A DNA stretch of 63,470 bases, counting the filler, from Squatina squatina (taxonomy: Eukaryota): NCBI GenBank assembly GCA_031763465.1. It is 4 parts of 4 records of this genome, joined end to end, with 100 filler letters (N's around TTAATTAATTAA, not from the genome) between each part and the next. Parts side by side here need not be neighbours in the genome. Positions count along the whole stretch, not along the records: positions 49,785 to 63,470 come from JARFOE010000080.1; 3 more parts are not named here. One strand, written 5' to 3'. The notes under the pieces were generated by a model, which saw only the letters and a list, made by a program, of their open reading frames with translations, made no database searches and was not told the DNA's origin. This document shows, one piece after another, positions 1-63,470 of the stretch; the first letter of the stretch is position 1; every line of letters starts with the position of its first letter. The position numbers were made by a program, and so were the translations under genes.

Positions 1-128
1 TGTGCCAGCTTTGACCCCAATTTGCCTACATAACAATGACCGCATTTCTGAATAACTCATTGTATGCAAAGTGCTTTGGGGCATCCTGAGAGATGTAATA
101 AGATGCTATATAAATTCAAGTTCATTCT
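1..128 (+). mobile_element. 3' tail of an L2-type LINE or L2-tailed SINE
   Basis: gtgctttggggcatcctgag...gatgctatataaattcaagttc resembles the L2-like tail seen reverse-complemented at 2151-2212 and 50100-50190. Confidence 0.5.
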
Positions 129-764
129 TCCTTCATTCTAGGAGTTTAAAAAACATAAACTGCTTCCTCCAAAGTCTCCGTCCTGATAAGCAGAGCAGTT
201 CCCTGGCAACAGAGATGCTAATATATGACAGTCTGCAGCACCGACGTCCTCGCTAGCTATTTTTATATCTAAAAGCTTTCCAGGCAAGCGTAGTGCATTA
301 TCTGTAATTGAGATTGACCCACCATGAAGACTAATGTGAACCAGAGCAGCTACATTTACTAAGGCAGAGTGGCTCAAGGTATAAAAATAAAAAGAGTTAG
401 TAACCCTGTCACATACAAACTCCCATATCTCAAATTACTGCCAATCTCTTCAAACTAAATTCAATTTCTGCCTGCCAAAGCCGGTCAATTGGAAATACCA
501 CGCTAAATGATAATATCCTTTAAATCGTGTGTGGGCAGTAATGCAGTTTGAGAAAAAAAGTGTCACTTTAATAAGTTTGTGCAGTGTTTTGCATTAATTT
601 CTCACTTGCCACTTGGAATAAAAAGAAATAAGCCCAATTGGGATAAGTAGAGAGCAGTGCAGCAAAGTTTCACAGTTACTTGCCTCACTCAGGTGAGGAT
701 TATTTTCTCTTTTATAGATAAATACATCTTTTTACCTTTTTTTGTAAAAGGTTGCCTGGAACTT

Positions 765-886
765 CCCTGATAGCTCGGTAGGGAAAGGATCAACCTGGAA
801 TAGTACTGAGCCATAAAGATCAGGGAGGTTCCAGATTCAGTCCCTGGTCTGGGTTAAATTAGTTGATTGCAGCTAGGGCAGCAGCA
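765..886 (+). mobile_element. tRNA-derived SINE, family S1 (my label), 5' part
   Basis: tagctcggta (A-box-like)...gtactgagccata...ggttccagattcagtccctggtctg (B-box-like). Homologous to seven other copies in the window. Confidence 0.6.
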
Positions 887-2150
887 CCTCAGGGGAAATT
901 CCGGCATGAATACATATTTGGGACAATTCCTGGGAAAAGCTGAATTACGCTGCCAAACAATTTCCTGAGGCAAACTTTGTCTCTGGAGCAAATAAAACTT
1001 TAAAAAATGGAAGAGAATTTGCTCTTGATCAGTGCTTTATCATTCTCCATACCATACTTTCCCGNNNNNNNNNNNNNNNNNNNNNNNNNNNNNNNNNNNN
1101 NNNNNNNNNNNNNNNNNNNNNNNNNNNNNNNNNNNNNNNNNNNNNNNNNNNNNNNNNNNNNNNNCTTTGAGTGTTAATAGACGTTCTGTGCCTTGCCATT
1201 CGGTTTTGGTTTTCAAATTTACAAATTCACAATTTTTCTTTCTACTGTAATGTTACTTCCTGTTCAATGTCACAGGTTAGCACGGCAATGGTGGAGTAAG
1301 TGTCTCACTTAAAAAATCAGGAACTGGGTCAAGGTTTGTGATATGAGTCAGTAAATGTTTTTTGTGCAAAACTCAATTTATTGGAATCCTGAACTTTGTT
1401 CAACTCCTCCCAGGTTAGTTCCTCAAGCAAAGTATCAAAACAACAGCTTTGATGCTTCTCCGTAATCCGACTGATGACTTACAAGCTATATCAGTACTTT
1501 GGGGATTTTCTGCATCAGGAAAACATCCAAGGCTAGGCACACAGCAGCTGCACTGTTAATGTAAAGCCAGGGATATGAAGCTCATCTATGAATAATAATG
1601 GCCTGATTCAGAATGTTTTGCAGTATGGCAATACAATATTTTAGACACAAATAAAAACTCAACTTCACATAATACTCTGAATACTAAGCATTTTAGGAAT
1701 CTACAATAAGCAAATCATTTGCAATCTTTAATGCCACAGGGTCAGATTTGTTGATCTTAATAAATCCCCTCCTCCCCCTGCAGATCCACAACTTGTGATG
1801 CCTTCGGTGACCTCGATTGAAATCTGAGCTTCTGGGGCAAAGTCACCATTGTCAAAATTGCTTTTACTACAGAGGCCAAGTAAGGACCTTCAAAATATTG
1901 CAAACATTATTGGTGATCATTTTGACGACATTGAATCCTGCGCTCTAGGTGATGATCTGCATCAAAACAAATACTATAGCACTACGGGGAAAGGAGGGAA
2001 TGTCATAGCACGAGGAGCGGGAGGGAGTGGTGCGGCATGGCGCAGGGAGTGGGAGGGAGTGCTCCACAATCAGAGAGCAGTAATTTCCAGACCCAAGAAT
2101 TTTAAATGGCTTCAAGTGCTGAAGTTGGCTTTACACACAAGCTAAAAAGG

Positions 2151-2212
2151 GAACAACTTGCATTTATATAGCGCCTTTAACGTAGTAAAATCTCTCAAGG
2201 CGCTTCACAGGA
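2151..2212 (-). mobile_element. L2-type LINE 3' terminus
   Basis: Reverse complement reads cctgtgaagcgccttgag...aaaggcgctatataaatgcaagttgtt. Confidence 0.6.
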
Positions 2213-2855
2213 GATTCGCAGGCCAGATCAAAGAAGCTTATGGGCTGCCTCCTGGACATCACTGTTGCAGAGCAACGGAATTGTCAACAACTGTATATCC
2301 CATGTCTGCTGTATATGGTCATGACATTTGGCTGTAGGATATTTGGCCCAAGTTGGTCCAGGTCCTGCAGTATAGGGGTGTGGGTGCGTTTGGTGATATC
2401 TATTACGAGGGATGGACACACCCAAGATGAGGCTGCTGATTTTTGCATGGTGCAAGAGAGGTGGAGTGCTTGTAATTTAGGATAAGGAAGTTCATGGGCA
2501 TATTTGTGAAATTACTGAATTTGTGTGTGTTTATTATGTGAGATGTATTATTAAGGGTATATAGTGGGTGAGGAACCGCCATGACAGCTGTATGATACTG
2601 AAAAAAATGTGGATAGAATGTGGCCGGTCATTTTTGTGATGCAAGAAATCAAAAATGACACTACAGAGATGGTTCTAGGATCTGACTGCTTCCTGATTCT
2701 GGGACTTCATTGGTTGAATAGCTGGACTGGAGTGAGTATTGCCGCTGGTTCAGTGATCTGATTGATGGAAGGGAAGGAATGTTGCAACACCACATTTATC
2801 TGCTGTGCATTTCCAGCAAGTTCTGTTTTTTACAGTTACAAAATCCAGAACTCAC

Positions 2856-2883
2856 CATCTTTTAGTGAAAAGGAAACAAGATC
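2856..2883 (-). CDS. TMCO4: TMCO4 28-nt internal micro-exon (DLVSFSLKD-G)
   Basis: tttcag|GATCTTGTTTCCTTTTCACTAAAAGATG|gtgagt. Phase 0 start matches the upstream exon. Peptide matches DLLSFSLKDG of human TMCO4 as I recall it. Confidence 0.85.
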
Positions 2884-3064
2884 CTGAAACAGAAGAACAA
2901 AAATTAGATTGCATATTCGAGTTCTTCCAAAATAAATACAAATATTTCACAGAACTAGTCATAGAATCATATGCAGCATCAACAGAACTACAAGAAAAGA
3001 ATTAAAATTACAATCAGGGACAGTAGACAGAACAACACACCAGGATGCCATATAGAATATGTAC

Positions 3065-3239
3065 CTGAGTGATCAGGATTGGACTGTCCTTCAAAGCCGG
3101 TTCTTTTAGCAGCAGGTCTGCAAATGTGTCTGCTCCTTCCCCTCCCATTCCATTGGCAAAGGCCTCCATGACAGGCAAGACAGATTCTGAAAGCTGCAAC
3201 CATTGTACAAGCCCTTCAATAAATTCCATTCTGAACAGC
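3065..3239 (-). CDS. TMCO4: TMCO4 internal exon (175 nt)
   Basis: ttttgtag acceptor, CAG|gtacat donor. LFRMEFIEGLVQWLQLSESVLPVMEAFANGMGGEGADTFADLLLKEPALKDSPILITQ closely resembles human GLVQWLELSEAVLPTMTAFASGLGGEGAD...ITQ. TMCO4 neighbours OTUD3 in human. Confidence 0.9.
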
Positions 3240-3299
3240 CTACAAAAGAAAATAAATGTATTTAGTGACCCTGCTTCAACAAGTCTCACATGTAAAACT

Positions 3300-3505
3300 G
3301 TCCAGTACATGCATGTATATATATGCACACCCATCATACACAAGCATGCATGTACATTGACACACCCATGTATATGCATGTGCAATCACACAAACACACA
3401 TGCATGTATACACATGTACATTGACTCACCAGTGTGAAATGATTGTGTGCATCCACACATTCATGTATGTACACATGCATCTCACACACACTCACGCATA
3501 TATAC
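3300..3505. repeat. Degenerate alternating purine-pyrimidine (CA/TG/TA) low-complexity tract
   Basis: Repeated catgcatgtatat / cacacacatgcatg motifs. Confidence 0.7.
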
Positions 3506-4171
3506 CAACCTGTAAAACCATTAAAAGCTAACCAACAGCTTTATAAAAACTGACACAGCCCCAGGAACAGTTGAATGTAGACCTATGGTATGTGAAAACC
3601 AAGGGGTTAGACTGATAGTTCTGTGGGACATGGACTTGTCAATCTAAATTGCTGGTGTACCCAACATTGCATCACTTTTATTACAATAAATAAAAGCACA
3701 GTTAGCAGCAGTGGTGATTTAGAAATTACTGAAGGGGAGTGTGACTGCTGAAGGTATGAGAATTATTTTTGTGGACACATACTTGCAAACATTTTGTAAT
3801 TTGACAACTGGTTAGCTGCATTTGATGGCATTTTGGAACCGACTGTAATTCAGAAAGCAAATCTCAGTATTTTCTAATGAGGAAAAACAAATCATTCCAA
3901 TCTCACTCCCTATTTATTTCCAAACCATGGCAATAGCACAACTTTAGTGACATGAAATAATCAAATAAAGCCAGTTTAATACATTCACACCAGAAAACAT
4001 CCACCTATCTCACAAAAGCAGCTGCGACTAGCATCGAAGAAAAGAAACTTCACATTAGGTAACAGTGGGACATACTCCAGAAAATACCTATGAAGATAAT
4101 ACAACATTTTTAGAAGCTGCATTTTTGAAGTTTGTTATATATACTTGGTGGACTTTGGGGACAAACTCTAA

Positions 4172-4531
4172 ATAAAGGTGTTCAAAATCATGAGGGGTCT
4201 AAACAGAGTACAGAAAGATATACTGTTCCCATTGAGAACCAGAGGACACAGATTTAAGGTGATTAGCAGAAGAAATTGAGACGACATGAGGAAAAACTTT
4301 TTTTTTTAACGCAACGAGTGGTTAGGATCTGGAATGCACTGCCTGAGAGGACGGTGGAGGCAGACTCAATCGTGGCTTTCAAAGGGAATTGAATAAGTAC
4401 CTGAAGGAAAAAAAATTGCAGGGCTACAGGCAAAGGGCAGGGGTGCGGGACTAGCTGAATTACTCTTGCAGAGAGCAGGCATGGGCTCGATGGGCTGAAT
4501 GGCCTCCTTCTGTGCTGTAACCATTCTATGA
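4172..4531 (+). mobile_element. CR1-type LINE 3' fragment
   Basis: Degenerate ORF2 end (gtgttcaaaatcatgagggg, agaggacacagatttaag, tggaatgcactgcct) and 3' tail gggctgaatggcctccttctgtgctgtaaccattctatga. Confidence 0.8.
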
Positions 4532-4847
4532 AACACACCCATAACCTACAGCTCAGTTTAATTCTTCCTGCCTAATGGAAGAAAGCAGCATTGAATTAGT
4601 TCCAGTTCTACCATTCAATGTATTTGGTTTTAACTCTAGTCTTATGTTCTGAACTCTACTATTTACGATCTGCTTGGTTAACACTAATAACCTCCAATGC
4701 CAGTGAAGAAAGCTACTTTTTCTTGTGAAACACCAACATCTGGGTTGAAAAGCTGACATTCAGCATATATGAACATACCCATGCTTGTACATACGTATAC
4801 ATACACACCCATGGTTGTGAATTAGTTCTTGATCAACTTGTTCAGAA

Positions 4848-4981
4848 CTTCTCCAGCCCCATAATCCCCAGAGATCTCTGCGCTCCGCCTATTCTGGCCT
4901 TTTGAACATCTCCGATTTTAAATGCTCCGCCATTGGTGGCCGTGCCTTCAGCTGCCTAGATCCTAAGCTTTGGAATTCCTT
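4848..4981 (+). mobile_element. L2-type LINE 3' fragment
   Basis: gccattggtggccgtgccttcagctgcctag...ctttggaattcct encodes GGRAFS...LWNS. Homologous to the reverse complement of 53880-54020. Confidence 0.65.
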
Positions 4982-5136
4982 CACAAAATACAAATCCACT
5001 AGAAACTGATACCGAGTGCTCAGTAACTGCTGCTGCNNNNNNNNNNNNNNNNNNNNNNNNNNNNNNNNNNNNNNNNNNNNNNNNNNNNNNNNNNNNNNNN
5101 NNNNNNNNNNNNNNNNNNNNNNNNNNNNNNNNNNNN

Positions 5137-5330
5137 GTTGAGGCCAAATCATTAATATATATTCAAGAAGGAGTTAGATATAGTTCTTATGGCTAATGAG
5201 ATCAGGGGATATGGGGAGAAGGAAGGAACAAGGTACTGAATTTGGATAATCAGCCATGATTATATTGAATGGTGAAGCAGGCTCGAAGGGCCAAATGGCC
5301 TACTCCTGCTCCTATTTTCTATGTTTCTTT
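5137..5330 (+). mobile_element. CR1-type LINE 3' end
   Basis: ttcaagaaggagttagat...gctcgaagggccaaatggcctactcctgctcctattttctatgtttct. Same tail as 56849-56979. Confidence 0.75.
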
Positions 5331-6608
5331 TTTTTTTAAACCAAGCTGAATATGCACAGAAATCCATTACTGTGCTTTGAGTCTTTAGACCAAATTGAGA
5401 AATCCAGAGATTTTCCTGCTAGCGAATGCATTCNNNNNNNNNNAGCAAGTCCAGAAAGCTTAGGCGCAGGTTTTGGATCTCCCAAGTGCGCACAGGCAAT
5501 TAACACCGTGCAGCTAATCAGCAACATTAAGCTTCACGCTGCTTGGGGCTTTAGGCTGCAGGACTTTCCCAGTCCCCAGTGACAGCTCTTACCCTCCAAG
5601 GTCCATTGCTGAGCCAGGTTGTTGATTAATCATCAATAGTACCCAAAGTTGTGAGGACCTGCCTAGTTCAGAGATGCAATTCCCAAGTTTGCCAGAGAGT
5701 GTTAATTCGGTTCCAAACATCCATCACCAGGTGTGGCAATTTAGAAATGCCTCCACCCTCAAGAACCCTTACTGATTCCAAATCATCATGACAGGAAAAA
5801 AGATTGTTTTTAAAAATTGCTTTTTAACAAAGTTAGTTTCTCAATGAGGCAATCATATATTTATTATCATTTTATATACAGAGCAGAAATATAGTAAACA
5901 CAAGCAATCATACAATAGCCAACTGTTTAACATTGTTGTCCATGGGAGTTACTGTTTCAAACACTCGGTGGCTATTCCCAACCATTTTCTATAATCAAAT
6001 GGTCTGTTACTGCTAAGCAAGGAAAAATCTCAGAGGTAGAAATTCAACAAACAAGTTCAGGAGTTTCTTCAACACAAGTCACCTCTAGGAGTGTTCAACC
6101 AAAATATTGCTGACAAAGCATTGAGAAGCAAGATACAGGAACTTCTTATGTCAGTCAGAAGCTGTAGTTCTTCCACCAGCCTCAAACCAGTGTAACAGTC
6201 GCTAAGCCTACTCACTCACTCTTAGAGTCTGTAGGGAAAGCGTCCTTCGCGTTTGGNNNNNNNNNNACCCCTACAGATGCTAGCAGGTGAACACTACCTC
6301 TTGAACACTGTACCAAGAATGTGTTCAGAAATATTCCCGTGCAAACCCACTCTATACTACAGTTTCTTTTGGGAGTTGTGCAAATACATGTTGTAAAGAA
6401 AGGGCCTCACATTTCACCTCCATTAATGAGTAATAATGCAGGTGCAAGGAGGGAGTGATATCTTAAAATGTTACAGTCAGGCTCTCTAACCCGTGCTTTC
6501 ACAGCTATTAAAAAGAGCTTTCCTGCCTTTGAATCCATTTACTAAAATTCATCTAAACATACATTTCACATAGCTCATTTTAATTCTCACTTATTACCAT
6601 TTGAAGCT

Positions 6609-6614
6609 TTTATT
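6609..6614 (-). promoter_or_regulatory. OTUD3: Candidate OTUD3 polyadenylation signal (AATAAA)
   Basis: tttatt on the plus strand, about 250 nt after the OTUD3 stop codon. Confidence 0.35.
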
Positions 6615-6863
6615 GCATTTGTAAAATGTAAATAATCCACTGCTTTCACCTTGAGTTTTTCTTCCAGTTTACACGCAAGTTTACAAAGAAAAACAAGTTC
6701 TTCAAAAAGGTGCAAAATCAAATATTTTCTTAATCTAAAGCAGCATCAGAAAACATCGGAAATCTTCTCCATCTCCCACCATGTTATCCTCCACCCAGGA
6801 GACTTATGTAACCCATTCAATGTCAGGTGATCTCCAGCTGTCGAGGGAGCTGTTGTCCACAGG

Positions 6864-7040
6864 TCAAATGTTTAAAGTAGCAAATGTTTTTACTAGGGTA
6901 ACCGGTGTCTGCAAGTCCCCATCAGTCCCGTGGTCTTCTAAATTATTGCTCTTGCTGTCAAGAACCTTCTGTCGATGTCTTTCTTCCTGTCGTTTCTTCT
7001 TTTCTAATCGTTGCAGTTCTTTTCGCTGCTTGTTTGTAAC
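6864..7040 (-). CDS. OTUD3: OTUD3 last coding exon
   Basis: ttctag acceptor. VTNKQRKELQRLEKKKRQEERHRQKVLDSKSNNLEDHGTDGDLQTPVTLVKTFATLNI-TGA matches the human OTUD3 C-terminus (VTNKQRREQ...EKKKRQEERHR...VTLVKTFAALNI). Not in the ORF track. Confidence 0.93.
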   Translation of the reverse strand, partial: VTNKQRKELQRLEKKKRQEERHRQKVLDSKSNNLEDHGTDGDLQTPVTLVKTFATLNI

Positions 7041-7251
7041 CTAGAATTTAAAAAATGCAAATTAATAACGAGACCAGCAAAATCATGCTGGTGCATCGAT
7101 AAACACCATCAAGCATGTTCAATATTTCTCTATTTTCTGTAATGAACATTTAAAAAAATGATCTGTATAAAATATTAACAAGCTAAACTTTTCCTTATAA
7201 ACTTCTTCATAGAGTAGCACATCAGATGGTATTAAAGTTGCACTTTTAGCA

Positions 7252-7334
7252 GCTCCCTGGCAGCTGAGTTTATCCAGGGAGTAGCTGAAACCAGGAAGGC
7301 TGCAGGTTTGATCCCTGGTGGGGCAGCAGTTAAG
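7252..7334 (+). mobile_element. tRNA-derived SINE S1, 5' fragment running into a gap
   Basis: tccctggcagctgag...accaggaaggctgcaggtttgatccctggt. Confidence 0.5.
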
Positions 7335-8873
7335 NNNNNNNNNNNNNNNNNNNNNNNNNNNNNNNNNNNNNNNNNNNNNNNNNNNNNNNNNNNNNNNNNN
7401 NNNNNNNNNNNNNNNNNNNNNNNNNNNNNNNNNNNNNNNNNNNNNNNNNNNNNNNNNNNNNNNNNNNNNNNNNNNNNNNNNNNNNNNNNNNNNNNNNNNN
7501 NNNNNNNNNNNNNNNNNNNNNNNNNNNNNNNNNNNNNNNNNNNNNNNNNNNNNNNNNNNNNNNNNNNNNNNNNNNNNNNNNNNNNNNNNNNNNNNNNNNN
7601 NNNNNNNNNNNNNNNNNNNNNNNNNNNNNNNNNNNNNNNNNNNNNNNNNNNNNNNNNNNNNNNNNNNNNNNNNNNNNNNNNNNNNNNNNNNNNNNNNNNN
7701 NNNNNNNNNNNNNNNNNNNNNNNNNNNNNNNNNNNNNNNNNNNNNNNNNNNNNNNNNNNNNNNNNNNNNNNNNNNNNNNNNNNNNNNNNNNNNNNNNNNN
7801 NNNNNNNNNNNNNNNNNNNNNNNNNNNNNNNNNNNNNNNNNNNNNNNNNNNNNNNNNNNNNNNNNNNNNNNNNNNNNNNNNNNNNNNNNNNNNNNNNNNN
7901 NNNNNNNNNNNNNNNNNNNNNNNNNNNNNNNNNNNNNNNNNNNNNNNNNNNNNNNNNNNNNNNNNNNNNNNNNNNNNNNCTGCAATATTTTTATGAATTT
8001 GATCATTATTGCAGCATGTTTCTTTATAGCTCTCTGCAGTGTACCTCTATGGTATCAGTAAATAACCTTGTTTGTACAATTGAAGCACCTTCCAAATGGT
8101 TAGTTGTATTTAATGTACAATGTGGCAGATGAAAACCTTCAAACCGTGTTCACTGAAAAGTCTTTTCCAAAAACTAAATCTCCTTAAACCAACTTTACAC
8201 TTTTGCGATTTCCTAATATAGGCTAACAGGGAAGACTTTATTTATCTGGACATCTTGGAAAGGCTGTAATTCTGAAATGCTAACTCAAATGACAAAATAA
8301 AACTGTTTTGTATTAAATGTTATCAAATACAGTAAATGACCAAATGTATACTTTGTCTTTAATACAACAGTTTAAAATAAAAACTAAATTAAAGCAAAAT
8401 GATTGAAAAACTTAGCTGAAACAGTATCCTCATGACATAATGTAAGTAGTCTCCCCAATGAATTAAATGGAAATCTATATGGTATGTTTTGTCTTATCCT
8501 CATGGTAGTATTCGTGCCTTGGGCCAGAAGCCTGTGGGTTAGATTCTCACACCAGGTGTTTTAGTTGATAATATAAACTAGCATTGATCTGTAAATTTGC
8601 ATAAACTGAGGCAGACCCAATTACAATTCAGAAATAATGTAATCTAAACAACTACAGTAAAAGCTAGCCTCAGGACCCTCTACAAAAAGGTGACAAGTCA
8701 GATGTTCACCATGTAAATACCTAACAGAATCTGGACACCAAAGGGCAAATCTTATACAGTGAAGCAATCAAAATAAGAAGTCAGTCAGAAAATCATTACA
8801 GTTCAAAATCTCGAAGTGAACTTGCAACACGTTGTACACAGAATGTATTGGAATAGTCGCATGTGGAACTCAC

Positions 8874-8970
8874 TGCTATTCTTCAGTTCATCCATCTGCA
8901 AGATGGTAAATATCACAGTCCCTATGTTGTAATTTTCAGCCTCCAGATTCTGAACAATCACATCTGTGTC
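8874..8970 (-). CDS. OTUD3: OTUD3 internal exon (UBA-like region, 97 nt)
   Basis: ctgtag|GAC...AGCA|gtgagt. DTDVIVQNLEAENYNIGTVIFTILQMDELKNS matches human IVQNLEAENYNIESAI. Confidence 0.92.
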
Positions 8971-9024
8971 CTACAGGAAAACAAGGAGAATATCAACTGT
9001 ACAACAAGTCATGTCACTTTCCCA

Positions 9025-9445
9025 ATTTTTCTACCCTTCTCTCCTGTGAACCCTGACTCTTGCTCACGTACAGGTTCCAATGGCACTGCACACCCTCTGG
9101 TACCTCAGCCCTGTGGGCCACTCTTCATGCATGAGCCCCAACAGCAAATGTCTTCTGGATATTTGACAGTGGGGGCCATTACAACCAACCCCAACATGTC
9201 CCTCCTCAACAAACACATACAGATACACAAAACTTTTCAACAGGGGTCACTGAATAGTGATCAGGAGCAGCAAACCTGGCAGATTTTCCCCTCTCCCTAA
9301 CCAAATAGCACTCAGGCCAATTGTAGCACCCCTACTGCCCCCTGACTTGATCAACCAACAGACTCAGTGTGGCTGAGTACCACGGTGGATTGATCAGTCC
9401 TGGTTACTGTGGCTCAGTACTGCACCAGGTATTGCGTTTAGCCAT
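9025..9445 (-). mobile_element. tRNA-derived SINE S1, near full length
   Basis: Reverse complement contains gtactgagcca, gctacaattggcct, tcctgatcactattcagtgacccctg and catgaagagtggcc, shared with the other S1 copies. Confidence 0.65.
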
Positions 9446-9629
9446 TATGCTGATAAATTTTACTGTTTTTTTTTTAAAATAAAAAGACTAAATACACAAC
9501 TCCTCTACCATAAACTCCAAATGAAGGACTGCAACTCACAGAAAATAAAGATTTCACAAATAGGAATAAAAACCGCACAAAGCATTGTCACAGTGAGCTC
9601 TAGGGTTTCAAACAAAACCATCTCAAAAT

Positions 9630-9947
9630 CACAAAAGCAAAATACTGCGGATGCTGGAATCTGAAATAACAACAGAGAATGCTGGAAATACTCAGCAGGT
9701 CAGGCAGCACCTGTGGAGAGAGAAACCGAGTTAACGTTTCAGGTCGAAGACGCTTCGTCAGAACTGGAAAAAGTTAGAATTGTAGCAGGTTTTTAAGCAA
9801 GTGCAGGGGCGGGGAAGGAGGGAGGGGAGAAAGAACAAAAGGGAAGGTCTGTGATAGGGTGGAAGGCAGCAAAGATTGAGAGACATTAAGAGATGGTGCA
9901 AGCCAAAAAGAAATGGTAATGGCCAAGTTAAGAACAAAAAAAAGGTG
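9630..9947 (-). mobile_element. Penelope-like element terminal repeat fragment
   Basis: aaaagcaaaatactgcggatgctgga...aatgctggaaatactcagcaggtcaggcagca... recurs at 29900-30026, 48610-48850, 51169-51223, 59522-59642 and 61130-61230. Carries a hammerhead core, which is typical of Penelope-like terminal repeats. Confidence 0.65.
9729..9765 (-). ncRNA. Minimal type I hammerhead ribozyme motif
   Basis: Minus-strand RNA AGUU-CUGACGA-AG(C)GUC-UUC-GACCU-GAAA-CG-UU-AACU: conserved CUGANGA and GAAA boxes, stem II, 4-bp stem I and palindromic AACGUU in place of stem III. Confidence 0.6.
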
Positions 9948-10576
9948 NNNNNNNNNNNNNNNNNNNNNNNNNNNNNNNNNNNNNNNNNNNNNNNNNNNNN
10001 NNNNNNNNNNNNNNNNNNNNNNNNNNNNNNNNNNNNNNNNNNNNNNNATGGCATGAACAGCCTCGTGCTGTGATAAATAATCTCCACAAGAGAGTGGCCA
10101 AGTGACTCGTGAGTGGCAGGTGCCACAAGTTATAACCTGGCTGGCCACACAATACATTACATTTATAACATTGATTTATTATTATTACTTAGATTTGAAG
10201 TAGCTCAAGTTTTTCACCCCAACTATAGTGGTTTAAATTTGGCTTGCTTTATACAGGAGCTAGGATATTAAACTGCACTCTACATACATTGAACAGTGCT
10301 ATAGACATAAACTAGTTATGTATGAGATGTGTCCAAAGCAGTCAGGATTTAGTACTTCGTATGTAGTGACCTTATCAGTTGTGTGTATTGACATGTTCAG
10401 GGTAACCCAGTCCAATGGGGGCTGGGCGAGTTTTTAAAAAAGTGTGTTATGTGGAATTGAGTTGAGCATGAGGAATATAAACTTCGTAAGTTATGTGCAA
10501 GAGATGATGTATAATGAGTTGTTCCTATAATCTTTAATAGCCTTATTTAAAATAGTAACTTCAACGTCCATTGAAT

Positions 10577-10910
10577 GGCCCAGAATTTGCGGTCAGTGGC
10601 AAAGCAACGTACTCGCCGCTGACCTCGAAAGCTGCCCACAAAATTCTAGCGATCTCTGTGGTGTTGAGTTCAACTCTCTCGACCTTTTGTTTGAATCTGG
10701 CGCCAAATCAAGTGAATCTCCAGTGTCCAGCAGCAGTGATGTCATCAAGCTAGCTAAGCAGCCAATCACATTGTAGAAATCGCAGATAGCAAACCAGGAA
10801 GTAAAATGCACAGATTATAATTTACTTTTTATAAATTTTAGAGCGAAATAAAGATTGGGACATACACATAGGATTAAGGTAGATGCTGAAATATCATAAT
10901 CCAACCTTTT
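10577..10910 (+). mobile_element. Non-autonomous DNA transposon, one arm
   Basis: Starts ggcccagaatttgcggtcagtggc and is colinear over about 330 nt with the reverse complement of 41825-42159. A second copy of the same terminus starts at about 10929. Confidence 0.65.
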
Positions 10911-24467: not shown

Positions 24468-26055
24468 GACCAGTTAGGCTCCCCAGGTTGTTCAACTATT
24501 TGGTAGGAAATGGTGAAATACAATGAATTATCTATCAGAAAAATGAAAAACAAATATGGAGATTATTAAAAGCAATTCCAAAAAGATGATCATAAATGAA
24601 ACTCTGTTTGGTCACAAGTCTTTTCATTTGTCTTCTAAAGATGCACGCCCAACGATTTACTAACTGGACAGTATTGATAATTATTAACCCAACGGAGATG
24701 ATACAACATCAATCCGAACAGGATTACGTTCCTTAACAACAACATCTTACCATCTAGAAAACCACTTCCATTCACGGAAGAGTTGTGTTATGGTCCATTA
24801 TTTTAAGTTAAAATCGTGCTCAGATCAAGTCTTTTGAGTTAAAATTTGAGCTTATGGTTATTTCATATCACATTTCCTCCCATCCCACTCTTTTTCAATC
24901 TATATANNNNNNNNNNNNNNNNNNNNNNNNNNNNNNNNNNNNNNNNNNNNNNNNNNNNNNNNNNNNNNNNNNNNNNNNNNNNNNNNNNNNNNNNNNNNNN
25001 NNNNNNCCAAATTTACTCCCAATCATATTTTACCAAAAATAAATCTGTGACATGGTTGTCATGAAGGTTCCACACTCACCGTGCTATATCCCCTCAAAAA
25101 ACTGACTAAGTATCTGAAAAAAAATTCAACTTAGCATTCCATCTTTCAATCACTCCAAAAACACTCCCTCCCCCATAATGCAGCTCTTGTTTAGACACAC
25201 TGTCAGACCTCATCAATAACCTCTACCCTCGTACAGCACCAGGCTTGCTAACATCCCTGTACTCTACAACCCAGCCCAGCTTATATCTGGCATGAGGAAT
25301 GCATATGCAACAGACCAGAAGGAATACCCTAGGACGACAAATGGTTTGGCTGCTCATTTGGCTCCTCACTGTGGCCTAAATACTCCTGTTCCTCATTCAG
25401 CCCCAAGTGTTCACTATCCTGCCTTCAGCCTCCACCTGCTACCAATCTCCCTCCCATCTGGGCAGATCTGGAAACGTTCCTCCCAATTCCCAAAAGGGCA
25501 GTCAGGGCAGAAAGGGAAACACTATAGTCTGTTAAAAAGTAGCTGTGTCCTGCTTCACCCAGATGGCAGTTCAAAATTACTTCAGAAAAGTTTTGGGGTA
25601 GTTTGATTTGTTCCCCTTTTTTCTTTTATTGGTAGAGTTTTCTGACTGCTTATACTTCATTCATTGTCCTCTTATTTTCTTAGCAGTTCCTCATTGGAAG
25701 TTATCCCCATGGAGAGAAAATCAGCAGCTAAATCAGTACAGGCACCTCCTAGTTGCTGGTTACCGAGTGGTACAGNNNNNNNNNNNNNNNNNNNNNNNNN
25801 NNNNNNNNNNNNNNNNNNNNNNNNNNNNNNNNNNNNNNNNNNNNNNNNNNNNNNNNNNNNNNNNNNNNNNNNNNNTAATATAGCACACATGCTGAACACA
25901 GAGGGAGCAATGTCTTCTGTGGAAAAGAGTAATGAAAATCCTATAGGAGCTGGAGATATTTTGATTGATGTGCTTCTAGCAGAAAATAAAATGGCCGCCA
26001 ATCTCTGTGTATTACCTCTTTGGTATATTTGCACTGTTCTTATGTGTGTGAAAGT

Positions 26056-26435
26056 TCCCTCAGTCGGTATAGGCACTATCTGGTATGGTCTTGAGCTGTG
26101 AAGTCTAGGAAGGCCCTTGGGCCTTTTTTTCCTGGTCTGTGCTGTTTGCTGACTTTAGCCAAGATTGCAGATGCGGAATCTACAATTGGCCTCAGTGGCC
26201 TTGGGCTAGAGAACAGAAAAAGAAGCCGTGGTTCTTGTTCCTGACCACTATTCATGACTCCTGCTGGAAGATTTATAGATGTGGACAGAATTGGGACTGG
26301 CTGTGATGGTCTCCACGGTCAAATAGCCTGCAACCGGACTATGCATATCTAACCTCGCACATGAAGAATGATCTTGGGCACGGCATTGTCACACTGTTCT
26401 TCAGCATGAATCCTTTCCTTCAAGAGAGAAGGGTC
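26056..26435 (+). mobile_element. tRNA-derived SINE S1
   Basis: tccctcagtcggta...ctggtctgtgctg...tacaattggcctcagt...gtcaaatagcctgc...catgaagaatg...cttcaagagagaag. Confidence 0.65.
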
Positions 26436-27402
26436 AAAAATTGAAAAAAAGAGTTAGACAGTGTTCAGAAGTCCAGCAATTCAAGGCACAGGTGTGTTCC
26501 TTAAGGCCTTATCCCAAATGAGCAGGAGTGACCTCATCATCCAGTGCGATATTCTGTTTCTTGTGTGGGCAGATGGTTCTGGAATGCTGTGCATACCATG
26601 GCCCCACTGGCTGATGATTTACACGGGATGTAAGATTATTTACTATTTGACTGGTATTAACATCTAACAATCAGTTGCTGAGATGATACTAAAAGTGCCC
26701 AGGGAATAACGTTTCTGTGCACAGAAGCACAACGTTCCTTCTAAGTTTAACAGTTTTCCATTTCACCGGTAAATGTTGGCATTCAGTCCCTGCCGAAATT
26801 AAGTCTGGCACACTGTGGCCCCTTTTAACTCCTGTGTCATTTGTAGAAGACTCATTAAAAGGATGTTTGCTTGCTTGTTGGATTTTTAAAAAAATCACAA
26901 TTGCACATTCTGTGTAACGTGAGAATCCAAGCTGGATGTTACATCTGCTACAAGTAATAACACGGTCTTGCAGAGTTCTTTTTTCCTGCATAAGCATAAA
27001 TGTATTGTATCAGTTGAGATTAAAGCCTGAAATGATGTAAGTAAATGGAGTTGCCTTCCAAGAACTGATACAGACCTCAGTAGCAGCTGCTAATTATCAT
27101 ATCTACAGTCTGTTGAATACAGATTACTATCCCCATTAAATACCTTTTTATTAAAGTTATTCTTGTGGTAGAAAGTGGAAATCTCTACATATGAGCTTTC
27201 CTAACAATGCATCTTATTATAAAATACAAATATTGAATGCTGTTTTGGGCATCATTGCAAAAATACTGCCAGAGGGTTACAACAAATTCGAGAGTCAGAG
27301 ATGCTATTGTATATTACAACTTGGGTCTGTCTTGAAAGCCTGAGAAAGAGCAGCATTGTTGCCACAAAATTTCAGTGATGACAAGTTTCACTGATGTCTC
27401 TC

Positions 27403-27712
27403 TCCCTCAATGGCTTGGTGAGTTTATCCGGTGAGTAGCTGAGTCAGAAGAGAGTAGGAAAGGCCCAGGTTTGATCTTTGGTCTGCACTGAGTTAAGCTG
27501 CTGTCTGCTGGGGCAGCATGAGGGAGTCTTGCTTCAGCAGTGGGAAATGGAACAGGGTTCCAATCCGAATCACTATCCAGCAACCCCCTGCAGGTATGTA
27601 GATATCAGTTGAAGACATCGTCGGACTCAGCTGTCGTGCACAAGTAGTCAGACAGCCTGCTAACAAAATATTGGCTCACCATAAGAAATGGCCACTTGGG
27701 TGAGGTACCAGA
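27403..27712 (+). mobile_element. tRNA-derived SINE S1
   Basis: ggcccaggtttgatctttggtctgcactgagtta...cactatccagcaaccccctgc...aatggccacttgggtgaggtaccaga. Confidence 0.6.
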
Positions 27713-28687
27713 GACAAATTCTCAGTAAGACATCAACATATTGCTTTGAAAAATTATAAATAGGCCTCCAAATGCACATCCACTATTGGCATGGCAATAT
27801 AAGAACTGCATTTTTGAAATTAAAAATGTAGCAGATTCAATAATTTCTGGCTTATCAAATTTGGTATACTTATGAATTAAGTGAATGGGGAAATTGTTAA
27901 AAAAAAATGTGACATCATAGGAGAACATAATATATACTGGCTATATAATACAGTAATTGATTGCAAATTATGTCTTGCTAATCTTTTAAATGTTCCTGTT
28001 CATAACTTTTTTCTGCACCTGGTCTCACCTCATGCCTATCCTGCAGTTCAGAGGGCAGATGGACCACTTGCCCTCAAGCCCTTGGTAATGCCCAAGTTAA
28101 TCAGTTACTTGTGTGCAGAGGTTCTTAGCCTCTGGTTCACAACCTGTGCCTTTTTGTTCTTAATGGAAGTGTTGGTACCCGACTGCACGATACCACAGCA
28201 CTGTCATTTCTTTGGTGTGACTGCCATATCATTGATGCCGAGCATGCTGGCAGTCAGCATCTGCATCATCCTTGAGGGCCCAAAAATTGATTTCTATATA
28301 TAAAATTAAAGGTGCGTAATATAAATAATACCCTGGAGTGATTGCAAGCCAGTAGTGTAGTCTGAAGGTTCAGATAATTCTTCAAAACAGCGAGCCCTTT
28401 GCTTGAACCATTTATGATACCCCCCTGCCTTGCAATCACTCACAGGTGTTCTCTGCATAATTTGCTCAGAAAGGTGCAGACAGGGTTCGTGGAAAAGCTC
28501 AAGTGTTTGGGGTTATTTATATTGAGCTTGCAAATGCATACGACCTACGACACTTAAGTAGGTGTTATTGTTTCTGGAGCAAGTAAATTTTAAAAAGTGC
28601 TTCTCATGCATAGCACCTGCAGATTGGGCAGCCCTCAACTATGACTCATGAGTACTACAGGACATCTTAAGCGTTCAAAATGTTTTT

Positions 28688-28787
28688 NNNNNNNNNNNNN
28701 NNNNNNNNNNNNNNNNNNNNNNNNNNNNNNNTTAATTAATTAANNNNNNNNNNNNNNNNNNNNNNNNNNNNNNNNNNNNNNNNNNNN
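28688..28787. other. Artificial scaffold-concatenation linker
   Basis: 44 N + TTAATTAATTAA (28732-28743) + 44 N. Confidence 0.95.
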
Positions 28788-29899
28788 CTCAGGGAGCGCC
28801 GGGTGATTATTTGTTTATTTATTTAGTAATTGGTGGATTGCTGGGGGAACTTTTCATTGAGTCGAAAAAACAAAAAGCCATTAACACATCTACTATCTGA
28901 TTCTGGGGGAGGGAGGAGGTGGGGGCGGGGTGGTGGTTAACCTCAACAGCTCCATAAAACAGGGCTCCGCCTCCTATTCACCCTTACTATTCCATATTTC
29001 TTCACTGATTTCACTGCATGAGTTTTTGGCAAAGCACTCTGACACTATCGCAGTAAAACACGCCTGCCGATGCTATAAAAGTTAAAGGGTTAATAAGGAA
29101 CTTGCATATACAAATTCCACTGGATCCAAATTTCACTTAATATATAAATATTGGAATTGATTTGCAAAGTAATCTAGCTTTCTGGTACATAGTTCCATCG
29201 CCCACTGCAGGATAGCACTGCTTCAATATCGGCTCTATAACCACAGCTTTACATGAAGTACCACTCACACCGTCACAGACCAGCCGACAGGACTGAAGTG
29301 AGTAAAGTATTGGCTGAAAGCAACGTTCGAGGGATGTTGTACACAAGCTAAGCTGACCATACTTTTGAAATAATGTCAGGGTGTGTAATCGACACTACTT
29401 TTCAGGCAAATAGGTATCGAACACCCCAGGGTAATATTACATATTTGGTGGACCTGTGCATTATATCTGCTAAATAATCCACATAAAAGTCAGTTGTAGC
29501 GAAATGCATTTATTCGCCCAATATTGAGCTCTGCTTGTATTTTCATTATCGGTCTCAAAATGTGGTTATGTTATTGACTTGAAACTTACCACACTCATTG
29601 ACCGGATGCGCTGTATTTGACATTTTAGAGTGAAATAGAAACTTCTTAACGGAAACCAGTCCATGGCTTCCATTTAACTTCAGGCTCCAACTTAAAAAAT
29701 TACGATAGAAACTAGGAGGATTTCATTGGTGCCTGAGCAAGTCTCCCTTTTAAAAGAGCATTACAATAAAAATACTCTGCTGGATATTTTATTCCGAGCA
29801 AGTTTATTATGAGCAGTGGTAAAAAGAACAACTGAAATATAAAACAGAGAATTTTGGAGGTTCACAGGAGGTCCAGCAACATCTCCAAGAGCCAACGTT

Positions 29900-30026
29900 T
29901 AGGTGTGGGTTTTCCGATCTGAGGAAGGCTGACACCTGAATAGTTAAGCTATTCTTCTCATTCAGATATGAGTGGACCTGCTGTGGAGTTCCTGCATTTT
30001 CTGTTTTTATCTCAGATTTCCAGCAC
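29900..30026 (+). mobile_element. Degenerate Penelope-like terminal repeat
   Basis: ctgaggaaggctgacacctgaatagttaa...cattttctgtttttatctcagatttccagca. Confidence 0.5.
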
Positions 30027-30242
30027 TGCCCTTTCAATATTTTTTTAATCATTATTGGCAATAAACTCGTTACACGAGTAAAATATCTAGCATGTCTTAG
30101 TAATGAGAATTTTTTTATTAATTTCCCATAACCTCTGCAGTAGCTTTAATTAATAAAAAATCATGTTGCTAATACTGTAATCAATATAAATGCCGATGAC
30201 AAAAAATGATTGTATTAATTTAAGACTATTATTTCTCTGTAG

Positions 30243-30440
<198 letters not shown>

Positions 30441-30680
30441 GTGAAAGCAACGTCGTTTACCCTGAACCCTATACTGTCAAAAGAGGGTTGATAACTTTTT
30501 GTTTCCCCAACAGCGCAAGTGTCCCGGAGCTGGGCAGCAAACTTATATTAAAAGGGACAGTATCCCATTTGGTAGCCTGCNNNNNNNNNNNNNNNNNNNN
30601 NNNNNNNNNNNNNNNNNNNNNNNNNNNNNNNNNNNNNNNNNNNNNNNNNNNNNNNNNNNNNNNNNNNNNNNNNNNNNNNN

Positions 30681-30745
30681 TCAAAGAGCTGGCACAGGTA
30701 CGAAGGGCCGAATGGCCCCCTTCTGTGCTGTAAGTTTCTAGGATT
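30681..30745 (+). mobile_element. CR1-type LINE 3' tail
   Basis: tcaaagagctggcacagg...gggccgaatggccccttctgtgctgtaa. Confidence 0.65.
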
Positions 30746-32499
30746 CGAATCGTGTGGTTTCTATAATGGACGGCTGTTCCACAATGCTAATTTTACATCC
30801 GGGCAGCAAGTTGAAAATCTACCCCATTGTCTGCCCGAATGAATTCAGAAGCACATGTTGCTGTTCCTGACTGTAGAATGTTACCAGATCAATTATCATT
30901 TTAGATTGTGACAAGTGTGGAATCTAAATCCTGTGAACAGTTGTGCCCATAAAATAAAACCAAAGTTACTGCTGTAAAATCCTGACTACATTAGATGTGT
31001 TTCATGCACTAAACCTAAAAATTGCCTTGGATGTGGCAGACAGCATGTTAATGGCCACTTCAACAGCCTTGCACGAATGAGCTAAAATAAAGTTTAATAT
31101 GTTTACGGCTTAAATGGATGTTTGCATGGTGGATGCTCTGCAAATAAAAAAGGAAGGGCTAATGTCTTTCTTTCAGTCATGGCTGATAGATGACTGTTCA
31201 CAGAAGGACTACTGACAGGTAGTCGGAGATATTCTGTAGCACCATGCATTATTTATAATTCCTCCAGTTTTCAGTACTTTTTGTGCTACATGGAGCTTTT
31301 CTTAACTAAGTGCCCTAATGGTGCATCTTATCAAAAGCAAGAAGAATGCTGAGATATCTTTAATGCACTTTCTACTGATTACTTTATGTAAAGGACCCAT
31401 TTTTATTTTCTATTAGCTGTTAGTTGATGTTTTTACTGATACTTCAAAAAAAATCTGCCTTGAATTAAATTTATGTTTTCAAAGAGTCGGTATCAGCAAT
31501 GTGCTTAGAAATCTTTTTGTCTATTTTGAGTTAAATGATTTATAAAAAAAAAGATACATGAGCACTAGTGCAACTGTAGAATATCACAGATGGCACCATA
31601 ACATTATTATTCCGCAGGGATTACTTTCTGCCACACATGGTAATGTTTTAATTGTGCTGTGACTAGTAAGGCAGTTAATTCTACGTTTCCAGACATTTAA
31701 TACCATTACAAATGGGTTGTTACCCAAAAATAATTTTGCAACATGAAATTGATTACTTATACTTGAAACTCATAAGAACTACTTTTTGCATAAAGATGAG
31801 ACATCTATTATACAATAATTGTATGCATTCAGAAAAGCCCAGCACTGTAGGCTCGAGCTATGAAACTGATGGTCTTTGAAGGTGTTGCTGCTTGAAATAT
31901 AGTTTACAAATTTTGCACTGTAATTTATTAATGGTGCAATAATTCCAAATGTTATTAATGGAATCACATTATTTTTGAGTACTCCGATCCAATGATTTAA
32001 CATTTTCGATAGCTGAAAGGCTTCATTCAAGTCTTTACAATATTGATCCAATTCAGANNNNNNNNNNNNNNNNNNNNNNNNNNNNNNNNNNNNNNNNNNN
32101 NNNNNNNNNNNNNNNNNNNNNNNNNNNNNNNNNNNNNNNNNNNNNNNNNNNNNNNNNCGCGAGTAGCCTATAGCCCGGTAGCGCTCCCTGAAGCTGTAGC
32201 GGGTATCGCCTGCGGCAGCTTCAGAGACCACTGCCAAATTTTTGCTCCAAGGCGAAAACAGGCCACTGCGCACGGAGATGATGTCTGAGGCACAAACGCC
32301 CCAAATTTCTCCCCCTAGGAGTTTATTTCAGGAAAAAAATCTCCGTTCAGGTGCAAACTGGCTTCATATCTACTCTACAATCCGTTACTAGCATTAAACC
32401 AGCAACAAATCTGGCATGAAATGTTTGCATACATGTCTTTCACAGCACAGCTTCTTAATAAAGTCTTGTCCTTAATAGCTCATCCAATGTAAAGATGGT

Positions 32500-32880
32500 G
32501 TGTAACTCTGTTATACAGACTAGAAGGTCCAAGGTTCATGGTTCAATACCTAATTTATGCTCTCATAGCTCAACTGATCTTGGCAGAGGGTGCTGCAATT
32601 GCCCTGGAATCCCTGGGCTGGAGCGGGGTAATCAGCCAAGGTGCCTGCCTCATATTCTTATTTAGTGACTCCTTCTGGAAAGTTTATGTATGTGAACACC
32701 AAACGAGGATAGTATTTGGCTTAGTTGTGATGCTTCCATAATTAAATATGCTGTTAATAATGCCTAGGCTGAACTCATAAAGAATAGTCTCTTGGGCAAG
32801 GTACTGGAGGGTCGACCAGGATCAGTGCCTGTGGAGCCAAACCTCAACAGAGAGCCAACACCTTCAGGGCAGGAGGAGCA
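32500..32880 (+). mobile_element. tRNA-derived SINE S1
   Basis: tacagactagaaggtccaaggttc...gctgcaattgccctgg...ttgggcaaggtactggagg...ccttcagggcaggaggag. Confidence 0.6.
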
Positions 32881-35662
32881 AAAAATTTATAAATGCCTAA
32901 TTGCTAAGATGACACCATTATACCCAGACGTAGGAAAAGTTTGTTGGATAGAGTTTAAGCCTCTGTTGAGAGAAATTGAGTTTTGTTTATTAATACTGAG
33001 ATGGATAGAAATAGGTTGGTTTAACTTTGTGAACACCTACTGAGCATTATTGAAAATAATGAAACATTACAGGCCTAAGAGCTGACACTCATGTGCACTG
33101 CTGTGCTAACTCAGGTCTTTACAGGTAGTACCAGTATGCCTAAATTATTGATGCAATTTTTACTGTCATCTTTGTAAAGAGTATGGTTAGAACCACAGTA
33201 GGATTGATGTCAGTGTCCTGTAGAGAATGTGTGACTTATGTCAACTATGTTGACTATTCGTGCTTCAGATATAATGNNNNNNNNNNNNNNNNNNNNNNNN
33301 NNNNNNNNNNNNNNNNNNNNNNNNNNNNNNNNNNNNNNNNNNNNNNNNNNNNNNNNNNNNNNNNNNNNNNNNNNNNNNNNNNNNNNNNNNNNNNNNNNNN
33401 NNNNNNNNNNNNNNNNNNNNNNNNNNNNNNNNNNNNNNNNNNNNNNNNNNNNNNNNNNNNNNNNNNNNNNNNNNNNNNNNNTCTTGCTGCCTGTGTTTCC
33501 CCAGCCTTTTAATCAATGTTAGAACCCATCACAATGAAGTGTGCCGCAGGCTTCTTATTTCACTGTCGTATAAAAATAGCAAGAGATTTTTTGAAGATTA
33601 CTACTTTTGACGTCCTTTATCAGGCTGTAGCTAATTGCTTTGCTGAAATTAAGTGGCCCTGTGTGGGCTGAGATAGTAAAACTCCTTGCTACAGTATCTC
33701 AAGGCAGAATACTTCCTGGAGAGACTGTAAAAATTAAATTCTCAGTGGCACCTGTACAGTCTTTCAAGAGTCAGCTAATTTATGGTTACTGCCATAGTAA
33801 CTTCTGTCGACAAGGACTGCAAAGGGTCATGGCATCAAGGTTTAAAAGCCACTTAGTTCCTTTATAAATGCTTCAGGGAAAAATAAATGATGCCAAAGGC
33901 TGTGGACAACAATTAACAAGCATAATTGTTGGTACAAACTGAGACAGGCGTAGTTTTTAGCAATACAATGTACAGTAATCTCAACAATCTCAAGTTTCAT
34001 TACAATCTAACTTACTTTTAAACAAAGCATTCATGGACCGTACGAAAAGAATTTGCACTGAAATGAAGAATGACAGAAACCATGCATAAATAACTCACAG
34101 GGAGTCTCGCTTGTCTTATGTGCTTTGCTGTATTGTCAGTATAATGCATTAGCTTAGTTTGCTGAGTGCAGAGGTCATTTGGCAAGCTGTATGGATGCAA
34201 GGCTACAGTCTATAGTATTATTGATAAACTCAGCTTGCGGTTTCTATCAATGTGTTTAGACATCTGAATAGGGGTTCTGTATAACTGGCTTAGACATTGC
34301 AGAAAGTCGTGAGCTGCCTGACAACNNNNNNNNNNNNNNNNNNNNNNNNNNNNNNNNNNNNNNNNNNNNNNNNNNNNNNNNNNNNNNNNNNNNNNNNNNN
34401 NNNNNNNNNNNNNNNNNNNNNNNNNNNNNNNNNNNNNNNNNNNNNNNNNNNNNNNNNNNNNNNNNNNNNNNNNNNNNNNNNNNNNNNNNNNNNNNNNNNN
34501 NNNNNNNNNNNNNNNNNNNNNNNNNNNNNNNNNNNNNNNNNNNNNNNNNNNNNNNNNNNNNNNNNNNNNNNNNNNNNNNNNNNNNNNNNNNNNNNNNNNN
34601 NNNNNNNNNNNNNNNNNNNNNNNNNNNNNNNNNNNNNNNNNNNNNNNNNNNNNNNNNNNNNNNNNNNNNNNNNNNNNNNNNNNNNNNNNNNNNNNNNNNN
34701 NNNNNNNNNNNNNNNNNNNNNNNNNNNNNNNNNNNNNNNNNNNNNNNNNNNNNNNNNNNNNNNNNNNNNNNNNNNNNNNNNNNNNNNNNNNNNNNNNNNN
34801 NNNNNNNNNNNNNNNNNNCCTGTAGGTTTCAATCAACGACTTTTAGGGGGCAGGGAAAAATTTCATAGGTTTCTATCCTGTAAGTTTTACTACTGGCTAT
34901 TCATCCCCTTCAGGTTTTTAATGGATTAGGGAGAGACCATGATGGTGCATCAACTGTTGGAAGGAGCAATCCCAATGGACCAAATTACTTTTCTTTGTTT
35001 TACACTCTTCTATCAAACTGTTGGCTGGAAGTCTATCTCATAGCTAGACACAATATCTGCCTCTCCTCTCTTCCCCCCATCCCCCATCTCTTTGGTACAG
35101 ATATCATGTTCTTTCTGCTATAAATTAGAGATTTAAAAGATCTAATAGAAAAAGGCTTCCTGATGGTGACATTGACCATATGCATTAGCTCAGGACCAGA
35201 ATCCTTGGTGCTGACTGGTGACTGTATCAGTGGCAAACTCTCTGTTGCCATGACTGTGGGGATCATGGTACTGTTTCCACCCCTGGCCCGCGACCCCCAT
35301 TTCTAAAACTATAATGCACACAGATATCTGTCTTGTAGAGCTCATGAACTGAAACTCAAATTACCCTTGGGCCTGGGCAGTGCACTGACGGACTCCATAG
35401 TCATCTCTTAAGATTTCAGTGTAGATAAAGTTTCATCCAAGTAGATGAATAGTAAACTTTTTTCAAGGAGCTTGCATTTTTCAATTCTATCTACAACTGA
35501 TGGCTACAGATTTGAGATTTACATATCCTGAGTTCCTCAGCATTCTTTTTATTAAAAGTATTTTTTCTGACTGCTTTTCCCCCTTTCCTCCTCCCTCTTG
35601 AAGATGTTGACTCCTTGCAGGGATATAGTTTCACAGGAATGGTCATCGTCCANNNNNNNNNN

Positions 35663-35835
35663 AAGTTCAAGACTCATCAACACAGGTGCATGTACATCAG
35701 GGACCACTAGATAGCAACCAGGAGTGATGATGGTGCCCACTTTTCCTTTCCCCTAACCCAGGATTAATTAACTAGGGTCAATTGAAGCCCCCTTACCACC
35801 ATCCTGGCTGAGATCAGCTATTTACTGCCTTAACC
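35663..35835 (-). mobile_element. tRNA-derived SINE S1 fragment
   Basis: Reverse complement contains tagctgatctcagccagg...caattgaccc...gggttaggggaaag. Confidence 0.45.
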
Positions 35836-38800
35836 AGCTGAACGAAATATACTTTCTTTGTAACAAAGCATGCCCAAGAGGATTGCACCTTTTGAAACAA
35901 AAAGGTTGTAAAATCAACTGTGGACCAATGCTATGTTAAGGTTCCAAACGTGATACTTTTTATATACAGGAATTTCTGGCATTTCCCTGATAGAAATCAT
36001 TTGTGAATGCAAAAATGTAAAGCTTGATTGTAACCTATGGCGGTAAGCTCATCCCGACTGGCTGGCGTGAGGCCTAGGCCATTTTAAATCACAGGCCTCA
36101 TTTATATAGACCAGGCCCAACTCCTACCCGAAACCAGCGCCAATGANNNNNNNNNNNNNNNNNNNNNNNNNNNNNNNNNNNNNNNNNNNNNNNNNNNNNN
36201 NNNNNNNNNNNNNNNNNNNNNNNNNNNNNNNNNNNNNNNNNNNNNNNNNNNNNNNNNNNNNNNNNNNNNNNNNNNNNNNNNNNNNNNNNNNNNNNNNNNN
36301 NNNNNNNNNNNNNNNNNNNNNNNNNNNNNNNNNNNNNNNNNNNNNNNNNNNNNNNNNNNNNNNNNNNNNNNNNNNNNNNNNNNNNNNNNNNNNNNNNNNN
36401 NNNNNNNNNNNNNNNNNNNNNNNNNNNNNNNNNNNNNNNNNNNNNNNNNNNNNNNNNNNNNNNNNNNNNNNNNNNNNNNNNNNNNNNNNNNNNNNNNNNN
36501 NNNNNNNNNNNNNNNNNNNNNNNNNNNNNNNNNNNNNNNNNNNNNNNNNNNNNNNNNNNNNNNNNNNNNNNNNNNNNNNNNNNNNNNNNNNNNNNNNNNN
36601 NNNNNNNNNNNNNNNNNNNNNNNNNNNNNNNNNNNNNNNNNNNNNNNNNNNNNNNNNNNNNNNNNNNNNNNNNNNNNNNNNNNNNNNNNNNNNNNNNNNC
36701 TGCCTCGTAAGCTGCTATTTAAATGTGTTTTTCTGTAAAGTCAGCATTATTTTACACCAATATGTTTCACTGAAAGAATTTGATAAAATAATTCTGTATT
36801 GAGGTTTTTTTTTTGTTTTCTGACACTAATTCAGTGAAATGCTTAAGAGCAAAACATTTCTGATATCTCATCCTTCAACTGTAGATTGATAGAACAGTTG
36901 TGACTGCTATTTTATTTTATTTTTTGGCCATTTGGCAAGGATTTTTTTTTAACATAAAAAAAATCCACTGCATTGTACAATTAAATCAGTATAGCCAGTA
37001 AGTGATTAAAGTGATAAATAATTTAGCTCAAGTTCTGTTGTGAAAGCAGCCACTGTAACCTTTTTGCAGCACATTTAGGCATCACTTCCAATGATGTTAT
37101 ATCTCAATCATTCTGCTCACTTAGAGAATAGAGAAATGTGTGCGTCTTTAGGGACCAGGCAGCAGATAAGGCACAGTTTATTGAGGGAGGCCACAAGAAT
37201 TTCTATCACAAGGCTATAAGTAAATGAAGACCTATTGTATTGGTCATGTAAAACCGTGTAATTTGTTTTGTGCATTAGCTTTTNNNNNNNNNNNNNNNNN
37301 NNNNNNNNNNNNNNNNNNNNNNNNNNNNNNNNNNNNNNNNNNNNNNNNNNNNNNNNNNNNNNNNNNNNNNNNNNNNNNNNNNNAGCCTGTGGCAAATGAA
37401 GGGGTCATGGGGCGTATCGATGATGACTAACTGGTGCTACATCCTGCCTGGCATCATCTTGTTCTGAGACCATCTCTCCATGCTGCAAAAGGACGGATCC
37501 GCTCCAACATTAATGATGGCCCCCATGGACAAATAGCCCGATTGTTGTAAGTTTCAATTGATGAGCCAAATGCAAACAAAAATCTTTATAATGGCCGTTC
37601 CAAGTCCAACACAATGAATCCAAGGCATTATCAGGTTTCAAACGGGGTTTTGTGCAATAAGAATGGTGGAGCCTCATAGACATTAAAAATGTGGGAAAAA
37701 TAATGTCCATTCCGGGTGTCACCACCCAAAAAAACAGGCACGGTCATCGCCACTTTAACACCATGAAAATAGAGACCAATTCAGCGTCGGGTGGACATTT
37801 TGGGCGCTGCGCTCTCTGATGACATCAGCTAGTCCACTGTATGCCCAGCGCCGCATTTCCAGCACTCCCGCATTAGTGCCCATTTATCGCCAGCGTTAAC
37901 CAATTTTGTGTCTTAGTGATTAGTGCCAAAAATGGGCATTAGCCCCTGATGCCTGGTCTGCGCCCATTTAGCGTTAGTGCTGAGGGACCAATTGGGTGAC
38001 TTCTGTGTTCCTGAGGACCCAGCATGCTTTATCTCATTTTTTCATGCTATATCGCAGCACCAAACTGCCCCCTCGCATTCTCTGTAGTTCATAAGCAGTT
38101 CTGACCTGCTTTCTCCCATTCTGTTTTGTTCATTCGCCGGCTTGGCCTGCTGCCTCCCACTCTCGATAGTTGGTGAGCAGCCCTGGCTTGCTCTTTTCCG
38201 TTCGCTTTTGTTCATAAGCAGCTTTGGCTTGCTCGCCAGCCTCCGATAGCTGCTGGCCTCTTTCTCTCCATTTGGCAATGTGAATGCTGGACAATTAGAA
38301 AAAGGGTTGCATCAACAAACTAGAGAGGGATGTTAAAACTAAAGAGCAAGGACAGGGGAGCGGGAAAAGGGAAATTGGAAAGTACAGGCAAAAGAAAGGA
38401 AGGGCAAATGAGGAAGAGAAATATGAAAATGCCCAAGGAAAGCCAGTAGTGTGGATCGAGAAAGAAACAAGAGTTTTTAAAATTAAGATTAAAAGGAAAA
38501 GTGGTGAATATCAACACACTTAAATAAAATGTTCCATCATTTTCTCTTATTTCAATGTGTTGTTATTTAATGAAATGGAGAATTCACTCGTGAAGTTGGT
38601 CTGCACTGACAGCCTGGCACTGTCAGTCGCAAGTTGTGAGGGACACCAAGCTGCCTGTGAAGTGATATTGGAATCTATTGGTGGTGGACTGTTTGAGAGG
38701 AGCAGCTGTGAGAGGAAGGTTGAAGACTGGCCTGCTGCTAGTTCCACATTGCAGCTAACAGCTGTGTGGCTGCTTAGTCAAAAGGGGAACAAAGAAAGTT

Positions 38801-41412
38801 ATCTAGCACATTATCACATCCTCAACACAAGAACAACAATTTACATTTATATAGTGAGACCAAAAACCCTTTTGCTCTTCCAGCACACTTCTGCTGTGTA
38901 TCCATAAGAAGTTTTTCTTTGCTACATTATTGCATATATAAAATTGCAATGGTAACTTCTGGAATTTTTTTCTGTAGATATTATCCTTTATTTTCAATAC
39001 AGTTACTTCCATCAACTGAAGTAGCAACAAATATTCAAAGGTGGTAGACAGTTTGAATATTTTATATCGGAGTATAAAATATTGTGTGTGAATGAAAGAG
39101 GATCGGCATGTGTCACAACCATTTTTGTGTCTTTGTCATTGATATACTTTAAATGATAGTTTTAGCGTGACCATTAGGACATGATAGACTTAGCAACTGC
39201 AGTGATATATGTCATTATAATAGCATTGTTTGACAGCAAGGAACAATTTCTTTGTGAAATAATGTTCGAGCAATAGATATTTATTATAAATGACATTGCA
39301 GGAAAGTTGGGTATTAAAGCTATGCTTCTTCTTAAGCAATTCAACCTTTTGCCCTGCTCCTGATGTGTCCAGGATAATAAAGAGCCATGCACTATTAATG
39401 TTGTTCAGCCAAGCTGCTACTGTGTGTTACTGAGCTTCAAGGTCTTCTGAAAATGTCTCTTTATAATGCTTCACTTTAGGATGGTTTGGAAGTGTAAAAA
39501 ACACATTTCAAGGTGCTGAATGATGTCTTTGTGTAACTCCCATGAATAAAATTTTGAAAGGTTAATGCTAATCCAAGGTTGAACTGAATTTCCATTGTTG
39601 CAAATGATGTCTATTGCACAACAATTTGCCAAAGGAAGGAAAAATCCCATTATGACGATGTTAGCAAAATAAGGCAATTATAAACATTAAATTCATGTAA
39701 GAATAAAAACAAGAGCTTGGATTTACATGTAATCGGATGTCACTTTAGTATTCTATGTAAGGCTATATTTCATTGGAGCTGGAAATCACAGGTTATAAGG
39801 GAGATTTTTCCCTTGGCAGTTGTGGTGCACGGCACAGCAGCTCTGAGAACCTATGCATTCATTTTAAGAGATGGAGAACAACGGGCTTGAGCTATGCAAT
39901 TTTCCTATATACGCTCCCGCAAGAATTGAAGTGGCAAATTTCTTTCTATTCTTTCTAATATGCTTGAAGAGAAAGGGGCTGATTTTGACTTTAGGCAGGT
40001 ATCAGGTTGCCAACTCTAGTTGGATGTATTCCTGGAGGCTTCATCACATGACCTGCCACCTCAAACCGTCTCACCCCCACACTCCTGCCATTGCTTGGTC
40101 CTCTGTGTGCACTGCCNNNNNNNNNNNNNNNNNNNNNNNNNNNNNNNNNNNNNNNNNNNNNNNNNNNNNNNNNNNNNNNNNNNNNNNNNNNNNNNNNNNN
40201 NNNNNNNNNNNNNNNNCTGCGCCACCTATCTCCATGCCCGCCCCCCAGACCAATTTCACTCGGTTAGCTTTGTGGCCATTTCCAGCGGCCGTTAACTGCA
40301 GTTGCCGGTGACACGAGCAACTTTGCTGGCGAACACAAATTTTTCCCCCACGAGTTGTATCCTGTCTCTCAACAGTATGATACAAGCTGAATCTCCCAAG
40401 AACTGGCACCTTTAGATCAAATTCTTATCTTGGATACAGTATGCACATATATTAATGGAATTAAACCAATACATCAGTTTTAAAGATAGTACCCAGACAG
40501 TGGGTATAAGACTTGCAGAATAGATCAACAACTGTTTGTATTTTGAGCATCATTATTACTGTTAAGCATTTTACATTCATAAATATTTATGTAAATATAT
40601 ATATATATATAACGATGCAAAGCCTTGCCCGGCTTGCCTAAACAATCACTGCAGCTGCCAGAAACTCTTTGTTTAGGGTTGACCAGTTAGTTGGGAGTGT
40701 AGTGTGCAGTTCAGAGAGCAGCCTGGAGTGTGCCAGAGGCAGACAACATTTCTGTTTAGAGTGCCTGCTGCCAACTGAGCTATAAATTTCACCCGAGGTA
40801 TGTTCACCTCATATAACTTCCTACAGAAAAAACAGCTTACCGAGTTTAAAAATACACCATCAAAATTTCATAGAGTCACAAATCATAGAAATTTAGGGCA
40901 GAGAAGGAGGCCATTCAGCCCATCATGTTTGTGCTGGAAATTTGCAGTTTCTTGCACAAAACCACAGGATCATAACTATAGTTATTCAATCTTTTGAATA
41001 AATTGCAACCCTACTGCAACTGTGGCCCTCTCGATATGCTGAAGATCCACTAATGCCTAGGATCTTAAAACACAAACGTTTCATTTTTGCCTTCCCTGCG
41101 TAGCCTTTCTCCAAATTTGACTTCATATGGGTGAGAGGCGGAGATGATAGGTGTCTATATTAAGATTCCCCTCCCAGTGCTAACATAGGTATATGAAAAC
41201 TATCATAGACTCANNNNNNNNNNNNNNNNNNNNNNNNNNNNNNNNNNNNNNNNNNNNNNNNNNNNNNNNNNNNNNNNNNNNNNNNNNNNNNNNNNNNNNN
41301 NNNNNNNNNNNNNAGTAGCACTGCTGCTAATTCCATTAGTTTCTGTTTCTAAGTCCAACTGAGTTGCAATTTTACCAGCATGAGGCATGTACTTCACCAA
41401 TTGAAAGCAATC

Positions 41413-42159
41413 GGCCCGGAATTTGCAGTTGTAATGATGGCGAAACTGTCAGCGTCACCAGCATTACCGTGTAAAACCGACAGCAACGTTTGGCGTCTGC
41501 ACGTATACAGTTAATGGCAAAATCTACAAGTTGCTGTCAGTGATACCCTGCTCTTCCACAGGGAGCGCTGTTGCAGTCTTCACAGGTTCAATCAACGTAG
41601 AATCGGTGAGATGACATGAACTTCAACTTTTCACGCATTATTCTCATTGTAAAAATGATTGAAAATATTAAGCCTTGTTGAATGAGGTGTAACTGAGTTT
41701 TTAATGGCATACTAAGTCAGAATTACTGCCGAACAACCCCTCTGGGATGAAAAACTAATATTATAAGTGTGGTAACCATTCTATAGATTTTTAATATAAT
41801 AAAAGGTAATTTTTATTTTATTTATTAAAGTTTGCTTATGATATTTCAACTTCTATCTCTATCCCATGTGTATGCCCCAATCTTTATTTTGCTTTCTGTA
41901 AAATGATTAAAAAGTGAGTGATAATCAGTGATTTACACTTCCTGGTTTGCTGTCTGTGCAAATTCTTCAATCTGATTGGCTGCTCAGCCTGCTTGATGAC
42001 TTCACTGTTCCTGGATGCCAAAGATCCCTTATGCCAGATTGAAGTGGACAATGGAATAAGGGAAATCAATGCCACACAGACCACTAAATCTTTGCAGGAA
42101 GTTTACTGCAAGGTCAGCAGCAAGTGCCATTCCTGTGCCACTGACTGCAAAATCTGGCC
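41413..42159. mobile_element. Apparently complete non-autonomous DNA transposon (MITE-like, about 750 bp)
   Basis: Terminal inverted repeats GGCCCGGAATTTGCAGT ... ACTGCAAAATCTGGCC, AT-rich centre, right arm homologous to 10577-10910. No clean target-site duplication. Confidence 0.7.
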
Positions 42160-42321
42160 AATTGCATATAGCTCAAAATGTTTTTTTTAAGTTATGAAGA
42201 CAGCCATATTATGAGGACTGANNNNNNNNNNNNNNNNNNNNNNNNNNNNNNNNNNNNNNNNNNNNNNNNNNNNNNNNNNNNNNNNNNNNNNNNNNNNNNN
42301 NNNNNNNNNNNNNNNNNNNNN

Positions 42322-42485
42322 GAAAGGCCCTACTAGAAACAATGATGGAAGCAGAACCCATAACTGCTTTTAAAAGGAACTGGATAAATTTGAAAACATA
42401 TGGGGAAAGGGTCTAAGTGGAGAGCTCTTTCAACAATTTAGCACAGGCATGATGGACCAAATATTCGCCTTTGGTGCCATAGTTC
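42322..42485 (+). mobile_element. Degenerate CR1-type 3' end
   Basis: gcttttaaaaggaactggataa...gctctttcaac...gcacaggcatgatggaccaaat. Confidence 0.5.
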
Positions 42486-45400
42486 CTGCTACTGGATATT
42501 TCCAAATAAAGGCTACCATTCATGGTGACAATTAGTTAGCACAAACATCCCTTACAGAAAATAATATTCTGTCCTAATCGTTAATTAACAGCAATATACA
42601 AACTTGACAGTTTCAGATTTCCTCACTTAATTTTACATTTGATTTGGGCAACATATTCTGTCTCTCACTTTACCTGGTAGGTGGACTACTAAAAACACAT
42701 GTTCAACTTCTTAATGCAACCAAGAGATTTGTTCTCTTGTAACACAGAATGGTTTCCATTATGTGACAAACTCTAAAATACTATTTTGTAAAATGATCAT
42801 GACAGCTATTATAAAAAAAAGATGGGAAAATATAAAAACACATAAATCTTTTGTTGATTATTGTCTTTTCCTGAACAAGATGCAGAAATGCCTCAGTAAT
42901 CTTTAGATTGTTAATCTGATGCCTTGCATGCCCAATACTTTGATAACCCAATTACAGCATCATGAAAGTGTGAGATTTATTNNNNNNNNNNNNNNNNNNN
43001 NNNNNNNNNNNNNNNNNNNNNNNNNNNNNNNNNNNNNNNNNNNNNNNNNNNNNNNNNNNNNNNNNNNNNNNNNNNNNNNNNTCCTCAAGGGCTGGATGAT
43101 TTACAAAGCATCACCATTTACCCCTTTCAATGTGGATAAAAGACAGCCTAAAATTAGGGTAAACAGTAATTTAAAACAAATGAACAGGTCAAGATATTAC
43201 CTGCAGGCTTTCATTGCTGGCTTGATCACCATAATCTTGACCAGGAATTTTGATGAAATTTGGTTTCAGTTCTTCTATACACTGGAGCTCTAATTAGTCA
43301 CCCATTAGCAGAGCTGTAGATATGCTTTGGTTTGCTGAATTGGTAGAAATACATAGGTGAAAGCTGTGATATCCTCTACTTGTTAAATCAATGCTATGTC
43401 AAAACAACTCCAGTGCTGTTTGTATGCAAGTGAAGTAATTGCTCCCTATGTACATGTCCTTTTGGAAATGTATAGTAGGTACATAGTTGAGCATGACAAG
43501 AGGGAATACATTACAGGATGTTCTAAAAGCACCTGTGGGAGCCACAGAGTTCTCTGATGTTCTGAATTCAAAAGACTAATGGCATCTGCATTATGCAGAT
43601 AGAATCGTTTTTTGCATAAACTGTCAAGCCTGCATTCTTTGTATTTTTATCTTATTACAAAAAATTGCCATAGTTCAAAGCAAAAAACGGTTTGCTATGA
43701 TTCTTAATAACTAGAAACACATATTGAAGAAGGGCTCATTTTAAGAGTTTCTGTAGCTGTTACTGTATTTATTATAATGGATAAGAACAAGGTGTTTAAC
43801 AGCCATTGACACATTACATCTTGTCTCATTTTTTTCAAACATCTTCCACATTTCATCCAAATTTGATTTTGAGCACTCAGTGTTAGAAAAGTTGATTGTG
43901 CTTTAGCAGTGGAGGTGTTAACTAATACAGTGTGGTCTATTATTGAATAATTATGTCAACCTTTTTTGCAAGTTCTTCTGTCCCCTCCATTTGTGTCATT
44001 TGCTCCCAGGTATGGAGTCTGAGCGATGGGATATTGGCCACATCGCCATTTCCACGGGTGTGATCCTGCTTTGGCCACTAGAAGGTGCAGTGGGGAAATA
44101 NNNNNNNNNNNNNNNNNNNNNNNNNNNNNNNNNNNNNNNNNNNNNNNNNNNNNNNNNNNNNNNNNNNNNNNNNNNNNNNNNNNNNNNNNNNNNNNNNNNN
44201 CTTTAATTTCCCTCCCCTCCCCTCCCCTGCCCAATCCTCTCTTGCCCATCGGGGGGGTTAATATCGAGGCCGTTAGATTTTCCACGTTTCTACGACCTCA
44301 ATAATATTTTTGTGGGACCTTAAGGAGCCTGAAGCACAACAGATTAGCAGGATCACCATGCCACAGACAGGTCATGGTGGCATCATGAAATGCAAAGTGC
44401 AGTGGATGCTGCACAGGCCTCAGTGATGAGGAGCAATTGGACCCAACGCACTTGCAAAGCTACATAAACCAACTTTATATTATCGATTCCACATGTCCTG
44501 AAGCACTGGCATAAATCACACATCTATTTTGTGCCATGTTGGAAATTTTAGATGTACTCATAAAAGAGAAAAGAATAGGGCAGGACTGACAGAAAGGGAT
44601 TTGATCACTGCTCTGGTAATTAAACATAGCAATGGCAAAATCAGTGTTATATCAGTACAAGTACAGTAATTGTGCTATAATTCTGACTACTGAGCCATAG
44701 ATTAATTTTTCACAACTGCGGTGATAAGTTTTCACACAATACTAAGATGACTTTCTTCATTTAAAGAGTATGGTGTATTCTACTTCAGAATATTCAACAC
44801 CATAAATTTATTTTTAAATACAAATTTTGTGATAGGAAATCTATAACTGCACAAAACATTGAGTACTCAAATGACTCGTATGGGTAAAATATCTCATACC
44901 TTCACAGAAGGTTTGTCATCCTATGTTGGAGGATACCATTCAGCACTGTACTGAAATAAAAACAAATTATTTTCAAAATGGTAAAAATAAAGTGGTCAAA
45001 ATCAAATGTATTGTGGTGGCACAATACATTGGGGCTTTGACAATGTAAAACAAAGTGGTAGAAGGCAGATTTGGCCTCGTTACACCCAACGCACTGAATT
45101 ACTGATTTTTATCTCTGCTGTTCGGGGGAAGCTAGCATCTGGAGATTGGATGCATCCCTGCAGGGAGGGAGGAAAAATATTTGCTGATGGAAAACATGGA
45201 GCTAGTAGGTGGGAGACCTAAATGGGGAAGAATGTCTGCAGACACTATTGTAGTCAATGCCTACAACTTCTCAGTTTACTTCAGAAAACTATTTTGTTTA
45301 AGGATAAAAATATTTTCTCATGGCTGTCTGACATCTGTCAAACTAAATTCATCTGTCCCTTCTGCTTGGTACAGATTAGAAATCAGTGAAGCTGCATGCT

Positions 45401-48400
45401 GGAAATTAGATCTGGTTCAAAGCAAGTGGGTTGGGTGTAAAATCCAGGCATGTCTGCCTTGTTTTGCAAGTATGTATTTGTGGGTTCCTGGAGATTTTTC
45501 CTTTTATCAGAATCTGGGAAATACTTGTGCCCGCAGGCACCCACACCATGATTTTACACCAGATTGGTTTTGCTTGGTTTCAGGTTGCTTGCATCCTAAC
45601 AAAAAAAAATCAACAGAAATAGAGATTTAAGCCCTTTAGGCATCTGTACCACACTGAATGTCAGTTTGATTNNNNNNNNNNNNNNNNNNNNNNNNNNNNN
45701 NNNNNNNNNNNNNNNNNNNNNNNNNNNNNNNNNNNNNNNNNNNNNNNNNNNNNNNNNNNNNNNNNNNNNNNCTAAAAAGGAAAAGAGTCATGCTACAAAT
45801 AGAACTGAGAATGCATCAAAAGGACTCACTCGGAGACCCACAATATATACAGGACTGTCCTCGGGGCATGCTGTTACATTACATTTTCCTGGAACTGTTA
45901 GGTTTCATTGATGTCTTATATTACAGTAGAGGTTTTACAGTTGATTATTATGAAAGTTATATTTCCCCTTTTTAAAATAGTTTTTATTTAAATCTTCAAT
46001 GGGTTATTCAATACCAAAGTGGGACAAGAATGCTGAAATGAGTACTTGCATTGGTTACGAATGTAAAGGCAACTTGTTTTTGGATATTATAAAGCAGAAC
46101 AAAAGAGCATTCAGAATTTGTATAAATTTGTGATTTGCCAGGGTCTGCTGGAAAAGTGGTTCACCCAAACATAAATTCTCATTAGTATAGTATGTTGCTG
46201 ACCCAGAATATGAAGAAATAAAGCATTATTAAATAGTGAATTGTAAGTTAATAATTAAGTTATGTTGGCGCTAGTTCTGGGAGTCGTGAATAATTTAAGC
46301 AGTAGCCAAATGAACTTCATTTGGGTTTTGCTTTGTTTAGGACTTGTACAGTTTTGAAAACCTTATGAATAATTAAAGTTTTGAAATCAAAAATAAAGCT
46401 GTAAAGGTTAAATTTGCCTTTAGATCTTCCTAATAGATATTATGGTTGTTTATATATTGCTATGATAAACAGCACTACCACAGTTGCTCCAGAAATGGAA
46501 GACATCATAATGTTTGAAACCATTTCACAACTGCTGTCAGAGAAAGCAAAATTTCTGTGTGCATAAAATATTTCTTATTTGATCAGAAAATGACGGATTA
46601 GAATATTTTTACTGCTTTGTCATCGTTTGTGATTTTCTTTATTTAAGCTATGTTTGTTATGAGTGAACTTTCAATAGCTTTGGCATAATCCTGGCTTATT
46701 AGTTAATTGCTTTCTATATAATGAATGTGGAATTTTAAACATGATATGAAATAACGNNNNNNNNNNNNNNNNNNNNNNNNNNNNNNNNNNNNNNNNNNNN
46801 NNNNNNNNNNNNNNNNNNNNNNNNNNNNNNNNNNNNNNNNNNNNNNNNNNNNNNNNTATCTATGGCATGCTGCTTTTACATAAAGGTCTATTATTTATCC
46901 AAAGTACATGACCATAGAATTGGCACTGATGAAGTTTTATTTTCTCTATCATAGAAGGTTCTTTACATTAACTTATCACCTTTTCAACTACACACTTCTG
47001 TTTCACAATGCTTATACAAGGTTACATAGTACACTATTATAAGCTTTCAGATATTAGGAAATTTATAAGATATGTTCATTGTGCTCATTGCACATTTTAG
47101 TTGAATTCTGCATTAAAATACCTCACAAGAGGAGAGAAAAGCATTGTAAAACAGAAGTGTGTAATGAAGGTAATAAAACAAAGGTTGAACCTCGGAGGTA
47201 TTCAGAAAAGATAAAGAAGGTATAACAGTAATACTAGTGATAATGATGGATTTACACCTAAAATGCAAAACCCATCTTTTCGCTTTGCAAATGATGACAG
47301 ACCTGCAGTATATTTCCTGTTTTTATTTCTACTTGTAGCATTTGGGGTGGTGGGGGTTATCGCTAGGCTGCCAGTAATTGGAGCACTGAATAATAGTTCC
47401 AATACCTTCACATCACTTCTATGAACATTGTTTTACACAGTTTACAGAATTTTCACAGTAGATTAAACTTCAGGATGCCAACCCAAAGTACCTTTTTTTT
47501 CCAGAAGCATTTTGATACATTTGAATGCCATGTCTTTCATCCAGAAAGCCCATCCTTACTTGAAAATGACAGCATTCGAAAGTTTGGGCTGCAGTCACTG
47601 CATGTTACTGCAGTGCAATGGATTCAGCCATCTGCTTTCCTTAGATTTCAGATGAGAATAGAAGTATCTATCTTACTTTAACAAAATATCAGAATACATT
47701 TTTAGCCTTTTGTTTTGCTTGCAATGTCATTGATCTATAGAGCAAATGGCAGAGTTCCATCAAAGCAACAATCTTTGATTGCACTAGCTGTCTCAGCCCA
47801 TTGGAGCTAATCTGTTATATCACAGGCTTCTAGAAATGTCACAACAGAAAAAAAGCACAAACCAGCATATGTCAGCTTTCCTGTCAGATGAACAGTGGCT
47901 CTGAATCAGGGTCACACTGGCACTCTTCATCCATCATGCTTGACTGGTACACAAGGCCTGTTTGAGGGCAAAAATAGGATGAAAGTCCCTTTAAGCCATT
48001 GCTAACAACGGCATCAGCTGGTGGCATTATTGAACGGATTAATATGGTCCAGTTGATTTGCACTGCTCTTTAGGATGCCTTTGGAACCTGTTTGCTACAC
48101 TGATAGGACAGTGGTCCAAAATTAGAATCACAAAAAGCCAGCTTTGCCAGAAACAGTAATCACATTCTCTTTTTTTCATAAATAAACATTAATTACAGCC
48201 TGAGCATTTTGAGGAAGAAATAATATATTTTACTGGTAAGTCCTACCTCATTCATCAACTCTATAATATTGAGGGGGGAGGAATGGTTTGATCCAAATAA
48301 AAAACTGCTGCAGAAAACAATCAATTTACCACCACTTACAATCTGTAAAGTGGAGGATAGTGGATAGCTGGGAGTCACAAGGTTATAATCTAATCAAGGT

Positions 48401-48609
48401 ATTCAGATGATGCACAAATTGTGGGGCTGAAGCTCGTGCAGTTTATAAATGTCATCTGAAGCCCAAGTTTAGAGTATAGCCTTAAATATTACTCCCTGCT
48501 GCTTGGTAGNNNNNNNNNNNNNNNNNNNNNNNNNNNNNNNNNNNNNNNNNNNNNNNNNNNNNNNNNNNNNNNNNNNNNNNNNNNNNNNNNNNNNNNNNNN
48601 NNNNNNNNN

Positions 48610-48850
48610 GGTCGATGACCCTTTGTCAGAACTGAAAAAAGTCAGAAATACAGCAAGTTTTAAAGCACTGACAGGCAAAGGGGTGGCGGGGTGGGAGGAG
48701 AGAGGATTGGACAAAGGGTAACATAATAGTGTGATTGTCTGGAAGGCAGAAGAGATTAAGAAATGTTGCAAGGCAATCAGATGTGATAATGGCAACATAG
48801 ATGTAAATGGGAGAAAAACAAAGAGAGAGAAAAAAAAAACCAAAAGCACA
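48610..48850 (-). mobile_element. Penelope-like element fragment
   Basis: ggtcgatgaccctttgtcagaactgaaaaaagtcag...ggaaggcagaagagattaa is colinear with 9742-9900. Confidence 0.6.
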
Positions 48851-49684
48851 CAGAAGCAGCCATGAAGGTAGGGAAAATAGAGTTAATTTAAAAAGGTGAA
48901 AAGAAAGAAAATTGGAGAAAATTATGTGGGGAATGCCTGAGGCTTCTGCTGCCCTAATCTCATTTACACGTGCAAAAAGGTTTCCATTGAAGTTGCTGCA
49001 GAGGAAATTCACTCTCATTCTGTTTAGTGACACCACAGCCATTCACTACAGAATTAGCTATTTCTACAGAGTGAACCATCAGAGAAGCTGGCATCTCTGA
49101 AGCACAAGTCTTTTGGTGCTGGCTCTTCCCTGCAAGTAATCTTCCCAGAATGTCTGGAAAATTATGTTGCTGCCCTTTGAAGAGCTGAGCATAATATTTT
49201 CCATCGCAGTGCACCGAGCTCGTTTTGTGCATGGAATGTTGGTCTTAAGCAGGATTTAATTGTCACAGGCTTGATTTGTAATAGTAAAAACATTATCCAT
49301 GGTCAGACAGTATATTCTGGATATGTAATTTAAGACCACCAGTCTGTGTAAGTTCCAGTTAATACCGATGCCTACCATGGAGACTTGCTGTGTTTGTGAA
49401 AGGATGTATTCTGCTGAATAACTGAGACACAGTATGATGAAAATAGCTGGTAGCTAAGAGAATCTCTCAATACACGATGTGCATTTGGTTTGATGTTGGA
49501 TTCTTACTTTCTTTCATTTTAAATGAATGCCTTTGCATTTCTTCAGGCTCTTCATAGCCAATGGAAATCAAGACCTTAATATCCACTATAAAGTCTGCAA
49601 AAACACAACTACAGCAAGCTCGTTAATGTGCTGTAGAGTTTTGTTTGCCTGCAAATCTGGATAAATGGTATTTAGTAATGTTTC

Positions 49685-49784
49685 NNNNNNNNNNNNNNNN
49701 NNNNNNNNNNNNNNNNNNNNNNNNNNNNTTAATTAATTAANNNNNNNNNNNNNNNNNNNNNNNNNNNNNNNNNNNNNNNNNNNN
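49685..49784. other. Artificial scaffold-concatenation linker
   Basis: 44 N + TTAATTAATTAA (49729-49740) + 44 N. Confidence 0.95.
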
Positions 49785-50450
49785 CCGCATTCGGGGCCGC
49801 ACAGCCGGGGGTGTGCACAGCGAGCCTCAGGGATGCGGCTTTGGTGACTTTGCACCATTCCGGGTCAGTGTAACGTGGCAACGCTAAACCAGTGTTGCTT
49901 TGGCACTGATCCAGCGGTGACCCGGCCAATGCCGCGTCAATGCCAGGTTGCGCCGGCAGCGTGGCATGAGCCGACACTTGAGAGACTGACAAGGATGTGG
50001 GTTCAGAGCAGAATTCCAAACCACTGTCAATCAGGGCCATTTTGACAGCAGGCCCGCCTCCAAACTCACACTCGCAGGGCTGGCAAGATTCCTGCCATAT
50101 AGTGCATTTCATGTCCTCAGGATGCTGCAAAGCACTTCACATCCAATGAACTACTTTTAAGTGCAGTCATCTGTTTTGTAGGCAAACACAAGAGCCAGTG
50201 CTATAAATGAGTATTTAAATAATTCTGGTACTATACAGGAGCAGACAGCATGGCTTTCGAAGTAATAGGTCATGTCCGACAAGCCTATTGTAACTAAGAT
50301 GGTGAATGAGGTAATAATTTCCTGAGGAAACAGCCAGCTTCTTGTTCATATTAATATCCATCAAGTTACAGCATTTCATAGGTTCTGCATTTTGCATTCT
50401 ATCTGCAAGAAATTATTTAAGCCCAATGCTAAAAGGGTCAGTTCACTCAC

Positions 50451-50544
50451 AAAACACGTATGTTGCAAAACTGTCGTCAGCATGCCGTACTTGCATTGCA
50501 CAACTCCAGAAGAAACCCTCATAGTGAAAAGTCTTCATAGATGC
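50451..50544 (-). CDS. TMEM182-like paralog (copy B), exon 2 (94 nt)
   Basis: tttctcctcag|GCA...TTTT|gtgagt. ASMKTFHYEGFFWSCAMQVRHADDSFATYVF matches the TMEM182 motif TFHHEGFFWRC. Phase 0 start joins the 52140-52295 exon in frame. Not in the ORF track. Confidence 0.85.
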
Positions 50545-52139
50545 CTGAGGAGAAACAACTACAACTTCACTTAAGATAATAAAAAATATATATTAAGCAA
50601 TGGAAGTTGAATTTTCTTGAACTACTTTTCCATTCTTAATTTAGTGTAAATATTTTTTCACTTGATTATCTATTGAATTAAAATAAAAAGGTACATAAGG
50701 TTAAAATAAATCTACAATTGAACAGAAAACCTCTGTTAAAAAAGTGAGGGAATGTAATATCTTCTATTTTGGCAACTCAGCATCGTCAAGCATTGCAAAG
50801 GTCAGGTGTGGCACAGGCTGAAAAAAAAAGGATAGCTCCCTCTCGTATGCCCAACAATATGCCTTAAGCACCAACTTTAGATGAAAACTGGAGCAGTGAG
50901 AACAGTTGCGGTTGCCCCAGCAACCTCTCCGAGTTTTATGGCTAATTTGTGCTGTGGACCCATGCCCAATGAGAAGTGGTTTAACACTAAGCAAACTCAT
51001 TTCATATATAATTCTTATCAATCAGCTGAAAAGAGACTCTGAAATAATCCCAGCAGTTTAAGCTAAACNNNNNNNNNNNNNNNNNNNNNNNNNNNNNNNN
51101 NNNNNNNNNNNNNNNNNNNNNNNNNNNNNNNNNNNNNNNNNNNNNNNNNNNNNNNNNNNNNNNNNNNNCAGCAATTTTTGTTTGTATTCTAGATTCCAGC
51201 ATCCGCAGTATTTCGCTTTTGTGTTCCACACTAGGTGGTTGACTCTAATGCCCTCTGAGTAGGATTCTTGTAACATCGTCTACTGCACTTTCATACCAGT
51301 TTTTTGCACTTTCATTTCTACCTCACTTACCCCACCACCACTTCAGTATTCATATATTCGCAATATCTCATCAATGCTTTTTTAAAAATTTCTCTCATTA
51401 TGCCTCCTACAGTCTTGTTAGTATTAATTTGGCCATTTAACCATCTCTTGTTTTCACTGAAGCATTTTATAGGTCATTCTATTTCTTCCTGTGTGCATTT
51501 TTTCCTTCCCTTTGGCTTGCTCATTTGTAATATCTTCCAGTTCTGAAACGTTACCAAACCTATTCCCCCCACAGATGTTCCCTGATTTGCTAAGTGCTTC
51601 CAGGACGTTTCTGTGGGGTTTTTTTTTGCAAGACAATCAATTTGTTTTTCAATTATTAACACTCATGTGGCAGCAAGCGAACACTGTTTAACATTAAAAG
51701 TTTATCGCTTCTTCCAGTTGATTTAATGGGCGGTGGGCAGACCAGGAGATGTGAGGCGACAGCTGAAGAAAATCAGTGACTGGAAGAAGCTGCTTCAGCA
51801 CAAAGTGCTCAGTGACCTGAGAAGGAAGCATTGATAGCAGGGATGGATCATCCGCCACAACTCGAGGCTTGGCTGCGCATCTCGCAGGGAGTGACGCAAT
51901 TGGAAACTTAAACTAGCATTGGGACAACTCTGATTTGTTGAACAGAATCTACAGCTAAACAACTGTAAACGAAGGACTGATTTCCATTTTTTTCTTTTGG
52001 TTTGTTTCTTTGTTGTTTCGACTGAAAATCTGAATCTAGCGATCCTAAATACAAATGTTTAGCTTTTAGCTTTAGGCATTTTTTTTCCGCACAAGTTACG
52101 CGTGTTACAAATCGAACCGAGAAATTGTAACTCACTGAC

Positions 52140-52295
52140 CTGTCCGAAATCCCGCTCTGTGCTATTTTTTGGTTGAGTACAAGTCTGGGTAGCCAGCAGC
52201 CAACAATTGGTGCAGAAAGTCAACAGGGAAAAAGTAACCCCCAGAGTACTAAATAATCTGGCGACAGCTGCAATTTTTGACTTTGAGGTTCTCAT
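52140..52295 (-). CDS. TMEM182-like paralog (copy B), first coding exon (156 nt)
   Basis: ATG at 52295, CAG|gtcagt donor. MRTSKSKIAAVARLFSTLGVTFSLLTFCTNCWLLATQTCTQPKNSTERDFGQ aligns with copy A exon 1 ([16 protein letters not shown]...NRT), same phase 0 intron. Confidence 0.82.
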
Positions 52296-52396
52296 GACTT
52301 TCCGGGGGGGTTGAAGAAAACAAGCGAGAGTCTCCACACAGTCTTTGCTCCCAGTGAAGAGTGACAGTAACTGAATGGATCTTTGCCTAGCCCTGC

Positions 52397-52406
52397 CTAT
52401 TTTTAG
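52397..52406 (-). promoter_or_regulatory. MEF2 consensus site CTAAAAATAG upstream of copy B
   Basis: ctatttttag on the plus strand is a perfect CTA(A/T)4TAG, about 100 nt 5' of the copy B ATG. Confidence 0.5.
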
Positions 52407-52989
52407 ATCAGTAACAGTCTGTAGATTGCTGAGCTACGTGNNNNNNNNNNNNNNNNNNNNNNNNNNNNNNNNNNNNNNNNNNNNNNNNNNNNNNNNNNNN
52501 NNNNNNNNNNNNNNNNNNNNNNNNNNNNNNNNNNNNNNNNTGAAATTACTGAATGCTTTAAACCATTTCAGTTTTTGCATTAAGCTATACTTTAATATTT
52601 ATATTAGGAGAAATCAAGAAAAAATAATTTCTTAGAGTAGCAGCTGTAAATACATTATAAATTTCTAAGCAAAACAATACTGTCTCTTCAAGCATCAGAT
52701 GGGATGAGATAATTATTACAAGTCAAAACCTAATACTGCAAGACTTTAAAATATTTGATTTGAAGTTATTTTCATTTTTCAGCAAAGAACAATTTCATTT
52801 TTAGGGATTCTTCCAAATAGCTAACAAGACAAACCTTTGTTCACTGTATACTATATGAAGAAACTAACCAAAATACTGTTTGAAGATACAGATGCGAGAA
52901 CTTTCATTTCCTATGTGTACATTTGGCAAACTCTGTTTGCATTAAAAGCATTGATTTTAAATTATTTAAAACACTTCAGAAGTTGTCTT

Positions 52990-53216
52990 TTAATCAAAGT
53001 GAATTTGAATGGTGTGGCCTGCAAGGAGGAACAGCAAGCCGGCCAGCAAGGAGAAGAATATCCCAATAGGTGCAACTATGAAAGACCATCCATACTGAAT
53101 GTTTAGTGCAAAATCAGGACAGAGCTGGATTCTTTGCTTCTGAATGTATTCTTGAATATCAATAACAGTTTCGATCCAGATGACATACATAATAACAAGT
53201 ATTGTAAACAAAATAC
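52990..53216 (-). CDS. TMEM182: TMEM182-family gene (copy A), last coding exon
   Basis: cccttcccag|GT ATT. GILFTILVIMYVIWIETV...[46 protein letters not shown] matches human [23 protein letters not shown]...IQIHH. Confidence 0.9.
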
Positions 53217-53784
53217 CTGGGAAGGGGGAAAAAAAGAAAAAATCAATTAAAATAAAATTTTAAAAGATTATTTATGTTCAATTTTTATATTTTTAAACAC
53301 TATTTTTCTCCCTGTTCACTCTGCCTTGTTACCACCCCAGGTGCATTCTCCTCCAGCCGGGAGAGCTGAATTTTAATTAAAGTTAGTTGCTGGTGTTACA
53401 TATTAGCCTAAGTTTAACTATTTTACTCTGGAGAGAAACAATTCATTGAAACAGTTTGAATACAGCATAAAATTGTAGGAAACTGGCAATGTGATGTTAT
53501 TGTTACTATTTTTAATAGAAAGCTCCTCGACCCTGATATTTATGGGGAGGCGGGGAGGGAGCGCGGTTGGGGGGTGGGACCTGGAAATCCCGGGGACAAA
53601 ATTTTAACAACAGGACCTCATTATCATTTCTTAATTCTGTTTCCCGCCCGACAGCCAGCCAGAGACCGGATTGATAGGCTGGCCGGCTGTCGGGCCGGAA
53701 AGCCAGTGGTAGAAGGCCACAGTCATGGACAATTGTGGATGGTCCCCAGGAATCGGGAAAGATTGCAGGTGTCAAAATTTGATG

Positions 53785-54160
53785 AAGATCCACGTAAAGA
53801 TATATTAGGGCTCGTGACCAAAAGCTTGGTGAGAGAGATAGGTTTTAATGAGCATCTTAAAGGAAGATAGAGAGGTGGAGAGGCAGAGATGTTTAGGGAG
53901 GGAATTCCAGAATTAAGGCCTAGGTACGTCCACCAATGGTGGGGCAGTGGAAATCAGGGATGCGCAAGAAGCCAGAATTGAAGGAGTGCAAGCATCGCGG
54001 AAGGTTGTAGGGCTGGAGTAGGTTACAGAGATAGGGAGGGGTCAGGTCATGGAGGGATTTGAAAACAAGGCTGAGAATGGTCAGTTAGAGGTGATGCTGG
54101 ACCAGTGTAGGTCAGCGAGCACAGGGGTGATAGGTGAACGAGACAGTGTGAGTTAGGATA
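53785..54160 (-). mobile_element. L2-type LINE 3' fragment
   Basis: gtgaccaaaagcttggt...ggttttaa...gagaggtggagaggcagag...gggagggaattccag. Its reverse complement matches 4848-4981. Confidence 0.7.
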
Positions 54161-54429
54161 ATGAAATTGAGAGTCATTTAAGAACTGATTTTATTTACTA
54201 TTACCTAACATCTTCAAATCAGATGAGTTTATTTCAGCAGTGATTGTTAAAAGGAAAGAAAGACAAGGAATAGAATCTTCCCCAGTCACAGTCAATGGAG
54301 AAATTCTACATAATAACATTTATATGTGCAGTGAGCAATACAATCTGTAGTCAACTCATAAATAAATTCACATTAGATCATCTCTTTGTAAAAGATATAA
54401 ATCAGTGGCCACTGTGGAAGTAGGTATTA

Positions 54430-54900
54430 ACCCCACGATGGTGGTCAGGGTGGAGGCATAAGAATTTAAAATCACGAAAAGCTACCCCAACCCACTGTGT
54501 ACGTGTCTGACATCATTTTTACAGCAGCGGGCAGCGTGACATGTCTGTGTCCCGCTCTCGAGAGGCAGGACACTTTCGTATAATATTTAAAATCAGGCTC
54601 CCACAGTGCAGTTGGGGGCCTGATTTAAATTTAACGGTTTCCGGCCAGGTTTCCCAGAGCTCGGGAAGCTCGGCAGCTAAACGGAGACAGGAGCAGCTGG
54701 CTGCAAGAGGTAAGTGCATTTTATAGCACTGCTTGTGAGCTAGGAGGAGCAGGAGTGCTCCCCCGGCTCCGCAAGCAAACCTTCCGCCAATCACGGCCGC
54801 TCCTCACTGCTGCGATCTGCTGAACGCCCCTCTGACCTGCGATATCAAGTCTCCTGCTCCGTAATATGTCGACTCCCACCCACCCTCCAACCTACGATCC
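54430..54900. mobile_element. GC-rich non-autonomous DNA transposon-like repeat
   Basis: CpG-rich block with motifs (cagctggc, attttaa, atttaaat) resembling blocks at 53560-53720 and 60820-60930. Confidence 0.35.
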
Positions 54901-55214
54901 CGAGCCTCAGGCCAAACAATAAACTACCTCAGGCATTATAAATATCTGCATTGATTGTTATCACTTCCACTCGAGCTTATACAAAAACACATACAAAATA
55001 TGTTACCAATTGGCTCAGTTTTAGAGATGATCGCATAGTAACAGGATGTGGGTTGCCATCATTCCCAAATGGCAAGTTTCCCATTTTAGTAAAGACATAC
55101 TGAGTGAGGTTTAGATACCTCCTCAGGGATGGTGACAAGTATCAGCAGTTATGTCATGCTTGTGTAGCCATCACTCAGCAGCACCTCACTCTGTCCCTTT
55201 CATAACATCTGATC

Positions 55215-55414
55215 TGGTACAGTGGTTATGAGACTGGAGTGGAAACCCAAAGTTTATGAGTTCAAATCTTAATTTGGCAAATTGTACAATTGAATTCAAC
55301 AGAATGTCAGCTAGTACTGGAAAAGATAACTATGAAAGCTTATAGAATGTTGTAGAAACCCAACTGATTCACTAATGTCCTTCAGGGAATGGAATCCTGT
55401 CTGGTCTATATGTA
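55215..55414 (+). mobile_element. Second tRNA-derived SINE family, degenerate
   Basis: ggtacagtggttatg...gagttcaaatc (A/B-box-like), then aaacccaactgattcactaatgtccttcagggaa. Confidence 0.5.
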
Positions 55415-56201
55415 NNNNNNNNNNNNNNNNNNNNNNNNNNNNNNNNNNNNNNNNNNNNNNNNNNNNNNNNNNNNNNNNNNNNNNNNNNNNNNNNNNNNNN
55501 NNNNNNNNNNNNNNTATTATAGCTTAATCCAAATCTTTTTATATATATATAATCTATAAATGCCATTAAGACAAAAATTAAACTACTAGTATAAAACTTG
55601 AGCCAAATAGTTGCAAGAAATATGAGTATATGCACATGTGATGCTGAAGTGTGATACATAAACTGATGTGACAAGACCAAGGCCAGCTGCAAGAACCAAC
55701 ACTTACTTCTTTTAGGTGTCCAACATACCTCATGGAAAATATCATGGGAAGGCCTTTAAGGGCCCAGCCCTGCTGCCTCGCCTGCATTGCTGCCCCATGC
55801 TTATGTCTGCTTTTGTCTCTTTTTCTGTCTATTTTTCCTCTGCTTTGCACCTGGGAACTGAGTGTTCACCTCTTTAAGCTAAGCCTTGAAAAACGGATGA
55901 TTATAAAGATGGATTTCTCTTCAGCTTTTCTATCCATTCTATATAAAGCTATGAGAACTGCCTATTATTCAAATATACCTGGATATATCGATGTAGTAAG
56001 AATATACAAATGCAAAAGTGATAATAGTCCATTATCCCATCTAGGACCTGATCTGGTCATTAATCATAATTTTACCAGAACCCATATCAGTCAACTCATT
56101 GCTAAACTAGGAGTTGAACCAGTTATTTTTTTGAATCAATCAATTGAGCCAACATCCACTTCATTCACTGATNNNNNNNNNNGTCTGAATATTCCACTTA
56201 C

Positions 56202-56339
56202 CGGCAGACAGAAATAGCCCACCTCCTGCTTTGTAGAGCCTATGATTAGAAAATGGAGCTGCACAGATGATGATGAAGCCTCCTACTGTGACAGCAATGA
56301 CACCCAACATCATGAATATAGACCAGAAACCACGGTAAA
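56202..56339 (-). CDS. TMEM182: TMEM182-family gene (copy A), exon 4 (138 nt)
   Basis: tcttcag|TT TAC...GCC G|gtaagt. [45 protein letters not shown] matches human YRGFWAVLMLLGV...IICAAPFASHFLYKAGGG. Confidence 0.92.
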
Positions 56340-56848
56340 CTGAAGATACAGACAATAAAAGCATTAGTTAAGTTCAGTATCAGTTTGAAAATATCAATAT
56401 TGTTTGCTTCGAAGTGAACTGTATTTGCCTAAATTGTTATAAATACTATACACTGAGAGATCTGTGTACTTCGACTTATCGCTCATTTCTTTAATGGAGA
56501 CAATGAGCAACGGGTCCCACATCCTACGGATGGCATTGAAATCCCCAGATAATGAGGAATATTTTGAAGGGAGACATCAATTTACACAATGATTTTGTAT
56601 TTCTCCTTTGTTTGGTCACAGTGAGCCTGAAATTGCGATTCCCCCCAGGTGCTTACGATGTTTCCACGCACCTGGGGGAACCTCGCAAGTTCCGAAACTC
56701 GGGCTGCACTGAGCATGGCCGCAGATCCGAAACTTACGATCTGTCAAGNNNNNNNNNNNNNNNNNNNNNNNNNNNNNNNNNNNNNNNNNNNNNNNNNNNN
56801 NNNNNNNNNNNNNNNNNNNNNNNNNNNNNNNNNNNNNNNNNNNNNNNN

Positions 56849-56979
56849 TATTGAATGGCGGAGCAGGCCCGAAGGGCCGAATGGCCTACTCCTGCTCCTA
56901 TTTGCTATGTTTCTAACTGTCTGCATAACCGTCCCGAAGGTCCAAATGGCCTACTCCTGCTCTTATTTTCTATGTTTCT
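56849..56979 (+). mobile_element. Two tandem CR1-type 3' tails
   Basis: cccgaagg..aatggcctactcctgctc.tattt.ctatgtttct occurs at 56868-56914 and again at 56933-56979. Confidence 0.7.
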
Positions 56980-58679
56980 TATTTTCTGTAAGGAAATTTC
57001 TTCTAACCTTTCTTCACATTGTATCATTTTAAATTGATGACCCCCTTATTGCTGATTCTCCAACCATAAGAAATGGTTTTTCCCTATTCACCCCATCAAC
57101 ATTTATGAGAGCTGGCTCACACTTCCCTATAAATACTTGTAGCATAACATAACATGGGAATGTAACAATAGCATCCCCACGCAATTTGAATTGGAAGCTC
57201 ATGTCTCTTGCACATGTGTTTCTCCAATCTCTCTGAAGGTGGACTAAGTTAACATTAATGAGTCAAAGAAGTTTGAATCATAAACTTCTTTATTCCACAG
57301 TATGGTGAAACGTACAGAGCAATAGGTGTGATCAGAATCGTTTAGTTCAATCTGCACACCTTATATTCCTGCAAGAATGCAAAATAAAGAACAGACAACA
57401 CTACCCCATTTGGGTGGGTGCTCTTACTTAACCTAAGCAAGAGATTTTCTAGTTAATCTTCCCATATTTGTGACCTCTCTGCCTCATCGAAGGCCTTTTT
57501 TCTTTGACAGTAGACTGTGCCCTTTATGCCTTTCTGCTTCAAAAGTTCTCCTGGACGAGAAGTCAGGTTAATTCCTTTTCCTGATACATTCAGGACCATG
57601 GGCTGACCAATGGAATTATCAATCAATTCTGCCTCGGTCCCCCTCTTGAAATTAGCTCCATGCAAAACTTGAAAGAATGAGACATTCAAAACCCTAAGGT
57701 GTGAATGTATGCTGGAAAGTATTTTAATGGGTTCCTATTGTCTGAGACCATCTAGCTTCATGGCTTCTGATTCACATCCCATATGGGAACTGCCCTCAGA
57801 AACTAACCCTTTTAAATCAAGCATCAACTTAGTAGCACGTCTTTAAAATAACTCTGTTGATGCTTGAAACAATGGCCAAAAGATGAAGGCAGTAGATAGG
57901 CCATGCAAGACAGCTAGGTGGGGCTTGGAGGGCAGTAGAGACAGTGATGTTAAGGGGCAGGCAAGAAGGCTGGAACAATGCGAGGTGATCGAAGGAAAAG
58001 AATATGCCAGAGGAGTAGGGGGAGAAATCAATATGTCATTTACAATATGTCACCACAAGAGTCTGGGTGGGGCAATAGTGGAAAACATACCCAGGCAAGG
58101 AGACCTCAGTAAAGGAACAAGGTGTTACTACTTTTAAGGCAAGTTTCCATCAAAGTCATGATGTCAATACAGTCATCCAGAATACGGACACAGCAATGCC
58201 CTAAAAACATTTACCTTCAAAATCTTGCTTTTCAACTGGCTTCTTGTCTAAGGGGTCCACCCATAACAAGCCTGGATGTCAGTTTTCCTGACTGTGCTTT
58301 AGAGTTGGCTCTCCATGCTCCCTTTTGCATAAGGTAATGAAACTACTGCTTCGGACAGAGCTTCCGACACCCACCCCAGACTCAACAGGAAATTTAAGCT
58401 TCCCAAGCATTTCTTTATACTTGTAACCTGTCATCCCTGGTAACATCCGAGTGAATCTATGTGCACCATTTCCATTGCTTTTATATTTTTCCTATAGTCA
58501 CACTATAGTTCCTATAGTTATTGCACCAGCTATTTCCTTGGGGGTTTTCCCGAACAGGTACCATAGTTTTGACAGAAACATTGTTTACTCAGCTATCCGA
58601 GGTATCTGCCAATCTTCTCCTGAACTAACAGCGACCAATTGGGAGGAGATTCTCAGCATTCTACTTTGGTGGTGCATTA

Positions 58680-59250
58680 TCCTTCCTCGTCCTCTCTGCA
58701 GCCTTTGACACAGTTCACCACACCATCCTCCTCCAAGACTTCTTTCTATTGTCCAGCTCAGTGGGACTTCCCTCACTTGGTTCCACTCGTACCTATCCGA
58801 TTGTAGCCAGAACATTTTCAGCAATAGTTTCTCTCCCCAACCCTGTGTCATTACCTTTAGAGTCCCCAAGATTCTATTTTTGGCCTCTTCCTCATCTACA
58901 TATTACCTTTGCGACGTCATCCGCTGACATGGGGTCGGATTCCATATGTACGCTGACAACACCCAGCTCCACCTCTCCATCACCCCTCTCAACCTTTCCA
59001 CTCTCTCCATGTTGTCAGACTGTTTATCCAACATCCAGTCTTGGATGAACTGCAATTTTCTCCAGTTAAACACTGGGAGGACCAATGCCACCGTTTCTGG
59101 TCCTGGCACAAACTCTGTTTCCTAACAGCATATTTCATTTCTCTGCCCAGCCAGTATCTCAGTCTGAGCCAGACTGCCTGCAAACTCAGTGTCCGAGTCC
59201 AGCTGAACTTCCAACTCCATATCCTCTCCAAAGACCACCTACTATGTGCC
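58680..59250 (+). mobile_element. Degenerate L2-type reverse transcriptase fragment
   Basis: Broken motifs LSAAFDTVHHTILL, VP(Q)DSIFGL, FHMYADNTQLHLS and WMNCNFLQLN, with frameshifts. Confidence 0.8.
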
Positions 59251-59521
59251 CTTCCTAACATTCCCAGACCTTCAGACCTCGAAACTTTTTAATGAATGGG
59301 TGGGGATAGGTTTCTTCATTCAATTATTTTTCACTATATCTATCATAAAACACGAGCAAGACTCGGAGCTATGATCACGTGATTTTAAAGGCTTTGAAGT
59401 CATTTCCACAGTGCAGGAGAGACTATAATGGAATTTTGATTGCTGTGGACTGAACCCTTAAAGATCCTATACGAAGACGTTTTGCAATCTTTGTGGTTAA
59501 CAACGCAAGGTACTTATTAGG

Positions 59522-59642
59522 CCATCGACCTGAAACGTTAACTCTGTTTCTCTCTCCTTAGATGCTGCCTGACCTGCTGAGTATTTCTAGCATTTTCTGT
59601 TTTTATTTCAGATTTCCAGCATCCGCAGTATTTCGCTTTTGT
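59522..59642 (+). mobile_element. 5'-truncated Penelope-like terminal repeat
   Basis: catcgacctgaaacgttaactctgtttc...cagcatccgcagtatttcgcttttgt is nearly the reverse complement of 9630-9746. It lacks the CUGANGA half of the ribozyme. Confidence 0.7.
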
Positions 59643-60193
59643 ACTTAGGAAACGAGTTTAATTTCCCCATATAGTTATTTATTTTAAAACCCTTGTATTA
59701 CCTTCTATTGATTTCTCCCAAACCATTAATAAAATAATGCATTTCATATTATTTTTTACATGCTAATGTTAAAATGGTGACTTGCTGTAAACTGGCAACA
59801 TTTAGTTTAAATGTCGCATAGAAAAATGAACGACCCGACTGCACAATATTATAGTGCAAGTTAAAACATAAAAGTCTTAGGACGACAGGTACTAGTATCT
59901 ATAGGGAGCTGAGATGCATATTGTGGGGTTTCAGGTTTGAATACATGTTACACGCTTTAAATTGATCATTTTTTTTTCCCGCCGGAATCACTTTGGAGCT
60001 TTCCTGAACAAAATTCAATGCATGCTTTCAGATTGTGTGAATAGATGAATATAAATGAATGAAACTGCCCCACGTTTTAATTTTCATGCACTGCAATCAA
60101 TACATGCAGGTTACTGTTTGAACCGTTTTAATCTTTGCTCCCCCACTAGTTCTGGTTGCAGCAGTCTGCAAAGTAACGGAGATTGACACTAAC

Positions 60194-60343
60194 CTCTGCA
60201 GAGATCGAATCCGTTCTATTTCGGACAGAGGGACATGTTTCAGTGGCCAGCAGCCAGTAATCTGTGCCGAAGGCGAGCAGAAAGAGTAGGACTGCGAGAG
60301 CTCCAATCACCCCGGCGAAGAATAGGGCCACGCTGAGTTTCAT
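60194..60343 (-). CDS. TMEM182: TMEM182-family gene (copy A), first coding exon (150 nt)
   Basis: ATG at 60343, GAG|gttagt donor. [37 protein letters not shown] matches human [35 protein letters not shown]. Head-to-head with MFSD9 as in human. Exact orthology (TMEM182 versus TMEM182-like) is unresolved. Confidence 0.9.
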
Positions 60344-60594
60344 ATTCTGTACTATTCACTGTTGTCTAATTAAGCGAAGGACGTTACACAGGAAGATCCC
60401 TCTTTCACGCTCACTCTCCGTCTCTGCCCTGTTTTAGGAATCTGATCCTGCTTCCCTCCTCTTTGCACACNNNNNNNNNNNNNNNNNNNNNNNNNNNNNN
60501 NNNNNNNNNNNNNNNNNNNNNNNNNNNNNNNNNNNNNNNNNNNNNNNNNNNNNNNNNNNNNNNNNNNNNNGCTACCTCCTCCGAATCCAATGGC

Positions 60595-60700
60595 CCTCCT
60601 AGTTTGCGTTGAGTTTCTGAATTCAAATTGTTCATGTAAATTAGAAACAGCAGTGGTGCCAATACTGATCCGAGGGGCACCCCACTCAATACTCCACTGG
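60595..60700 (-). mobile_element. CR1-type reverse transcriptase fragment
   Basis: SGVPLGSVLAPLLFLIYMNNL is a decayed [21 protein letters not shown] motif. Confidence 0.7.
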
Positions 60701-62973
60701 ACTCCACGGTGAAAGTTTGGCCAGCTGACGTCCCAGGCTCCTCCTTTCCCAAGTGTGAAACTCTGAGAACCCCCAACCCCCTACGACTTAGATGACTTTC
60801 GGCCTCTGGGCTGCTTGACCTTTGTAGGTTCAAAGCCAGCGAGCTTCCTGTGGATGCCCATTTTGGGCCGGCAGCTGGCCATTAAAGTGGGCTGGGCTTT
60901 CCACTGCCCGCGAGTTAAAATTCCTCCTTCCGTCTCTTGTATTTTATTTCTTTTATTTCTCTCATTATGCCTCTTTTTGTTTACTGTGCTTATCACTTCT
61001 GCCCTTTTACCATCTCCGAACTTGCACCTTAGCACTCTACAGGTAATTCTGCCTTTTCCTGTTTGTGGTCATTGTGTGCTTTTTTTCTCCCCTTTCCCCT
61101 CCTTGAATGCTGTTCATTTGCAATATCTTTCACTTCTGAGGGAGAGTTTACACTTGAAACATCATCTGACTCATGTTTTCTTGATGGATGTTGCCTAACC
61201 TGATGAATTTCCAGCATGTACTGTTTTATTTGTAATGCATTCCTTTTCTTAATTTGCCACTAGAAGGCATAATGTGGTCATGTAGTGCCATTGATTACGT
61301 TATTACCCACACCCAGTAAATTGTCTTGCATGTCACTTTGCCAAACAATTCCTTTGAATAGCAGCTGTCTTGTTTCTTCCATTCTGCTCAGAAGCATTTG
61401 TGTATGCTCTCAGCTTTTAAATATTCCTAAATAGGCTTGCATAGGCAATAAGTAGTGGGTGAGTACTAATTGCTCATCCCTTTTACGTTGCAACCCAGTT
61501 TGTCTAACTAATAATGAAATACGTCCTTTTATTTCAAAATAAAGAATGTGTAATAAAATGAATAATTAAGTCCTCAGAATTCCAAGCTATTTAGATGTAT
61601 TTGACACAAATATGGCACATTTTACACAAGATACCCACAATACATCTTAATAAACAAAACTGTGATACTACAATTAGCAGGGAGATGTTTAAATCTCCTT
61701 CATTAACTACCTCATGTGAGTTTGTGGACTCTAAAGAGACACATGTGAATGCCAATATATCCAGTCCCATTGTGATTGTGACTGTCCTTACTGTCAATTC
61801 TAAAAGCATTATATACAGCAATGAATTCTGATACTTCCTTGCAATTGAAGGTGAACTTACAATAGGGACAACTTTACATACACATACTTTAACAAAATTC
61901 AATATCTGCAATGATATCAACTTAGTATATTTAACCAAAAGATGAAAAAGAAATTTAAAGAAAGAAAGATTGGATTTTTATTTATGTATTATTTCAATAT
62001 AAAAATGATCACATATGGTAATTCTAACCTCTAAGAAATATACAGATCCCCAGTGGAGGAAAGCTGTGGCAGCTGTGAAAAGTATTATAGTAAATCAGCA
62101 TCTACCACTGAGCAGCCCCCATTTCTTGTGATTTTGTAAAAGTAGTTTGTCTTCAATTTTTTTCCAACTTTGTTCCACACACACAATGCTGGCAATGAAT
62201 AGGGCCAATGGTTTGTTGTGGAAAGTGANNNNNNNNNNNNNNNNNNNNNNNNNNNNNNNNNNNNNNNNNNNNNNNNNNNNNNNNNNNNNNNNNNNNNNNN
62301 NNNNNNNNNNNNNNNNNNNNNNNNNNNNACTTTAGTCAGTGGGATGGGAGGGTGGGGAGCAGAAATTATAGTAGCCATTGGATGTGGTCGTTACATGGGT
62401 CCAGTGGTGGTAACTAACTGAACTGTACAGCTATATATGGGAATACCTGACATCCCGGGCAGCAGTGTTGCCATCCTCCTCCTCCTCCTCTTCCTTGGAT
62501 TTATCCACAGATGATGTGTGCTCAGTGCCTTGTTCCTCCTGCAGCTTCAATTCTCACTGCAACGCAATATTGCGTAGAGCACAGCACACCACGACCATCA
62601 AACTCAGAAGTCGGCCACTTTAACCCCCCACCCGCACCTAAACCCACGCGGTGCTCCACGTTAAAATTTCCCCTTATAAGTGGGTTCAAGGGATAACTCA
62701 ATGTATTTCTGGTGAGAGGAATGTGGTGCGCAGATATATTTGAGTTATTTAAAAATGATCAGGTTTGCTTGGCCTAATTGTCTTTTCCTGTTCTTAAAAG
62801 TTCTGATCTTATGAGGTTGGATGTGCAGCATAGCATTATATAAGAAGCCCCAAGCAATTCCTACACAGATTTGCTTGCTTCAGTGAAGTGCTTTTCAGTG
62901 ATTGTTGACTGAAGTAAGATTTTCATGGATAGGGTTGGAAGCAGATCCTGTCCACCTTCACTGCATCTCCTGA

Positions 62974-63204
<231 letters not shown>

Positions 63205-63316
63205 TAAAGTGTTCAGTGAATAATTATTAACTTGAACTGCCTTTTATTGTTTAAATATTGACTTTATAAAACATTTTTGAGGGAAGTTTGTTTTTTAAAA
63301 AGATAAGCAATGAACG

Positions 63317-63470
63317 TCCCTGCTGGCTCAGTGGATAATGTGCTGTGGTGCTGAGCAACATGGAGCAGTGAGGTTCCAGATCTGATGCCTGGTCTTGCTG
63401 CATTAACTGATATTGGCCCTGGTATCGGGGAAGAGGACATTGTGATTGCCTCAGCGCTGCAGGCAAAAAG
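63317..63470 (+). mobile_element. tRNA-derived SINE S1, 5' part
   Basis: tccctgctggctcagtgg...tgtggtgctgagc...ggttccagatctgatgcctggtct...gattgcctcagcg. Confidence 0.55.

Follow-up and report, generated by a model that had tools for sequence, protein, structure and literature searches.

A tandem TMEM182-like paralogue in Squatina squatina and other cartilaginous fishes: exon structure, enlarged loop and candidate roles

Introduction

The TMEM182 gene of Squatina squatina is accompanied by a tandem paralogue, termed copy B here, which is real, old and already auto-annotated, and whose distinctive exon is missed by the gene model of an earlier note on the same DNA. The evidence comes from a window of 63,470 nucleotides (assembly GCA_031763465.1), by which we mean the whole stretch of DNA analysed, and from proteins, trees and structural models of related sequences. 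TMEM182 itself is termed copy A, and a further paralogue of other cartilaginous fishes copy C. We consider it probable that copy B is a working tandem duplicate that serves as an accessory protein of the claudin fold, a judgement that extends to no named partner.

Copy B in the window

Two coding exons of copy B are assembled, both on the minus strand. The first (52140..52295; 156 nt, 52 codons) encodes TM1 and strand beta1, is identical to the sawshark (Pristiophorus) orthologue P0001 at 46 of 52 residues (tblastn E 6e-26), and ends in phase 0 at a GTCAGT donor with its GT at 52139-52138. The third coding exon, counted as exon 2 in the earlier note (50451..50544; 94 nt), encodes strands beta2-beta3 with the EGFFW-x-C signature, lies between an AG acceptor at 50546-50545 and a GTGAGT donor, and agrees with P0001 at 26 of 31 residues (tblastn E 9e-14). 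Neither exon contains a stop, the splice sites of both are intact and identity to the sawshark protein is 84-88%; together they hold W32, C39, EGFFW and C129; alone, the two short exons return no Pfam match. The earlier description of two same-strand exons with GT-AG borders, no stops and two given peptides is borne out, the tblastn matches being far beyond chance, as are two of its further points: exon 1 of copies A and B alike ends in phase 0, and CpG is locally enriched at copy B, where the observed/expected ratio for 51850-52440 is 0.70 (a value reached by 1.7% of 345 overlapping N-free 590-bp segments, whose median is 0.27). The adjoining 5' flank or UTR (52296..52396, minus strand) matches the N-terminus of the Heterodontus RefSeq model P0012 (tblastn E 4e-10), which indicates that the flank is conserved. 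The P0012 model itself appears to translate the counterpart of window positions 52396-52255, that is, the 5' flank plus an out-of-frame exon 1, and its N-terminus looks mis-annotated.

The distinctive part of the gene falls between these exons. About 59-62 residues separate the two blocks in every full-length elasmobranch orthologue aligned, and the direct 52140/50544 splice proposed earlier is not borne out: orthologues carry about 62 residues, or an exon of about 186 nt, in between. Given this omitted loop exon, an RT-PCR product across 52140/50544 would be expected to be about 186 nt longer. The exon (orthologue residues 53-114) was absent from the assembled DNA of the window in tblastn, profile HMM and motif searches, and an open-frame scan after every AG of the copy B intron returned three open 62-codon frames, none resembling orthologues. 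It is likely hidden in the 100-N assembly gap at 51069..51168; a contig of a relative (sequencing run X2), which matches 50287-51068, extends for another 934 letters toward this gap, on a side inferred from strand and record coordinates. Skipping of the exon would preserve the reading frame and a skipped isoform is possible; none of the B models aligned skips the stretch of about 62 residues.

The remaining exons were earlier placed beyond the scaffold end. This placement has to be abandoned, as the gene points to lower coordinates and runs into the window, toward position 1, where there are 45,719 assembled bases and 36 gaps. No later copy B exon was found in these bases by tblastn, profile HMM or motif search, and the later exons lie either inside gaps or further on. 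The window as a whole contains 43 N-runs, with a median piece of about 1.07 kb. Three of its gaps (14412-14511, 28688-28787 and 49685-49784) consist of 44 N, 12 bases and 44 N; the 12 bases at 49729-49740, TTAATTAATTAA, were inserted as a spacer during assembly, contain a stop in every frame and are not genomic sequence, and many other gaps are exactly 100 N, denoting unknown size. High-copy repeat fragments, probably SINE/LINE pieces, occur at 51169-51222, 59630-59540 and 49970-50110; contig depth is very high at 51121-51241 and 49911-50152, and the motif at 51169-51222 recurs near 59630. Window positions 1-50450 showed nothing that looked convincingly like a coding exon of a different gene; a few open stretches there reach 130 codons or more, but they look non-coding.

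With two of about six coding exons assembled in this genome, lesions elsewhere in copy B can be envisaged, and the absence of later exons from 45.7 kb of assembled downstream DNA might be taken as a sign that copy B has been truncated or is decaying into a pseudogene in this species. Comparison of the 94-nt exon with the X2 contig could be read the same way, the changes being five non-synonymous and one synonymous; the divergence of this exon is 6.4%, vs 7.3% (57/782) for the whole aligned piece, which suggests no clear constraint on exon 50544-50451 in a sample too small to judge. However, copy A likewise lacks internal exons in a scaffold of such short pieces, and the two B exons are open, correctly bordered and close to the sawshark protein, so that we regard decay as very improbable.

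Tandem arrangement with TMEM182

Three copy A exons are assembled, all on the minus strand: the first coding exon (60194..60343; 96% identical to Heptranchias and 94% to Pristiophorus TMEM182), the exon for TM2-TM3 (56202..56339; 98% identical to P0055, PF13903 E 2.7e-7), and the last coding exon with the stop (52990..53216; 97% identical to P0055 and P0066, PF13903 E 8e-13), the stop codon lying at 52992-52990. With exons 94-98% identical to shark TMEM182, copy A is the orthologue of that gene. Its internal exons are absent from the assembled window by tblastn, profile HMM and motif search. Of the FH.EGFFW.C motif described earlier, EGFFW is present in the copy B exon; the copy A counterpart exon is itself absent from the window.

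Between the 3' end of copy A and the 5' end of copy B lies a 100-N gap (52441..52540), whose true spacing is likely larger and which is bridged by none of the sequencing records listed. Of four sequencing runs compared with the window, X6 contributed two reads and X7 none, and no gap of the window was spanned by a listed record. An X2 contig that fits 52543-53398 continues for 2,906 letters before that without reaching copy B exon 1, suggesting a spacing of more than 2.9 kb in the relative. The unbridged gap, together with the absence of copy A's matching exon, is what could be said for treating the A-B adjacency as a scaffolding artefact, or exon 50544-50451 as a misplaced copy A exon. Such an explanation is hardly credible. 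The exon is identical to the TMEM182 orthologue P0055 at 12 of 31 residues, against 26 of 31 for the B protein, and so is not a copy A exon out of place; moreover, in all 18 other species testable the two copies sit on one chromosome, equal size of the carrying sequence serving as proxy. Accession order, which is a proxy for adjacency and not a coordinate, places the two genes consecutively or two apart in five of ten species with both accessions (Hemiscyllium, both Chiloscyllium, Hemitrygon and Narcine), within 25 in three and far apart in two. Tandem adjacency is therefore supported indirectly by other genomes, and the earlier characterization of copy B as an old tandem duplicate that is probably functional agrees with the intact orthologues in 20 chondrichthyan species, the common chromosome and an NP_ record in Callorhinchus. 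Linkage of NHE2, MFSD9 and TMEM182 is kept from fish to mammals, according to the portion of the source available (PMC8987715).

Distribution and ancestry of the paralogues

Queried with exon 1, the databases return three entries under the name transmembrane protein 182-like, each 310-313 aa long, in Pristiophorus (88% identical), Cetorhinus (79%) and Narcine (63%); the full sawshark protein returns 18 proteins, of which 16 are elasmobranch B models. Cluster look-ups included, B orthologues, all named TMEM182-like, are recovered in 19 elasmobranch species and Callorhinchus (e.g. XP_078401752.1 of Cetorhinus, XP_060682633.1 of Hemiscyllium and the curated-type record NP_001279259.1 of Callorhinchus). 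These elasmobranch and chimaera models are direct orthologues of copy B, with the same exon borders and the same position beside TMEM182; the same name is also given to copy C, to some species' copy A and to paralogues of bony vertebrates that are unrelated. Copy B had been put forward as the best candidate for something undescribed, a suggestion that fails insofar as the gene is already auto-annotated in RefSeq/UniRef and stands insofar as no description was found in print. Likewise, titles and abstract starts, a scope that mostly leaves subscription literature outside, yielded no description of a shark TMEM182 copy; the three-gene cluster, its chondrichthyan restriction in these searches and the conserved loop motif appear undescribed.

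Copy C forms a further clade of five, from Heterodontus, Hemiscyllium, Narcine, Hypanus and the Leucoraja cluster (proteins P0079, P0080, P0082/P0166, P0083 and P0107), each on the same chromosome as A; the accession order in Narcine is A 201-202, B 204-206 and C 207. It is fast-evolving, has a long basic loop and occurs in sharks and batoids; no copy C was seen in Callorhinchus among the matches named, and tblastn and profile HMM searches found no copy C exon in the window. An exhaustive phmmer search returned 90 proteins, classed by best BLAST score with reference members among the matches and self-matches dropped. Eight of these score best against B or C, all eight being chondrichthyan or in the skate cluster, and no bony-vertebrate B or C is present among the 90 matches. 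Outside the cartilaginous fishes, these searches brought up neither copy B nor copy C.

A phylogeny with TMEM182 and TMEM182-like proteins, as proposed earlier, places B in a clade with C inside gnathostome TMEM182. Two trees were built. The first, of 76 rows, took matches only if they measured 185-360 aa and added 23 named proteins; the second was a hand-picked subset of 39 rows. In the latter, B+C has support of 100/99, lies inside a gnathostome TMEM182 clade supported at 97/96, and is separate both from the lamprey and hagfish proteins and from another bony clade labelled TMEM182-like, the second bony clade. Copy B, with its own clade and a loop of 87-93 residues, is not a one-to-one orthologue of TMEM182. 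Nor is it an orthologue of bony TMEM182-like genes: joining B+C to the second bony clade gives a p-AU of 0.031, and joining it to the teleost tmem182 duplicates a p-AU of 0.0007. The bony genes so labelled, that is, teleost duplicates such as Nematolebias P0017 and the second clade, which includes Trichomycterus P0085 and tinamou P0018, share family and label with copy B and are not its orthologues. Fast-evolving teleost-type tmem182 duplicates (P0084, P0017, P0102 and P0109, called TMEM182-like where named) are nested in ray-finned TMEM182 and are independent of B/C.

Copy B would have originated by tandem duplication before the chimaera-elasmobranch split. The best tree sets A+B+C on one side of a branch, with support of 30/26 only, and a tree constrained to unite chondrichthyan A with bony TMEM182, to the exclusion of B+C, is worse by just 0.14 log-likelihood (p-AU 0.494), as would be expected if the B/C duplication predated the split of cartilaginous and bony fishes and was then lost in bony vertebrates. 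This earlier date has a substantial chance of being right but is not the one we favour: it needs an extra loss, the best tree unites the three copies, and B and C are absent from bony vertebrates among the 90 matches. Over whole proteins including loop and tail, and leaving out Heterodontus and Rhincodon, divergence of B is 2.0-4.1 times that of A in 14 elasmobranch pairs and 5.3 times in Callorhinchus.

Predicted architecture and the enlarged loop

Orthologues P0001-P0003 score 88-93 bits against PF13903 (Claudin_2; cut-off 29.1), and at most 20.2 bits against PF00822, the family of classic tight-junction claudins, below its cut-off of 26.7. W32, G124, C129 and C154 are invariant and C255 nearly so in 45 sequences, and C39, which pairs with C255, is nearly invariant in 14; the family signature W...G[FL]FW-x-C...C is thereby present. 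The AlphaFold model of P0001 (mean pLDDT 67.8) has four helices (2-28, 172-207, 211-248 and 266-301) and five strands (33-39, 118-123, 127-133, 151-156 and 258-264), with pLDDT below 50 for residues 43-115, between beta1 and beta2. Its best structural match is TARP gamma-7 (Z 18.8, rmsd 2.7, 179 aligned), followed by TARP gamma-3, claudin-15 and claudin-19 (Z 17-18); TARPs and claudins are tied as closest folds, with Foldseek as well, and the ESM Atlas returned only TMEM182, TMEM178B and claudin-domain clusters. Copy B is thus predicted to be a four-pass claudin-fold membrane protein with a disordered insert between beta1 and beta2. It shares with TMEM182 the PF13903 domain, four TM helices, WLLA-x-x-x-C, EGFFW-x-C, four extracellular cysteines, GWSF before TM4 and a phase-0 first intron, and differs from it, at about 35-42% identity, in a longer loop, an extra C-terminal tail of 20 residues and faster evolution. 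TARPs, GSG1L and classic claudins have the same fold (Z 17-19) but only 16-20% identity.

From TM1 to EGFFW, the loop spans 87-93 residues in B (Heterodontus B, which has no anchor, being left out of the count) and 82-112 in C, against 30-38 in chondrichthyan A. Conservation within the insert is concentrated in a short motif: all 18 elasmobranch sequences, which share ancestry and do not amount to 18 independent events, have Q91, R93, S94, I95, A96 and E97, whereas only two of 37 columns are invariant at residues 53-89. Copy A has about 10 codons at the insert position, skipped by one skate isoform model, and the B loop exon probably grew from a small cassette exon such as this. Dibasic [KR]R-S occurs in 16 of 17 elasmobranch B loops, Pristis being without the dibasic pair, and in none of 19 copy A loops; shuffled inserts contain [KR]R in 11-77% of cases. 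Basic clusters are found at a similar place in Callorhinchus B and in all four C loops scanned, and again in none of 19 A loops. The B loop was compared with two patterns that we take to mark protease sites, a furin consensus R-x-[KR]-R in an exposed luminal loop and a site-1-protease-type pattern. The furin-type motif is absent from all 17 elasmobranch B loops scanned, none of which has its P4 arginine, and present in Callorhinchus B and skate copy C. The missing P4 arginine, the Pristis loop and the ease with which dibasic pairs arise by chance speak against cleavage. Judged from its residues, the loop motif fits a dibasic or site-1-protease-type cut, or else a short binding helix. That a secretory protease cuts the loop within Q-[KR]-R-S-I-A-E or directly beside it, while TM1 stays in the helix bundle, is conceivable though rather unlikely. 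A separate Thr-rich, repetitive loop of 149 residues occurs at beta1-beta2 in P0088, of the second bony TMEM182-like clade, as an independent expansion.

The C-terminal tail of copy B ends in [DE]-x-hydrophobic in 17 of 18 sequences, an ending that we take to be a class III PDZ pattern; we tentatively suggest, while leaning against it, that it could serve as a PDZ-type anchor. A KDEL-type reading of the DEL or EEL end was ruled out, the C-terminus being cytosolic in the claudin fold. No RGD motif is present in the copy B sequences scanned.

Candidate functions

TARPs act as accessory subunits, and loop 1 of TARP and GSG1L is the partner contact. Like TMEM182, copy B probably sits beside another membrane receptor and modulates it, in muscle as the likely tissue; the added outer loop would alter how copy B is regulated. 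One feature that bears on muscle is a putative MEF2-type site, CTAAAAATAG, at 52397..52406 on the minus strand, roughly 100 bp upstream of the start codon of copy B and identified by what we assume to be an applicable MEF2 consensus. The site was noticed after the fact, and MEF2-type matches are not enriched across the window: they number three against 1.38 expected, a count reached by 16 of 100 shuffles. In the part of the source available, chicken TMEM182 is a MEF2A target (PMC11345569). In skate embryonic fin RNA-seq, as far as supplementary file 2 of the report goes, at least three Tmem182 models are listed (PMC10115646), two with log2 fold changes of -5.3 and -4.7 alongside Myod1 (-8.3) and one opposite at +3.5; any of the three may correspond to copy A, B or C. 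We place expression of copy B in muscle slightly above an even chance.

As to the partner, TMEM182 is a vertebrate protein of muscle and adipose tissue, and the accessible portion of one study reports that chicken TMEM182 binds the integrin beta1 hybrid domain through large-loop residues 52-62, and that TMEM182 dampens laminin binding and myoblast fusion (PMC8718073). By platypus numbering, residues 52-62 correspond to the HEGFFWRC stretch, the core of which is kept in window exon 50544-50451. The stretch is also the structural claudin signature, so its retention is no proof of binding, and the copy B version differs from TMEM182 at several places; a partner of integrin-beta1 type is possible, though we think the balance tips the other way.

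Copy B may instead have left the muscle and integrin role for another partner or tissue. It might, for example, be the accessory subunit of an epithelial or neural channel or transporter, which it would contact through the long beta1-beta2 loop. Its identity to A of only about 38%, the faster divergence in the 14 elasmobranch pairs, the closeness of the solved TARP folds and the gain of the acidic-x-hydrophobic tail in 17 of 18 sequences all point this way, as does the skate model that opposes Myod1 and moves with Slc9a2-2 in the part of the report available (PMC10115646). However, the opposite-going model could be copy C, the TARP and claudin fold matches are tied at 16-20% identity and give no indication of function, and the MEF2-type site lies before the copy B start. 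We give such a departure a serious chance, somewhat short of even.

Implications

The most specific proposal is a private three-gene TMEM182 cluster of chondrichthyans in which the B/C loop, grown from a loop exon of about 10 codons, would be a long, glycosylated, pro-segment-like element, cut by a protease at the basic site so that SIAE becomes a newly exposed end, making the protein a proteolysis-switched claudin-fold receptor modulator. We hold this full proposal to be improbable. A protease-switched protein of the claudin fold would be unusual, and a limited literature search brought up no relevant precedent. Copy B is already annotated and TMEM182 itself little studied, and no long-standing question is opened here. 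For annotation, no fewer than four distinct genes go under the single database name TMEM182-like. If the reading of copy B as an accessory protein of TMEM182 type holds, cartilaginous fishes, chimaeras included, would have retained throughout their history additional copies of a gene that restrains muscle fusion, with an added regulatory loop, while bony vertebrates do without them, which would provide a case of lineage-restricted neofunctionalisation.
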